A stretch of DNA of 64,000 bases from an uncultured Chloroflexia bacterium (lineage in GTDB: Bacteria > Chloroflexota > Limnocylindria > Limnocylindrales > CSP1-4). How positions within the stretch are numbered: the first letter of the stretch is position 1; each line of letters begins with the position of its first letter. A program made the translations under genes and the position numbers. Location of the stretch: contig CAVYIM010000004.1 in assembly GCA_963768655.1 (NCBI GenBank), positions 1 through 64,000 on the forward strand. The letters run 5' to 3'. Below the pieces are notes generated by a model that saw only the letters and a program-made list of their open reading frames with translations, searched no databases and had not been told where the DNA came from. Shown here piece after piece: positions 1-64,000 of this stretch.

Positions 1-323
1 TTGGCGGCGACCGCACCCTGCAGGACATCGTCCAGCTCGTCGTCCGAAGAGCGCGAGTCCCAGCGCGCCAGGGCCTCATTTCGACCTTCCGCCCGGCGAT
101 CACGCGACAGCAATCGAACCGACGGCGCGATGGCCACGCCCGCGACGGGCGAAGCCTCGGCTCGCGCTCTGCGGCGGCGTGCGCGTGACCGTCGTTGGAT
201 GGCCAGGAACAGCGTGAATAGCGGACCGCGCCCCACCAGCGCGGCCGCCACCAGCGCGGCCATGACCACGACCCCTACGGCGGCCACCGCCAGCAGAGCC
301 GGAATGAGCTCGACGGCTTGCAT
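1..323 (-). CDS. Partial membrane-anchored protein running off the left edge (possible sensor/signalling protein)
   Basis: Not in the ORF track. Manual translation from ATG at 323 (AGAGG just upstream) gives MQAVELIPALLAVAAVGVVVMAALVAAALVGRGPLF...DDELDDVLQGAVAA, open to the window edge, with an N-terminal hydrophobic helix. Confidence 0.55.
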   Translation of the reverse strand, partial: MQAVELIPALLAVAAVGVVVMAALVAAALVGRGPLFTLFLAIQRRSRARRRRARAEASPVAGVAIAPSVRLLSRDRRAEGRNEALARWDSRSSDDELDDVLQGAVAA

Positions 324-556
324 CGCCTCTGGCTACCACGCGGCGGACATGGGCGTTCAGGGACGCGGGCCCATATTAGTGCCGGCATATCCGCTCCCAG
401 GACCGCCGGCCGCCAGTCGGTGCGCGCGTGCAACGGCCGCTGCGCCGGCCTGCTCCGGTGCCGTGCGGGCCCGCCTGCTTGCACCCCGGCCATGCGGCGG
501 AGCGGGCCCGACCGATCGGGTCGCGAGGAGTCGGGCGTTCGCGTTAGCATCGACCG

Positions 557-1986
557 ATGGACATGTACCTGGGTTCGCCTTGGCGACGTTCGCCGGCGCG
601 CGAAACGGCAATCGAAACGGCACGCGGGCGGCGGCTCGTGGACGCGCTGGTGGCAGCGTTCCCGGACAAGACCCACGCGTCCCGGCTCGAGATCGAGTTC
701 GTTCGGGCGCCGGGTCGCGTGAACCTGATCGGCGACCACACCGACTACAACGACGGGCTCGTCATGCCGGCCGCGATCGAGCTGGACACGTGGATCGCCG
801 CCTGCCCGCGACGAGACGGTCTGGTGCGCATCGCGTCCCTGCAGTCGCCCGAGCGGGTCGAGTTCCGGATCGACGAACTCGTCGCCAACGGCACCGGCGT
901 AGCGGGCGCGGGCGGCGAGGGCACGGGCGGCGCGGGCGGCGAGGGCACGGGCGGCGCGGGCACCGGCGGCATGGGCGCGGGCGCGGGCATGGGCGCGGGC
1001 GCGGGCGGCGCGGGCGGCGAGGGCACGGGCGGCGAGGGCGCGGGTATGGGCGCGGGGCTGCTTCGTCCGGGATGGAGCGACCACGTCGCCGGCATGGCCT
1101 GGTCGCTGCGCGAAGCCGCACTCCCGGTCCGCGGCTTCGATGGCGTCATCGACTCCACCATTCCGGCCGCCGCCGGCCTCGGCCAGGGCGCGGCGCTGGA
1201 GCTTGCCTCGGCCATGGCGCTGCTCGGCAGCGAGCGCCTCGTTGCGGCGCCTTCGATGGCGGCCCTGGCCCAGCGCGCCGAGCGCGATTTCCTCGGCGTC
1301 GACGCCGGGATCGTGGAACAGTACGTCAGCGCCGCGGGCCGCGCCGGTCGGGCGATTTGCTCGACTGCCGCTCCCTCGAGAGCCGGTACGTGGTCCTGCC
1401 GCCGGGCGTGAGGGTCGTCGTCTGCTATACCGGCGAGCCCCCCGCCGGCGAGCCACTTGCCGGCGAGCCACCCGAGCCGCACGAGTCCCTCCTGCGCGCG
1501 CGCCGCGCCGAGTGCGGCCGCGCCGTGGCCCTCCTGGCGGAGGAGATGCCCGCGGTCGCTTCGCTGCGGGACCTGGACAGCGCCACGTTGCGCAGGCACC
1601 GCTACCTGCTGTCGGAGACGGTCGCGCGCCGCGCCGAGCATGTCGTCGCGGAGAACGAGCGGGTCGGAGCCGCGGTGGCAGCCCTCGGCGCGGGCGACCT
1701 CGCCGAGGTCGGCCGCCTCTTTGCCGCATCCCACGAGTCGCTCCGCGACCTGTTCGAGGTCAGCTCGCCCGGACTGGATGCCATGGTGGAGATGGCGCTG
1801 GCCGTACCGGGAGTCGTGGCGGCGCGGATGACTGGCACGGGTTTCGGCGGATGCACCGTCAACCTCGTCCTGGAGGCGGCAGTGCCGGCTCTGGAGCGGG
1901 CCGTCGCCGCCGAGTTTGCCCGTCGGACGGGCCTGACCCCGCGCGTCTATCCCGTAGCGCTCGTCGATGGCGCCGGCCCTGCCTGA
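557..1986 (+). pseudogene. galK: Galactokinase-like GHMP kinase split by a 1-nt frameshift near 1355 (pseudogene or sequencing indel)
   Basis: ORF 557..1411 has APGRVNLIGDHTDYNDG and W..HVAG. The C-terminal half (LLDCRSLE...RRAEHVVAENERV...SHESLRDLFEVS...ARMTGTGFGGC) is in the frame ending at 1986. One extra T in GCGATTTGCTC restores A-I-L-L-D-C-R. Confidence 0.8.
903..1056 (+). repeat. Low-complexity tandem repeats encoding a Gly/Ala-rich insert (GAGGEGTG, GMGAGA) inside galK
   Basis: Repeated GGCGCGGGCGGCGAGGGCACGGGC and GGCATGGGCGCGGGCGCG units are visible in the sequence. Confidence 0.75.
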
Positions 1987-3275
1987 GGCCGATTGACGCC
2001 CGCAAAGCCGGCCAGTATCGAGGACAGTCGCTCGTACTGGCCCAGGTAGTTGTAGACCTGCGCCGAGACTCGGACGAGCAGGTCGAATTCGGTCTCCGGC
2101 GCCAGGTCGCCCGAGTCCACGAGCCACGGACATGGCCACAGCATCAGCGGCGCCTCGAAGCGGCGGCCGCGCAGGGCGGCGTCGATCATGTCCATGCGGC
2201 GGGTCGCCTCGGCCCGGGACCACGGACCGCCGGGCAGCCTGATAGAGGCCATCGAGCCGATCATCTCCGTCGGAGCCTGGACCGCGGTGTGCATCGCGTC
2301 GGCCAGCATCTCGCCCGCCGCCACGGCCAGGTGGTGATTGAAGGACATGATCGAGGACCAGCCACCGGGGAGTATCTCGGCTATCCCATCGATCGCGGCC
2401 GGCCACGTCAACCAGGCGCTAGGGTCGAACGTGCCCTGCCAGTCGAACTCCAGCCGGAAGCGCGACCGATCCATTCGCGTGTCGTTCGCGCCGTGCGAGA
2501 TCGACAAGGGCTTGATGAGCGCCTGGCGGTCGCGGCGGACGTGCAGAAAGGCCGTGCCCTTCGGCGCGCACATCCACTTGTGGCCGTTGCCGGTGTAGTA
2601 GGCGGCGCCGAGCGTGTTCAGCTGGAGGGGCAGCATGCCGGGCCCGTGGGCGCCATCGACCAGAACGTCGACCCCCCGCTCGGCCAGCGCCGGCACCAGC
2701 CGCTCGAGCGGCATGATCAGCGCGGTCGGGCTGGTCACGTGGTCCAGGATCGCAAGCTTCGTGCGCGGGGTGACCGCCGCCATGATCGCGTCGAAGGCCT
2801 CGTCAGGCGAGGAGATCGGGAACGGGATGCGCGCCAGGACGAACTTGGCGCCGTCCTTCGCGGCGCCGTAGCGCACCGCGTTCAGGGTGGCGTTGTAGGC
2901 GTGGTCGGTGGCGAGCAGCTCGTCGCCCTTCTCGAAGCGGAGCGAGCGCAGAACCGTGTTGACTCCGGCGGTCGCATTGGTCAGGAGCGCCAGATCGTCG
3001 GGATCGGCGCCCACGAACGCCCCGATTTCGGAGCGGCACCAGTCCAGCAGGTCCTCCAGCTCGTGAGCGAGGAACCGCACCGGATGAGCTTCCAGTTTGT
3101 CTCGCCAGCCCTTCTGGACGTCGAGGATGGCTCTCGGGCACGCCCCGAACGAACCGTGATTGAGGAACGTCACGGTCGAGTCCAGGGCCCAGTCGGCTGC
3201 CGGCGACGGTGCCCTCGAAAGCGGAAGCTCCTTCTCGATCACTTCTGGTGCGGGCTCCTTGCCAGCGGATGCCAC
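1947..3275 (-). CDS. Aminotransferase class V-fold PLP enzyme (isopenicillin-N epimerase / EgtE-like C-S lyase family); start uncertain (3275-3416)
   Basis: FLNHGSFGACP, DHVTSPTA, DGAHGPG and the PLP-lysine motif GNGHKWMCAPKG. Confidence 0.85.
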   Translation of the reverse strand: MASAGKEPAPEVIEKELPLSRAPSPAADWALDSTVTFLNHGSFGACPRAILDVQKGWRDKLEAHPVRFLAHELEDLLDWCRSEIGAFVGADPDDLALLTNATAGVNTVLRSLRFEKGDELLATDHAYNATLNAVRYGAAKDGAKFVLARIPFPISSPDEAFDAIMAAVTPRTKLAILDHVTSPTALIMPLERLVPALAERGVDVLVDGAHGPGMLPLQLNTLGAAYYTGNGHKWMCAPKGTAFLHVRRDRQALIKPLSISHGANDTRMDRSRFRLEFDWQGTFDPSAWLTWPAAIDGIAEILPGGWSSIMSFNHHLAVAAGEMLADAMHTAVQAPTEMIGSMASIRLPGGPWSRAEATRRMDMIDAALRGRRFEAPLMLWPCPWLVDSGDLAPETEFDLLVRVSAQVYNYLGQYERLSSILAGFAGVNRPQAGPAPSTSATG

Positions 3276-3726
3276 CGGCCAATGCGGTGCCGAGGGCGCG
3301 CCTTGACCCGGTGGGCGAGACACTCGCTCTAGGGATCGGTCGGAAACGGTTTTCCCATCATGCCCCATGCGAATGGGTATTGCATCGACCATTGACCGGG
3401 CGTAGGTTGGATGCAATCTCCTACGTGCCCCGGTATGTCAGGAGGCCAGATGCGAGCGCCGATGACGGCCAGAGATACGCGACTCAATCGCGATGACGGC
3501 GGGACCTCCCCGCTGACGGCCGATCCGAACTGCGACGTATCGAACCTGCTGTTCAGGCCCAGGGCCGGCAACGTCAGCGGTGACACTCGAGCGGGCCTCT
3601 CATCGCGGTAGGGGTCAGCGGCCTCTACCGCACGCGAGTGCCAGGACCGGCGCAGACCGCGCCGGTCTTGTGCTATCCGGGGGCCGCGGACGGCAGACGG
3701 CGTGTCCGCGCCGCTTCGGCTGCCCC

Positions 3727-5010
3727 TTACTCCGGCAGATGCAGCCGGTTCGCCCGAGCGATGTCTCCGAGGAAGTGAGCCGACGGCTTGACCGTCCGCT
3801 CCTGGGTCTGGCGATCGACCGCGATCAGGCCAAACTGCATGGCGTAGCCGCTGGCCCACTCGAAGTTGTCGAAGGCGCTCCAGTGAATGTAGCCCTGGAG
3901 CGGGATGCCGTCGGTGATGACTTCGTGGAGGGAACGCAGTCCCTCGGTGATGAACTCGATGCGCTCCGCGTCGTTCGTCGTGGCGATGCCGTGCTCGGTC
4001 ACCACGACCGGCTTGCCGGGCAGGAACTTGGCCGCCCGCCGGACCGTGGCGGCGACCGCCTGGGGGCGGAACTCGTAGCCCATCTGGGTGGTCCGCATGG
4101 CCGGATCGTGGCTGGTCCCGAAACCGCCATCTCGCTGGCGGGCGATCACGCGTGCGACGGCGACCTTCTCGACGGGCGGGATCGCCAGCGCCAGGCTGGC
4201 GACGATCCCGGCCGCACGGGGCATTTCGAGCCGGGCCCGCGTGTACGTCTGGACGCCGATGAAGTCGTCATCGGCGGCGGCCTCGAGGAAGACGTCTTCC
4301 ATGAGCCGGCGGGCGTACTTCATGATCGGCGCGCCGCCCGCGTTCGACTCCCATTCCTGCATGGCGTTCGTCAGGCCGACCTTGGCCTGGGGTCGCAGCT
4401 CCTTCGTCGCGGCGCGAGAGGCCTTATGCGCCGCGGCCAGCGCAACTGTCGCTGCCTTCCAGCTCTCGGCGCCGTGGAGGCCGGGCGGAAAGGCGAACCC
4501 GCCGCCGTAGCCGCCGAAAGCCACCACGCCCGGCTCGTTCAGCGTGCAGTACCAGTCGACGTTGTCGCCCAGCGCACTGACGACGCGACGCGTGTACCGC
4601 TCGAAGAGACCGGTGATGGAGGGCGATAGCCAGCCGCCGCGATCCGCAACCCACTTGGGCAGTGTGAAGTGGTTGAGTGTGACGATCGGCGTGAGCTTGC
4701 TCTTGCGGCATAGCTCGACCATCTTGCGGTAGTGATCGAGCTGAGTCTGGTCGAACGTGCCTTCGTTCGGCTCGATCCGGGCCCACTCGACCGAGAAACG
4801 GTAGGCATTGAAGCCGAGGCCGGCCAGCAGCGCGATGTCGCGCGGATAACGCGTCTGGTGCTCGATCGCGTTGCCGCTGGGCTCCTTGCACGGTGTGCCC
4901 GGCTTGAGCTCGAAGTCCCACCAGTCGCTGTTGGTGTTGTTGCCTTCGACCTGGTGGGCCGCGGTGGCCGTCCCCCAGAGAAACCCGTCGGGAAATGCGA
5001 TGTCGCTCAC
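3727..5010 (-). CDS. Glycoside hydrolase family 1 (beta-glucosidase-like)
   Basis: FPDGFLWGTATAAHQVEG, YRFSVEWARIEP, acid/base motif TLNEP, nucleophile motif VTEHG, WSAFDNFEW. GTG start at 5010; the upstream part of ORF 3727..6144 is not homologous. Confidence 0.9.
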   Translation of the reverse strand: MSDIAFPDGFLWGTATAAHQVEGNNTNSDWWDFELKPGTPCKEPSGNAIEHQTRYPRDIALLAGLGFNAYRFSVEWARIEPNEGTFDQTQLDHYRKMVELCRKSKLTPIVTLNHFTLPKWVADRGGWLSPSITGLFERYTRRVVSALGDNVDWYCTLNEPGVVAFGGYGGGFAFPPGLHGAESWKAATVALAAAHKASRAATKELRPQAKVGLTNAMQEWESNAGGAPIMKYARRLMEDVFLEAAADDDFIGVQTYTRARLEMPRAAGIVASLALAIPPVEKVAVARVIARQRDGGFGTSHDPAMRTTQMGYEFRPQAVAATVRRAAKFLPGKPVVVTEHGIATTNDAERIEFITEGLRSLHEVITDGIPLQGYIHWSAFDNFEWASGYAMQFGLIAVDRQTQERTVKPSAHFLGDIARANRLHLPE

Positions 5011-5397
5011 ATGCGGAGAATAGCGGGTGATGGCACGGCCTGTGGGCGCGCCGGGCCAAGCAACCGATGGGGACCACCGCCGGCCGCGGCGCGACCGCGG
5101 GTCCTGTTTTGCCGATTTCCCATGAGGAGGACATCTGGATAAGGCCCCGGGCGCCGCAGCGCATCCATTCCCGGTCGACATCCCAGGCGGACTCGGAGGC
5201 GGCCGATTTCGGGCAGGTCGCGCCGTGCCGGGCTGCCAGATGCCGTCGTTCCCGCCCCGACTCGAGCCGCGTCGCGGCCCATCGCCCGAGCAGCATTGCC
5301 CAATGTCCGCGTGATGGGAGTTGGGAAATGTCGTGGCGTCGACCGGCCGCGGCGAACCAGGACTCGCGGCTGCCGGCCGCGGCGCGATACTTGCGCC

Positions 5398-5985
5398 ATG
5401 GCCGACGAACAGCGCATCCAGCCCGAGTCGAGGGCTGCCTGGCGCGCCTGGCTGGAGGCGCACCACCGGCAGGACTCGGGCGTCTGGCTCGTCACGTGGA
5501 AGAAGCGCGCGGGCAAGCCCACCGTCACTTACGACGAGGCCGTGGAAGAGGCGCTCTGCTTCGGCTGGATCGACGGCGTGCTGGGCCGGGTCGATGACGA
5601 CCGTTCGATGCAGTGGTTCGCGCCCCGCAAGCCCCGCAGCACGTGGGCGCGTTCGAACAAGGAACGCGTCGCTCGCCTGGAGGCGGCCGGCCTGATGAGC
5701 GACGCCGGCCGACGAGCCGTCGAGCTCGCCCGCGCCAACGGATCCTGGGAATTGATGGATGTCATAGACGCGCTCGTCGTGCCCGAGGACCTGGCCGCGG
5801 CGCTCGCGGAACAGCCGGGCGCGCGGGAATGGTTCGACGCGGGCTCGGCCTCGGTCCGGCGGAGCGCCCTGGCATGGGTCTACCAGGCGAAGCGACCCGC
5901 GACTCGAGCTCTCCGCGTCGCGCAGGTCGCCGGCATTGCCGGGCGCCGCGAGCCCATCTCGAGCTTGTGGCAGCGCCGCGACTGA
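5398..5985 (+). CDS. YdeI/OmpD-associated family protein
   Basis: AWRAWLEAHH, YDEAVEEALCFGWIDG, PRKPRSTWARSNKERV, VPEDLAAAL. ATG at 5398. Confidence 0.88.
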   Translation: MADEQRIQPESRAAWRAWLEAHHRQDSGVWLVTWKKRAGKPTVTYDEAVEEALCFGWIDGVLGRVDDDRSMQWFAPRKPRSTWARSNKERVARLEAAGLMSDAGRRAVELARANGSWELMDVIDALVVPEDLAAALAEQPGAREWFDAGSASVRRSALAWVYQAKRPATRALRVAQVAGIAGRREPISSLWQRRD

Positions 5986-6052
5986 ACGCGGCCGAGGCGG
6001 TGGGGGCTGGCCTGGGCCGCCACGGAGTGGCGTTCGGCCGGCGCAGGTTCCG

Positions 6053-6721
6053 CTAGTTCGATGCCGGCACGCCGGCACCGCCCGGCTCGAGCCCCGAGGG
6101 ATCGGCCAGGCGGGCGACGACGTTGCCGCTCGAGTCTCGGGCATCGATCTCGACGATGTCGGCGCCCGGGGTCGCCGTCACCCAGGCGAGATAGAAACCG
6201 CTGCCGACCGTCGCCATGTGCCGCTCGCCGTCGGACGTCACGATCTCGATCGAGGCGGCCGCGTTGGGCGCCCGGCCGATCACCATCGCCGATCCCGTCT
6301 GGCTGGTCGCCGGCTCATTCGCAGTTTCGTAGGTGAGCTGGTCGCTTGCCCGCGGCTCCCAACCGCCGATGCTCGTGACCGCCGACGCCCCGAAGTTACC
6401 GTCAGCCCCGCGCCACGTCTCGCAGGTCAGCACCGACGACCCGGACGTGAAGAGCAGCACGCTCACCTCCGGCGAGTCCTGACGGACGGCCAGCTGCCAC
6501 GTGAAGTTAAGCGTAGCGCCGCCCTTGACCTCCGAGTCGGGGAGATGGCAGGACTCGATCGTAGAAACCGACACGGGCGTCGGCGTCGGCCCCGGAGCGG
6601 CCGCCGGCCGGCTGGCCACGACGCCGACCGCCACGCCGACCGCCACCAGCAACGCCACAGCGACGCCGAGCCTGCTCATCGAGAGAACTCTCATGCCCCA
6701 CCTCCGTGACTTCACGAACAA
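6053..6721 (-). CDS. Secreted or membrane-anchored hypothetical protein (start uncertain)
   Basis: N-terminal hydrophobic helix, PTPTP linker, two Cys, C-terminal ATVGSGFYLAW. Confidence 0.65.
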   Translation of the reverse strand: MFVKSRRWGMRVLSMSRLGVAVALLVAVGVAVGVVASRPAAAPGPTPTPVSVSTIESCHLPDSEVKGGATLNFTWQLAVRQDSPEVSVLLFTSGSSVLTCETWRGADGNFGASAVTSIGGWEPRASDQLTYETANEPATSQTGSAMVIGRAPNAAASIEIVTSDGERHMATVGSGFYLAWVTATPGADIVEIDARDSSGNVVARLADPSGLEPGGAGVPASN

Positions 6722-6803
6722 CCCTCGAGGCGTTGGATGCGCAAGTCAAGCAGTCGGACCACGGCAAAGGGCCTGGTGGTCCTGGGTCACACCGCCGGTT
6801 CGA

Positions 6804-7031
6804 TCAGCTCTCCGTCGCCTTGGCAGGATCGGGGGTTGACTCGTTCTCGCCGCCGCCTTCAGGCGGCTCGGCTGGGAATTCCCACTCGTCCGCCGGTCCA
6901 GGCTCTCCGGGACCCATGGTCAGCGGGTTCATCGGCACCAGGAATCCGCCGCCCCACATGTCTGCCGGATTGAGGAACAGGCCAAGGTTCTTCTCGGCTT
7001 CCGGTCTTTCGTCACCGTCCATCGGAGTCAC
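6804..7031 (-). CDS. Small acidic hypothetical protein
   Basis: 75-aa ORF between the tRNA and the 6053 gene, same strand; no recognisable motif. Confidence 0.4.
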   Translation of the reverse strand: MTPMDGDERPEAEKNLGLFLNPADMWGGGFLVPMNPLTMGPGEPGPADEWEFPAEPPEGGGENESTPDPAKATES

Positions 7032-7211
7032 CCCCGGGTTCTCGTCGTTACGTTTCGACGTCTCGCGCCGGTGCTGCCGGCAACAGGGCCGCCGGTCGCG
7101 CCGGCCCCTACATCTGGGGGACCCGCTCGAGACCCGATTCGTTCACACCCGGCGAGGCTGCGGAGCGAAGTCCTCCCTCACGGCCCGCCATCGGGCAGCA
7201 GCGGGGGAAGT

Positions 7212-7287
7212 TGGTCGGGGCGGTGGGATTCGAACCCACGGTCTCGTGCTCCCAAAGCACGTGCCTTAGCCGCTAGGCCACACCCCG
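7212..7287 (-). tRNA. tRNA-Pro (anticodon TGG), CCA encoded
   Basis: Reverse complement CGGGGTGTGGCCTAGCGGCTAAGGCACGTGCTTTGGGAGCACGAGACCGTGGGTTCGAATCCCACCGCCCCGACCA folds as a cloverleaf with anticodon arm CGTGC-TTTGGGA-GCACG and GGTTCGAATCC T-loop. Confidence 0.97.
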
Positions 7288-7510
7288 ACGAGTTGAGCGT
7301 GGATATAACAGGATACTCGACGTGTCTGCGGCTGAGGACGAACCTTCAGCGCTTGGGACTCCTTGGATGGAGAAGGATGAGTTCGCCGCCCTGGGCGTGA
7401 ACTGGGCTAGAGGCGGACGCATGCTCGGAACCTGGCATCCCAAGCAAGACGCCTCCGCTCTCCGATTGCCAACGCCACCTCCGACGCCAGGCGCTACGGC
7501 GCGTATCGGG

Positions 7511-7548
7511 TTGACTGACTTCGCCCGCCCGCTATCATGTAGCACATG
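7511..7548 (+). promoter_or_regulatory. Sigma70-type promoter for a probably leaderless padR transcript, with an overlapping palindromic operator
   Basis: TTGACT (7511-7516), 16 nt, TATCAT (7533-7538), ATG at 7546. Inverted repeat CATGT-agc-ACATG at 7536-7548. Confidence 0.6.
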
Positions 7549-7902
7549 GTACCAAGCGGCACAAGGCACACGCTCACAGAACTTCGGAAGGGCGTGGTCG
7601 AGCATTGTGTCCTCGCGCTCATCTCCGAGGGCGAGTCCTACGCTTTCGACATCGTTCGGGTCCTCGCGGCGCGTGACTTCGTGACGAGCGAGGGGACCAT
7701 CTATCCGCTGCTGTCAAGGCTTCGCAACGATGGGCTGGTAACCACCATGTGGCGCGAGTCGGAGGCCGGGCCGCCGCGTCGCTACTACAGGATCACCGAG
7801 GACGGACGCCGGGCACTCGATGCGTTCGGCTCGGACTGGGCGAGGTTCCGGGACGCGGTCGATGGTCTGCTGGCGGGTGCAGTCGAAGGGAGGGGTGCCT
7901 GA
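7546..7902 (+). CDS. PadR family transcriptional regulator
   Basis: ELRKGVVEHCVLALI, SEGTIYPLLSRL, WRESEAGPPRRYYRITEDG. Confidence 0.93.
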   Translation: MVPSGTRHTLTELRKGVVEHCVLALISEGESYAFDIVRVLAARDFVTSEGTIYPLLSRLRNDGLVTTMWRESEAGPPRRYYRITEDGRRALDAFGSDWARFRDAVDGLLAGAVEGRGA

Positions 7903-8453
7903 TGGAAGCCGAGCAACTCGTTCGTGACTACCTGAGCCGACTCGATGCCAGGGCCCGCCGGCTCCCGGTCGATCGACGAGTGGAACTCATAGCCGAAGTC
8001 CGGGAGCACATCGAACTCGCTGTGAAGGAAGCCGGCAGTCGTGACGAGGCGACGATCCGAACCATCCTTGATCGGCTCGGCTCGCCTGAGACGATCGTTG
8101 CCGCCGAGGAAGGCGGCGAGCACGGCGACGTATCAGACTCGGCGGCGCCTCCAGCGCCATCAACCCAATCCGAATCCAGGTGGGGGCTGCTGGAGACGAT
8201 CGCAGTACTGCTGGTCACGGTCGGCGCGGTGCTCCTGCCGATCTTCGGACCCCTCGTGGGCATCGTGCTGATCATCGTCTCGACCCGGGCGACGTGGCGG
8301 ACGAAGTTCATTGTGTCCACCGCCGGAATTGCACTGACTGGCCTGCTCTTGCTTCTGATTGTCCCAGTGGGAAGAGGGGGGCCACCGCCGGCGACGGCAA
8401 TACCAGCCCCGACGCCGATCTACACGTCATCTCCGAGGCCCGAAACACCATAG
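7902..8453 (+). CDS. HAAS/DUF1700-type membrane protein (PadR partner)
   Basis: TGATG coupling to padR; YLSRLDARARRLP...ELIAEVREHIE...ILDRLGSPETIV followed by hydrophobic helices. Confidence 0.8.
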   Translation: MEAEQLVRDYLSRLDARARRLPVDRRVELIAEVREHIELAVKEAGSRDEATIRTILDRLGSPETIVAAEEGGEHGDVSDSAAPPAPSTQSESRWGLLETIAVLLVTVGAVLLPIFGPLVGIVLIIVSTRATWRTKFIVSTAGIALTGLLLLLIVPVGRGGPPPATAIPAPTPIYTSSPRPETP

Positions 8454-8550
8454 GGACCAGATTTCTCCTGCCGCGAACCCACATCGAGGAGAGGTGGCCA
8501 AAAGGACGACAGAGCATCACTGTCGAAGGGAGCGGGCGCGGATATAGCAG

Positions 8551-8622
8551 GATAATCGACAGTTCCAGCGCTCGGCCCCTCACGCTCAGGAGCCCCTCGG
8601 CTCCACCGCTTATCGGCTGACG
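8551..8622. repeat. Conserved cassette right-end sequence, copy 1
   Basis: Ungapped match to 10252-10323: 61/72 by manual count, last 22 nt identical. Confidence 0.9.
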
Positions 8623-8661
8623 GCTCCCAAAGCACGTGCCTTGCCGCTAGGCCACACCCCG
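8623..8661 (-). repeat. Displaced tRNA-Pro 5'-half copy (att junction between cassettes)
   Basis: Identical to 7248-7287 except for a 1-nt D-loop deletion. The next 36 nt (8662-8697) match 7288-7323 at 31/36. Confidence 0.92.
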
Positions 8662-8855
8662 ACGAATTGAGCGTGAATATCGAAGGATACTCGACGTCCT
8701 AGCCTTGGAGGCTGGACCTCCACCGCTCGTATAGCGGCTGCGCGTCAGTGGGACTTCGCAGCGGGTGAGCGAGCGATCCGATCGACCTCTTCAGGCACGG
8801 TCCATTCTACGGCCCCGGGCGAGCTTGGCGAGTTGCTCACTACGCCAGCAAGATT

Positions 8856-8880
8856 GAACGTTGCGGCCATCTCGGTCGTC
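8856..8880 (+). promoter_or_regulatory. Putative ECF sigma-dependent (autoregulatory) promoter
   Basis: GAAC (8856-8859), 17 nt, CGTC (8877-8880) upstream of the ECF sigma gene. Confidence 0.5.
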
Positions 8881-9065
8881 TAGTGGCGGACAAGTTCCCA
8901 GAACGAAGACAAGGAGGCGCCACACGGCGCGACGCGACACGGACGAAGTCATCATGCACCGGGGCTGTTCGGATGACTGCCAGCGAGTCTAGCCTCGAGG
9001 AGCGCGACTACTCTATTGAGCGAGGGCGGCAACCGTGCCGAACTAGTTGGGGAGCTGAGAGGGAA

Positions 9066-9569
9066 ATGACGAGCGGGCACGACGAGCAGGCGGACGCATT
9101 CGCGGGCTGGGCGCGACAGAGGATGCCCGACTCGTACCGTCTGGCCGTCGCCATCCTGCGAGACGAAGTCGCCGCGCAAGATGCCGTCCAGGACGCCGTG
9201 ATTCGGGCCTGGGTCGCCTGGCCACGGCTGCACGATCAGAGCCGGCTCGATCCGTGGCTCGACCGGATCATCGTCAACTGCTGTCGAGACCGCCTCCGAA
9301 AGGAAGCTCGGAATTCACAGGCCATGCGGGCTCTCAGGCTGGATGGCCACGACCCGCAGTCGGACCCGAGGGTTGATGCTCTCCGGCAGGCGATGGTGCG
9401 CCTATCGCCAGACCACCGAATCGCAGTGACGCTTCGCTATTTCGATGATCTCTCGATCGAAGAGATCGCTCGACGAACCGGATGCCGAGAGGGAACGATC
9501 AAGTCACGCCTCCATTACGCGCTAATAGCCCTCCGAGCGGCCTACGACGCGACGGAGAGAGGAAAGTAG
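9066..9569 (+). CDS. ECF RNA polymerase sigma factor (sigma70 group 4)
   Basis: Region 2: YRLAVAIL...AQDAVQDA...WLDRIIVNCCRD. Region 4: LSPDHRIAVTLRYFDDLSIEEIA...GTIKSRLHYA. ATG at 9066 after GAGAGGG. Confidence 0.92.
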   Translation: MTSGHDEQADAFAGWARQRMPDSYRLAVAILRDEVAAQDAVQDAVIRAWVAWPRLHDQSRLDPWLDRIIVNCCRDRLRKEARNSQAMRALRLDGHDPQSDPRVDALRQAMVRLSPDHRIAVTLRYFDDLSIEEIARRTGCREGTIKSRLHYALIALRAAYDATERGK

Positions 9570-9575
9570 GGCGAC

Positions 9576-10127
9576 ATGACAGGCGACCAATTCGATGACG
9601 ATCTACGGCGAGTCGTCCATGACTACGCCGACGCCGAGCCGCCGCTCGCGCTCGAAGAATGGCTCGTGGATCTCCCGGCCAGCGCGACGCGGCCCCGTCG
9701 GTCGCCGATGACGTTCGTCAGGCCGCTGGCCGCCGCTGCCGCGGTGCTCGTGATCTCCGCTCTGGCGTTCAGCGTCTATTGGTCTCGCTCAGGCCCAGCG
9801 GCACCAGCGGCCCTCCCGTCAGGGCAGCCCCTCACAATTGTCACCGAGCCGGTGTCCCGTCCTGGCGCCCCGTGCCTAACGGCCTTGTTGTCGGGGATCG
9901 AGATGAAGCGGTCTGGATCGGAGATCATCTTCTCCCTACCCGACGGGGTCGCAGGCATCACATGGCCGTATGGGACAAAAGCGCTGCTCGTCAACGGAAT
10001 AGCCGAGTTGTTCGCCGCAGACGGAACCCTGATCGGCACCGAAGGACAGACACTCCCGGACTTCAGCGGTGGATTGGGCGTGGACAATCGTTTTCACGTC
10101 TGCGAGATCAGCGGCCGCGACCATTAG
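9576..10127 (+). CDS. Single-pass membrane protein, probable anti-sigma factor
   Basis: 6 nt after the ECF gene; short cytoplasmic N-terminus (FDDDLRR), one TM helix, Cys-containing ectodomain. Confidence 0.72.
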   Translation: MTGDQFDDDLRRVVHDYADAEPPLALEEWLVDLPASATRPRRSPMTFVRPLAAAAAVLVISALAFSVYWSRSGPAAPAALPSGQPLTIVTEPVSRPGAPCLTALLSGIEMKRSGSEIIFSLPDGVAGITWPYGTKALLVNGIAELFAADGTLIGTEGQTLPDFSGGLGVDNRFHVCEISGRDH

Positions 10128-10251
10128 CCCTGGACCAGACACAACTGCGCCGGTGCGATGGTGTTCGGGGTCGTTGCACCGGCGCAACCTACAGCTCGTG
10201 TTCTCGCGCGCAGCTCAACCCGCGCCGGCAACTCGCGCAGGCATATCGCAC

Positions 10252-10323
10252 AATAATCGACAGCTTCACCGCTCACCCTCTCGCGCTCAGGAGTCCCTCA
10301 ACTCCACCGCTTATCGGCTGACG
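10252..10323. repeat. Conserved cassette right-end sequence, copy 2
   Basis: Direct repeat of 8551-8622 at offset 1701. Confidence 0.9.
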
Positions 10324-10363
10324 GCTCCCAAAGCACGTGCGTTAGCCACTACGCTACACCCCG
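10324..10363 (-). repeat. Displaced, probably original chromosomal tRNA-Pro 5' half
   Basis: CGGGGTGTAGCGTAGTGGCTAACGCACGTGCTTTGGGAGC, 36/40 identical to the intact tRNA. Its upstream sequence differs from the other two copies and has its own -10 TATGAT (10378-10373). Confidence 0.88.
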
Positions 10364-10448
10364 AGCTGCGCAATCATACGGCTCCCGAGCGGCGTGGCGG
10401 TCGCGATGCGCCGCCCAGTGTGGGCCGGCGTGCGCAAACGGCGGACCG

Positions 10449-11657
10449 TCACGGATGCGCCGGACCCGGGTCGTACAGCTCGGCCGAGGCGAGACTCCCC
10501 GAGTCGCCGTCGCCTCCGACGATCAGGACCCGACCGTCGGCCAGCAGAGTCGCCGTGTGGTTGCGGCGAGCGGCGGCCAGCGAACCGTTGAGGGTGAAGG
10601 TCCCGCTCGCCGGGTCGTACACCTCCACGGAGGCAAGCACGGCGAGGTCGTAGCCGCCGGCGATGAGGACGCGGCCGTCGGGCAGGAGCGTCGCGGTCTG
10701 GCTCCCGCGGGCGGTCGCGAGCGAGCCGGTCGGGCTGAAGGTTCCGCTCGTCGGGTCGTACAGCTCGGCCGAGGCGACACCCAGGACATCGTAGCCACCG
10801 GCGACCAGCACGCGGCCGCCGGTCAGCAGCGTGGCGGTGTGGGCTGAGCGGGCCTCAGCCATCGATCCGGTCGGAGTGAACTTGCCGGTCCCCGGGTCGT
10901 ACAGCTCGGCCGAGGCCAGGGAGTCCGTCCCATCGAACCCACCGGCGATGAGGACGCGACCGTTGGCAAGCCTGGTGGCCGTGTGGTTGTCACGAGCTTG
11001 AGCCATCGAGCCGGTCGGCGTGAACCTGCCGGTCTTCGGGTTGTACAGCTCGGCCGACGAGAAGGGCACGCCGTTGCCGACCATGCCGCCGGCTATCAGG
11101 ACCTGGCCGTCGGTCAGCAGCGTGGCGGTGTGGAAGTAGCGGGCTGTGGCCATCGATCCGGTCCGGCTGAACGTGCCGGTCTTCGGGTCGTATAGCTCGG
11201 CCGAGGTGGCGAAACCTGAATTGTCCCAGCCTCCGCCGATGAGAACCCGACCGTCGAGGAGCAGCGTGGCCGTGTGTCCCATGCGCGGGCTCGTCATCGA
11301 GCCCGTGGGCGTGAACCGTCCGGTCGCCGGGTCGTACAGCTCGGCCGAAGCGAGAGCAGTCGAGCCGTCAGCCGAGCCTCCGGCGATGAGCACCTGGCCG
11401 CTCGCCAGCATGGTTGCCGTCTGACTCTCTCGGGCGCCCGGCATCGAGCCTGTCCGGCTCGACCCATATGTCGGCGCCGGCGAAGCCGCGGTCGTCGGGG
11501 AAGGGGCCGGGCTCGGGCTTGGCGCCGCGGTGGGAGTCGCGACTGCCGGCGAGGGAGTGGCCGACCGTGCGCCGCAGCCCACGACAGCGAACGCAACAAG
11601 CGCGGCGATGAGGCACAGGCGAGGCGCCCGCGGGGTGGACCGTTGGCTCAGGCGCAC
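10449..11657 (-). CDS. Kelch-repeat (beta-propeller) lipoprotein
   Basis: Six repeats of GSM..AR..HTATLL.DGRVLIAGG...SAELYDP; lipobox VVGC; Pro/Ser/Thr linker. Confidence 0.88.
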   Translation of the reverse strand: MRLSQRSTPRAPRLCLIAALVAFAVVGCGARSATPSPAVATPTAAPSPSPAPSPTTAASPAPTYGSSRTGSMPGARESQTATMLASGQVLIAGGSADGSTALASAELYDPATGRFTPTGSMTSPRMGHTATLLLDGRVLIGGGWDNSGFATSAELYDPKTGTFSRTGSMATARYFHTATLLTDGQVLIAGGMVGNGVPFSSAELYNPKTGRFTPTGSMAQARDNHTATRLANGRVLIAGGFDGTDSLASAELYDPGTGKFTPTGSMAEARSAHTATLLTGGRVLVAGGYDVLGVASAELYDPTSGTFSPTGSLATARGSQTATLLPDGRVLIAGGYDLAVLASVEVYDPASGTFTLNGSLAAARRNHTATLLADGRVLIVGGDGDSGSLASAELYDPGPAHP

Positions 11658-11711
11658 GGACGACCGCCGGGTTCGGTGATGCTGTCAGCGGTTTCCACGA
11701 CACTCCCGCGG

Positions 11712-11921
11712 CTAGAAGTCGGTGATCCTGGTCGCCCGGTCGAGGTACTTCGCGCGGAACTGCGCGTTGAGGCGCAGGACCTCGGCCTCGGGCCCGACGA
11801 AGGAACAGCGCAGGCAGTAGTACTCGCCCCTGACCGCGTCGAAGAGCATGTCCATGTCGATCTCCCGCATCAGGCAACGCGGGCAGCGGTAGTTCAGCTT
11901 GCCTTTTCGACCTTGAGCCAT
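11712..11921 (-). CDS. Small zinc-ribbon protein (CPRC...CLRC), 69 aa
   Basis: MAQGRKGKLNYRCPRCLMREIDMDMLFD...YYCLRCSF; GGAGAG upstream; overlaps the end of the upstream gene by 28 nt. Confidence 0.75.
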   Translation of the reverse strand: MAQGRKGKLNYRCPRCLMREIDMDMLFDAVRGEYYCLRCSFVGPEAEVLRLNAQFRAKYLDRATRITDF

Positions 11922-13726
11922 GTGCGCAGCTCTCCAGTCCCGCGGACGGTCTTGGTGATGCCCAGGGTGAACATCGGCGAGAACGCCATGCCCTCGCGCA
12001 GGTAGCCTGCCGCATCGGGCGAGTCCGAGCGCATCGAGAGCCGGGTATCCAGCTGGGGCACCAGGGCCTCGGCGGAGATCACACCTGCGACGGTCGCCTC
12101 GCGGCACCGATAGGCATAGTCGATCGATGCGGAGCCGGACTGCCCCTGCAGGCCGAGGCGCACGCCGGTGAGATCCTCGGGATACTCGGTCGTGCCGTAG
12201 CAGGCGGTGACGTACTCGTCGAGCTCGACCTCGGCATCAGGGTCGCTCGAACGCACGATCCGGCGCACGATCTCGATCTCGCCGCTGCCCTCGACCAGGC
12301 GGAAGATCGAGACCACGCCGATGCTGAAGCGCTCGAACTCGATGTCCACCGGATCGAGAGTCAGGACGCGGGTGTCGCCCGCCTCGGAGAAGGAGGCGTG
12401 GGTGCGGCAGGCGCACAGGTCGACCTCCTCGCCGCCATGGCGGAAGCGGGCGCTCTTGATGGCGCCCTCGCCGGCGTAGTGGGTGAAGTAGCCGGCCCGG
12501 TAGAGCGACTGGACCAGGAAGGGGTAGGAAGCGTCCGCGATGTGGGCCGTACCCACGCCGCAGGGCCGCACGAGCTTGGCCGCGTAGGGCCGCAGGTCGA
12601 TCAACGCGCCGCCCTGGTTCATGTCCAGGCAGAACCGCATCGCCGGATCGGCGAACCAGAACTGCTGGCGCTCCGAGCCATACAGGATGTCGCGCCAGAG
12701 CGTGCATTCGGGCCGGCTGTACGGACGACCCGCCCGGTAGGCGTCGGCGAACTCGCTCAGCGTGAGATCGAGCGCCTGGCCTTCGGCCTTGAGCCGGCCG
12801 TAGTAGGCCATGCCATCTTGGTAGCTCTTGCGCAGGAAGTCGTAGTCGGCCTCCCAGCGGCCGCCCTTGCTCATCCAGCCCGGGCCCACGAACATCATGT
12901 TGTAGGCGTAGCCGCGGTTGTAGGCCGCCATGGCCCGGTACTGATCCACTAGGTTGGCGAAGTAGGGGATCTCGCGGTCCTCGTAGACCATGCCGCGCAG
13001 GATGTTCTGGGGGTGGGTGCCGTAGTAGGAACCCGGGCCGTCGAACACGGCCATGAGGTCGCGCGAGAGGTGCGGGACGGCGACGATGCCGATGTCGTCG
13101 GACTCGTCCGAGGCGGGGCAGTGGATGTTGCGCCGCGAGGGTATCCAGGGGTTCCAGGGGCCGCCGTCTAGGAGGGTGTACCAGGAGTTGTTGGCGTTGT
13201 GGTAGGCCTTGGGCCCCTCTTCCCAGCACGTGGCCACCGCGGCCTTGACCGCCGGATAGCGCTCTTTGATGTAGCTGACCAGCTCCGCGTCCATGTAGTA
13301 GGAGCCGGTCGAGGTCGGGGCGAAGCCGAAGACCGCCTCGAACCTGCCGAAGACCTCGTCGACGATGGCGCGCTTGTCCGCCATCGAGAAGAGCCAGATG
13401 GCGAGCTCTCTTGAGTGGAACTTCTCGCGGAACTGGGCGCACTGCAGGCCCAGGAACGTCAGGCCGATCTCGTCGCCGTACTGCTCGTGGTCCGCCCTGG
13501 CCATGGCCACGGCCGCCTCGTTGAAGAGGCTCGCGTAGGTCATCTGGATCGTCGTCCGGATGCCGTTTTGGTGGGCGATGCGCTGCTGCGTGCGGAAGAT
13601 GTCCAGCGACTCGCGGATGACGGCGCTGCGCGCGAGATCCTCGGCCTTGCCCTCCTGCGCCTCGCGCTGGAGGTACTCGGGCACCATCTCGGGCCGGTGG
13701 ATCACGGTCAGGTAGAAGGTCGTCAT
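11894..13726 (-). CDS. Uncharacterised 610-aa protein, possible NodB/GH57-like barrel carbohydrate-active enzyme
   Basis: Clean, aromatic-rich ORF with an AAAGGA RBS. YGDEIG and PWIPSRRNIHCPA resemble DUF3863-type proteins (from memory, unverified). Confidence 0.65.
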   Translation of the reverse strand: MTTFYLTVIHRPEMVPEYLQREAQEGKAEDLARSAVIRESLDIFRTQQRIAHQNGIRTTIQMTYASLFNEAAVAMARADHEQYGDEIGLTFLGLQCAQFREKFHSRELAIWLFSMADKRAIVDEVFGRFEAVFGFAPTSTGSYYMDAELVSYIKERYPAVKAAVATCWEEGPKAYHNANNSWYTLLDGGPWNPWIPSRRNIHCPASDESDDIGIVAVPHLSRDLMAVFDGPGSYYGTHPQNILRGMVYEDREIPYFANLVDQYRAMAAYNRGYAYNMMFVGPGWMSKGGRWEADYDFLRKSYQDGMAYYGRLKAEGQALDLTLSEFADAYRAGRPYSRPECTLWRDILYGSERQQFWFADPAMRFCLDMNQGGALIDLRPYAAKLVRPCGVGTAHIADASYPFLVQSLYRAGYFTHYAGEGAIKSARFRHGGEEVDLCACRTHASFSEAGDTRVLTLDPVDIEFERFSIGVVSIFRLVEGSGEIEIVRRIVRSSDPDAEVELDEYVTACYGTTEYPEDLTGVRLGLQGQSGSASIDYAYRCREATVAGVISAEALVPQLDTRLSMRSDSPDAAGYLREGMAFSPMFTLGITKTVRGTGELRTWLKVEKAS

Positions 13727-13953
13727 CGAAGTCCTTTGTGCGTGAGTCTTGCCCGTTGCCGCGGACGCTCTCGTCGGCAGCGGAGCTGCCCGCCCCCCAG
13801 GCGTCAGGCGATGATGATAATGCCGCGTCGCCTGCGGACCCGTTGGGGGCTGGCAACCACCGGCGTCGGCCGCTCACAAGGCTGGCGGGCGACCCTGGGG
13901 CCCGGTACGATTCGCCGCAGTTGGGGCCGCGCCTTCGAAAGTGGGAGAGGCAG

Positions 13954-14412
13954 ATGACGGACGGGAACTGGAGCGACTACGTCGCCGACGCCGGCTCGGA
14001 TCCGGCCGCGCTTTCGGACGTTTCCGCCGACATGGGCGGCGCGATCGATTCGACCCAGGCCGGGCTCGGTGCCATCGATTCGACCGACCTGCCGGGCCCG
14101 CTGGCGGACGACGTCTCATCGGCCGGGTACAACCTGGATGAGGCATCGAGCTGGCAGCAGTGGGCCGACGGCGACCTGGCCAACGTCGCCAGCTGGCAGG
14201 ACGACGCCGCGGGCGACGTGGCGGACGCGAACGCGTGGGCCGCCTTCGGCGACGCGGACGCCGCGCAGGAGGAGCTCGGCTCCGCCCAGACGGCATCGGA
14301 TATCGCCGCCGAGGAGGCCGGCACGGCCTCGACGGACCTTTCGATCGGGGCCGACTACTCGGACTCGGCGGCCGACAACCTTTCGGACGCCGGCTCGGAC
14401 TCGAGCTTGTAG
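13954..14412 (+). CDS. Extremely acidic hypothetical protein (152 aa)
   Basis: GGAGAGG RBS then ATG at 13954; D/A/S-rich; 15 nt upstream of the next gene. Confidence 0.7.
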   Translation: MTDGNWSDYVADAGSDPAALSDVSADMGGAIDSTQAGLGAIDSTDLPGPLADDVSSAGYNLDEASSWQQWADGDLANVASWQDDAAGDVADANAWAAFGDADAAQEELGSAQTASDIAAEEAGTASTDLSIGADYSDSAADNLSDAGSDSSL

Positions 14413-14427
14413 CGCCCGGAGGAGCAT

Positions 14428-16110
14428 GTGGCCGCAACCGTCGGGCTCGACTTCGAGCGCAAGGTTTCAGTCCCCTCGGTGGAGGTTCGCGCCGCCATTG
14501 CCGCGGCGCTCCGCGAGCTCGGCTTCAAGATCAGCGCCGATACGCTGACGCGAGTCGAGGCGAAGCGCGGCTCGCTCATCGGCAGCTCGCTGCTCATGAA
14601 GAAATCGATGGCGACGCGGGTGGTCTTCGAGGTCTCCAGCGAGGCCGACGGGTGCAACGTCGTGGCCCACCTGAGCGACGCCATTCCGAATCTGGGCAAG
14701 ACGTGGGGCATCAACCGCGTCTACAGGGACATCTTCGACGAGGTTCAGCGCCGCGTCGATCTGGCCCTGGCGAAACTCGATCCCGCCGCCGCGCAGTCCT
14801 TCGGGGATGCTCGCTTCTGGAGCCGGGCAGCCGAAGTCGCTGTGATCGAGCAGACGAACGTCGTCTCCGGCAAGCTCGCAGGAGGAGCGGTCGAAGCGGC
14901 CGGCAAGGCGATCGATGGTTCGACGGACAAGACGCCGGCGGTCTGGAAGGGCGTGGACTCCGTCACCTACCGGTCCTCCCCGGGCCTGGCGCTCCTGACG
15001 CTGGCCGAAACGCAGGCGGATCTGGGGATCGCGGTGCTGGTCGTCTCGCATCCCGGCTCGATGCCGGAGAACCTGTCTCGCGACGTGGAGCAGTTCGCCG
15101 CCGGCGTCGAGCGGCAGCTGACCGCGGCCGCCGGACACGCGGTCTCGATCGACGTATCCGACGCCCAGAGGCCGGTCCTGGAATTCCTGCATCAGCAGGC
15201 TCAGATTCGCGCCGAGCTGCCGCTCCGCGAGTTGCACACGTGTCGAAGCTGCCGGCTCGAGAAGATCACGAACCCGGAGTACGAGCGGATCGCCGCCCGG
15301 AACGAGAAGATCGGCGACATCGTGGCCGGGGTCGGCGCCACTATCAGCGCCAAGGGGATATCGCCGACCTTCGTCCTGGGCCAGGTGTTCAAGCTCAAGA
15401 AGCTTGACCCTGACTTCGTCTGCACCCGCTGCCAGGGGATGGAGGCTGACGAACGAATCGTCACGTTCTGCCCGAGCTGCGCCGCCCTCATGAAGGAAGT
15501 GGTGCTGCGCCTCTGCCCGAAGTGCAAGTTCGACTTCCGAACGAAAGTGGCGAAGAAGTCGATGTGGACGGCCCTGCCGCCGAAGACCGCCGAGCCCGAA
15601 GCCGCGGCGGGCGAGACCGCGCCGGGCGAGGTCGCGGCGGTCGTTGCTGAGCCGGGCGCGCCGGAGCCGGTCGCCGCAGGGCCCGAGGCCGCGCCGGGCG
15701 AAACCGCGCCGGGCGAGGTCGAGCCGGAGGTCGCGCCGGAGCCGGTCGCGCCACTGGCCGCGTTCGTGCCGCAGGCACTCCCACCGACGCCCATCGCGCC
15801 CACGGCCGCGCCGGCCCCTGTGCCACCCGCGGCGGCCCCTGTCCCGGTCGCGCCGGCCCCTGCCCCGCCCGCTGCCCCACTCGGCGCGGCGCCCGCCTCC
15901 GGGCCGAGAGCCTGGCCATCGCCGGCGGCGGTTCCACTCGGCAAGCCGCTCGTTGGGCAGCGCGGCAAGCCGTGCCAGATGTGCCGGCGCGAGTACCCGA
16001 ACCTCTGGCGGGTGGTCATCGCCACGCCGGCCGGCTTCGAGGAGCGCTTCATCTGCGGTACCACCTTCGCCTGCCAGATGGTCTCGCTCGTCCCGGCGGT
16101 GCAGGTGTAG
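14428..16110 (+). CDS. Multi-zinc-ribbon hypothetical protein with Pro/Ala-rich linker
   Basis: GGAGGAG RBS; CRSC, CTRC, CPSC, CPKC, CQMC and a terminal Cx5C; AP-rich linker. Confidence 0.8.
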   Translation: MAATVGLDFERKVSVPSVEVRAAIAAALRELGFKISADTLTRVEAKRGSLIGSSLLMKKSMATRVVFEVSSEADGCNVVAHLSDAIPNLGKTWGINRVYRDIFDEVQRRVDLALAKLDPAAAQSFGDARFWSRAAEVAVIEQTNVVSGKLAGGAVEAAGKAIDGSTDKTPAVWKGVDSVTYRSSPGLALLTLAETQADLGIAVLVVSHPGSMPENLSRDVEQFAAGVERQLTAAAGHAVSIDVSDAQRPVLEFLHQQAQIRAELPLRELHTCRSCRLEKITNPEYERIAARNEKIGDIVAGVGATISAKGISPTFVLGQVFKLKKLDPDFVCTRCQGMEADERIVTFCPSCAALMKEVVLRLCPKCKFDFRTKVAKKSMWTALPPKTAEPEAAAGETAPGEVAAVVAEPGAPEPVAAGPEAAPGETAPGEVEPEVAPEPVAPLAAFVPQALPPTPIAPTAAPAPVPPAAAPVPVAPAPAPPAAPLGAAPASGPRAWPSPAAVPLGKPLVGQRGKPCQMCRREYPNLWRVVIATPAGFEERFICGTTFACQMVSLVPAVQV

Positions 16111-16211
16111 CCGCCCCGTCAGCGCCGCGGCCACGCGCACCCGACGTCGGGCCGAGCGCCCGGGAGCGCCGCAACCACGCGCCGCCGACGACGGGCTGAG
16201 CGCCGCGCCCG

Positions 16212-16871
16212 CTAGAACCCGAGCTCGGCCAGGATCGTGTGCATGCGACGGGCGGCGCGGCCGCGGTGGGAGATGCGGTTCTTGTCCTCGGCCGTCCATT
16301 CGCCCAGCGTTCGACCGCCCGGTGGCTCCACGGCCGGCTCGAAGATCGGGTCGTAGCCGAAGCCTCCGGTGCCTCGGGGTGCGACCGCGATGCGGCCCGC
16401 CAGCGTCCCATGCGAGAAACGGATCGGGATCCCGCCCCGCGACCCCGCTGCCTCGGGCAGCGCCAGCGCCAGCGCGCAGCGGTAGCGCGCCGCCCGTCGC
16501 TCCGGCGGAAGCCCCGCCAGCTCGCGGAGCAGCTTGACGTTGTTGTGCTCGTCCGTCGCGTCCTCGCCGGCGTAGCGCCGTGTCCGAACGCCAGGGCCGC
16601 CGCCGAGCGCGTCGACCTCGAGGCCGGAGTCGTCCGCCAGAGTCGCCAGGCCCGACAGCGCCGCGAAGAAGCGCGCCTTCTTGGCCGCGTTGGATTCGAA
16701 CGTCTCGCCGTCCTCGATCGCGTCGCCCGGAATGCCGGCATCGTCGAGGCTCACAAGCTCGGCCCGCAGCGGGCCGAGCAGCTCGCGCAGCTCACGCAGC
16801 TTGTGCGCCGAGCGGGTCGCGACGAGCAGGCGCGAACGATCGGTCCGATCCACCGTGGCCTGAGCTCTCAC
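16212..16871 (-). CDS. rdgB: Non-canonical purine NTP pyrophosphatase (RdgB/HAM1)
   Basis: ATRSAHKLREL, ADDSGLEVDALGGGPG, GFGYDPIF, KNRISHRGRA; directly downstream of rph. Confidence 0.92.
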   Translation of the reverse strand: MRAQATVDRTDRSRLLVATRSAHKLRELRELLGPLRAELVSLDDAGIPGDAIEDGETFESNAAKKARFFAALSGLATLADDSGLEVDALGGGPGVRTRRYAGEDATDEHNNVKLLRELAGLPPERRAARYRCALALALPEAAGSRGGIPIRFSHGTLAGRIAVAPRGTGGFGYDPIFEPAVEPPGGRTLGEWTAEDKNRISHRGRAARRMHTILAELGF

Positions 16872-16885
16872 CTGGGCCGCGACCC

Positions 16886-17620
16886 CTAACGCTTCACCGA
16901 GGCGAGCGCCTCGGCCTGCGCGGCTAACAGGCGCTCGAGCCCGCCGGCCGCCATGTCGAGCATGCGGTCGACGTCGGCTCGTTCGAACGGCTTGCCTTCG
17001 GCCGTGCCCTGCAGCTCGACGTAACGCCCGGCGTCGGTCGCGACGACGTTGAAGTCCACGTCGGCCTTCGAGTCCTCGGAGTAGTCCAGGTCCAGGCAGA
17101 TCAGGCCGCCCAGGATGCCGACGCTTACGGCGGCCACTTTGCCGATCAGGCAGCGCTCCATGCCATACGTGGTCAGGGCCGCGGCCAGCGCGACCCAGCC
17201 GCCCGTGATCGAGGCGGTGCGCGTCCCTCCGTCGGCGTTGATCACGTCGCAGTCGATGGTGATCGTTCGCTCGCCGAGCTTGCCCGTGTCGATGACGCCC
17301 CGCAGCGATCGACCGACCAGGCGCTGGATCTCGTACGTTCGGCCGCCGACCTTGCCCTTGGTGGCCTCGCGAATGCTCCGCTCGCTGGTGGCTCGCGGCA
17401 GCATGCTGTACTCGGCCGTGACCCAGCCGGTGCCCTTGCCACGCAGATGCGGCGGGATCTTGTCTTCGATCGTGGCCGCGCACAGGACCTCGGTGCCGCC
17501 GAGCTTGATCAGGCACGAACCCTCGGCCCATTTCTGGACGCCGAGAGTCATCGAGATCGGGCGCAGCGCGCTCGGGAGACGCCCGTCGGCACGCTTGAGG
17601 GGTTGAGCCCCGATAGTCAT
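16886..17620 (-). CDS. rph: Ribonuclease PH
   Basis: GWVTAEYSMLPRAT, EIQRLVGRSLR, ADGGTRTASITG, ELQGTAEG. Confidence 0.97.
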   Translation of the reverse strand: MTIGAQPLKRADGRLPSALRPISMTLGVQKWAEGSCLIKLGGTEVLCAATIEDKIPPHLRGKGTGWVTAEYSMLPRATSERSIREATKGKVGGRTYEIQRLVGRSLRGVIDTGKLGERTITIDCDVINADGGTRTASITGGWVALAAALTTYGMERCLIGKVAAVSVGILGGLICLDLDYSEDSKADVDFNVVATDAGRYVELQGTAEGKPFERADVDRMLDMAAGGLERLLAAQAEALASVKR

Positions 17621-18861
17621 TGCATGGTCTCCTGGTTGGTCGCCGTGTCAGCGTCCGCTGCCGGCCGCTCCACGGCGGCGGCCCGCTCTTCGACCTTGGC
17701 AGCATCCCACAGCGCGTCCAGCTCGGCCAGCCCCAGATCGCGCAGCTGCACGTTTCGCTCGCGGGCCATCCGCTCGACGCGACGGAACCTCGCCCTGAAC
17801 TTCTCGGACGCGGCGCGGAGCGCGTCCTCGGCGTCGACGCCGTGGCGGCGAGCCAGGTTCGTCACGACGAGGAGCAGATCGCCGACCTCCTCGCGCCTCT
17901 CCGCGGGCGTGGCGGCCGCGTCCAGCTCGGCCAGTTCCTCGTGGACTTTGTCGATGACGCCGACGATGTCGGGCCAGTCGTACCCGAGATGGGCCGCGCG
18001 TTCCTGCATCTCCTGGGCCGCGGCCAGGGCGGGCATGGACCGGGCCACGCCGTCCAGGGCGCTTCGAACCTGCGCCGGTTCGCCTGCCTGGCCGCCCGCC
18101 TGGGCGGCCGCCTGCCGGCCTGCCTCGTCGGCTGCCTGCTCGCGCTCGGCTCGCTTGATCTGCTCCCACTGTCGGTTGACGTCGCTCGCCGTGTTCGCGT
18201 GCGCGTCGCCGAAGACGTGTGGGTGGCGCCGAACGATCTTGCGCCCGATCTCCGCCTGGACGTCGGTCATGTCGAACACGCCGGCCTCGGCCGCGAGCTG
18301 GGCGTGCAGGACGATCTGCAGCAGCAGGTCGCCGAGCTCGCCGGCGAGCTCCGGAGTGGCTTCGTCGCCCAGGGCGTCGTAGACCTCGTACGCTTCCTCG
18401 AGCAGGTTCCTCTTCAGTGAGACGTGGGTCTGCTCGCGATCCCACGGGCAGCCGTCGGGGCGGCGCAGCCGATCGGCGATCCACGGCAGGGCCCAGGGGC
18501 TGGCGGGGGCCAATTCCGGCGACACCGGTCCCAGGTAGAGGGCGCCGTCAAACGCCGCCGGTGAGAGCTCGCCGACGGTGGTCGTCGTCGCGACGCCGAT
18601 CCGGCCGACGAGGTGCTCGGCCGGGTACAGCCGGGCCAGCACGGCGAGAGCCTCCTGGTCCGTCGGGGCATGACGTCCCGGGAGCGGCCTAGCCCCGCCG
18701 GCGGGCGCCTCCGCGTGCAGGACTCTTAGCGGCACCACCAGCAGCGGGCGGGACGGCTCTATCGGAAACGAGGCCAGGCGCTCCGGAGCGACGACCTGCA
18801 GACCTGCGGAGGCATCGAGCCCCCAGCGAATGCGGGCTTCGGCGACGAGCGCGTCGAGCAC
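17617..18861 (-). CDS. mazG: MazG nucleoside triphosphate pyrophosphohydrolase with N-terminal extension
   Basis: LRRPDGCPWDREQTH, EEAYEV, ELGDLLLQIVLHA, KIVRRHPHVFG; second domain EEVGDLL. Confidence 0.92.
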   Translation of the reverse strand: MLDALVAEARIRWGLDASAGLQVVAPERLASFPIEPSRPLLVVPLRVLHAEAPAGGARPLPGRHAPTDQEALAVLARLYPAEHLVGRIGVATTTTVGELSPAAFDGALYLGPVSPELAPASPWALPWIADRLRRPDGCPWDREQTHVSLKRNLLEEAYEVYDALGDEATPELAGELGDLLLQIVLHAQLAAEAGVFDMTDVQAEIGRKIVRRHPHVFGDAHANTASDVNRQWEQIKRAEREQAADEAGRQAAAQAGGQAGEPAQVRSALDGVARSMPALAAAQEMQERAAHLGYDWPDIVGVIDKVHEELAELDAAATPAERREEVGDLLLVVTNLARRHGVDAEDALRAASEKFRARFRRVERMARERNVQLRDLGLAELDALWDAAKVEERAAAVERPAADADTATNQETMQ

Positions 18862-18876
18862 GTTTCCTTCGCAGCG

Positions 18877-20664
18877 CTACGGCGTGGCCGTGGGTGTGAT
18901 GTCGGACAGACCGGACGAGTCGGTCCAGGTGTTGGTCGCGGCCTCCAGATCGCCAAGCCAGCGGCTGAAGACGTTCTGCTTGAGCTTCAACTGCTGCGCG
19001 GCGTCAGGCGTCATGGTTTGCTCGGCAAGAACCTTGAAGAGGTAGTAGCCGTTGCTGTTGGTGACCATGCGGCTGATACCGCCGACGGGAGCCTGGAAGA
19101 TGGCCTGCTGGAGGTCCGACGAGAGCTGATACGGCGTGACCCAACCCATGTCGCCGCCGTTGTCGGCATCGGCCGAGTCGGAGTACTTGGCGGCTTCGTC
19201 CTCGAAGCTGCTGCCGGTGTTGATCCCGAGCTGGGCGTCGGCGATGCGCTGGGCAGGGCCCGGCCGTACGCCCTGGAAGTCAACGAGGACGTATCCCAGT
19301 GACGGCTCGAGGATCGGTTGCAGGAGGCCGGGGGCCAGGCCGGGCGTGAAGATCGCAGACGGCACAGCCTGCATGCCCAGTCCTTGCGAACTGGACGGGT
19401 CGCCAGTGAACACGGTTTGGGGCAGCCACGGGAGGTCGCCGCCCTGGCTGGCGACGTACTGATCGTCGTTGGTCGTCGTGTCCAGGGCCAGCTTGGTGAA
19501 CTGCGTTATGTCTTTCTCGAGGATCGCGTAGTCGGCGTCGGCGCGAGACTTGGCTTCGGTCCATGCCGGGTCGGATTGAGCGACGCTGGAGGCCGAGGAC
19601 GTGTCGTGGTTGGGGGCGAAGATCATCATCTTGATCTTGGCCTCCGGCCCGTCCCCGAGCTGGCTGTACCCGGCCGAGACGAATATCTCCTCGACGTGGC
19701 GGCTGACCATCGGGCCGCTGACGTACTGGCTCTCGACGGACTTCTGGACCGCCGCCTTGAGCGCCTCCGCCCGGGCCGCACTGCGATAGTTGCCCGCATT
19801 GGAGGCCGAGTCGACCGCGGCCTGCCAGCCGCTGTCCACGTATGGCGGGACGATCGACGTTACCGTTGCGAAGCGGTATACGTCGTCCGTGCCCAGGAAC
19901 AGGCCAGTGATGTCATTGACGGCCTGCAGATCGAAGATCGCCTGCGAGAAATCAGGATCGAGGCTGAGCTGAGACTGGGCAGATATGCCTAGGTCGCCGA
20001 CGGAACTGGGGATGCCACTCGACTGCGAGGCCGTGTATGCGTCGTCCCACGTCTGGGTCCCAGCCTTGATCGCATCAATGTATCCCTGGGCCTGGGTCTG
20101 AGCGGCGGCAAGCTGGGCGCTCGTCGGGACGACCGACGGCGCTGTCACGGCCGGCTCGACCCCGATGACCTTCACGTGGCGCAGTTCCGGCAGCGTCCCG
20201 TCCTTCACGATCTGGGCATCGACGTCGGCGTCGCTCACGGAGATGTTGTTCTTTGCCGCGTACTGCTGGATCGTCAGGTCTTCCTGGAGCTGGGTCAGGG
20301 CATCGGAGTACAGCGTTGTGGGATCTTCGGCCGTGGTGATGGCGCTCGTCACCGTCCCGTAGTCGGTGGTCGTCAGCTGACCTTCATCGCGCAGGGTGTC
20401 GTAATCGGTGAGCAGCCGGTCGTCGCGGGCCTGCATGACCGCGGCCTCGCCACGGACGGCGTCCTTGCTGATCGCGACACCTCCGACCGAGCCAACGGCG
20501 GCGCCGTGGTCCGTATACCAGTTGCCGAACAGCACTGCTCCCAGAAGGGCCACCGCGACCACGGTGGCGACGCCGAATGCGACATTCAGGAAGATCGCGC
20601 GCCGACTATCGACCTGGCGAGTGCGGCGGCGCGTGGGCTTCGTGGCTGGGGGCCGGAAGGTCAT
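18877..20664 (-). CDS. Membrane-anchored SurA/PrsA-like peptidylprolyl isomerase with parvulin-type domains
   Basis: N-terminal TM helix; VSDADVDAQI; GGDLPW; FEDEAAKYSD...GGDMGWV...GYYLFKV. Confidence 0.8.
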   Translation of the reverse strand: MTFRPPATKPTRRRTRQVDSRRAIFLNVAFGVATVVAVALLGAVLFGNWYTDHGAAVGSVGGVAISKDAVRGEAAVMQARDDRLLTDYDTLRDEGQLTTTDYGTVTSAITTAEDPTTLYSDALTQLQEDLTIQQYAAKNNISVSDADVDAQIVKDGTLPELRHVKVIGVEPAVTAPSVVPTSAQLAAAQTQAQGYIDAIKAGTQTWDDAYTASQSSGIPSSVGDLGISAQSQLSLDPDFSQAIFDLQAVNDITGLFLGTDDVYRFATVTSIVPPYVDSGWQAAVDSASNAGNYRSAARAEALKAAVQKSVESQYVSGPMVSRHVEEIFVSAGYSQLGDGPEAKIKMMIFAPNHDTSSASSVAQSDPAWTEAKSRADADYAILEKDITQFTKLALDTTTNDDQYVASQGGDLPWLPQTVFTGDPSSSQGLGMQAVPSAIFTPGLAPGLLQPILEPSLGYVLVDFQGVRPGPAQRIADAQLGINTGSSFEDEAAKYSDSADADNGGDMGWVTPYQLSSDLQQAIFQAPVGGISRMVTNSNGYYLFKVLAEQTMTPDAAQQLKLKQNVFSRWLGDLEAATNTWTDSSGLSDITPTATP

Positions 20665-20829
20665 CTGGCTGTCCTGGTGCTGGCTGGTCCCGGCAAGGCA
20701 CGCCGGGGGTGACGAGGCCGTATGCTACCGCATTCCGCCGCCGGACCGGCGGGCGGCCCGGCCGCACGCTGACCCGTGACGATTGTGGCGTCCGCCGCGC
20801 GGCCAGTTCCTGAAAGCAGGGCGCGTCCC

Positions 20830-22056
20830 TCAGCCGCCGCTGCGACCCGCCCTTCGGCCGTCAGCCAGCCGGTCCACCACGGCGTGGTAGGCGACGGCCT
20901 GATGCTCCCAGCTCAGCTCGTCGACTCGCCTGGCGGTGCGGATGACGCGTTCGTCACGGTCCTTCGGGTCGTCCACCAGGTGAATGAGCGCCCTGGCCAG
21001 CGAGTCCGGGTCGCCGGGCTCGTACAGCGACAGGGAGCCCTGCCCGAAGTAGAGCTCGACGGTGGGGAGGCGAGTGGCCGCCACGGGCTTCTCCATGGCG
21101 CCGTACTCGAGGATCTTGGTGGACAGGCTGACTTCCGAGTACGAGTCGAGGCGCGTCGCCGCAATTCCGATGTCGGCACGGGCGACGGCGGCGGCGACGG
21201 CGTCGATGGGGATGCGCCCGGGCATCTCCAGACAATCGGCGATGCCCAACTCCCCGGCCAGGGCCTTCAGCGGCTCTTCCGCGTCGCCGCGACCGTAGAA
21301 CGTGGCCGCGACCTTGAGGGAGGGGCGGTCGTGGCGCAGGGCCGCAACCGCACGGAGCACGACGTCCAGCTCGTAGGTGGGCGTGATCGCGCCCGCATAC
21401 ACGAGCCGGAGCACACCGTCGGCCATGAACTCCCGGCGCGGGTGGGCGGCCGGCGAGAAGAGCCGCAGGTCCGGGCTGTTCATTACGACGGTGAGCCGGT
21501 CGGGATCGGCGCCGCGCGTGCGCAGCCGCTCGGCGAGAGGCTCGTTGACGGTCAGCAGCTCGTTGGCGAGCGCGATCGACATGCGCTCCTGGAGCAGCAG
21601 GAGCCTGTACGAGATCGGGTTCGCCGCCCTGGGGAAACGGCCCCGGAAGAACTCCGGCATCGCCTCGTGCAGATCCAGCAGAACCGGCACTCCGACCATC
21701 TTGAGCGGCAGCGCCGCGACGACCAGGTAATCCGGCAGGGTGTGGACCTGGACCATTCCGTAGTGGCGGCGGCCCTGCGCCTTCGTGGCGGCGAACATCG
21801 CCCGCACCAGGAAGATGCCGTACTCCATCAGGTACACCGGCAGGCCGGCGCCCTGGTGGCGGCGGACCGGCAGCCGGCGCAGGTTCACGCCTTCGATCAC
21901 GGCGGTCTCCGGATCGCCCGGATGCTGGAGACCGATCACGTCGACTTCCCAGCCGGCAGCGACGAGTGACTCGGCTTCGCGGCGGACGCGCGGGTCTTCC
22001 TCGTAGTAGGCATGGACGATCATGCAGATCGGCCGGCGCTTTCCTGGGGCGCTCAT
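20830..22056 (-). CDS. Glycosyltransferase family 4
   Basis: DPRVRREAESL, LDLHEAMPE, TKILEYGAMEKPVAAT. Confidence 0.88.
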   Translation of the reverse strand: MSAPGKRRPICMIVHAYYEEDPRVRREAESLVAAGWEVDVIGLQHPGDPETAVIEGVNLRRLPVRRHQGAGLPVYLMEYGIFLVRAMFAATKAQGRRHYGMVQVHTLPDYLVVAALPLKMVGVPVLLDLHEAMPEFFRGRFPRAANPISYRLLLLQERMSIALANELLTVNEPLAERLRTRGADPDRLTVVMNSPDLRLFSPAAHPRREFMADGVLRLVYAGAITPTYELDVVLRAVAALRHDRPSLKVAATFYGRGDAEEPLKALAGELGIADCLEMPGRIPIDAVAAAVARADIGIAATRLDSYSEVSLSTKILEYGAMEKPVAATRLPTVELYFGQGSLSLYEPGDPDSLARALIHLVDDPKDRDERVIRTARRVDELSWEHQAVAYHAVVDRLADGRRAGRSGG

Positions 22057-23186
22057 GGCCCCACCTCGAGGGGCGGCTTCGCCGCCGCAAGCGCGGCCGA
22101 GATGCGTTCGGCGGCCCCGGCTCGCATCAGACGCAGGCCGGCGGCGCGGTCGGTGGCCTGCCGGGCCGATTGCGCTTGCGGAGCTCGCGCGTCCAGCTCT
22201 CGAACGGCAGCCGACCGATCGAGCCCAACGAGCACGGCCGAGCTATCCGGTCCGCCCACCGTCTCGACCCATTCGGTCGTGTCGCGTAGAACCAGGCACG
22301 GCACGCCGAGCCAGGCCGACTCGCGCTGGACCCCGCCGGAATCCGTGAGGACGGCGGCAGCATGCAGCTGCAGCGCCAGCGACGTGCGATAGCCCTGGGG
22401 CTCGATGACGATGACGTTCGGCGGCAGGAGGACGTGCGCCGCATCGAGCGCGACTCGGGTGCCCGGGTGGAGCGCCAGCACCACCGGTCGGCAGGGCGTG
22501 GCGACCGCACCGAAGAGCCCCGTCCAGGCCGCCAGCGCGTCCGGGCTGCGATTCTCGGCGCGGTGGACCGTGGCGAAGAGGTAGCGGCCCGTCGAGATCG
22601 GCAGGTTCAAGCGTGAGGCGATCGCCGCCAGCACAGCCGGGCCCCGGATCTCGGCCGAGATTCGAGCCGCCAGGTCGAGCATCAGGTCGCCGACCTCGAG
22701 CACGCCGGCGGTGATGCCCTCGGTCGCCAGATTGGCCACGGCAGCGGGCGTGGGTGCAAAGAGCCAGGTGGACAGATGGTCCGCGACGACGCGGTTGATC
22801 TCCTCGGGCATGCGGCGGTCGAAGCTGCGCACGCCCGCCTCGATGTGCGCCACGGGAATGCCGAGCTTCGCCGCCGCCAGTGCGCCGGCCAGCGTGGAGT
22901 TCGTGTCGCCGTAGACGACCACGGCGTCCGGGGCAGTGGCCTGGAGGAGCGGCTCCAGTGCGATCAGCATCCTGCCCGTCTGGTCCCCGTGGCCGCCGCC
23001 ACTGACGCCCAGGCTATGGTCCGGCGGCGCCAGGCCCAGTTCGGCGAAGAAGTTGCCGGCCATGGCGTCGTCGTAGTGTTGGCCCGTGTCCACGAAGGTG
23101 TCGTCGTGGTCACGGCGAAGCACGGGCTGCAGCGCCGCTGCCTTGATCAGCTGCGGCCGCGTTCCGACGACGCTGACGATGCGCAC
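22053..23186 (-). CDS. wecB: Non-hydrolysing UDP-N-acetylglucosamine 2-epimerase (WecB/WbpI family)
   Basis: GTRPQLIK, TGQHYD, VYGDTNSTLAGA, HIEAGVRS, PEEINR, TDSGGVQRE. Confidence 0.9.
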   Translation of the reverse strand: MRIVSVVGTRPQLIKAAALQPVLRRDHDDTFVDTGQHYDDAMAGNFFAELGLAPPDHSLGVSGGGHGDQTGRMLIALEPLLQATAPDAVVVYGDTNSTLAGALAAAKLGIPVAHIEAGVRSFDRRMPEEINRVVADHLSTWLFAPTPAAVANLATEGITAGVLEVGDLMLDLAARISAEIRGPAVLAAIASRLNLPISTGRYLFATVHRAENRSPDALAAWTGLFGAVATPCRPVVLALHPGTRVALDAAHVLLPPNVIVIEPQGYRTSLALQLHAAAVLTDSGGVQRESAWLGVPCLVLRDTTEWVETVGGPDSSAVLVGLDRSAAVRELDARAPQAQSARQATDRAAGLRLMRAGAAERISAALAAAKPPLEVGP

Positions 23187-23198
23187 CGTCGGCAACCG

Positions 23199-24629
23199 CT
23201 AGGGGTGAGCGGCGGCTCGGCGCCGCGTGGCGGCCTGAACCCCGATCCCGAAGTAGCGTACCGAGGCCGGCAGGTCGATCTCGCGCAGGCTGTTCCGCCC
23301 GTCGAAGAGGACTTCCAGCTGCGGGAAGAGCGAGAAATCCAGCGACCGCCACAGCCGATCGCCGGTCTGGGTGACGATTGCCCGGAACGGCGCCGGGTCG
23401 CCCCAGTGATAGGGCTTCGCGCAGTTGCGTTCGATCTCCTCGTCAGAGAGGAGCGGGTCGTAGGCCCAGACTTCGGCGCCGTGGAATCCGAGCCGATCGA
23501 TCAGCGGCAGGGCCCGGGAATACGCCAGCTCCTTGACGTTCTCGCGGTAGGTCAGGCCCAGGACCAGGATCGGGGCGTCGTCCAGGCCGCCGAGCTGGCC
23601 CTCGATCGTCTTTATGACCGAGCCGAGCACGCCGTCGTTCGTCCGCCGGGAAGTGGCCACTACCTCCAGATCCGGCGCGCGGCTCAAGAGCAGGTGCGGG
23701 TACACCGGTATGCAGTGCCCGCCCACGCCGATTCCCGGCTGGTGGATATGCGAATACGGCTGGCTATTGGCCGCGTCGATCACTTCCTGGACGTCTACGC
23801 CGGCGCGGTCGGCGAAACGGGCGAACTCGTTGGCCAGGGCGATGTTGACGTCGCGGTAGGTGGTGTCGGCGAGCTTGCTGAACTCGGCCGCTTCGGCGCC
23901 GCTCATGGCCACGATCTCGGCGTCCAGGACAGAGTCGTAGAAGACCGCGGCCCGGCGCGTGGATTCCGGACCGACGCCGCCAACCAGCTTGGGGTACGTG
24001 GCCAGGTTGGCGAAGACGGCGCCCGAATACAGCCGTTCCGGCGAGAACGCCACGAACAGGTCCCTGTCGCCGTGCAGGCCGGCCGCCGCCTCGATCCGCG
24101 GCAGGAACCGGCCGCGCGTGTCACCGACGGGGAGAGTGGTTTCGAAGATGACGGTCAGGCCCGCGTGGACGCCGCCCAGGATCGACTCCACGGCCGAATC
24201 CATGAAGCGGTAGTCCGGCTGGTGGGCGTCGTCGAGCATGACAGGCACGATCAGCACCGCCACGTCCGCACCGCGAACTGCCCCGGCGGCATCCGCCGTC
24301 GCGCGCAAACGGCCCGCGGCGTGGACTTCCGCCACTCCCTCTGGCAGGCCGGGTTCCTCGGTCACGTGCGAGCGGCCGGCATTGACCGCGACCACGACGT
24401 CGGGGTTGACGTCTACGGCCGTCACGTCCCAACCGTGGCGCGCGAACTGCACGGCCAGCGGCAGGCCCATCTTGCCGGCGCCCACGACGACGGCCCGGCC
24501 GACAGTGCCCGCCTCGCCCGTCCAGGGCGCAACGGATCTGGGCTTGCCGTGGGTGCAGGGGTTGACCGGTGGCGTGATGGCGCCGCCCAGGAAACTCGGG
24601 ACGCGCGAGGGGCTCGAGACGATACTCAT
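23199..24629 (-). CDS. UDP-N-acetylhexosamine 6-dehydrogenase (WbpA/WecC family)
   Basis: GAGKMGLPLA, FSPERL, YRDVNIALANE, PGIGVGGHCIPV; ATGA overlap at 24626-24629. Confidence 0.88.
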   Translation of the reverse strand: MSIVSSPSRVPSFLGGAITPPVNPCTHGKPRSVAPWTGEAGTVGRAVVVGAGKMGLPLAVQFARHGWDVTAVDVNPDVVVAVNAGRSHVTEEPGLPEGVAEVHAAGRLRATADAAGAVRGADVAVLIVPVMLDDAHQPDYRFMDSAVESILGGVHAGLTVIFETTLPVGDTRGRFLPRIEAAAGLHGDRDLFVAFSPERLYSGAVFANLATYPKLVGGVGPESTRRAAVFYDSVLDAEIVAMSGAEAAEFSKLADTTYRDVNIALANEFARFADRAGVDVQEVIDAANSQPYSHIHQPGIGVGGHCIPVYPHLLLSRAPDLEVVATSRRTNDGVLGSVIKTIEGQLGGLDDAPILVLGLTYRENVKELAYSRALPLIDRLGFHGAEVWAYDPLLSDEEIERNCAKPYHWGDPAPFRAIVTQTGDRLWRSLDFSLFPQLEVLFDGRNSLREIDLPASVRYFGIGVQAATRRRAAAHP

Positions 24630-25651
24630 TCGGCGTTCAGCCTCGAAGGTAGGTCCGACAGGTCGATCGGGCGCCGCTCGGCAGCGGCCGTAAGGAGAGC
24701 ATTGGCGATCGCCACCGCCCACAACCCGTCCTCACCCGGCACGTACGGTCGATCGCCGGTTCGCAGGACCCGGACGAACTCGTCGAGCTGGGCCCGCAGC
24801 GGCTCGACGCTGACGACCGGGATCTCGGCTACGTCACCGGCGAAGGTCGTGGCATATCCGGAGATCAGCTCCGGCCGCTCGACGTCGGATCGGGTGAAGG
24901 TCAGCTTCTGGGTCAGGTAGTCCAGCTCGAACATGCCCTCCTCGCCGACGGCGGTGAGGTTGCGGCGCTTGGCGGGCGTCAGCCAGTCCACGTCGAGGAA
25001 CCCCGTGGCGCCCGACGGGAAGTGCATCAGGCCGAACGTGAGGTCCTCGTGAGTGGCGTGGATCCGTTGCGCGGTCTCGGCGTAGACCCGGACCGGCCGC
25101 TCACCGGCAATCCAGGACAGCATGTCCACGTCGTGAGTGCCCAGGTCGACGGTCACGCCCACGTCGCGGATGCGGGCCGGGAACGGCCCGGCCCGGCGGC
25201 TGGTGATGGCATAGATCGTGGACAGCCAGCCGGCTCGCAGCAAGCGGCCCATCTCCAGGACCGCCGGGTTGTAGCGCTCCACGTGGCCCACCTGGACGGC
25301 CACGCCGCGTTTCCGGGCGGCTGTGACGATCGCAATGGCGTCGTCCACCGTGGCCGCGAGCGGCTTCTCGACCAGGACGGGCAGGCCCCGCTCGATGGCG
25401 GCCAGGGCCAGAGCCGTGTGATGTGTAGTTGGAGCCGCCACGATCACGCCGTCGAGGTCCGCCTGGGCGATCATCGCCAGTGGATCGGCGAAGCCCCTCG
25501 CGCCGGTCTGGTCGACCGCGGCCGACAGTGCTGCCTCGGTCGGGTCGGCTACGGCGGCGAGAACCGTGTCGGGGTGGTTCGAGATGACCCGCAGGTGGTT
25601 GCGGCCCATTGAGCCCAGCCCGGCCAGGCCGAGTCGCAGGGGGGCGGTCAC
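24626..25651 (-). CDS. Gfo/Idh/MocA oxidoreductase (WbpB/WlbA-like)
   Basis: GLGSMGRNH, VEKPLA, GHVERYNPAV, DLGTHDVD. Confidence 0.88.
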   Translation of the reverse strand: MTAPLRLGLAGLGSMGRNHLRVISNHPDTVLAAVADPTEAALSAAVDQTGARGFADPLAMIAQADLDGVIVAAPTTHHTALALAAIERGLPVLVEKPLAATVDDAIAIVTAARKRGVAVQVGHVERYNPAVLEMGRLLRAGWLSTIYAITSRRAGPFPARIRDVGVTVDLGTHDVDMLSWIAGERPVRVYAETAQRIHATHEDLTFGLMHFPSGATGFLDVDWLTPAKRRNLTAVGEEGMFELDYLTQKLTFTRSDVERPELISGYATTFAGDVAEIPVVSVEPLRAQLDEFVRVLRTGDRPYVPGEDGLWAVAIANALLTAAAERRPIDLSDLPSRLNAE

Positions 25652-26757
25652 GGCCTACGCTCTCCAGCGGTGGACGCGTGGCGCACGACCGATGCCCGGA
25701 GCGCGGCGATGACCTGGTCCTGCTCGGGCTCGGTCAGGCCCGGGTACATCGGCAGCGACATGCTCGTCGCCGCCGCGGCGTCCGTCACTGGCAGGTCCGC
25801 TTCGATGCCCAGCTCCAGCACGTAGGCTGCCTTGTGGCAGGGGATCGGGTAGTAGATGCCGCAGATCACGCCGGCTTCCCTCATCTCGTCGACGATCTGA
25901 TCGCGAGCGGGGCCGACCGAAAGCGTGTACTGGTGGTAGACGTGAGTCCGGCCCTCCGGGCAAATCGGCAGCCGGACCGGCAGGTCGGCGAACGCCTCGT
26001 CGTAGCGCCGGGCGACCGCCTGGCGGCGGGCCGTATTGCGCTCGAGCTTGTCGAGCTGGACGAGCCCGATGGCTGCCGCGATGTCAGTCATGCGGAAGTT
26101 GTAGCCCAGGATCTCGTGGTGGTAGCGCTGGCGCATGCCCTGGTTTCGGTACAGCTTGACCCAGTCGGCCAGGCGGTCGTCGTTGGTGTTTATGAAGCCG
26201 CCCTCGGCCGTGGTCATGTTCTTGGTGCCGTATAGGCTGAAGGCCGCGGTGCCGAAGCTGCCGGCGCGCCGGCCACGATACAGCGCCCCGTGGGCCTGGC
26301 AGGCGTCCTCTACGACCACCAGCCCGTGGCGGTCGGCGATCGCCTGAATGGCGTCCATGTCCGCGACGACGCCGAAGAGGCTGACCGGGCAGATCGCCCG
26401 GGTCCGAGGCGTGATGGCGGCCTCGATCCGGCCGGCGTCCATCAGGTATGTGTCCGGCTCGATGTCGACAAAGACGGGCGTGGCGCCGGTGAAGAGTATC
26501 GAGCTGACCGTCGCGTTGAAGGTGTGCGAGACGGTGATCACCTCGTCACCGGGCCCGAGACCGAGTCCGGCCCAGATCGACATCAGGGCCGTGGTGCCGT
26601 TCGACATGGCAATGGCGTGCTTGCTGCCGCAGAACTCCGCCCACCGCTCCTCGAGCTCGGCGACCCTGCGGCCACCGGCGATCATGCCGCTGGCGAGGAC
26701 TTCGGCGACGGCGGCCGTCTCCTCGGGGCCGAGATCGGGGCGGGCGGGCGGGATCAT
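25648..26757 (-). CDS. DegT/DnrJ/EryC1/StrS aminotransferase (WbpE/WlbC-like)
   Basis: SNGTTAL, EDACQAHGA, FSLYGTKNMTTAEGG, GYNFRMTD. Confidence 0.9.
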   Translation of the reverse strand: MIPPARPDLGPEETAAVAEVLASGMIAGGRRVAELEERWAEFCGSKHAIAMSNGTTALMSIWAGLGLGPGDEVITVSHTFNATVSSILFTGATPVFVDIEPDTYLMDAGRIEAAITPRTRAICPVSLFGVVADMDAIQAIADRHGLVVVEDACQAHGALYRGRRAGSFGTAAFSLYGTKNMTTAEGGFINTNDDRLADWVKLYRNQGMRQRYHHEILGYNFRMTDIAAAIGLVQLDKLERNTARRQAVARRYDEAFADLPVRLPICPEGRTHVYHQYTLSVGPARDQIVDEMREAGVICGIYYPIPCHKAAYVLELGIEADLPVTDAAAATSMSLPMYPGLTEPEQDQVIAALRASVVRHASTAGERRP

Positions 26758-27416
26758 GCTGGGTCTCCTAGGTTCGAAGCGGGCCTCTCTTCGAGCGCGC
26801 CGCTCTGTGGATTGAAGGCGTATCGGCGACCGCAACGTGAGCAGCCGAGCGACGCGTCGGGGGTGGGGTTGGGAGTGGCCGGGCGGTCCGTCTCGTCTTC
26901 GAGGCGGGCGCCGCAGGCGCACACCCAGCCCAGGCGGCGGGCCGGGTTGCCGGCCACGAGCGCGAAGTCGGGCACGTCGCGAGTGACGACGGCACCTGCG
27001 CCCACGGTGGCGAAGCGGCCGATTCGGGCGCCGGCGACTACGACCGCGCCGGCGCCGATCGAGCAGCCGTCCGCGAGCTCGATCGGGCTGACAGTCCAGT
27101 CGTCGCCCCGGGCCAGCTCGCCGCTGGCGCTGATCGCCCGCGGGTAGCGGTCGTTGGTCAGGATGGCACCGGGACCGATGAAGACGCCGTTGCCGACCGA
27201 CACGCCGTGGTACACGAGCGCGCCATTCTGGACCTTGACTCGATCGCCGAGATGCACGCCCTCATCGATGAAGACGTCCCGACCGATGACGCATTCGGCG
27301 CCCAGGCTGGCTCCGTTGCGAAGCACCGCGCGGTTCCAGACGCTCGTCCGAGGTCCCACCGAAACGTCCGCTTCGACGTCGACGGACGCATGCACCCGAG
27401 CTGTGGGATCGATCAC
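26754..27416 (-). CDS. Hexapeptide N-acetyltransferase (WbpD/WlbB-like)
   Basis: Hexapeptide repeats, FIGPGAILTNDRYPRA, VAGNPARRLGWVCACG. Confidence 0.88.
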   Translation of the reverse strand: MIDPTARVHASVDVEADVSVGPRTSVWNRAVLRNGASLGAECVIGRDVFIDEGVHLGDRVKVQNGALVYHGVSVGNGVFIGPGAILTNDRYPRAISASGELARGDDWTVSPIELADGCSIGAGAVVVAGARIGRFATVGAGAVVTRDVPDFALVAGNPARRLGWVCACGARLEDETDRPATPNPTPDASLGCSRCGRRYAFNPQSGALEERPASNLGDPA

Positions 27417-27570
27417 GAAGAACTCCTGTGACAGAACGGAGATCGACTGAGGGATCTCTCGGGACGCCGCTCAGCAGGCGATTGAGTATACCGGACGGCC
27501 TCCCGGCGAGCCGGAGGCAGGCGCCTCCCGGGATCAAGCCTTCTCGCCGAGAGGTTGAAGACGGGTGGCT

Positions 27571-28347
27571 CTAACCGTGCTTGCGGCGTGCCAGCAGCCC
27601 GATTCCAAGGGCCAGGGCCGCCCCGATCGCGAGCGCTCCCCGCCAGTCCACGACGGTTCGGACGTCGCCCTCGACTCTGCGCGCGAGCACTATGAAAGCG
27701 CCGGACTGCTTCTCGAGCGTCACGTGTCCGGCCACGATCGTCTGGGCGCCGCCCTGCCTGATGTGGACTTCGCGAGCGAGGACCGATCTGGCGTAGCTCT
27801 GTTTGAGCTCCATGTCGCCGGCCACCGCAAGGCCCGCTACGCCGAGCTCGATCGAGACGCGTTCGCCGTGGGCGACGCCGATGGCGCCCAGACGAACCGC
27901 GATGTCGTCGGCATGAGCCCGGCCAATGCCGCCCATTTCGACGGTGATGTCCTCGGCGGAGGCAGCTCCGATCCCGCCCTGGCGGACGTTGACCGAGTCG
28001 GCCTCGACCTCTGCCGCGCTCGCCCGCGTCAGGTTTGCCGTGGTCGCCTGGATCGGTGCCGGGGCCGGCGGCGGGCCGGCGACTGGAGCAGCCGAGCCAG
28101 CCGGCGGTGCGGCGACCTTCGGCGCGGCGGTTCGGAGGGCGGCGGCCCTGGAGGCAGGCTTGGAAGCCGGCGTGGACGCCTTCGGCGCGCTGATCTTCGG
28201 CGCGCCGACCTTTGGCGCGGCCGGCGTGGGGGCAGGTTTGGAGGCCGGATTCGACGCCGCCTCGGCCGGTTGGGCCGAGGCGCTCCGCCTGGGCCGCGGC
28301 GCCGGTTTCGGCTTGTCGGCGGGTTTGTCGCTCGGCTGATCGTTCAT
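27571..28347 (-). CDS. Hypothetical protein: Pro/Ala/Lys-rich N-terminus, repetitive beta-rich core, C-terminal TM helix
   Basis: GAGGA RBS; repeats of A..I.V..GGIG; C-terminal hydrophobic helix followed by RRK. Confidence 0.7.
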   Translation of the reverse strand: MNDQPSDKPADKPKPAPRPRRSASAQPAEAASNPASKPAPTPAAPKVGAPKISAPKASTPASKPASRAAALRTAAPKVAAPPAGSAAPVAGPPPAPAPIQATTANLTRASAAEVEADSVNVRQGGIGAASAEDITVEMGGIGRAHADDIAVRLGAIGVAHGERVSIELGVAGLAVAGDMELKQSYARSVLAREVHIRQGGAQTIVAGHVTLEKQSGAFIVLARRVEGDVRTVVDWRGALAIGAALALGIGLLARRKHG

Positions 28348-28498
28348 CGCAATCCTCTTGCGCGCGCCGGTCGCAGTTCCGCCCGATCGGGCTTCCGTTG
28401 CCGGCTCAGCCTACAGCGAGTCGCCCTGACCCGCGAGAAGCATTCGGTGCTGCGATTCGGGTCCCGATCCTTGTCGGCGCCCAGTGGCGCCGCCACCG

Positions 28499-31400
28499 TC
28501 AGCGGTAGTAGCCCAGGATATCGACGACGACCTGCGTGGTCGATCCGCGGCTGCCGCCGAACGTCACGGCCAGGCTGCCGCCTGGCCCCAGAACGCAGAC
28601 GAACCCGTTCGCCCGGTTGTCGCCGACAGGGAAGTTGAGGGTCGATGTGGCATTGGCCGGCCCCGGCGCGGCCGAGAGCCAGCCTTTCGAGGTCTGGCCG
28701 GTGACGGTGAGGTTGCCCACGACCGCGACGGCGATTGGATGCACGGACACCTGTCCGCTCACTGCGAAGGAGGCTGTGCCTCCCGTCTTGAGAGGACCCT
28801 TGAAGCCCAGCGCAGTGCGGCTATCGACGACACGGCCGGGGCTCAGAGGCACGAACGTCGCCCCGGAGAGCCCCGGCACGAAATAGCCGGTCACATCGAA
28901 GATGAACTGAACCGTCGTCTTCTTCTTGCCGACATACTCGACCTGCAGCTGCCCGTTGTGGAGTGGGACCGTAACGTTGTTGGCCCGGTCGTCCCGGAGA
29001 GGGAAGTTGATGGTGGAGGAGCTCGGTGCCACGCCGGAAGCGATGGTCGGCGCGACGGTTACGTAGCCGGCGCCCGTTTGCCCGGTTACGGTCGCGTTAC
29101 CCGTCACGGCTATGGCGGTCGATGGGACGCCGGCCAGCCCGGCCACGCCGAAAGTGGCCACCTTGCCGGTTGCGAGCGGAACGGCGATCCCCTGCTTGAT
29201 CCGGGTATCGACGATCCGGGTCGGAGTCGTTGGGAAGAACGTCGCTCCTTTGGGACCTGCCACGAAGTAGCCCGTCAGGTCGAAGACCAGCTGAACGGTG
29301 CCCTTCCCGGTCGAACTGGAGTAGATGCCGCTCAGGCTGCCGTCGGCGGCCAACCCCAGAGTCACGCCGTTGGCCCGGTCGTCACCCCGCTTGAAGTTGA
29401 TCGTCGAGGAGTTGCCGCTGATCGAGGAGCCGAGCCTCACGAAGCCGGCAACCGTGGCCTGCGTCACGGTGAGGTTGCCGGTGATCGCCATCGCATTCGC
29501 CGGCACGCCCGGGACCACACCGGCGATGGGCAGCTCCCTGGCCTTGCCCGAGGTGAACGCCCCGGTGAGGCCGAGGCCGATGCGTGTGTCGAGGATGCGG
29601 ACCGGCGCCAGCGGATAGTAGGTACCGCTCGGTGTGGTATCGATGACCACGCCCAGCTGGCCCATCTGCCAGCTTCCGAACGGCGCCGCCGACGGCGCGT
29701 AGTAGGTCGTGCCGCCCACGGTTCCCGATATCTGGATCATGTACTTGCCGTCGGGCAGCGTCGTGGAGCCGTCCACCGCGCCGTTCCAGGTGCAGGACTG
29801 AGGCCCGGCGGCGCGGGCTCCCAGATCGATGGTCCCGGCGACCGTCTCGTCCTGGCGGTAGATCGTCAGGACCACCTGGTCGAAGGCCTTCGTGTCGGTC
29901 CAGGACAGTGGCAGCGTGTCCTGGATGCCGTCACCGTTGGGCGAGAAGACCTTGCCACGGTCGATGCCTGTGCCCGAAGGTGTCAGCCCCGGGACGCCGA
30001 CGGAGTAGTTGGCGATCCCGGCCGCGACGGCAGTGGTATTGGGCGGAGTGATGGGCGCGAGGTAGCTGGTGGAGCCGTTCGAGGCCTCGACCCACGGGCC
30101 CGGGAACAGGGGCACCACCGCGTTGACGGCGGCATATGGGCCCGTGATCTGATACCAGGTGCTGCCGTCGCTCGCCGTGGCCGGCCCGCCGATGATCTTC
30201 AAGACCGTGCCCTGGGTCGCGGTGGTCAGCACAGTAGAGGTGGGCGAGGCCGTCTCCATCTCGCTCACGGACGCGGCGACGACAGCGACGAAGCCGTTGA
30301 TGGCGAACGACGGCGAGGCCGTGTAGGTCGACGTGACGTCCCACGGGCCGACGTTGCCGACGCCGTCGGTGGCCCTGACCCGGAACGAGTAGTTGTGGCC
30401 TGACGAGCCCTGGAAGTCGTCGCTCGTTTCAGTGATGCCGGTCAGCCAATTGGCGAACGGGCCTCCGTCGGTGGAGACCTGGACGTCGTAGCTGGCGATG
30501 CCGTTCCAGTCGTCCTGGCCGGTCCAGCTGACCGGGAAGCCCTCGCTGGTCTCCGTCGCGGGCAGGTTCACGATGCCGACCTTGGGCGGGGTCTTGTCGT
30601 CCAGGAACTTGGCTGCGACCACATCGGCCAGTTCCGGATGGCCGGCGTCGTAGCCGAGCGCCCATATGCCGGCGCCGCGCAGATTCCAGTAGTTGATCAT
30701 GTCGTACTTCGCGCCCAGAGATTGGGCGTCGTCGTAGTAGAGCTCACGCCAGACCTGGACGGGCACAGTGGGGCAGGTGAGCTGGTAAGAGGTCCAGGCC
30801 GATTGCTCGATCGAGTCGTAGTTGCGGCCGTTGGTCGCCGCCAGCGAGGCCGCCTGGGCATAGAGGACCGACGTGGGCGCAATGCATGATTTGGCGACGA
30901 CCGTTCCGTTCGGTGAATTCGTCGTCGTGGTCCAGGCAATGCCGTAGTAGGGCAGGCCGAGGATGATCTTCGACGCCGACGTCCGTTTCTCCCATGTCTT
31001 CACGACGCTGGTGAGGTCATAGACCGGCTTGGGGCTCGTGAGGGGGTCGGTCGAGCCGGCGTAGCTCGAGCTGCTCGTTCGGAAGTCGTAACCCATGATG
31101 AAGACGGCGTCGGCCGCGCCCGCCGCGGTGAGGCCGGCCACGTCGTAGTAGCCGGTTGCGCCGGTCGCGCAGAAGGTCAGCTCGTAGCCGGGATGGATCT
31201 TGTCGAGTTCGGCGCGGAGGGTCCGCACGAAGAGCGTGTAGTCGCCTTCCTGCGTGGACGCGATCGGCTCGAAGTCCAAGTTGACACCGTCGGCCCCGCG
31301 CTGACTGACGGCCGCGGCGATCTGCTGAGCGGCATTCAGCCGGTTGGCCGCGCTCGACAGGAGCTGGACTTGCTCGTTCGCCTCCGAGGTCGACCAGGCG

Positions 31401-32149
31401 AATTCCTCGATCGTGAGCGCGACGCGTGTCCCGTGGGCATGGGCGGCGTTGATGACGTTCGTCATCCACGAGCTGGTCCAGCCGGCCCAGCCGATGGTCG
31501 TGTTCCCACCCGAGTCTTTCTGGAGGTTGCCGTTGCCGTCGACGCTGACGCCGAAGTAGGCGACGGTGGAGAGGATGTCGTAGTTGAGCGTCGGCCCCGC
31601 GACCGACTCCCAGTACGGCAGAAAGCCGTACACCTCGCGGCGCAGCACGTTGGTCGCGGGCGTTGCCCGGCCCTGGGCCGGAGAGGCCGACGAGGCGGAG
31701 GCGCTGCCGCTCGACGCGGTCGACGAGGCCGCGGCCACGTCATCGGCAGCCCGGACTGAGCCCTGTGGGCTCGCCGCCATCGATCGGCCCGAAGCGGTCC
31801 CGGCCGGCAGAGCCACGGGCGTGGCGCCGTCGACTTCGGTCGTGTCGCCCACGCGGGGCCGATACGGGACCGTCACGGCGTCGCCCGGGACGAACGTGTC
31901 GGGGTCGTTCTGGTGCGCGAGGGCATCCTGGTACTGGATCGAGGTCGTGGCCACATCCACGACTCCGGAACCGGCATCGGAAGCGCCGACCGTCGGATCC
32001 GCGGCGGCCGCAGGCTGAGCCCCCGGCCAGCCGCACAGGGTCGACGCCGCCCCGAGCGCGACTGCCAGCGCCACCGGGACGAATTTCCCGGACCGCCCCC
32101 CGGCCTTGTCACAATTCGTCGTCCGGTACGGTGCCGAGTGATTGATCAT
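28499..32149 (-). CDS. Secreted GH18-family hydrolase with Fn3/FlgD-Ig-like modules and three C-terminal PxRxxDTR domains
   Basis: VYGFLPYW, DGVNLDFE, FIMGYDF, ILGLPYYG, GAGIWALGYD; YSFRVRATD (Fn3-like); FSPNGDG...LPDGKY (FlgD-Ig-like); three ~120-aa terminal repeats. Confidence 0.85.
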   Translation of the reverse strand: MINHSAPYRTTNCDKAGGRSGKFVPVALAVALGAASTLCGWPGAQPAAAADPTVGASDAGSGVVDVATTSIQYQDALAHQNDPDTFVPGDAVTVPYRPRVGDTTEVDGATPVALPAGTASGRSMAASPQGSVRAADDVAAASSTASSGSASASSASPAQGRATPATNVLRREVYGFLPYWESVAGPTLNYDILSTVAYFGVSVDGNGNLQKDSGGNTTIGWAGWTSSWMTNVINAAHAHGTRVALTIEEFAWSTSEANEQVQLLSSAANRLNAAQQIAAAVSQRGADGVNLDFEPIASTQEGDYTLFVRTLRAELDKIHPGYELTFCATGATGYYDVAGLTAAGAADAVFIMGYDFRTSSSSYAGSTDPLTSPKPVYDLTSVVKTWEKRTSASKIILGLPYYGIAWTTTTNSPNGTVVAKSCIAPTSVLYAQAASLAATNGRNYDSIEQSAWTSYQLTCPTVPVQVWRELYYDDAQSLGAKYDMINYWNLRGAGIWALGYDAGHPELADVVAAKFLDDKTPPKVGIVNLPATETSEGFPVSWTGQDDWNGIASYDVQVSTDGGPFANWLTGITETSDDFQGSSGHNYSFRVRATDGVGNVGPWDVTSTYTASPSFAINGFVAVVAASVSEMETASPTSTVLTTATQGTVLKIIGGPATASDGSTWYQITGPYAAVNAVVPLFPGPWVEASNGSTSYLAPITPPNTTAVAAGIANYSVGVPGLTPSGTGIDRGKVFSPNGDGIQDTLPLSWTDTKAFDQVVLTIYRQDETVAGTIDLGARAAGPQSCTWNGAVDGSTTLPDGKYMIQISGTVGGTTYYAPSAAPFGSWQMGQLGVVIDTTPSGTYYPLAPVRILDTRIGLGLTGAFTSGKARELPIAGVVPGVPANAMAITGNLTVTQATVAGFVRLGSSISGNSSTINFKRGDDRANGVTLGLAADGSLSGIYSSSTGKGTVQLVFDLTGYFVAGPKGATFFPTTPTRIVDTRIKQGIAVPLATGKVATFGVAGLAGVPSTAIAVTGNATVTGQTGAGYVTVAPTIASGVAPSSSTINFPLRDDRANNVTVPLHNGQLQVEYVGKKKTTVQFIFDVTGYFVPGLSGATFVPLSPGRVVDSRTALGFKGPLKTGGTASFAVSGQVSVHPIAVAVVGNLTVTGQTSKGWLSAAPGPANATSTLNFPVGDNRANGFVCVLGPGGSLAVTFGGSRGSTTQVVVDILGYYR

Positions 32150-32270
32150 CCCGACCTCATGCGATGCCAGGCGCAATGGTACTGTCGAGGTGGTTGCCTT
32201 GCGGTGAGATGGCCCAGATACATCGCACTCCGGCGCTCGAGCGGCCCGCGAATCGCGTCACTCGCGACCG

Positions 32271-34310
32271 TTATGCGGCGCCCTTGTAGTAGCCCGTGAC
32301 GTCGAGCAGCAACTGCGCGGTACGTCCGGCTGGAGCCCCGTACATGACGTCGAGCTTGCCGTTCGACGCCAGCGGAACCGTGGCCCCGTTGGCACGGTCG
32401 TCACTGACGGGGAAGTTCAGGTTGGAGAACTTCGTCGACGCGTTGATGACTGGCCCGATCGCGGCGAACCCGCCGGCCGTCTGCTCCGTGACCGTCAGAT
32501 TGGCGGTGATCGCCACTGTGCCGCTCGGAACGACGCCGGGCCCGGTGACCTGCAACGATTTGGCAGTGTTGGCGGAGAACGGTCCGGCCAGGCCTATGCC
32601 GGAGCGCGAGTCCAGGACTCGGACGGGCTGCATCGTATTCAGAAGGTACCCGCCGGAGGCGGTGAAGTAGCCCGATATGTCCAACACCAGGTTCACTGTC
32701 GCTCCACCGGTGCTGCTTACGTATACGGCCGAAAGGGTCCCGTCGGAGTTCAGCTTCACGACGACGTCGTTGGCCCTGACGTCTCCTTTCGGGAAGTTGA
32801 TCGTCGACGAAGTCGGTGTGTCAGTCTTATCCGGCCCGAGCGCCACGAAACCGGTTGCGGTCGGGCTCACCACGGTGAGGTTTCCCGTTACGGCGACGAT
32901 CCCGGATTTGGGCAGTCCCGCCACGCCGGCGATCTGGATGACTCGGTGCTTGCCGGCCACGAACGGTCCGGTCAGGCCCGGGACGCCCGAGCCCGAGCGA
33001 GTGTCCATGACTCGATCCGGACCGAACGGGACGTAACCGTCACCGGCCGTGCCGGCGAGGAAGTAACCGGTGACGTCGATGATCAGGTTGGTGTCGGCGC
33101 CCGATGCGGCTCCGTACCAGGCCCCGACGGTGCCCTGGGGCGAGAGGGCGACGGTCACGCCGTTGGCCCGGTTGTCTCCCTTGGGGAAGTTGATCGTCGA
33201 GGACGCCGGGGCGGAGTCGACCGTCGGTCCGAGGTAGATCCAGCCGCCGGCCGATTGATTGGTGACGGTCACGTTGGCCGTGATGGCGATCGCCGCCGCG
33301 GGAACGGGCGTCACGGTGCCCACTTTCTGGCCGGCGATCTGGTAGGTGTATGGGACCCGCCCATACAACGTCCCGCGCGGTCCAACCCCGCTCGGTCGCG
33401 TATCGACCAGGCGGAAGGGGGAGATCGGGTAGTAGGAGCCGCTCCGGCCGACGAACGCCGTGGTGTGGCCGCTGATGACATCGTCCGTCTTCATGGACGG
33501 GATCGAAACCATCGAGCGGTAGTAGACCTCGTGGCCACCGGCGGATGGGTTGGGGACGTCGGGGTCGACCTGCGACGTGTATCCGGAGTCGTACGAGCTG
33601 TTCCAGGCGATGACGTTGTCGTGGAACGAGGGCGAGCTCTTCCACATCTGGTCGACCGTCATGTGGCCATTGAAGACCGTGTCGATGTAGTAGCCGATGT
33701 CATCGATCCCTTCGGCGATGACTGCTCTGGCACCGGCCCGAATGAAGCCCGAGCCATATCCGTCCACGCGCGTCTGGGCGACGGCCAGCGTTGGATTGGC
33801 GACGCCGCCCTCGCTGTTGCCGGAGGCATAGCAAAGGTGATTCAGGATCACCAGGGCATCCGGCGCCAGCTGCAGCTGGGCCATGTATGCCTCGCCGTAG
33901 TAATAGGTCGTCGAGTCGCTCGAACCGGCGACGGCGTTGAGGCCCATACCGTTGTCCTTGAGCGGCTGCTCGTAGGGCAGGTATGGATCCGGGTAGCCGT
34001 TGCCGTGACCCATGTAGACGAGGATGTTCGCGCCCTTTGCCGCGGCCTTGACGGCACTCCACGTCGCGTTGGGCGAGTACACCTTGACGATGTTGACAGC
34101 TCGCCCCGCCGCATCCGCAGCCTCCTGGAATTCGGTAGCCGACTGGTCGGCGTCGGCGCGGTACCTGGCGGTCTCGCTCTGGGTCTGGCCGACGACGATG
34201 ACGACCTTGGTTACGTATGCAGAAGAAGCGGCGACCTTGGCGGGGTTCGCGACCAGGCCGGTGCCGGCAACGAGGAGGCCGACCGCGAGCGCAAGGGTGA
34301 GCTTTCGCAT
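32271..34310 (-). CDS. Secreted protein with an uncharacterised catalytic-looking N-domain and three C-terminal PxRxxDTR domains
   Basis: Signal peptide MRKLTLALAVGLLVAG after AAGGGAG; YMGHGNG...NHLCYASG (possible His/Cys dyad); same terminal repeats as its neighbour. Confidence 0.75.
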   Translation of the reverse strand: MRKLTLALAVGLLVAGTGLVANPAKVAASSAYVTKVVIVVGQTQSETARYRADADQSATEFQEAADAAGRAVNIVKVYSPNATWSAVKAAAKGANILVYMGHGNGYPDPYLPYEQPLKDNGMGLNAVAGSSDSTTYYYGEAYMAQLQLAPDALVILNHLCYASGNSEGGVANPTLAVAQTRVDGYGSGFIRAGARAVIAEGIDDIGYYIDTVFNGHMTVDQMWKSSPSFHDNVIAWNSSYDSGYTSQVDPDVPNPSAGGHEVYYRSMVSIPSMKTDDVISGHTTAFVGRSGSYYPISPFRLVDTRPSGVGPRGTLYGRVPYTYQIAGQKVGTVTPVPAAAIAITANVTVTNQSAGGWIYLGPTVDSAPASSTINFPKGDNRANGVTVALSPQGTVGAWYGAASGADTNLIIDVTGYFLAGTAGDGYVPFGPDRVMDTRSGSGVPGLTGPFVAGKHRVIQIAGVAGLPKSGIVAVTGNLTVVSPTATGFVALGPDKTDTPTSSTINFPKGDVRANDVVVKLNSDGTLSAVYVSSTGGATVNLVLDISGYFTASGGYLLNTMQPVRVLDSRSGIGLAGPFSANTAKSLQVTGPGVVPSGTVAITANLTVTEQTAGGFAAIGPVINASTKFSNLNFPVSDDRANGATVPLASNGKLDVMYGAPAGRTAQLLLDVTGYYKGAA

Positions 34311-34634
34311 TGCGCTGTCTCCCTTGGGGCCCACCTCGGGGTATCGAGGACTCCGACCCGTCGGGACGGGTTCGTTGGGCCGAATAGTGGTTGTGCGCCA
34401 AGACTGTGACGCGGTGGTGGCGGCGACAATCGTGCCTTGGTCCCAGTGCGGTGGGGGTCCCATTGGCCAGGCTGTGGTGAGCGGCCCGACGGGATCAGGC
34501 CACCCTGGCAATGACCCAGGCGGGTCATGATAGGCACACCGGTCCCGATCCGTCACTCATCGAGTGCCTTATCAAGAACTTAATGGAGGGCCACGTCGAT
34601 CGGCGGAGGGCGACGGCGACGCGCCGCAGCGGCC

Positions 34635-35219
34635 TCAGGCGCCGCGCAGACGTTCGACCAGTTCGCGGAGCGTTGGATTGGAGCGGTCCCGGTCCGACAG
34701 AATGGGACGACCGTCGGGAGTCCCCGGAACCGACGGCCAGGGAACTCCGACGGCCGGATCGTCCCACGCGAACCCGAGCTCGTCGCTGCCGTCGTACTCG
34801 TTCGTGACGAAGTAGAGCAGCGATAGCGGCTCCACGGCCAGGAAGCCGTGGGCGACTCCGGCGGGGATCGTGACGGTGCTGCCTTCGCCCAGCTCCCTCG
34901 TCTCGACGATGGCGTGAGCAGCGTGGTCGGCGAGAACGGGCCGGACGTCGACGAGGGCGACGAGGGCGCGGCCGCCGACGACGGTCCAGTAGTCGAGCTG
35001 GCGGCGGTGGTAGTGGAGTCCGCGCAGCACGCCCGGGGCGGAGGTCGAGAGATTGGCCTGGACGAAGCGCGCGTCCGGCATGCCGGCGGCCCCCGGGCCG
35101 ATCTCGCCGAAGGTCGAGGCGCGCCACAACTCGGCGAACGAACCGCGCCGGTCGCCGATCCTGTTGAGCCTTCCGTATCGAACCCCGGCCAGGCGAGACG
35201 CGGCTTCCTCTGGACTCAT
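34635..35219 (-). CDS. rfbC: dTDP-4-dehydrorhamnose 3,5-epimerase
   Basis: DRRGSFAE, FVQANLSTS, GVLRGLHYH, IPAGVAHGF, WDDPAVGVPW. Confidence 0.9.
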   Translation of the reverse strand: MSPEEAASRLAGVRYGRLNRIGDRRGSFAELWRASTFGEIGPGAAGMPDARFVQANLSTSAPGVLRGLHYHRRQLDYWTVVGGRALVALVDVRPVLADHAAHAIVETRELGEGSTVTIPAGVAHGFLAVEPLSLLYFVTNEYDGSDELGFAWDDPAVGVPWPSVPGTPDGRPILSDRDRSNPTLRELVERLRGA

Positions 35220-35221
35220 CG

Positions 35222-36181
35222 TTACCGCTCCTGAGTGCGTGTCTGGATTGTCGCGTACTCCGCCAGGGCCGCACGCCAGTCCCGCAGCGGGCCGCCGGGG
35301 AGTGGCGTCGGATCCAGCACGCCCCAAGGGGGCGGCGTCGAAGGCCGCGGCCACGTGCTCATGGGCACGTCCCGGGTCGGCACGGTCACTCGGGCGAGGC
35401 GCAGCACCTCGCGCGCCCACTCGGCCCGCGACGCGTGCCCGCCGTTGACCACGTGGTGGATTCCGCCAACGGCGCTCCAGCCTTGAACGCCGGCCAGTTC
35501 GACCAGGCTCACGATCGCCGCCGCCAGGTCCGCCGCGTAGGTCGGGCAGCCGAACTCGTCCGAGACCAGGTCGAGCGTCTTGCTCTCCGACCGCGCTCGA
35601 TCGGCGGCGGCCAGGATCCTCTGCGGGAAATCCGCCCCCGGCCGCCCGAAGAGCCACGAGGTCCGCACGATCGCCAGATGCGGAACGGCCTCCGGCCGAC
35701 GCCCGGGCGGCATGAGCGCCGCGGCTGCAAATCCGCCACCGGTCGCCTCGAATGCCGCTCGGGCAAGTTGCTCGCCCGCCAGTTTCGCGGCGCCGTACGC
35801 ATTGAGTGGGCGGGGCCGATCCGCTGCGCCGTAGGCCCGGCCGTCGGTTCGCAGCCCGTCGAAGACCTCGTTGGTAGATATCGCGATCATCGCTGCCCCG
35901 ATGGCGGCGCAGGCCTGTGCAATCTCGCCGGCCGCTGTTCCGTTGCGGCGCATAGCCAGCTGAGGATCGTGCGCGCAGCCGTCGACGTCCGTCCAGGCCG
36001 CGGCGTGGACGACGACGTCCGGGCGATGGCGGCTGACCAGTCGCACGGCCGACTCGGGGTCGTCCAGGTCGTGTTCCGGGAGATCCCAGGTCAGCACCTC
36101 ACTGGCCATGCGGGCCCCGGAAAGAGCGGCCACCAGGGCCGTCCCGAGCCGGCCGCCGGCGCCCGTCACCGCGACTCGCAT
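35222..36181 (-). CDS. rfbD: dTDP-4-dehydrorhamnose reductase
   Basis: VTGAGGRLG, HAAAWTDVDGC, ISTNEVFDG, YGAAKLAGE, DEFGCPTY. Confidence 0.88.
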   Translation of the reverse strand: MRVAVTGAGGRLGTALVAALSGARMASEVLTWDLPEHDLDDPESAVRLVSRHRPDVVVHAAAWTDVDGCAHDPQLAMRRNGTAAGEIAQACAAIGAAMIAISTNEVFDGLRTDGRAYGAADRPRPLNAYGAAKLAGEQLARAAFEATGGGFAAAALMPPGRRPEAVPHLAIVRTSWLFGRPGADFPQRILAAADRARSESKTLDLVSDEFGCPTYAADLAAAIVSLVELAGVQGWSAVGGIHHVVNGGHASRAEWAREVLRLARVTVPTRDVPMSTWPRPSTPPPWGVLDPTPLPGGPLRDWRAALAEYATIQTRTQER

Positions 36182-36203
36182 CGAAGCCGTCCCCTCGGCG
36201 CTG

Positions 36204-37295
36204 TCACCCGGCATCCCGAGAACCGGCCAGCCTGGCGGCGTACTGGCGGCGGTAGTAGTCCTCCCAATCTCCCGACTTGATTGCCCGCCACCAGGCTTCG
36301 TTCTGGAGGTACCACTGGACGGTGGAGGCCAGGCCATCCTCGAACGGAACCCGGTTCTTCCAGCCCAGCGCCGCGAGCCTGGATCCGTCCATGGCGTAGC
36401 GACGGTCATGGCCCGCTCGATCCTCGACCTGTCGGACGAGCGACCAGGGCTTGCCGAGCAGCTCGAGCAGCCTGGCCACCACCTCGCGGTTGGTCTTTTC
36501 GTTGCCGCCGGGAATGTTGTATGTCTCGCCGGCCAGGCCGTGCTCCAGGACATGGCCGACGGCCCCGGCGTGGTCGCCGACGTAGAGCCAGTCGCGGCGC
36601 TGAAGGCCGTCGCCGTAGAGCGGCAGCTGCCGATCGTCGATGGCGTTGGTGATGAACAGCGGGATCAGTTTCTCGGGGTGATGGTACGGGCCGTATGTGT
36701 TCGAGCCGCGGGTCACGACTGCGTCCAGGCCGTAGGTGACGAAGTACGAACGGACCAGCAGCTCGCCGGCCGCCTTGGCCGCGGAGTAGGGCGAGCTTGG
36801 ATCGAGGCGGTCGTCCTCACGGCTCTGGCCGGATTCCACGGAACCGTAGACCTCGTCCGTGGAAACCTGGAGGAAGCGTGGAGCGGCTGAGCGCGCGCCC
36901 TTTGTGGCGCGCTCCTGTTCCATGCGGCAGGCTTCGAGCAGGACGTGGACTCCCAGGACGTCCGTCCGCAGGAAGGCTTCCGGGTCGAGAATGGAGCGGT
37001 CGACGTGAGACTCGGCGGCGAAGTTCACGATCGCATCTGCCCCGGCCACCAGCGGCCCCGCGACCTCCGGGTCGGCGATGTCGCCCTGGACGAACCGAAG
37101 CCTGGCGGCCTGCTCCGGGTCCGATTCGACAGGGGCGAGATTGGCGCGGTTGCCGGCGTAGGTCAGCTTGTCCAGAACGTCGATCTGCGTGCCGTCGCGG
37201 CGGGCGAGTCGGTCGCGGACGAAGCATGAGCCGATGAAGCCGGCCCCGCCGGTGACCAGGAGCCTGGGGTAGCGCGGCGTCCGGGGCTCGGTCAC
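36204..37295 (-). CDS. rfbB: dTDP-glucose 4,6-dehydratase
   Basis: VTGGAGFIGS, DKLTYAGN, FAAESHVDRSI, STDEVYG, SPYSAAKA, GHDRRYA. Confidence 0.95.
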   Translation of the reverse strand: MTEPRTPRYPRLLVTGGAGFIGSCFVRDRLARRDGTQIDVLDKLTYAGNRANLAPVESDPEQAARLRFVQGDIADPEVAGPLVAGADAIVNFAAESHVDRSILDPEAFLRTDVLGVHVLLEACRMEQERATKGARSAAPRFLQVSTDEVYGSVESGQSREDDRLDPSSPYSAAKAAGELLVRSYFVTYGLDAVVTRGSNTYGPYHHPEKLIPLFITNAIDDRQLPLYGDGLQRRDWLYVGDHAGAVGHVLEHGLAGETYNIPGGNEKTNREVVARLLELLGKPWSLVRQVEDRAGHDRRYAMDGSRLAALGWKNRVPFEDGLASTVQWYLQNEAWWRAIKSGDWEDYYRRQYAARLAGSRDAG

Positions 37296-38050
37296 GACTT
37301 GGGCCTGGCCGGCGGTCCGGCCAGGCGACCGGAGCGGGATTCCTGTTCGGCCAGCTCGGCGGCGCGGATGAGCGATGCCACCGTCCCGGCGTCGGTCCAG
37401 AGGCCCTCGAACCGGCGCGCGAACAGATTGCCCGGCAGGTAGTTGTTCAGCAGATCGGTGATCTCGAGCTCGCCGCGGCGCGACGGGACCAGATGGTCGA
37501 CCACGCCGAACGCGTCGGGTCGCAGGAAGTACACGCCGATCGGGATGAGGTTGCTCTTGGGCTGGGTCGGCTTCTCCTCGAAACCGACGACGTTGCCCTG
37601 CGCGTCGAACTCCGCGACTCCGAAGCGTTCGGGATCGGCGACTTCGTACAGCAGCGTGCCGGCGCCCCACGGCCCGGCTTCGAACTCCCGGGCGGTGTCC
37701 GCCAGCGGGGGGCCGAGCAGGACATTGTCGCCCAGTACGCAGCAAAAGGAATCGTCGCCGACGAAGTCGCGGGCCAGCCCGATGGCATGGGCAATACCTA
37801 GCGCTCCTCGTTGATAGCGGTACGTGAGATCCAGGCCGAAGTGCTCGCCGTCCGCGAGGAGCTCGACGACGTCACCGACGCTCTTGCCGCCGACGACGAC
37901 CATGACCTCGCGGATCCCCATGCCAGCCAGAGTGGCGATCGGGTAGTAGATCATCGGCCGGTCGTAGATCGGCAACAGATGCTTGTTCGTGACGATAGTG
38001 AGCGGGAAGAGGCGAGTGGCCGTGCCGCCCGCCAGCACGAGACCCTTCAA
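37292..38050 (-). CDS. rfbA: Glucose-1-phosphate thymidylyltransferase (short form)
   Basis: GLVLAGGTATRLFPLT, NKHLLPIYDRPMIYYP, FEEKP, RGELEITD, WTDAGT. Confidence 0.88.
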   Translation of the reverse strand: MKGLVLAGGTATRLFPLTIVTNKHLLPIYDRPMIYYPIATLAGMGIREVMVVVGGKSVGDVVELLADGEHFGLDLTYRYQRGALGIAHAIGLARDFVGDDSFCCVLGDNVLLGPPLADTAREFEAGPWGAGTLLYEVADPERFGVAEFDAQGNVVGFEEKPTQPKSNLIPIGVYFLRPDAFGVVDHLVPSRRGELEITDLLNNYLPGNLFARRFEGLWTDAGTVASLIRAAELAEQESRSGRLAGPPARPKS

Positions 38051-38114
38051 CGCGGCTCCGTCGGCTTCTTGGGCCAGAGCGTAGCAGGTTCGGGCCAGGC
38101 TTCGCGTGCCGCGA

Positions 38115-39155
38115 TTAGTGCGGCGGCGGGGTCACTATTCCCGGGGGCGTCGTGGGGGTGGGCGCCGGCGTGGGCGCCGGCGTGGGAGTGACCCTTGGAA
38201 TGGTCGGTGTCGGAATCGCCGGTGTCGACACAGGGCCGACGCTGGACGAGGCCGTCGCGCTGGGGCTCGCCACGGGTTCGGGGCTCGAGAAGCCGCCCTG
38301 ATAGCTCGTGATCACGAGTACCCATTCGATGTTGTCCAGATCCGCGGCCGGTTGGATCATGGCCGACTGAACGACCTCGTTCGGGTCTTTGGCGACGCTG
38401 ATGATCGTCCCGATGAGCAAACCAGGTGGGTAGGGCGACCGCACGTCGCCTCCCGGGCTGACGATTCCCGCCGTCACTACAGCCAGGCCTTTCGAGAGCG
38501 TCTCGGAGGCGGCCACGTCCGACATCTCGAGGAGGCCGCCCACTTGACCCTGGACGTTGCCGATCGCGTTCGGGTCCGCGTTCTGGCCCGACTCGCGCCC
38601 GATCACCAGGTTCGACGTGTCGTTGACCAGGAGAATCGTGGCGTCGTACGTCTGCACGGAGACGACCCGGCCCACCACGGCCCCGCCGTCGTCGACGACG
38701 ACCTGCTCGAGTGCGATCCCATCGGCCAGGCCCCTGTTGATGATGAAAGTCCGAGGGCCGATGTCGGTGATGTTGCGCACGAGGACGCGGGCGATGATCG
38801 TCTGGTATTGCAGGTTCTGCTGCGCCTGGGAGACCCTCGTCCAGTCGGTGTTCAGCTGGGAGATGGCCGGCTGGCGTGCCAGCTCCTCCTCCAGGGTCTG
38901 GTTCTCCTGGCGAAGCTGATCGTTCTGGGTGCGCAGGTCGTCGAGCTGTGTGAGCGTGGTCAGGTACGAGCCGAGCGTGTCCGCTGTGTCGTTGAGGGCG
39001 CCCTCGACCGGGGCGAGCATGAAGTTGGCATCCGATTGGACCGTCGCCGCGAAATGGCTCCCGGACGCGCCCATCATCCCGACGCTCAAGGTCAGAAGCA
39101 GACCGTAGGCGACCCACTGTGCTCGGGGGAGGCGGTAGCCCCAGCGGGAGTTCAT
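38115..39155 (-). CDS. mreC: Rod shape-determining protein MreC
   Basis: TM helix, coiled coil LRTQNDQLRQEN, INRGLADGI, VVGRV, YPPGLLIG; downstream of mreB. Confidence 0.9.
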   Translation of the reverse strand: MNSRWGYRLPRAQWVAYGLLLTLSVGMMGASGSHFAATVQSDANFMLAPVEGALNDTADTLGSYLTTLTQLDDLRTQNDQLRQENQTLEEELARQPAISQLNTDWTRVSQAQQNLQYQTIIARVLVRNITDIGPRTFIINRGLADGIALEQVVVDDGGAVVGRVVSVQTYDATILLVNDTSNLVIGRESGQNADPNAIGNVQGQVGGLLEMSDVAASETLSKGLAVVTAGIVSPGGDVRSPYPPGLLIGTIISVAKDPNEVVQSAMIQPAADLDNIEWVLVITSYQGGFSSPEPVASPSATASSSVGPVSTPAIPTPTIPRVTPTPAPTPAPTPTTPPGIVTPPPH

Positions 39156-39180
39156 GTGACCGGGAAGGCCGCGCGACTAC

Positions 39181-40239
39181 TCAGCGCGGCGGGCGGGCGT
39201 ACGTGTCCGCCACGAGGACTTCTTCCATGATGTCGAGCTCCTCGAGCACGACGCCGGTTCCGCGCACGACGCAGGTCAGGGGATCGTTGGCGACGTGGAC
39301 GGGCATCTGCGTGGCCTCGGCGACGCGATGGTCCAGGCCCTGCAGCAGTGCGCCGCCGCCCGCCAGAACGATGCCCTGGTCCATGATGTCGGCGATCAGC
39401 TCCGGCGGCGTTTCCTCGATCGTGTCCTTGATCGTCTCCACGATGAGCGCCAGCGACGGTTCGATGGCTTCGCGGATCTGCTCGCCACCGACCTCGACGC
39501 TGCGCGGCAGGCCGGTCAGCAGGTCGCGGCCGCGGAGGGTTATTCGCTGCGTATCCCACTCACCCGGTGCGGCGGACCCGATCGAGATCTTGACGTCCTC
39601 GGCCGAGCGCTCGCCGAGGAAGAGGTTGTACTCGCGTCGGGCGTAGGCAACGATGTCGGTGTCCATCTCGTCGCCGCCGACGCGGATGCTGCGGCTGATG
39701 ACGATGCCGCCCAGGCTGATGACGGCCACCTCGGTGGTGCCGCCGCCGATGTCGATGATCATGCTGCCGGTGGGCTCGTTGATCGGCAGGCCGGCGCCAA
39801 TCGCGGCGGCCATTGGCTCTTCGATCAAGCCGGCCCAGCGGGCTCCGGCGTTCATTGCCGCGTCACGCACGGCTCGCTTCTCGACCTCGGTCACGCCCGA
39901 CGGGATGCCGAGCAGCATCCGCGGCCGGGGCACCATGCCGATGCGGTCGTGAACCTTGCGCACGAAGTACGCGATCATCTGCTGCGTGACGTCGAAGTCG
40001 CTGATGACTCCGTCGCGCAGCGGCCGAACGGCGATGATGCTCGCCGGAGTGCGACCGACCATGCGCTTGGCCTCGGCACCGACTGCCAGGACCCGTTTGG
40101 TCTTGGCTTCCATCGCGACGACACTCGGCTCGCTGATTACGATGCCTCGGTCGCGGACGTGGACAAGGGTGTTGGCCGTGCCCAGGTCTATGCCGATGTC
40201 ACGCGAGAACAGGCCTAGCAGACTGTGGACGCCAAACAT
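39181..40239 (-). CDS. mreB: Rod shape-determining protein MreB
   Basis: DIGIDLGTANT, RPLRDGVISDF, IEEPMAAAIGAG, DIGGGTTEVA, LAGGGALL. Confidence 0.97.
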   Translation of the reverse strand: MFGVHSLLGLFSRDIGIDLGTANTLVHVRDRGIVISEPSVVAMEAKTKRVLAVGAEAKRMVGRTPASIIAVRPLRDGVISDFDVTQQMIAYFVRKVHDRIGMVPRPRMLLGIPSGVTEVEKRAVRDAAMNAGARWAGLIEEPMAAAIGAGLPINEPTGSMIIDIGGGTTEVAVISLGGIVISRSIRVGGDEMDTDIVAYARREYNLFLGERSAEDVKISIGSAAPGEWDTQRITLRGRDLLTGLPRSVEVGGEQIREAIEPSLALIVETIKDTIEETPPELIADIMDQGIVLAGGGALLQGLDHRVAEATQMPVHVANDPLTCVVRGTGVVLEELDIMEEVLVADTYARPPR

Positions 40240-40560
40240 AATTCGAGGCGGTTCCTTCCTCGTAGTGCTGGTCCCCGCGATGACGGGGAGCGGGGCTGCC
40301 AGCCTGACTGATCCAGGCGCCCGAGAGGGTGGCGTCGCCTCGGACTCTGGTGGCCCCCATCAAGGGTGCGGGACCGTGGATCCGCCCGCTTTGACCCCGG
40401 GAAGCCCGTGCAGTATACCCGCCTGAGTGGCGCAAGGGTCTGACGCGAGCTGAGGGGCCGTCCGGAGACCGGCCGTTGGGGGCATCGCAGGCAGGTGGCT
40501 CGAGACCGGCCGGCGGACCCCGGCGCCTGCTGCTCACCGGCGCTGCGGCCCGTCGGCCAG

Positions 40561-41394
40561 CTATGACGGGCGATCGAAGGCGACCCCTCGGTCCCGCAAG
40601 GAGACGAAGCCATCACCGGCCACGATGAGATGGTCGAGCAGCTGGATATCCAGCAAACGCCCGGCGGCCAACACTTCGGCCGTGAGACGGAGGTCGTCCG
40701 GGCTCGGCGTGGGATCGCCGGAAGGGTGGTTGTGGACGAGGATCAGGCCGGCCGCGTTGAGGCGGACGGCGTCGCGGAAGAGCTCGCCGACCCTGACCAG
40801 GCTCGAGGACACGTTGCCCTGATACACGGTGACGAGCCGAAGGACGGCGTTGCGGGTGTTCATGAGCACGACCCGCAGCTCCTCCCGCTCGAGGAAGCCC
40901 ATCTGAGGCACGAGCCGCTCGCCCACGTCGCGGGGCGCTCGCACCGTCCAGCGACTCTGGGGCCAGTCGGTGATCACCCGTCTGCCCAGCTCGAAGGCGG
41001 CGGCCAGCTGCGCGGCGCGGACCGGGCCGACCCCGGGCACCGCCTCCAGCTCGACGTCCGTGGCGCGTGCCAGCCCGACCAGGCCCTCGTGGCGCCGTAG
41101 CGCGTCCGAGGCCGCGTCGACGGCCGTCGCGCCGCGCGTGCCCGATCCCCAGAGCACGCCGATCAGCTCCGCCGCGCTCAGGGCTGCGGCGCCGTGCATC
41201 GCCAGACGCTCACGAGGACGTTCTCTGGCGGGCGTGACGCCGATCCCAACAAGCGGCCGTTCGGCTGCGCGACGGCGCCTGCCCTCGGTCCGGAACCGCG
41301 TCTGGAGCTGTGTCGGCCCCGTTGCTTGCGGCTCTGACTCTCCGTGTTCCACGGTCGACGTCCTGCTGCTCGAGGCGGAGCTGGTCTGGCTCAC
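40561..41394 (-). CDS. radC: RadC family JAB-domain protein (start uncertain)
   Basis: ERPRERL, HhH motif VPGVGPVRA, HNHPSGDPTPSPDD, LLDHLIV; upstream of mreB. Confidence 0.92.
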   Translation of the reverse strand: MSQTSSASSSRTSTVEHGESEPQATGPTQLQTRFRTEGRRRRAAERPLVGIGVTPARERPRERLAMHGAAALSAAELIGVLWGSGTRGATAVDAASDALRRHEGLVGLARATDVELEAVPGVGPVRAAQLAAAFELGRRVITDWPQSRWTVRAPRDVGERLVPQMGFLEREELRVVLMNTRNAVLRLVTVYQGNVSSSLVRVGELFRDAVRLNAAGLILVHNHPSGDPTPSPDDLRLTAEVLAAGRLLDIQLLDHLIVAGDGFVSLRDRGVAFDRPS

Positions 41395-41703
41395 CGCTCC
41401 CGGGGCCCAACGACGGAAGCCCGCCGATTCCTCCCGCCATCGGGCTCCGGGAACGAGACGAGGCTAGACTCGGCCGCTTATCTGCGGACCAACTCCGGCT
41501 AAACCCGGAGCCGTCGGTCGGGTCGCCGATCGCCAGGTTGGCGAGCGCGGGTCTGGGCGGCGGCGACCTCGGAGCGAGCGCACCACGAGGCGAGTGAGCG
41601 CGAATGAGGCAAGCGGCGATCCGCTGGATCCGGATTGACCAGGTTCAGCCGGCCAGGCGAAGCGGCGCAGACGTCGATCGTCGGATCCAGGTTCAGCGCG
41701 GTC

Positions 41704-43353
41704 TCATCGGACCGTGCTGGCCCACCAGACCAGGAGAACGAGGCCCCCGTTGTACGCCCCGTGAAGAGCCATCGAGGCGTAGATGGAGCGCCGCCTCGTG
41801 TAGATCCACGACAGCAACCAGGCAATCGGGATTCGGGCGGCCACGGCGAGAACCGCCGCCCGGATGAACACGTCCGCGTCGACGGCGCCGACCAGGTCGA
41901 TGATGTGGATGAAGGCGAAGAACGCGGCTGCCCGGATGACCGCGTCGTTGCGTTTGAGCGACCGAGCCCACGCGTTGGTGGCGAAGCCCCGGAAGAAGAT
42001 CTCCTCCCCGATGGGCGCCACGACTGCCAGAGACAGGAGGGTGATCGCCAGATCCCAGCCAGGGAAGAGCGTCGGCACGGGCGAGGACACGTCCGAGTTC
42101 TGGACTCCCAGGATGATGGCCAGAATGCCGGCGAAGATCAGGGTCACGATCAGGCCCGGAATTGCCAGGCCGAGCCCTAGCGCGATGTCTCCGCCAAAGG
42201 CTCTTGCGCCCGCGCCGGCTTCCCCTGTCGGTGCGCCATTCCAGGCGTTGGAGAACGACCAGTCGCTGGGATCCGGCGCAAGCCGCCGCGGGCGCGCGAT
42301 GTCGCTCCAGGCGAGGGCGCCCGGTCGAACCGCGACAACCTGAACGAGCGCCGCGTAGCAGCCGAGATTGAGCACGAGGACCAACAGTGTCTCGACCGAG
42401 GTCGCCAGGCTGATCCCGAAGGCATCGAAAGCCGCGATCACTGCCAGCTCGGCCGCCAGCGATAGGGAGAGCCACGCCATCACGACGAGGAATGGCGACG
42501 GCCCGAAGTAATCCTGCCAGCCATCGGCAAGCCGCTGGCTGCCCTGGGCCAGCGACGCGGCAACGAGCCCTGCCGAGAGGAGGACGAGGGCCAGCTCGAC
42601 CGCAGAGACGGCGGCGAGGCCCGAGGTGCCTCGTGCGATCCCGGCGTTGGCCGCGGCAAGGATCGCGATGAGCATACCCAGGCCGAGGAGCGAGAGGATC
42701 CACCCGGCGGCGTACATGCGCGGGCTTGCCCGCCCCTGGAGGGAGGGGATCCGTCGGGGCGGCGCAGGGGGATGCAAACGGCCCGGAGCCTCGGCCGGGG
42801 GCGGGGAACCGTAGCCCCACGGCAGGGACGGGTACGGGTACGGATAGGCCCACGTCGGGGGATGGCCCAATTCCGCGTTGGTCGGCGGCGTTGAGTAGCC
42901 CGGCGCCGCTCCGGCCGGCGGCCAGCCGTAGCCCGGCGGCGCTGAGTAGCCCGGCGGCCAGCCGTAACCCGGCGCCGCTCCGGCCGGCGGCCAGCCGTAA
43001 CCCGGCGGCGCTGAGTAGCCCGGCGGCCAGCCGTAGCCTGGCGGCGCTGAGTAGCCCGGCGGCCAGCCGTAGCCCTGGGGCCAGCCGTATCCCGGCGGCC
43101 AACCGTAGCCCGGCGCTACATAGCCCGGCGCTACATAGCCCGGCGCAACATAGCCCGGCGGCCAGCCGTATCCCGACGGCCAGCCGTAGCCCTGCGGCGC
43201 CTGGTTCGGAACGGAACCGTACGTCCGGGGCATGTTTCCGGCGGGAGTGTCGCGCGGTTCCTGCGCGCTTGGGGCCTGCTCGGGCGGCGAGCCTGGCGGC
43301 AGCGGGCGCGGGGGTTCGTCCGTAGAGTCGTCTGGCGGCTTATCGACCGTCAT
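41704..43353 (-). CDS. CPBP (Abi/CAAX) intramembrane metalloprotease with a long Pro/Gly/Tyr-rich N-terminus
   Basis: APIGEEIFFRG, FAFIH, HGAYN; multiple TM helices. Confidence 0.88.
   Translation of the reverse strand: MTVDKPPDDSTDEPPRPLPPGSPPEQAPSAQEPRDTPAGNMPRTYGSVPNQAPQGYGWPSGYGWPPGYVAPGYVAPGYVAPGYGWPPGYGWPQGYGWPPGYSAPPGYGWPPGYSAPPGYGWPPAGAAPGYGWPPGYSAPPGYGWPPAGAAPGYSTPPTNAELGHPPTWAYPYPYPSLPWGYGSPPPAEAPGRLHPPAPPRRIPSLQGRASPRMYAAGWILSLLGLGMLIAILAAANAGIARGTSGLAAVSAVELALVLLSAGLVAASLAQGSQRLADGWQDYFGPSPFLVVMAWLSLSLAAELAVIAAFDAFGISLATSVETLLVLVLNLGCYAALVQVVAVRPGALAWSDIARPRRLAPDPSDWSFSNAWNGAPTGEAGAGARAFGGDIALGLGLAIPGLIVTLIFAGILAIILGVQNSDVSSPVPTLFPGWDLAITLLSLAVVAPIGEEIFFRGFATNAWARSLKRNDAVIRAAAFFAFIHIIDLVGAVDADVFIRAAVLAVAARIPIAWLLSWIYTRRRSIYASMALHGAYNGGLVLLVWWASTVR
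42893..43192 (-). repeat. Coding tandem repeats (PPGYGW / PPGYSA / APGYV)
   Basis: More than a dozen 15-18-nt units of the TAGCCCGGCGGCCAGCCG / TAGCCCGGCGGCGCTGAG type. Confidence 0.85.
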
Positions 43354-43387
43354 CCGGGCGCTTGCTCGTCAGTCCTCGGCTCGGCCG

Positions 43388-43999
43388 TCAGCGGCCGACA
43401 ACGGACTCGCCCGTGACTATTCCACTCGCCGGCCGGGGCACGACGCTGCCCACGGGGCTGACGGTGGGCGCAGGCAGAGGCGCCTGATATGCCGCCGCCT
43501 CAGGAGCCCGCTCGACGGCCGGTCGTTCGAAGTCTTTGCCGCACCAGGCACACAGAGACCAGTCGAGGCCAACCAGCCTCTCGCAGTTCGGGCAGACCCG
43601 CTTCAGGCGCTGGCGGCACCAGGGGCAGATGATCCATTCGGCGTCTACGCGACGGTCGCAGCTTCGGCAGGTCTTGATCGCCTCGACCTCGGCGAGAAGA
43701 GCCTCTTCGGCCAGGTTGCGCTCGTATACGTCACCGAGCCGCTCTGGCGGTCGAACGACTCGATAGACGATGATGCCGAGCGGGAAGAGGAACGGCAGGA
43801 ACAGGATGATCAAACCGGTGGCGAGGAACGGGAGAACCGGATTCTCGGTGCGATCCCGCATGTCTCGGAACGCCCAGTACGCCGCCGCGATCCAGAGCAG
43901 GATCATGTAGAAGAACGTGGCGTAGAGGATCAACTGGACGACCGCGTTCGCGAAGAACGCGCTCATCGCTCCGCCCAGTGCGCCCATCGGGTCAGTCAT
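43388..43999 (-). CDS. Membrane protein with double zinc ribbon
   Basis: Hydrophobic N-half; CRSC, CPWC, CPNC, CAWC. Confidence 0.85.
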   Translation of the reverse strand: MTDPMGALGGAMSAFFANAVVQLILYATFFYMILLWIAAAYWAFRDMRDRTENPVLPFLATGLIILFLPFLFPLGIIVYRVVRPPERLGDVYERNLAEEALLAEVEAIKTCRSCDRRVDAEWIICPWCRQRLKRVCPNCERLVGLDWSLCAWCGKDFERPAVERAPEAAAYQAPLPAPTVSPVGSVVPRPASGIVTGESVVGR

Positions 44000-44179
44000 C
44001 GAGATTGATCCGCTTTCTCCGATCCGCCCTTCGAGGCGTCCGATCGAACCGAGAAGGGGCTATTGAAGTCTACCAGGGTCGAAATGCGACCCCGGCCGTG
44101 TGCGCCTGTGACGGCCAATTCCGGCCCGCGGTGACGGACGTTTCGCACGCCGGCCGTCGACCACAAGGGCCAAGGCCGG

Positions 44180-45562
44180 TCAGTCTCTGCGTTCCGTGGC
44201 GGGGAAGAAGAGGCCCACGATCGAACCGGCGATCAGCAGGATGGCCCCTGCGACAAGAAGCGAGATGCCCCCGCCGCATCCCCACGGGAGCAACAGGTAT
44301 AGCAGCCCGACGCCGAGCAAGATCCCACCCAGGAGCATGGGCAGCGCCGCTTCGGTCAGCCTTCTTATGGTGGGTGCCAGCCCCGGCATGAGCTCCTCGA
44401 GCTTGTCGCTTGCCAGGATTACGGTTAGCACGACCGCGGCCATCAGAAACAGCGGCCACCCCGCCGCAGTGTCGAACGCCCAGGCATCCGGCCTCGGGTG
44501 GATGTCGACCGTGCCGACGCCCAGGCCGTTGTCGCCCGCCCAGGGCAGCGCGAAGCTGACCATCGCCAGCGCCCCGCCCAGGGCGGTCAGGCCCGTGGCT
44601 GCCAGTTCGGCTTTCGGTTCCGCGGCGATGGAAGCGAGAGTGGCCTTGATCCTGGCTGGTGTCGTCAAAGGCACGATCGGAGACGCTGGCGGCGTCCGTC
44701 CCGCGATGGTGGCTCCGGGGCGGCCCGCGACCGCCGGGGCATCGAAGGCCGGCGGGAGGGCCGGCCGCGGACCCGACGCAGGAGTAGCTGCCTGAATGGG
44801 AGCGGGGATCGCGAGCGTGCCGACAGGCCTGCCGCCGCCGATCGAGCCGAGCGTCCGGTTGGTCGCGGATGGCGTCAGGATCCGGCCCGAAGTCGCGGCG
44901 TCGTCCTGCGCGACCAGATTGGGCGCGGGGCGGGCCCAGCTTTGGAGGTCGGCCTCGGCTTCCGTGTCAGGAACCGCGTTCACGGCGGCCACTTTCTCCG
45001 CCGCCGCCCGCGCTGCCGCCGCCCGCGCTGCGGCCGCCGCCCGTGCGGCGGCCTCTCCGGCTGTGCTGCGTTGCATCTCGGCTACGTCGAGCGACCAGCC
45101 CTCCGGAACGTGGACCTGACGACTGGTCTTCGATGCGGCCGCGGCAGCAAGACGAGCCGCCGGGGCATCGGTCTGCGAAGGCGTCAGGCCGAGGGTCAGA
45201 AGCCGGGGGTCCTCCGGTCCGGATGGTATGGACTCTTCCTCGGACGCCGGCTCGGCGGCCTCGACCGCGTTGGATTCCGGCTCCGCAGACTCGGACGCCG
45301 GCTCGGCGGCCTCGACCGCGTTGGGCTCCGGCTCCGCAGACTCGGACGCCGGCTCGGCGCCCTCGACCGCGTTGGGCTCCGGCTCCGCAGACTCGGACGC
45401 CGGCTCGGCGGCCTCGACCGTCTCCGGCGCCCCGCCCTCGACCGTCTCCGGCGCCCCGGTCGCTGGTCTCGTCGCTTCCAGGGAGGCGCCGCAACTGGGG
45501 CAGAAGGCGTAGCCGGGCGCTGTCGGCGCTGAGCATCTCGTACAGACCGTGAGCTCGACCAT
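44180..45562 (-). CDS. Zinc-ribbon protein with acidic repeat linker and C-terminal TM helices
   Basis: GGAGG RBS; CTRC...FCPSCG; repeat linker; about four hydrophobic segments. Confidence 0.78.
   Translation of the reverse strand: MVELTVCTRCSAPTAPGYAFCPSCGASLEATRPATGAPETVEGGAPETVEAAEPASESAEPEPNAVEGAEPASESAEPEPNAVEAAEPASESAEPESNAVEAAEPASEEESIPSGPEDPRLLTLGLTPSQTDAPAARLAAAAASKTSRQVHVPEGWSLDVAEMQRSTAGEAAARAAAAARAAAARAAAEKVAAVNAVPDTEAEADLQSWARPAPNLVAQDDAATSGRILTPSATNRTLGSIGGGRPVGTLAIPAPIQAATPASGPRPALPPAFDAPAVAGRPGATIAGRTPPASPIVPLTTPARIKATLASIAAEPKAELAATGLTALGGALAMVSFALPWAGDNGLGVGTVDIHPRPDAWAFDTAAGWPLFLMAAVVLTVILASDKLEELMPGLAPTIRRLTEAALPMLLGGILLGVGLLYLLLPWGCGGGISLLVAGAILLIAGSIVGLFFPATERRD
45241..45420 (-). 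repeat. 51-bp coding tandem repeat (about 3.5 copies; AVEAAEPASESAEPEPN)
   Basis: Units start at 45241, 45292, 45343 and 45394. Confidence 0.9.
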
Positions 45563-45633
45563 GCCGGCCTCCGCTTCGGGCGAGGTGCGGGGAGCCCCGC
45601 CGCGGCGAGGTTCCTGCGCGTTCGAGGGTCGGG

Positions 45634-46746
45634 TCAATCCCCCGATCTCTCTCCCGCCACGCACGATAGTCCCAACCCGCTCCGTTGCGTAGCCTCTCCG
45701 GCCCGCGCGGACGCTGCGCGCACGGCATCTGCGACTTCATTGGTGAAGGCGGCGCTCCGCCACGCGGAAGCTACCGCGGAAACCGCCAGCGCCGCGATCC
45801 ACGCCACGGCCAGGGCCACGGTCGCCAGCGCGAAGGCTACGGGTCGGAAGTCCCTTACGGTGCCGAAGTTCCCGATGCCCAGCTTGATGGCGATGGGTAC
45901 CTGGTTCCTGGCTGCAATCCGGCACCAGTCGAAGGCGGTCGAAGTCCCAACCAACGCCAGGCCGATGACGGCGGCGCTCGCCCCGTGCGAGACAACGACG
46001 GTCAGCAGAGTCGAGATCGGCCGGCGCACCACCTGCCTTGCCGCGCCAAGGATCGATCCCAATACCCCGGCACCGGCCAGTACCTCAAGCCGGACCGCGA
46101 TCGCGGCCATCGTCTCCGTCGCGAGCCAGACGACGACCACGACCGCCACGGCGTCGCCGGCGGCCAGGGCCACCCTCAACGGCAGTGGCGAGGTCAGGTT
46201 GCTCGGCGTCATCAGTTGGTCATACGTGGCATTGAAGATACGAGTCGCGGCCCAGGCGAGCGCGATCGCCACGGGCGCCAGGCAGATCATCCGAATCGCC
46301 GCGAGCCGCAGGAGGAGCGACATCCGCGGGAGGGGGAGCCGCTCCGGCCTGGTTCCGCGGCCCGAATCCAGCGTCATCTGAACGAGCCAGACGTCGGTGA
46401 GCGAGCCGACCACGCTCGCCACCGCCAGCCACACGAGCGCGGCGACGACGGCGAGCACGATCAGCTCGATCAGCCAGAGTGTTGGCTGGCCGGCGATCGA
46501 GATGGCATCCACGCCCGTCAGGCTGGCAATGCCGATGACCGATGGCAGGATGACACTCGGCAGTGCCAGCAGAACGATCCCGCCTCGGAGCAGGAATCCC
46601 GCCAGTGCCACTACCGACGCCTCGCCATGCGTCAGGCCGAAAGCCAGGGCTCGTGCCAGGCGGCTGGCGCGGCCGAACCGTCGCGTCAGGAGCCCTTCGG
46701 CCGATGCGGTCACCCAGTTAGTTTCCCGTGGGCGCGGGCGTGCCAA
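45634..46746 (-). CDS. Polytopic membrane hypothetical protein
   Basis: Several long hydrophobic segments; start overlaps the stop of the UPF0182 gene. Confidence 0.7.
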   Translation of the reverse strand: MARPRPRETNWVTASAEGLLTRRFGRASRLARALAFGLTHGEASVVALAGFLLRGGIVLLALPSVILPSVIGIASLTGVDAISIAGQPTLWLIELIVLAVVAALVWLAVASVVGSLTDVWLVQMTLDSGRGTRPERLPLPRMSLLLRLAAIRMICLAPVAIALAWAATRIFNATYDQLMTPSNLTSPLPLRVALAAGDAVAVVVVVWLATETMAAIAVRLEVLAGAGVLGSILGAARQVVRRPISTLLTVVVSHGASAAVIGLALVGTSTAFDWCRIAARNQVPIAIKLGIGNFGTVRDFRPVAFALATVALAVAWIAALAVSAVASAWRSAAFTNEVADAVRAASARAGEATQRSGLGLSCVAGERSGD

Positions 46747-49700
46747 CCACGTTCTGGAGCTGCGCGAGAATCTGGCCGACGATGTTCATCTCCTGCTGAT
46801 ACGTGGCGAGATCGCCGTTGCGCAGGTCTTGCTGGGCCTGCTCGTAGTGCTGGTTGGCCTCGGCGATCAGCTCCTGGGTCGACCCGTTGAGGGTGAAGCT
46901 CGGAGTCGCGGTTGGTGAGCCGCCGGACGTCGGGGCGACGCTGGGAGTCGGCGACGACCCGGGCGACGATCCGGGCGAGGGCGAGCTGCCCGGGGATTGG
47001 CCGTTGCCGCTGACGAGTGCCGTCAGTGCCTCCTCCAGCGTGTCGCCCCAGACGATCTGACTGGGCGTCGCGACGATCACTTTCTGCAGAACCGGCAGCG
47101 GATTGCTGTTGGACGACATGTAGACCGGCTGGACATACAGGATCGAATCCTGCAGCGGCACGACGAGCAGGTTACCCATGATCACGGTGCTGCCCTGTTG
47201 CGACCACAGCGTGACCTGCTGGCTGATGACCGGGTTCTGCAGAATCAGGGCGCTCATCTGCGCCGGTCCGTAGATCGTCGAACTGCTCGGGAAGTCGTAG
47301 ACTGTGACCTGGCCATACGTCGCCGGGTCATTGTGCGCGGCCACCCACGAGATCATGTTGGGACGGCCGTTGGGCACCATCGGCTGCAGCAGCAGGAACT
47401 CGGAGTTCCCCGCGGTCGTCTGGCCCGGGTCCTGCATCTCGACGTAGTACGCCTCGAGCCCAAGTTGCTGAGGGCCGTTGCTGCCGCTCGTGCCGGCGTT
47501 GCGGGCCACCTGCCACACGTTGTTGCCCTGGTAGAAGACGCCCGGGTCGGTGACGTGGTACTTCTGGAACTGACTGGTCTGGGCGTCGAACATGTCTTCG
47601 GGGTAGCGCAGGTGTGCCTGCAGGTCCGACGACATGTCCGAGAGCGGGTGGTAGACGGCCGGGAAGACGCCCTCCCAGGCCTGGATGATCGGGTCGCTCG
47701 GATCTGCAACGTAGAAAGTCAGCGAGCCGTCGTAGGCATTCATGACGACCTTGACGCTGTTACGGATGTAGTTGAACGGGTCGCCCGCCAGGCCGGTGAC
47801 CGTCGAGTCGCTGCCCGGGTCGAAAGTGTTGGCGTCCGGGAAAGCGTCCGTCGTCGTGTAGGCATCGAGGATGTAGTCGAGCTGACCGGTCGAGGTCACG
47901 ACCAGGTACGGATCCTTGTCGTAGCGCAGGTATGGCGCGACTTCCTGGACGCGCTGCTGGATGGACCGATTTATGAGCAGCTGGCTGTTGCCGCTGACCT
48001 GGTTGCTGATGAGCAGGTTGAGGTCGCCGAATCGGAGGGCGAAGAGCAGCTTCGTGAGCGGCGTGTCCAGCTTGATGCCAGTCGTTCCCTGCCAGCTGTA
48101 GTACTGATCGCCCGAGGCGGACGTCGATGGGTAGTCGAATTCCTGCGTGTTGCCGTCGACGATGACGTAGTCGCTCGCCTGCGTGCCGAAGTAGATGCGC
48201 GGCTGAGTGACGACCGGCGCGCCGGGCGACGATACCGGCGGCACGTTCTGGATGACGAGCTCCGGGTTCGCGCTCTGGCCGGTGTTGCTGCGCACGACCT
48301 CGTTGACCGGCAGCATCGCCAGCCCGATGCCGTGGGTATAGATCAGGTGCACGTTGACCCAGCTCGAGTTGCCGTTGTTCAGGTTGGCGACCTGGGTCGG
48401 ATCGAGCTCCCGGCCGGCGAGCATCACCTGGCGCACGCACGGCGCCGGGTTGGGAGCGCAGGCCGCCGCGGACGTGAAGGTGTACCTGTCCGTGTCGACA
48501 TCGCCGAAGCTGTAGTAGTTGCGGAGCAGCTGCATGTTGTCGAGCGTGGGGCCGAGAGGGCGGTAGTCCCACAGGCGCAGGTTCTGGATCGTGGATTGCT
48601 CGTTTGCGAGCGATGCCTCTGTGAGCGTCGTCTGGCCGCTCGGACCCCCGGGTTGATACGCGACGCTGGTCCAGCCGGTGAGGTTGAACCCGAGTCGGGT
48701 CATGTCGATGTTGTTCTGGATGTAGGGCGTCTCCTGCGTCTGCTGGTTCGGAACCACGACGAACTGCTGCGTGATCAGCGGGTAGGCGAAGTCCAGCGCG
48801 ACGTACGCCCCGAGCCACACGACGATGGTCAGAGTCAGTGGCACCCACCAGCGGGTGCAGCAGAAGAGCAGGAAAAGGGTCCCTGCAAAGGCGGCCAGGA
48901 CGGTCATGACGTTGATGGCCAGGACCCTGGCGTTGACGTCGGTGTAGCTGGCCCCCTGGAAGATGCCGCTCTGGCCGCTGTACACGAGCGAGTACCGGTC
49001 GAGCTGGAACCCGACGGCGATCGACACCAGGAACAGCATCACGAGCACGCCGACATGAACGCGGGCCGCGGTCGACATTGAGGCGCCGGAGATCACTGCC
49101 ACCAGATAGCGGGCGCCCACGAGGAAGATCGACAGCAGCAGCAAGGTGTTGGCAAAGGACTGCAGCAGCCGGTAGAACGGCAGCTCGAAGACGTAGAAGC
49201 CGATGTTCAGGCCGAACGTTGGGTCGGTCTGGGCAAACGGCACGCGATGGATGAACAGCTGCACGGTGGTCCAGCTGCCGGCGAGCAGGCCTCCGAGCCC
49301 GAGGGCGATCAGCGCGCTCAGGCCGATCAAGCCCCAGAAGACCGGGCGGGCGACGTCGGGGATCTCCACGTCGCTCTGGCCGGAGCTGGGCCGGCGCGGA
49401 CCACCGAAAGGTCCGCCGCCGTAGCCGCCGGCGTAGCGATCGATGTTGAAGCGGTCGAGGAAGTCGTCGAGAGAGAATCGCCGCATCTGGCCCTTGGGAA
49501 TGACCCGGCCGGGCAGCCAGACGTTGAACCACAGAAAGAGGAATCCGCCGACGGCGCCGAGGGCGAAGAGGCCGAGCTGAGAGCCCACTTCGGTCCAGAA
49601 GACACTCGCATAGCCGATGCTCTGGAACCAGATGGCGTCCGTCCACAGGCCGACGCCCACAGACAAGAAGAGGCTGAGGAGAATCAGGACGGCAACAACG

Positions 49701-50038
49701 GTGATTCCCAGGATCACCCAGCCGCGGCTGATGTGGATCTCGGGCAGATCGCCGCTCGAGCCGACCGATCGAGGCCGGCGCGGACCTCGGTATCCGCCAC
49801 CACGGAAGATCCCCTGATCGTCGTCGCCCCGATCTCCGCCATTGCCGGAATCGGCCCCGTTCGAATTCACCGGTGTGTCCTCCCGTGAGCCCTCGGTCGA
49901 TGACTGGTCGTCTGCCCGGGCATCCGTCCCCCCACCGGGATCGGAATCCCCTTCGGTCCCCGACTCGCCGCTCTTGCGACGCTGCTCGGCCTGGCGGCGG
50001 CGCAGCTCATCGAGAAAGTCGTCGAACATGTCGCGCAT
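46718..50038 (-). CDS. UPF0182 family membrane protein
   Basis: WFQSIGY..VFWT, DPTFG.NIGFYVFELP, NLRLWDYRPL, DVDTDRY, HLIYTHG, NYIRNSVK, HLRYPEDMF, GNLLVVP. Confidence 0.93.
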   Translation of the reverse strand: MRDMFDDFLDELRRRQAEQRRKSGESGTEGDSDPGGGTDARADDQSSTEGSREDTPVNSNGADSGNGGDRGDDDQGIFRGGGYRGPRRPRSVGSSGDLPEIHISRGWVILGITVVAVLILLSLFLSVGVGLWTDAIWFQSIGYASVFWTEVGSQLGLFALGAVGGFLFLWFNVWLPGRVIPKGQMRRFSLDDFLDRFNIDRYAGGYGGGPFGGPRRPSSGQSDVEIPDVARPVFWGLIGLSALIALGLGGLLAGSWTTVQLFIHRVPFAQTDPTFGLNIGFYVFELPFYRLLQSFANTLLLLSIFLVGARYLVAVISGASMSTAARVHVGVLVMLFLVSIAVGFQLDRYSLVYSGQSGIFQGASYTDVNARVLAINVMTVLAAFAGTLFLLFCCTRWWVPLTLTIVVWLGAYVALDFAYPLITQQFVVVPNQQTQETPYIQNNIDMTRLGFNLTGWTSVAYQPGGPSGQTTLTEASLANEQSTIQNLRLWDYRPLGPTLDNMQLLRNYYSFGDVDTDRYTFTSAAACAPNPAPCVRQVMLAGRELDPTQVANLNNGNSSWVNVHLIYTHGIGLAMLPVNEVVRSNTGQSANPELVIQNVPPVSSPGAPVVTQPRIYFGTQASDYVIVDGNTQEFDYPSTSASGDQYYSWQGTTGIKLDTPLTKLLFALRFGDLNLLISNQVSGNSQLLINRSIQQRVQEVAPYLRYDKDPYLVVTSTGQLDYILDAYTTTDAFPDANTFDPGSDSTVTGLAGDPFNYIRNSVKVVMNAYDGSLTFYVADPSDPIIQAWEGVFPAVYHPLSDMSSDLQAHLRYPEDMFDAQTSQFQKYHVTDPGVFYQGNNVWQVARNAGTSGSNGPQQLGLEAYYVEMQDPGQTTAGNSEFLLLQPMVPNGRPNMISWVAAHNDPATYGQVTVYDFPSSSTIYGPAQMSALILQNPVISQQVTLWSQQGSTVIMGNLLVVPLQDSILYVQPVYMSSNSNPLPVLQKVIVATPSQIVWGDTLEEALTALVSGNGQSPGSSPSPGSSPGSSPTPSVAPTSGGSPTATPSFTLNGSTQELIAEANQHYEQAQQDLRNGDLATYQQEMNIVGQILAQLQNVVGTPAPTGN

Positions 50039-50205
50039 TCCGCGAGTGTAGCCCGGATCCACGCCTGAAGCGCCGCGGACAGCCGGTCCGGGGAACGAGA
50101 TGCGGGCAGCGTTCTGGCGGATCCGAGTTGGTCGAGCCGTGATGAGGCGCCCACCGTCAGGTCCGGGCCAGCTATCCGGCGGACAGACGCAGAATGGCCA
50201 CGGTG

Positions 50206-51276
50206 CTACGTGTCGGACGCGGGGCCAGGATCGGCGGGCGTGGGGGCTTCAGGAGCGGGGGCCTCGGGCCTGGGCGTCTCGAGTGAGGCGGTCTCCGGCG
50301 CGGTCTCTGGGGCGGGGACGCGTTCGCCGGCGATCGTCCCGGCGGCGATCTCACGGTCGATGCGCTCCATCTCGGCCCGGACGTCGGCGCTGGGTGGCCG
50401 CAGGGCCAGCGGATCGACCTCCCCGACCGGACTGGCGAAGAGTCGATCGTCGGGATCGCCGAGGACCATTGACAGGAGGCCGGTTCGCTTCTTCTGGCGC
50501 TGGGCCCGCTCCTCGTAGGCCCGCAGTTCCGGCGCGACGTCCGTGACGCCAGGGATTGGGAACATCGACAGTTCGGCACCCGATGTCAGCGCCGCTCCGC
50601 AGCTCGGACATCGATCCGCGGCGGCGGCAATCCCGGCCGAGCACCACGGACACTGGGCATCGGCGGCCTGGCGCGACTTCGCTGCGGCGCGCGCCGACCG
50701 CGCTGTCGAACGTTTGACTGGCGCGGCGGCTCCCGCGACGGACTCGGTGCCAGCCGGGACGGGAGCGCCGGTAGCCGCCGCCGGCGCAGTCGCCGGCGCG
50801 GGCCCTCCCGCCGAGACTACCGGTGTAGGCGCGGGTCCGGCCGCCGTGTCGGATGTCGCAGCGTCGGTCTGGAGCGACGGGCTCTCGTCGCCGATCCCGC
50901 CAGCCTGGTGGGTCCACCACCCGCCCGCCGCGAGCAGCGCCGCTCCGGGCAGAAGGGCGGCCGAATAGGCCCGCCCGAGATCGTCCGGCAGCAGGATCAC
51001 GGCCACGCCTGCCATGACCGCGGCAGCGACGTACAGGCGCCGGCTCGGGTCCCTTGCGAACATCGCCGCTCCCGCCGGGACCGCGGTCAAGACGGCAGTG
51101 CCGACCGTGACCCACAGGATCGTCACCGAAGGTACGCCGTACACGCCGGACGGCGGCAGCGCGCCCTCTACATGGTCGAGGCCCAAGAATTGTGTGGCCA
51201 GCAGCCCGAAGACCGCGCTCAGCAAGATGCAGAGCCATCCGCCGAAGATGGCGAGCACACCGAAGACCCTTGGCAT
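50206..51276 (-). CDS. Membrane protein with C-terminal zinc-ribbon domain
   Basis: About four TM helices, then CPWCSA...CPSCGA...IPGVTDV. Confidence 0.75.
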   Translation of the reverse strand: MPRVFGVLAIFGGWLCILLSAVFGLLATQFLGLDHVEGALPPSGVYGVPSVTILWVTVGTAVLTAVPAGAAMFARDPSRRLYVAAAVMAGVAVILLPDDLGRAYSAALLPGAALLAAGGWWTHQAGGIGDESPSLQTDAATSDTAAGPAPTPVVSAGGPAPATAPAAATGAPVPAGTESVAGAAAPVKRSTARSARAAAKSRQAADAQCPWCSAGIAAAADRCPSCGAALTSGAELSMFPIPGVTDVAPELRAYEERAQRQKKRTGLLSMVLGDPDDRLFASPVGEVDPLALRPPSADVRAEMERIDREIAAGTIAGERVPAPETAPETASLETPRPEAPAPEAPTPADPGPASDT

Positions 51277-51347
51277 CGTGTTCCCCTGTGGCTCCGACCT
51301 GGATACGGTCGGGCGGCCCGAGCCAGGCGCAGCCCGTGACGCGGACT

Positions 51348-51911
51348 CTACGCCGGCTCGTCCGGATACGGATTCGTGGTGGGGGATTCGTTGCCCGCGG
51401 CTGCCGTCGGTGCCCGCCCGGTGGCGTCAAGGCGGGTGGCCATGTCGAGTGCGGCCTGGCTTGGCCGGCCCACGGCATCGGGATCGGGATCGGGTCTGAA
51501 CATGCCCCCGACGGAATCGCCGGCGAGGATCGTCACCGCGGCGACGATCTGGCCCGATGGGCCGGCCGCCTGCCCGACGGCGCTGAGCACGTTCATGCGC
51601 GCCTGGGTAGCAAGCACCGAGCCCACCAGCGAGGGCTGACGCATCCCCGGGTCGACGTCGGTCACGCCGGGGATCACCAGGCTTCCGAGAGACTCCCGCT
51701 GGGCCATGGTCGCGCCGCAGCTGGGACAGCAGCCGGCCCCGGGATCGGCGGGGGCCGAACACCACGGGCACCTGGCGGCATCGCGCCCGCCGCCAGCCGG
51801 TGCCGAGCCATCCGACGCCGGCTCCGGCGTCGCCCGGCGCATCGGCCGATTCCACCAGTCGTCCACTGTCGGACCCTCCTGCAAATGGCCGTTCCTTCCG
51901 TCCATCATCAT
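51348..51911 (-). CDS. Zinc-ribbon protein, paralogous to the C-terminal domain of the downstream gene
   Basis: ATGA overlap with the guaA stop; CPWCSA...CPSCGA...IPGVTDV. Confidence 0.7.
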
Positions 51912-53509
51912 TCCCACTCGATGGTGGCCGGCGGCTTGGAGCTGATGTCGTAAACCACCCTGTTCACGCCAGGAACCTCGTTCACTATCCGGGAACTGAT
52001 CCTGGCCAGGACCTCGTAGGGGAGCTTGGCCCAGTCGGCCGTCATGGCGTCTTCCGAAGTGACGGCTCGGATTGCCACGAGATTCGCGTAGGTTCGGCCA
52101 TCGCCCATAACACCGACGGATCGCACCGGAGTGAGGATGGCGAACGACTGCCAGACGCTCCGGTACAGGCCCGCGGCCTTGATCTCGTCTATGACGATCC
52201 AATCTGCCTCGCGCAACGTGTCGAGACGCTCGGCCGTAACCTCGCCGATGATCCGTATCGCCAGGCCCGGTCCGGGGAACGGCTGGCGCCCGACCATCGA
52301 ATCGGGCAAGCCGAGCTCCGTCCCGACGGCTCTGACTTCGTCCTTGAAGAGATAGCGGAGCGGCTCGATCAGCTGAAACTTGAGATCCTCCGGCAGGCCG
52401 CCGACGTTGTGGTGGGTCTTGATCTTCGCGGCCGCTTTCTCCGTGACGGAAGTGGCGGACTCGATGACGTCGGGATAGAGCGTGCCCTGCGTGAGAAAGT
52501 CGATCTGGCCGAGCTTTGCCGCCTCGTCCTCGAAGACGCGAATGAACTCGTTGCCGATGATGTGGCGCTTCCGCTCCGGGTCGGTCACGCCCTCCAGCTT
52601 GCGCAGGAAGCGCTCGCGGGCATTGACGACGATGACGCGCACGCCCAGCTGCTCGAAGGCCGTGCGCAGCAGCTCGGTTTCGTTCTTGCGCATCATCCCG
52701 TGGTCGACGTGAACGCAGATCAGGCGATCCCCGACGGCGCGGTGGACGAGGGTCGCGGCCACGGCCGAATCCACTCCGCCGGAGAGCGCGCATAGCACCC
52801 TGCCGTCCGTGCCGGTCGCGCGGCTGTGCTCGTCGACGCGGCGGCGGATCCCCTCGACGCTGGATGCGATGAAGTTGGCGGGGGTCCAGTTCTGGCGGGC
52901 GCCGGCGATCTCGACGACGAAGTTGCGCAGGATTTCACGGCCGTGTGGGGTGTGAACGACTTCGGGGTGGAACTGGATCCCGTACAGGCGCCGCTCCGGA
53001 TCGGCAACTGCGGCAAATGGCGTGGAACTCGTGCTGGCCGTCGGCTGGAAGCCGGCCGGCAGCCGGCCGATCGAATCGCCGTGGCTCATCCAGACCGACT
53101 GCTCGGGCTCCAGCCCGGCGAAGAGCCGATCGCCGCCGGTCACCGAGACGACCGCCGGCCCGAACTCCTTGCGTCTGAAGGAGACGACCTCGCCGCCGAG
53201 TGCCTGGGCCATCAGGTGGAGGCCGTAGCAGATGCCGAGGATCGGTACGCCGCCTGTCCAGAGCGCCGGGTCGGGATGGGGCGAGCCCTCTTCGTAGACG
53301 CTGGCCGGTCCGCCGGAGAGGATCACCGCCGCCGGCTTGCGGGCCGCGATCTCACTCCACGGCGTGTCGAAGGGCAGCAGCTCCGAGTAGACATTGAGCT
53401 CGCGGACCCGGCGGGCGATGAGCTGGCTGTACTGGCTGCCGCAGTCGAGGACCACGACCGAGTCCACGCTGGCCGCGACCGATGGAACTGCCACTCGTCC
53501 TTCGCTCAA
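51908..53509 (-). CDS. guaA: GMP synthase (glutamine-hydrolysing)
   Basis: [55 protein letters not shown]. Confidence 0.98.
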
Positions 53510-53666
53510 TCCCGACCTCCGCTGCGGACCGCATCGATTCTAGCGGGGCAAGCTTGCGGCCGAACGATCGGTCGACCAAAACGACGGCCGATCGCTGTCG
53601 CGCGGCGCGGTCGCAAGCCGGCCGCAAACGGCGGAAGTGACGCCGGGAGGCCGGTGTGTGCGGAGG

Positions 53667-54194
53667 CTAAGCCCGCTCTGTCGGGAACCCCTGCTTCTTC
53701 CAGTCCTGCAGGCCGCCGTGCAGCTCCTTGACCTTGAAGCCGAGTGCCTCGAGGCGCTGGGCCGTCTTCGTCGACGCGTGGCAGCTGGCGTTCCAGCAGT
53801 AGACGATGTACAGCGCGTCGCGCGAAAGGTGCGCCGTCGCGGCCTCGTTGATGTCGCGGTAGGGCAGGTTGATCGCGCCGGGCAGGTGCTCCAGGGCGTA
53901 GGTTTCGGCGTAGCGAGCGTCGACGACCACGAGATTGGGCGTGCCCGCGACGATGTCGGCATAGAGATCCGCCGGGTGTCGGTCGTACACGAAGCTTCCG
54001 ATCCAGTGGATGCGGGCCGTGGGCGCAGCGGGGATGGTGACGTTCGCGGTGGGAACGGCAGTCGCGGCCGGAACCAGGTGCAGGACTGGAGCCGCATGGG
54101 GCTCCGACGCCCCGCGCACGCCGACTTCATCAGCCTCCATCGGTTCGCGATCGAAAGGCGTTTGGGCCGTTTCGAAGACCGGCGCGGGCGGCAT
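53667..54194 (-). CDS. Rhodanese-like domain protein (start uncertain)
   Basis: VVVDAR...HLPGAINLP, active-site loop YCWNASC, ELHGGLQDW. Confidence 0.82.
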   Translation of the reverse strand: MPPAPVFETAQTPFDREPMEADEVGVRGASEPHAAPVLHLVPAATAVPTANVTIPAAPTARIHWIGSFVYDRHPADLYADIVAGTPNLVVVDARYAETYALEHLPGAINLPYRDINEAATAHLSRDALYIVYCWNASCHASTKTAQRLEALGFKVKELHGGLQDWKKQGFPTERA

Positions 54195-54518
54195 GGGCGG
54201 GACACTCCGTTCGGGTAGCGGCGTTGTGGCGGAATAGTAGCGAACGACGTCAAATTCCGGAACCCGATTCCGGGCGCGCGGAGCCCATCTTCGGTTGCGG
54301 TTTGGTTGCGAAGAACGCCGGGGATGTGGAAAGCCGCGATCCGGTCCGCCTGCTGGCGGCGGGCGCCCCTTCGTTCCGGCGCCGAGCTCGACGGCCGGGC
54401 CGGCGCCGCACTCGGCGAAGCTGGGGACGCCTTGCAGAGTCCCGCCGCGGGCGCCCGCGCCGCGGCCGCCGGCGATCGCTTGCGCCGCGGCCACCGGCGA
54501 TCGTCCGCCCTCTCTCGC

Positions 54519-58169
<3,651 letters not shown>

Positions 58170-58445
58170 CGGGCGGAGCAGGAGCAGGCGCTCTTCGCGC
58201 GTCCTGACGTGGTGGGCCGGCGTTCCGGGCCCGGCGTCATCCCGGGCTGGATCGGTTGCTCGTCCGGCGGTCCTGGACGCGATCGATGGGACGTTGGTCT
58301 CGGTGGGCCTGCCTCCTTCTGGCCGCAGTTTACCTGTCGGGGGCCCGGCGCGCGATCGTCGGCCCTCACGGTCGCGCGACGGGCGGCCGAACAAATGCGC
58401 CGCGAGTTCGCGTCCCCCTTCCACGCGCTCGGTCAACGTGCGAGC

Positions 58446-59564
58446 ATGGTCGGCATGAGCGAAGGCGGCTCGTCGAGCGCTTCGAGCGCATCCAGCCAAC
58501 CGGCTGTGCCGGCCGGCACCGAACCTGCGCGTCGGGTCGACTGCGCCATCATCGGGGGCGGGCCCGCCGGGCTCTCCGCCGCGGTCTGTCTCGCTCGCAT
58601 GCGACGTGACGTCCTGGTCATCGACGACCGCGACGGGCGTTCGCTGTGGGGCCAGATCAACCGCAACTACCTTGGTTTCCCCAACGGGATCCCCGCCGCC
58701 GAGATCCGGCTGGCCGGCCGGCGTCAGGCGGCCCGCTACGGGGCGAGGTTCCTGGGAGGCCGCGTGGCTGCCGCCTGGCGCGACGATGGCTTTTTCCGTC
58801 TCCGGGTCGAGGCGAGTGGCGGTGTCAGCCACCGCGACACGGCCGGCCGCGTCGCCAATGTCAAGCGCGACGAGGAGCTTGGGAATTCGCTCGGCGAAGA
58901 GACGGTCATCGGCCCCGAGGACATCGTGGCCCGGACGGTGATCGTGGCGACAGGCGTGCGCGACAACTTCCCGCGGTTCCTCGGCTGGGCCCAGTGCGTG
59001 GGCAAGAGCCTCTTCTGGTGCATCGCCTGCGACGGCTACGAGTCGATGGACAAAGCAGTGACGGTCGTCGGGCACGACGAAGATGCGGTCGAGACGGCGC
59101 TCGACCTGCTCGACTTCACTGCCAGAGTGACGATCGTGGCCGGCCGGCCCGAGGGTTTCGACGTCCCGGAGCGGCGCCTGGCCGATCTTCGCGACAACGG
59201 CATCGCTGCCTACCCCTACGCGGTCGCCGACTATGCGAACGCGGACGGCCAGATCGAGGAGCTCGTGCTCGACGATCCGGATCAGACCAGGCTGCGGGTC
59301 GAAACCGTCTTCGCCTACCGCCGGCCGACGCCGCGCAATGAAGTCGCCGTGGCCCTCGGCGTGGAGACCAACGAGCTCGGTCACATCGTCGTGAACGCGG
59401 AGCAGCACACCAACGTGCCCGGCTTGTATGCCGCCGGAGACGTGACCAGCCCGCACGACCACCAGGTCAGCGCGGCCGTCCACGAGGGCAATCAGGCGGC
59501 GTGCGCCGCCAACTACTTTCTCTACCGGCCCGTGCAGAAGGCTCCCGACAAAGAGGAGTGCTGA
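58446..59564 (+). CDS. NAD(P)/FAD-dependent oxidoreductase, thioredoxin reductase-like
   Basis: [22 protein letters not shown], redox CxxC (CIACDG), [11 protein letters not shown]. Confidence 0.88.
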
Positions 59565-59586
59565 GCCGACGGCTGGCCGCCGGGCG

Positions 59587-60348
59587 CTACTTCGATCGCC
59601 TGGCGCGGAGAAAGACCGAAGGCCCGGGCGTGATCGGTCCAAGTGGCGCCTGAAGCCGGCCTTCGGCTGCCACGAGGAGCGCAACCGGCAGCCGGCGGGT
59701 CAACGCAGGCAGGCGGAAAAGCGAGACGGCCCGCACCGACTCAATTCGTAGGCCGGCCCGGCGAAGGGCGCGTCGGACGCCGACCGGCGCATGGTCGAAA
59801 TGGAGTGGCCTGTACTCGACCGAACCGAGTTCGAACGGCGACCAGCTCTGGCGGCCCAGGACGCGCCGCGCGATGGACTTGAGGTTGCGCTTGTTGGCGT
59901 ATTCGATGACGACGACCCCGCCGGGCCGCGTGACCCGGCCGAGCTCGGCCAGCACCGGGCCGGGATCGGCGAAGTGGTGGAGCACCCGAACGCAGACCGC
60001 GGTGTCGAAGAGGCCGTCCGGGTAGGGCAGGGCCAGGGCGTCGCCGAGGACGACTTCGAATCGCGCGTCGCCCGCCAGGGCATCTCGCGCGGCCGCGACG
60101 TGGACGTCAGATGAATCGAGCAGCACGACCTCGCCATAGCCCCCGTACTCGTTCGCGAGCCGGCCGAATCCAGCGCCGACTTCGATCAGGCGCCCGCCGG
60201 TCGGAGGGAGCAGCGCCCGGATGGCGATCCGGTCACAGGCGTCCTCGTACCGGCGGGCGGCCCAGAAGACGTCGCGATAGCCGAGGTCCTCGTAGGTCGC
60301 GAGGGGGCGTTCCGGCAAAGGCGGCTCGATGCCGCGCGGCTCGGTCAG
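59587..60348 (-). CDS. Class I SAM-dependent methyltransferase (start uncertain: CTG 60348 or TTG 60318)
   Basis: [37 protein letters not shown]. Confidence 0.82.
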
Positions 60349-60521
60349 GAGGGGCTTGCGGCGCCGACGGCACGCCTGTGGATGGCGAAGTCGTCCGCGT
60401 TGCCCGACCAACCGCAATCGCACCGGACGACGTTCGTTCGGGCGTTGTAGTCCTCGATCAGGTGGGACTTCACCGGCCGAAGCGGGGTCGGAGCGACCGC
60501 CGTGCGGACAGGCCGAGCCAT
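60345..60521 (-). CDS. Small putative zinc-binding protein (58 aa)
   Basis: Strong GGAGGAGG RBS before ATG 60521; H...CDCGW...H motif. Confidence 0.6.
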   Translation of the reverse strand: MARPVRTAVAPTPLRPVKSHLIEDYNARTNVVRCDCGWSGNADDFAIHRRAVGAASPS

Positions 60522-61143
60522 CGTGCCTCCTCCATCTCCCGAACCATCGACGTAGCCAACTCGCTGGTCGCGCGCCGCGACCAGCGGCAGACGGATCCGT
60601 GGGCGCTCGGATACGGCAACGCCGTTTGGGAGCGCCTCTAATTCTACCAGAGGTAAGCCCCAAGCCCCGTTGAGTATCCCCACACGCCCACTACTCCTTG
60701 TCGCCTCCGTCGTCATCGCCCGGTACGGGTCTTGCCTGCCGAAACGGGCAGGAATCGGCGGATCGGGCAGGACGGCGCGAACCGGGCGTCTCCACCTGCT
60801 GCGACTGGCCACGGCACGGCGATCCAGACGGTCGAAGTGTCGGCTGGTGGCTCGCCAGACGAGTCGGCGCACGCTGATTGATGCCACTCGTCCCGGTAGG
60901 TGGGCCGGACCGGGCCCCGCCTTTGCCAGACGCAGATCGAAGTCATTCTGTATTCAGGTGGTTCGGGTTTTCGAGACAGTTGGCGTGGCCGCAGGAAACA
61001 TCTGGTCACGCCCGGGCCCGGGGTGTAGGCTGCGCTCGTTCTCATCGGCCTCGGGACCCGTCATTTGAGGCCGACAGGAGCGAGGTAGCCGGAGGCCCCG
61101 CATGGGGCGCGTGCCGGTGCAGTTGGAGAAGGAGGCTCAACTC

Positions 61144-61626
61144 GTGCTACAGCAAATCTGGGCGAAGATCTCGGCTCGGGAGCGGTTCGTCGTCTATGGC
61201 GCGGTGGCTGTCATCGTTGGCTGGGTGGTCGGCCAGTTCATCGCAACCTACAATCCGTGCGCGGGCCTGAACCTCGGCGCCTACAGCAACCTCTGCTCGG
61301 CCGCTTCCTTCAGCTACTTCAGTGCCGGCAACGCCGGTCTCTTCGCGATCCTCGGCCTCATCGCCGGGATTGCCGCGGCCGTGATCGTCTACCTCAAGGT
61401 CGCGCCCAACATGAATATCACCTGGCCGATGCCCGTTGGGCAGGTACTTCTCGGTGTTTCCGTCGCGACGCTCGTGCTGGGCGTGCTCGTTGTGCTGATG
61501 CAGATCTCGTACGGCCTCAGCAACGCACCGGTAACGATGTGGGTCGCCGACGTGATCTTCGTAGGCGGCGGCGCGCTCCAGGCTTGGGGTGCGTATCAGG
61601 AGTGGCTCACGACCAAGGCCGCGTAG
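61144..61626 (+). CDS. Four-TM membrane hypothetical protein
   Basis: AAGGAGG RBS then GTG at 61144; four hydrophobic helices; followed by a terminator. Confidence 0.75.
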   Translation: MLQQIWAKISARERFVVYGAVAVIVGWVVGQFIATYNPCAGLNLGAYSNLCSAASFSYFSAGNAGLFAILGLIAGIAAAVIVYLKVAPNMNITWPMPVGQVLLGVSVATLVLGVLVVLMQISYGLSNAPVTMWVADVIFVGGGALQAWGAYQEWLTTKAA

Positions 61627-61649
61627 TCCCGCGGTACCTCGCCGAATCG

Positions 61650-61689
61650 AAGCGGCGGTCGCCGGAAGGCGACCGCCGCTTTCTCTTTT
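61650..61689 (+). terminator. Intrinsic terminator between convergent genes
   Basis: AAGCGGCGGTCGCC-GGAA-GGCGACCGCCGCTT hairpin followed by a T-rich tract. Confidence 0.88.
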
Positions 61690-61698
61690 GCGAGAGGT

Positions 61699-62019
61699 CT
61701 ACGCGCCCTGGGCGTGGACCGCCCGGAAGCAGTCGGAGCAGTAGACCGGCCGATCCATGTGCGGCTTGAACGGCACCTGGGCCTGATTGCCGCAGCGCGA
61801 GCAAACCACCGCGAAATACTCGCGCGGCCCATTGCCCGCGCTGCCGCGGATCGCACCTTCCCCCGACTCCCTCATCGACCGTCTCGAGGCCCGACAGCTC
61901 GGGCAGCGCTTGGGGTCCGAGACGAACCCCTTCTGTGCGTAGAACTCCTGATCTTCGGCCGAGTGCACGAACTCGGCACCGCAGTCGACGCAGGTGAGTG
62001 TCCGATCGGCGTAGGCCAC
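61699..62019 (-). CDS. Zinc-ribbon protein (zf-trcl plus CxxC-x17-CxxC domain)
   Basis: DRTLTCVDCGAEF...EDQEFYAQKGF...PKRCPSC; CSRCG...VPFKP...PVYCSDCF; GGAGGAG RBS. Confidence 0.9.
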   Translation of the reverse strand: MAYADRTLTCVDCGAEFVHSAEDQEFYAQKGFVSDPKRCPSCRASRRSMRESGEGAIRGSAGNGPREYFAVVCSRCGNQAQVPFKPHMDRPVYCSDCFRAVHAQGA

Positions 62020-62530
62020 TTTCTCCTCCCGGAGGCTCGAGTTGTCCGCACCGACGGGTCCCGGATGCAGGCGAAGCCCGGCTGTGCCGGGACGCCAACG
62101 CTCAGCTATGGGGCTCGCGGCGATCCGGCCAACGGCTATTCGGCTCAGTGGTGCCTGTGTGGGACGCACCGGTAGGCCGGGAGAATACCATGGCCCATCC
62201 GACGCTCAACTCGCTGTTCCGAACCAGGCCCGGGCCCCGGGACAGAAGCGTTTGGACGGGCCGCGAGGGCGTCGAATCGGTTCGCCGCAGCGGTTCTGGA
62301 ACAACTCGCGGGGCGGCTCGACGGCGTTCCTGCAGCGCGTCGCCACGGATCTTTCGTGCACGTTGCATCTCCCGGCCTCGAACCTGGCACAATCGCTGAG
62401 TCGGCCGTCGCGACAGCACACGCCGCGCGGTCGAAACAGGCGCCGAATCCGTCGACTAGACTGCGCAAACCCGCTATTGAGTACCGGGCGCGACAACTAG
62501 GGGTCCGGGGCTGAGAGAGCCAGAGGCCCG

Positions 62531-63808
62531 ATGCTTCGTCTTCTACACACCGCCGACGTCCACCTGGGGGCGCGGCACACAGATCTGGGTGAGCGCGCCG
62601 CGGTTCTACGCGAGCGCCAGTTCACCGCGTTCAGGGTCACGATCGATCTGGCCGTCGTCGAGGCGGTCGATCTGGTGCTGATCGCGGGCGATCTGTTCGA
62701 CTCGAACACGCAGCCTCGCCGGTCAGTGGAGCGCGTGGCCGCAGAACTGGCCCGTCTCGCCAAAGCTTCCATTCGAACGGTCATCATCCCGGGAACTCAC
62801 GACGTCTACGACGGCGCTTCGATATACAGGTCCTACGATCTGGCGGCCATGGCTCGAACCAGCGCGGAATGGGTCACCGTCCTGACGCCCGAGCAGCCGA
62901 ACGTCTGGCTACCCTCGCTCGACGCGGTGGTTCACGGCCGAGTCTTCAGTACCAAGCGCGCGCCCAAGAGCCCGCTGGACGGTTTCGATGCCCGCATGGA
63001 TCGACGCGCGACATGGCGCATCGGGATGGTTCACGGGGCCCTTGCGATCCCCGGCAAGACGGATGGCGACGAAGTTGTCTTCACCGAGGACGAGATTGCC
63101 AAGACGGGGCTCGACTACTTGGCCCTTGGTCACTGGCACTCCGCCATCGAAGGTCGGGCTGGGAACGTCACGTACGCATACTCAGGCGCGCCGGAGCCCG
63201 TTGCGATCGACCAGGATGGCGCCGGCCAGGTCCTGATCGTCAGTCTCGAAGAGCGAGGCGGTCGCCATCAGGTTTCCATCGAGCCAAAGCGCGTCGGCCA
63301 GACCCGCAGCGAGAAGCTCGAGCTGGACGTCAGCGCGATCCACTCCCAACCTGCCTTGATCGACACGATCGGCCGGCACGCCGACTCAAACCTCGTCCTG
63401 GACGTGCGTCTGACCGGCTTTCTGCCGGATACCCTGGATCTGGATCTGGACGAGGTCGAACGGGCCCTGGCGCCCGGGTTCCTGCGGTTCCGAATTCGCG
63501 ACGCGTCCATCCCTGCCGCTCCGGAGGGAGCCGCGGCGCCGCCGGACACGGTCATAGGGGCGTTCGTACGGAACATCGAGACCCGGATCGCCGAGTTGGA
63601 GAAGGCCGTGGCGGAGACGGGCTCCAAATCCGCTGCTGCGGGGCGTGGCGCGACGGCAGCTCCGACCGAGTCGGCCTCGTCCGACGGCGGCGGTAAACGA
63701 GGCCAGGCCGCGACTCCGGGCCAGGATCCGGCCGAAGAGCTGGCCGACCTTCGCGAGGTGCTGCGCCTGGGGCGCCACCTCCTCGAAGGCCGCCCGGTGA
63801 CCCTGTGA
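62531..63808 (+). CDS. sbcD: SbcD/Mre11-family DNA repair exonuclease
   Basis: HTADVHLG, IAGDLFD, PGTHD, YLALGHWH, YSGAPE. Confidence 0.88.
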   Translation: MLRLLHTADVHLGARHTDLGERAAVLRERQFTAFRVTIDLAVVEAVDLVLIAGDLFDSNTQPRRSVERVAAELARLAKASIRTVIIPGTHDVYDGASIYRSYDLAAMARTSAEWVTVLTPEQPNVWLPSLDAVVHGRVFSTKRAPKSPLDGFDARMDRRATWRIGMVHGALAIPGKTDGDEVVFTEDEIAKTGLDYLALGHWHSAIEGRAGNVTYAYSGAPEPVAIDQDGAGQVLIVSLEERGGRHQVSIEPKRVGQTRSEKLELDVSAIHSQPALIDTIGRHADSNLVLDVRLTGFLPDTLDLDLDEVERALAPGFLRFRIRDASIPAAPEGAAAPPDTVIGAFVRNIETRIAELEKAVAETGSKSAAAGRGATAAPTESASSDGGGKRGQAATPGQDPAEELADLREVLRLGRHLLEGRPVTL

Positions 63809-63821
63809 GGGCGGTGCTGCT

Positions 63822-64000
63822 GTGAGGATCCTTCGTATCCAGCTGAAGGACTTCGGCCGGCATCGCGAGCTCAACCTCGAGCTGGCGCCGGGGTTCACGA
63901 TCATTCGCGGCCCGAACGAGGCCGGCAAGTCGACCATTCAGCGTGGCATCGAGCTGGCCCTGTTCCGAAAGGCGACTGCCACCGGCACAGAGCTCGACAC
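63822..64000 (+). CDS. SbcC/Rad50-like SMC ATPase, partial (runs off right edge)
   Basis: Manual translation MRILRIQLKDFGRH...GFTIIRGPNEAGKSTI (Walker A), 13 nt after sbcD. Confidence 0.85.
   Translation, partial: MRILRIQLKDFGRHRELNLELAPGFTIIRGPNEAGKSTIQRGIELALFRKATATGTELD

Follow-up and report, generated by a model that had tools for sequence, protein, structure and literature searches.

The locus considered here raises the question of how an intact tRNA-Pro(TGG) gene came to be followed by two further copies of only its 5′ half, and what kind of element lies between them. The window, i.e. the whole 64,000-nucleotide stretch analyzed, contains a single tRNA according to ARAGORN: tRNA-Pro(TGG) on the minus strand at 7212-7287, which is also the only Pro-tgg gene among the 51 tRNAs of the assembled genome. 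Alignment located the additional 5′ halves on the same strand, at 8623-8661 (39 of 40 columns; a copy that the second unit would have brought along with its core) and at 10324-10363. The third copy is 90% identical to the first (36 of 40 aligned columns) and is continued to 10382 by upstream sequence of native type (AATCATACGG). The halves span tRNA positions 1-40, and the tRNA homology of all three copies stops at one base, after ...TTTGGGAGC on the tRNA strand and 2 nt inside the anticodon stem's 3′ strand. A 17-nt core, GCTCCCAAAGCACGTGC, is found exactly three times in the window against 0.25 occurrences expected, and none of 100 shuffled sequences reached three. ARAGORN, alignment and core count thus confirm the intact gene and the two 5′ halves with a common breakpoint that had been reported in the initial annotation. 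The distance from core to core is 1375 bp for the unit next to the tRNA (cassette 1) and 1701 bp for the outer one (cassette 2). The direct repeats bounding the units are part of the tRNA gene, one of them lying inside the intact gene, as in genomic islands; the orientation is the 5′ one, with the element supplying the 5′ part of the tRNA and sitting upstream of the gene.

The three halves do not appear to have the same history. The third copy and the sequence upstream of it resemble the single-copy site of genome G017 and the distal copies of G011 and G005; it is a different allele and most likely the resident original. The 5′-half allele bearing CTTAGCC accompanies cassette 1 both in the window and in an independent metagenome contig, L081. 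Judged from these alleles, the present tRNA-Pro(TGG) gene would be a chimera of a resident 3′ half (7212-7247) and a 5′ half derived from cassette 1 (7248-7287).

Both units have characteristic ends, all given here on the plus strand. The left module of cassette 1 (about 70 nt, 7288-7357) was delimited in an alignment of 18 left-end candidates, of which about 15 align and the rows G014_+12155, G033 and cL094_-251 do not. It includes Box A, CAGGATACTCGAC, at 7309-7321, and now forms the upstream region of the functional tRNA, for which it may act as a promoter. The right module of this unit (about 85-90 nt, 8533-8622, Box A at 8548-8560) was likewise found by alignment. Cassette 2 begins with a left module joined to a former integrase upstream region (8662-8775, Box A at 8683-8695), recognized by identity to an integrase-bearing relative, and ends with a right module at 10234-10323 (Box A at 10249-10261), recognized by alignment and the Box A pattern. 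This pattern has five matches in the 64 kb, where 0.32 are expected. The right ends of the two units are 85.9% identical over 71 nt (84% over 110 nt) and the left ends 86.1% over 36 nt (79% over 85 nt), so that earlier manual counts of 61/72 and 31/36 hold. When 17 right ends, taken from 14 genomes or contigs, were aligned, a sharp boundary appeared at ATCGCACAATAATCG. The end sequences occur in the assembled genome (3.37 Mb, 88.6% complete) at these three places only.

The cargo of the two units is unrelated. Cassette 1 encodes a PadR-family transcriptional regulator of 118 aa (7546-7902, plus strand; PF03551, 74 bits) and a 183-aa membrane protein with an N-terminal HAAS domain (7902-8453, plus strand; PF22564, 48.7 bits). 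A motif match placed a promoter-like site of this operon, TTGACT-16-TATCAT (10 of 12 positions), at 7511-7538 on the plus strand, and homology to the same operon in a different context (L091) begins at 7502. In cassette 2 a listed ORF of 228 aa (8883-9569, plus strand) encodes an ECF-type sigma-70 factor (PF08281, PF04542, PF04545, PF07638), the real start of which looks by eye like the ATG at 9068. The ORF list places a 183-aa protein with one hydrophobic segment after it (9576-10127, plus strand); it matches none of the Pfam families and may be anti-sigma-like, a name given solely for its position behind the sigma gene.

A Pfam scan of the four cargo ORFs detected no integrase or transfer genes, and a whole-genome profile search with PF00589 and PF00239 gave no match within the window (C4:1-64000). 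The original statement that no recombinase is recognizable is correct at this level, but cassette 2 does hold an integrase fragment. By tblastn, translation and alignment, an integrase gene stub was located at 8776-8883 on the plus strand. Its first part (8776-8844) is identical in 18 of 23 positions to residues 1-23 of integrase P0001 from a congener, G001; the start codon has been lost (ATG to ATC), homology stops near 8845 and the reading frame at 8883. In addition, 8623-8840 is 87.4% identical to positions 7233-7455 of the G001 locus (L031), the integrase upstream region included. Retention of this upstream region and of a 23-codon stub marks cassette 2 as what deletion has left of an integrase-encoding island, an origin that the initial annotation had regarded as contrary to its proposal. 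No such remnant was found in cassette 1 (tblastn, E up to 10), so that its origin by deletion is putative. A cognate integrase was not detected in this genome, 88.6% complete: the best candidate is 47% identical to P0001 and sits at tRNA-Gly(CCC) in the classical 3′ orientation. Both units are thus free of integration and transfer genes, and the view that they are non-autonomous, i.e. unable to move on their own, stands.

Autonomous relatives, proposed as a check, do exist: members that share these ends and encode a tyrosine recombinase were found in G001, in the MAG contig L094 and at further loci. G001 carries an intact 13-kb member at the same tRNA-Pro, with the order tRNA-Pro, left module, P0001, about 13 kb of cargo, right module and 5′ half. 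P0001 (316 aa; PF00589, 97 bits; SAM-like domain, 44 bits) lies 120 nt from the tRNA and is transcribed divergently from its 5′ end. Its cargo includes an MmeI-like restriction-modification enzyme and an OLD-family nuclease; a match to reverse transcriptase is weak and lies below the cut-off of Pfam. The 5.1-kb member of L094 encodes a Replic_Relax protein and an integrase 83% identical to P0001; behind it lies a Fic unit of 1.7 kb that has no integrase. In both relatives the tyrosine integrase stands next to the attachment site, inside a unit between two cores; no such gene is present in the window. Annotation of these two members revealed no conjugation genes, only Replic_Relax in L094. The core and both modules of cassettes 1 and 2 match those of the integrase-bearing members, which suggests that both attachment sites have been kept. 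The end modules look like arm sites, yet P0001 has no recognizable arm-binding domain.

Integrases of the P0001 type (69-100% identity) were present in 14 of 251 sampled genomes of the family, and tRNA-Pro(TGG) adjoins the gene in 10 of 11 further loci. Integrases at least 50% identical to P0001 lie on the 5′ side of genes for tRNA-Pro, Val, Ala, Thr or Gly-CCC and point away from them; at 46-47% identity the 5′ side is likewise used, at tRNA-Arg(TCG), and at 44-50% the classical 3′ side of tRNA-Thr, Arg-TCT, Gly-TCC, Gly-CCC or Lys. In one further genome (G036), a truncated right module adjoins sequence weakly similar to the integrase C-terminus (E 0.12, 12/13).

Comparison with relatives, another proposed check, revealed different cargo, variable cassette numbers and at least one apparently empty site. 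The query matched 43 of 51 genomes of the genus, and two or more cores were counted in no fewer than 11 of the fetched loci. Their units measure 411-5108 bp and differ in cargo, examples being an MFS transporter and an NAGidase. Presence at the syntenic site is thus variable and includes unoccupied sites: inspection by eye showed a single core with native upstream sequence in G017, and G009, G004, G015 and G071 were classed as single-core and native-type by a crude script classifier only. The junction pattern was found in 17 of 401 genomes of a class sample, all from family f1 (16/137, against 0/263 in other families); the reversed pattern, used as a control, had no matches. Units of several relatives have at their start no element-type left module but a native-like upstream sequence; a simple attP × attB model does not predict this.

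Contig L081 carries the tRNA-Pro gene, cassette 1 alone and one 5′ half, in a unit of 1374 bp. The coding regions of PadR and HAAS are 97.5% and 97.3% identical to those of the window (96% for the HAAS protein), the promoter/5′UTR stretch 95.5% and the inner non-coding stretches 85-96%, against 70.7-78.1% for the syntenic flanking genes. Since cargo of about 97% identity lies between flanks of 71-78%, the comparison points to horizontal spread of a cassette 1 that was probably already integrase-less. That cassette 1 is far more similar between the two species than their flanks also leads us to infer that such cassettes can be mobilized in trans, presumably by the integrase of a relative. The end modules (left 76%, right 86%) are less conserved than the cargo (97%), so this pair gives no sign of selection on the ends. 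For a two-unit array common to G014 and G061, identity is 89.4% over 2992 nt and only 70-74% in the flanks, again in line with horizontal spread; the NAGidase cassette of G005 and G006 is 88.8% identical against 87.1% for the best flank, a value that would fit vertical descent. In Logan assemblies of four runs from four studies, cassette 1 forms a contig of its own that stops at the repeats (7269-8571, with 30 other letters and 18 gap letters), and in two of the four another contig shares only the right end. Neither a circle junction nor a restored empty site was seen among the assembled contigs of other samples.

Taken together, we consider it probable that the locus arose by tandem accretion, in reversed orientation, of two integrase-less, cis-mobilizable-element (CIME) type derivatives of tyrosine-integrase islands at the anticodon stem-loop of tRNA-Pro(TGG). 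The attP of the circular element would join the right module to the left one through a tRNA 5′ half that reaches the anticodon loop. Recombination with the chromosomal tRNA, with a crossover that we would place within 7248-7267, would put the element upstream of the gene, so that the element's 5′ half and upstream region complete it and the displaced resident half is pushed outwards. Repeated insertions would then yield a polarized array in which cassette 2, with the ECF sigma pair, presumably arrived first and cassette 1 (PadR-HAAS) later. An internal deletion removed the cassette 2 integrase and spared its first 23 codons. Cassette 1 had probably lost or lacked an integrase before it entered this lineage, so it would have needed one in trans, or in cis from an accreted autonomous element. 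Two proposals made from the window alone are borne out: repeats, modules and the variable arrays of relatives agree with insertions that replace the tRNA 5′ half, and the polarity fits, as the distal copy is a different allele with native-type upstream sequence and the PadR unit beside the tRNA recurs alone in another species.

The facts could also be read differently. Both units might be dead, fixed and decaying remnants of formerly autonomous islands, immobile since integrase loss, the similarity of cassette 1 being due to homologous replacement (transformation or transduction with recombination in the tRNA and the 5′-half repeat). The stub in cassette 2, the missing cognate integrase, and the lack of excision products in assembled contigs are all in line with this, as is the finding that window and L081 are no more alike in the end modules than in other non-coding DNA, and the high-identity block in L081 does run from the tRNA to the 5′-half copy, possible short anchors for recombination. 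These anchors, however, measure just 76 and 39 nt amid flanks of 71-78% identity, and cassette 1 has carried its own 5′-half allele into both genomes. Moreover, a right module block of about 85 nt with a sharp boundary is kept in 17 units of unrelated cargo, and units with and without an integrase coexist in the L094 array. We therefore regard this reading as unlikely.

Far less probable still is a true integron-like platform at tRNA-Pro, on which a recombinase encoded elsewhere shuffles cassettes and the integrase-bearing units are simply cassettes with integrase cargo. It would account for at least 14 integrase-less units in 11 genomes of the genus as against an integrase in 1 of 51, for modules sharply bounded whatever the cargo, and for cargo of usually one or two genes, in cassette 1 with a promoter-like site. 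But no recombinase gene flanks the array chromosomally in the window, L081 or the fetched relatives, the stub shows descent of cassette 2 from an autonomous element, and the ends are a tRNA half plus linear modules in which no attC-like structure is defined. It might also be asked whether assembly has created the arrangement or the tRNA 5′ region has simply been duplicated locally. The genome is metagenome-assembled, and repeats of 40-110 nt can mislead assemblers; yet an independent contig, L081, reproduces the tRNA, cassette 1 and the 5′ half, analogous arrays exist in more than ten other genomes, the three 5′ halves are different alleles and the two units share no cargo, which makes this explanation scarcely credible.

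Under the accretion reading, the locus is a sequence-resolved example of tRNA-anchored islands decaying to minimal att-bounded cassettes and stacking, in a lineage known from metagenomes only. Decay and stacking of this kind are known; what is unusual is that the front half of the tRNA is exchanged, together with its promoter region, at every insertion, a rarely reported orientation that appears as the rule for a whole integrase clade. As the tRNA-Pro(TGG) gene owes its 5′ half and upstream region to the most recent insertion, an essential gene is rewritten directly whenever elements turn over. If cassettes are mobilized in trans, species could exchange single enzymes, transporters and small regulatory modules with a recombinase in only a few percent of genomes. 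A wider proposal, which we offer as a tentative possibility, is that, in this little-studied family from soil and peat, a whole clade of short XerC/D-like integrases uses the reversed orientation at no fewer than six tRNA species and that its main currency is, rather than the islands, miniature integrase-less cassettes of one or two genes (about 70-nt left and 85-nt right modules, Box A and Box B in common). These would be passed between species in trans by rare integrase-bearing members, and every arrival would give an essential single-copy tRNA a new 5′ half and promoter: a tRNA-anchored cassette exchange parallel to integrons in function and independent in origin. The integrases and their sites are testable as orthogonal site-specific recombination tools.

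The label "integron-like" given to the array initially is not retained. Integrons are similar in having an ordered array of small recombinase-less units, the newest nearest the insertion point. Here, however, there is no platform integrase beside the site or elsewhere in the 64 kb, no attI and no common promoter, the PadR operon having its own promoter-like site; integrases, where found (G001, L094), lie inside units, cassette 2 descends from an integrase-carrying element, and the ends, which in integrons are attC sites folding as imperfect hairpins, are here a tRNA half and linear modules common to integrase-bearing islands. Tycheposons of Prochlorococcus, for which partial-tRNA tandems and degenerate elements are described (bioRxiv 10.1101/2020.12.28.424599), are alike in architecture: they are tRNA-anchored, a partial tRNA copy separates neighbours, older elements are displaced outwards by newer ones, and degenerate members have fragmented integrases. 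The present host lineage, in contrast, consists of soil and peat MAGs, and the replication module that, with an integrase, is the hallmark of tycheposons at tRNA-proximal island ends was not seen in the window. The ssrA islands of Dehalococcoides also form integrase-less tandems between direct repeats of the target RNA gene, and 15 islands without an integration module were suggested by the authors to be cis-mobilizable (PMC3146451); their recombinase is of the serine type, their target the 3′ end of the tmRNA gene and their repeat 20 bp long, as against a tyrosine recombinase here, with the tRNA 5′ half as target and a repeat of 40 nt that has modules on its flanks. Recombination at the 5′-distal part of a tRNA is described as the rarer case (PMC6563490, citing Zhao & Williams 2002 and a few archaeal cases). 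Such elements likewise carry the 5′ portion, must supply upstream signals and lie upstream of the gene; the present case differs in not being isolated, P0001-related integrases using the 5′ side of several tRNAs. The closest concept is that of CIMEs in tandem accretion, in the rare 5′ orientation. CIMEs and three-step accretion have been described (PMC5704250), including those among ICE/IME-type islands of the Streptococcus thermophilus ICESt1/3 family (Pavlovic 2004 and Bellanger 2011, as cited there). As here, integration genes are lacking, attL and attR are kept and tandems build up at the target gene, since the site is regenerated and then used by later elements. CIME mobilization depends on the integrase of a related element, a dependence that is putative for the present units, which differ from CIMEs in their very small size (1.4-1.7 kb, one or two cargo genes) and in the reversed orientation at the target, towards the tRNA 5′ half.

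ARAGORN identified one tRNA in the 64 kb, tRNA-Pro(tgg) on the minus strand at 7212-7287, which is the sole tRNA-Pro(TGG) among the 51 tRNAs of the genome. The 5′ half of this gene (40 nt) is repeated at 8623-8661 (39 of 40 aligned columns) and at 10324-10363 (36/40). Similarity to the tRNA ends at the identical base in all copies, 2 nt into the anticodon stem's 3′ strand. Three occurrences of the 17-nt core were counted in the window, versus 0.25 expected by chance, and the core-to-core spacings are 1375 bp and 1701 bp. The ends of the two units are similar, with 84-86% identity over 71-110 nt on the right and 79-86% over 36-85 nt on the left, and the cargo is unrelated: unit 1, adjoining the tRNA, encodes a PadR regulator and a HAAS-domain membrane protein, and unit 2 an ECF sigma factor and a 183-aa protein without Pfam family. 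The assembly (3.37 Mb in 9 contigs, 88.6% complete, with the window as C4:1-64000) has the core and end sequences in this array only, and none of the PF00589 or PF00239 matches of the whole genome lies inside the window. Given the repeat copies, spacings, end identities, unrelated cargo and lack of a recombinase match in the window, the description of the array in the initial annotation (a tRNA with two 5′-half copies, the unit sizes, similar ends and unrelated cargo) was accurate according to ARAGORN and the alignments; the array is real and more than chance. Immediately distal to it, at 10449-11657, lies a 402-aa Kelch-repeat gene with internal 141-nt repeats. A fourth, degenerate 5′-half copy was sought in the window beyond the Kelch gene and was not found.

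Alignment of 17 right ends from 14 genomes or contigs revealed a common block of about 85 nt, the right module, which starts sharply at ATCGCACAATAATCG and extends to the core; no conservation was seen upstream of the ATCGCACAATAATCG boundary. For the left ends 18 rows were collected, of which G014_+12155, G033 and cL094_-251 did not align and were disregarded. About 15 left ends share a block of about 70 nt after the tRNA 5′ end, the left module. Both modules contain two motifs, oriented alike: Box A (CA[GC][GA]ATA[AC]TCGAC) and Box B (CTTCA[CG]CGCT[CT]G). A pattern search of the window located Box A on the plus strand at 7309, 8548, 8683 and 10249; with one extra match, with one mismatch, within the PadR gene, the total is five versus 0.32 expected. 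By eye, CACGCTCA and TGAGCGTG also form an inverted pair whose centre is the anticodon loop. We infer that the crossover of the last insertion lay within 7248-7267, the anticodon stem-loop, since copy 1 (CTTAGCC) differs from copy 2 (CTTGCC). In the left part of cassette 1, Logan contigs of three sequencing runs carry a 17-nt insertion at 7325-7329, apparently a tandem duplication of adjacent sequence.

A 171-nt junction query was matched by 34 of the 36 congeners drawn first and, once the search covered the whole genus, by 43 of 51 genomes. An autonomous relative with matching ends and a recombinase, which the initial annotation had proposed to look for, is present at the same tRNA-Pro in the congener G001. 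There the left module is followed by a divergent gene, 120 nt from the tRNA 5′ end, for a 316-aa tyrosine recombinase, P0001 (PF00589, 97 bits, plus an N-terminal SAM-like domain), which leaves no room for a lambda-type arm-binding domain. The element closes 13 kb further on with the right module and a 5′-half copy (fetched loci L031 7272-19901 and L032 up to 8327). It is a defence island encoding an MmeI-like type IIL restriction-modification enzyme (927 aa) and an OLD-family ATPase-TOPRIM nuclease (520 aa). A 621-aa ORF in the element has a weak reverse-transcriptase match (26.1 bits), and both this match and the score of a HTH ORF adjoining the integrase are under the Pfam cut-off. In a contig of another MAG (L094), a 5.1-kb unit with an integrase 83% identical to P0001 and a Replic_Relax protein is followed by an integrase-less 1.7-kb unit encoding a Fic/DOC protein. 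Integrases 69-100% identical to P0001 were found in 14 of the 251 genomes of the family sample, and tRNA-Pro(TGG) adjoins the integrase in 10 of 11 further loci fetched from it. Within the genus, an integrase more than 68% identical to P0001 occurs in one genome of 51, that of G001.

Comparison with G001 also revealed the origin of cassette 2. In G001, the stretch from the tRNA 5′ half through the upstream region of the integrase into the gene itself matches window 8623-8840 at 87.4% identity, and window 8776-8844 encodes 18 of the first 23 residues of the integrase. The start codon of this stub has become ATC, the homology stops near 8845 and the frame meets a stop at 8883. On this sequence comparison, cassette 2 is a deletion remnant of an integrase-bearing element. 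The earlier statement that no recombinase gene is recognisable thus holds for PF00589 and PF00239 matches in the window, but has to be amended for the N-terminal integrase remnant in cassette 2. In cassette 1 no integrase remnant was detected by tblastn at E up to 10. In G036, a match beside a truncated right module to integrase residues 298-310 (12/13 residues, weak at E 0.12) is possibly a second remnant.

Relatives differ at this site. At least 11 fetched loci have arrays of two or three cores, with units of 411 to 5108 bp and differing cargo, which bears out the predicted variation in cassette number and content. Nucleotide search did not find the cargo of the window in any of the 20 relatives' loci first fetched. 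An MFS transporter (G014, G061) and a NAGidase (G005, and G006 in second position) are among the cargo of other loci, and several further units lack any Pfam family. In G017 a single core precedes native-type upstream sequence resembling that after the third copy in the window. The unit of G035 (L040 8182-8340) is almost cargo-less: no more than about 20 nt separate its left module from the distal portion of a right module and a degenerate core, and the unit may stem from recombination between Box B of the left and Box B of the right module. The junction pattern (right-module end plus core) was present in 17 of the 401 genomes of the class sample, in which a reversed control pattern had no matches, and was confined to family f1 (16 of 137 genomes, 9 genera; 0 of 263 in four other families); a search of viral contigs for it found nothing.

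Units of six genomes, G005 (L036), G006 (L033), G070 (L096), G011 (L035), G023 (L041) and G032 (L038), start with native-like tRNA upstream sequence without the Box A left module and end normally with the right module and 5′ half. Such native-type left ends are not predicted by a simple integration model. G031 (L044 2590-6439) has two full tRNA-Pro(TGG) genes 3.8 kb apart, each with native-type upstream sequence. Tandem tRNA-Pro duplication of this kind was considered as a source of the native-type left ends and rejected: the NAGidase unit lies outside the interval between the two tRNAs of G031.

Evidence for movement of integrase-less units comes from a JGI metagenome contig, L081, in which synteny with the window extends to either side of the cassette (nucleotide identity 70.7-78.1%). 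The contig contains tRNA-Pro, cassette 1, a single 5′-half copy (a 1374-bp unit) and then chromosomal flank, without cassette 2 and without the Kelch gene. A 316-aa ORF beside its tRNA and the antisense partner of this ORF were considered as integrases and rejected after tblastn as low-complexity frames of GC-rich DNA. Within cassette 1 the identity between window and L081 is 97.5% for PadR, 97.3% for HAAS, 95.5% for the promoter/5′UTR (7502-7545), 92.6% and 84.7% for non-coding DNA at 8454-8532 and 7358-7501, 85.6% for the right module and 76.4% for the left module. From these values, the coding DNA of cassette 1 is about 20 points above that of the flanks in similarity. Both copies lack an integrase and have identical boundaries, and in both genomes the cassette's own 5′-half allele adjoins the tRNA 3′ half. 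The economical reading of these sequences would be that, after the split of the two lineages, at least one of them acquired cassette 1 in an already integrase-less form. Homologous replacement through the tRNA and the repeat could also account for the similarity of cassette 1; in this pair the end modules are no better conserved than the neighbouring non-coding DNA. G014 and G061 have a two-unit array in common; its two copies are 89.4% identical over 2992 nt and the flanks 70-74%, which would fit transfer of a composite. For the NAGidase unit of G005 and G006 the comparison (88.8% versus 72-87% in the flanks) does not discriminate.

Cassette 1 (7269-8571) is also present as a contig ending at the repeats among Logan contigs of four runs from four studies; in two of these runs a different contig shares only its right end. 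In a second metagenome contig (L091 1-2007) the PadR-HAAS operon, 90.7% identical to window 7502-7984, lies in another context. Homology begins at 7502, just before a promoter-like site at 7511-7538, and upstream of the operon there is no tRNA and no left module. This contig may represent a chromosomal source or a larger parent element of the operon. Excision was searched for in the assembled Logan contigs of runs X1, X2, X3 and X5, no run containing more than 0.28 of the sampled words; uncovered parts (the flanks, and cassette 2 in X1 and X3) were not counted as evidence. Neither excision joints (7287 to 8662; 8661 to 10364) nor circle junctions were among the joints listed for these contigs. 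This result counts against mobility at present, as do the conservation of the end modules in the L081 pair and the distance of the nearest integrase of this genome from P0001. Joints of 8662 to 10242 and 8664 to 10282 are read as arrays of other organisms and not as excision, because their 30-letter sides lie within the repeated tRNA half with unknown letters between.

Strand-aware reading of the integrase loci revealed only two arrangements relative to the tRNA. On the 5′ side, divergent from the tRNA gene, are integrases at least 50% identical to P0001 (at tRNA-Pro, Val, Ala, Thr or Gly-CCC) and those 46-47% identical at tRNA-Arg(TCG). On the 3′ side, downstream of the tRNA gene, are relatives 44-50% identical (at tRNA-Thr, Arg-TCT, Gly-TCC, Gly-CCC or Lys). 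Judged from loci L051-L080 and L107-L117, orientation divides the integrase family, with members nearer to P0001 on the 5′ side and more distant ones on the 3′ side. The closest paralogues of P0001 (62-68% identity) adjoin tRNA-Val or tRNA-Ala in other genomes. In the genome of the window, the integrase nearest to P0001 (47% identity) is at tRNA-Gly(CCC) in the classical orientation. This genome also has tRNA-Val(GAC) on C7 (L106, 2121-2913) with an upstream unit of about 690 bp, which ends with a right module of the tRNA-Pro type (CACAATAATCGAC ... CACCGCTCGG) and a degenerate tRNA-Val 5′ fragment. Fragments of the 3′ type are found at tRNA-Thr, Lys, Gly and Ser, and on C5 (L105, about 2800-14400) tRNA-Leu(TAG) is followed by four copies of its 3′ part (39-42 nt, 100% identical, 1.7-4.8 kb apart). 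The latter array, which has no PF00589 match, is built of Kelch-repeat genes in tandem, each encoding about 380-430 aa.

We propose that the attP of the circular element would consist of the right module, a 5′ half with the anticodon loop and the left module. Recombination at the chromosomal tRNA anticodon stem-loop would insert the element upstream of the gene, so that its 5′ half and upstream region would complete the only tRNA-Pro(TGG) of the genome, and the previous 5′ half would be pushed outwards together with the AATCATACGG-type sequence upstream of it. Repeated insertion would give a polarised array. Internal deletions, of which cassette 2 is an example, would strip the integrase, and the att-bounded remnants would be carried along or, presumably, moved by the integrase of an autonomous member.

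The array is best filed as tandem accretion of integrase-less derivatives, of the type of cis-mobilizable elements (CIMEs), of a tRNA-Pro island family in reversed orientation; the label "integron-like" in the initial annotation was not borne out. The proposed mechanism matches the three-step scheme of CIME accretion, as set out in PMC5704250, as well as those proposed for the integrase-less ssrA islands of Dehalococcoides in PMC3146451 and for degenerate tycheposons in a bioRxiv preprint. The concept is already known. The variant features are the miniature size, the sharply bounded end modules, the integrase-less copy found across species, and the orientation, the 5′ one being termed "considerably less frequent" than the 3′ one in PMC6563490.
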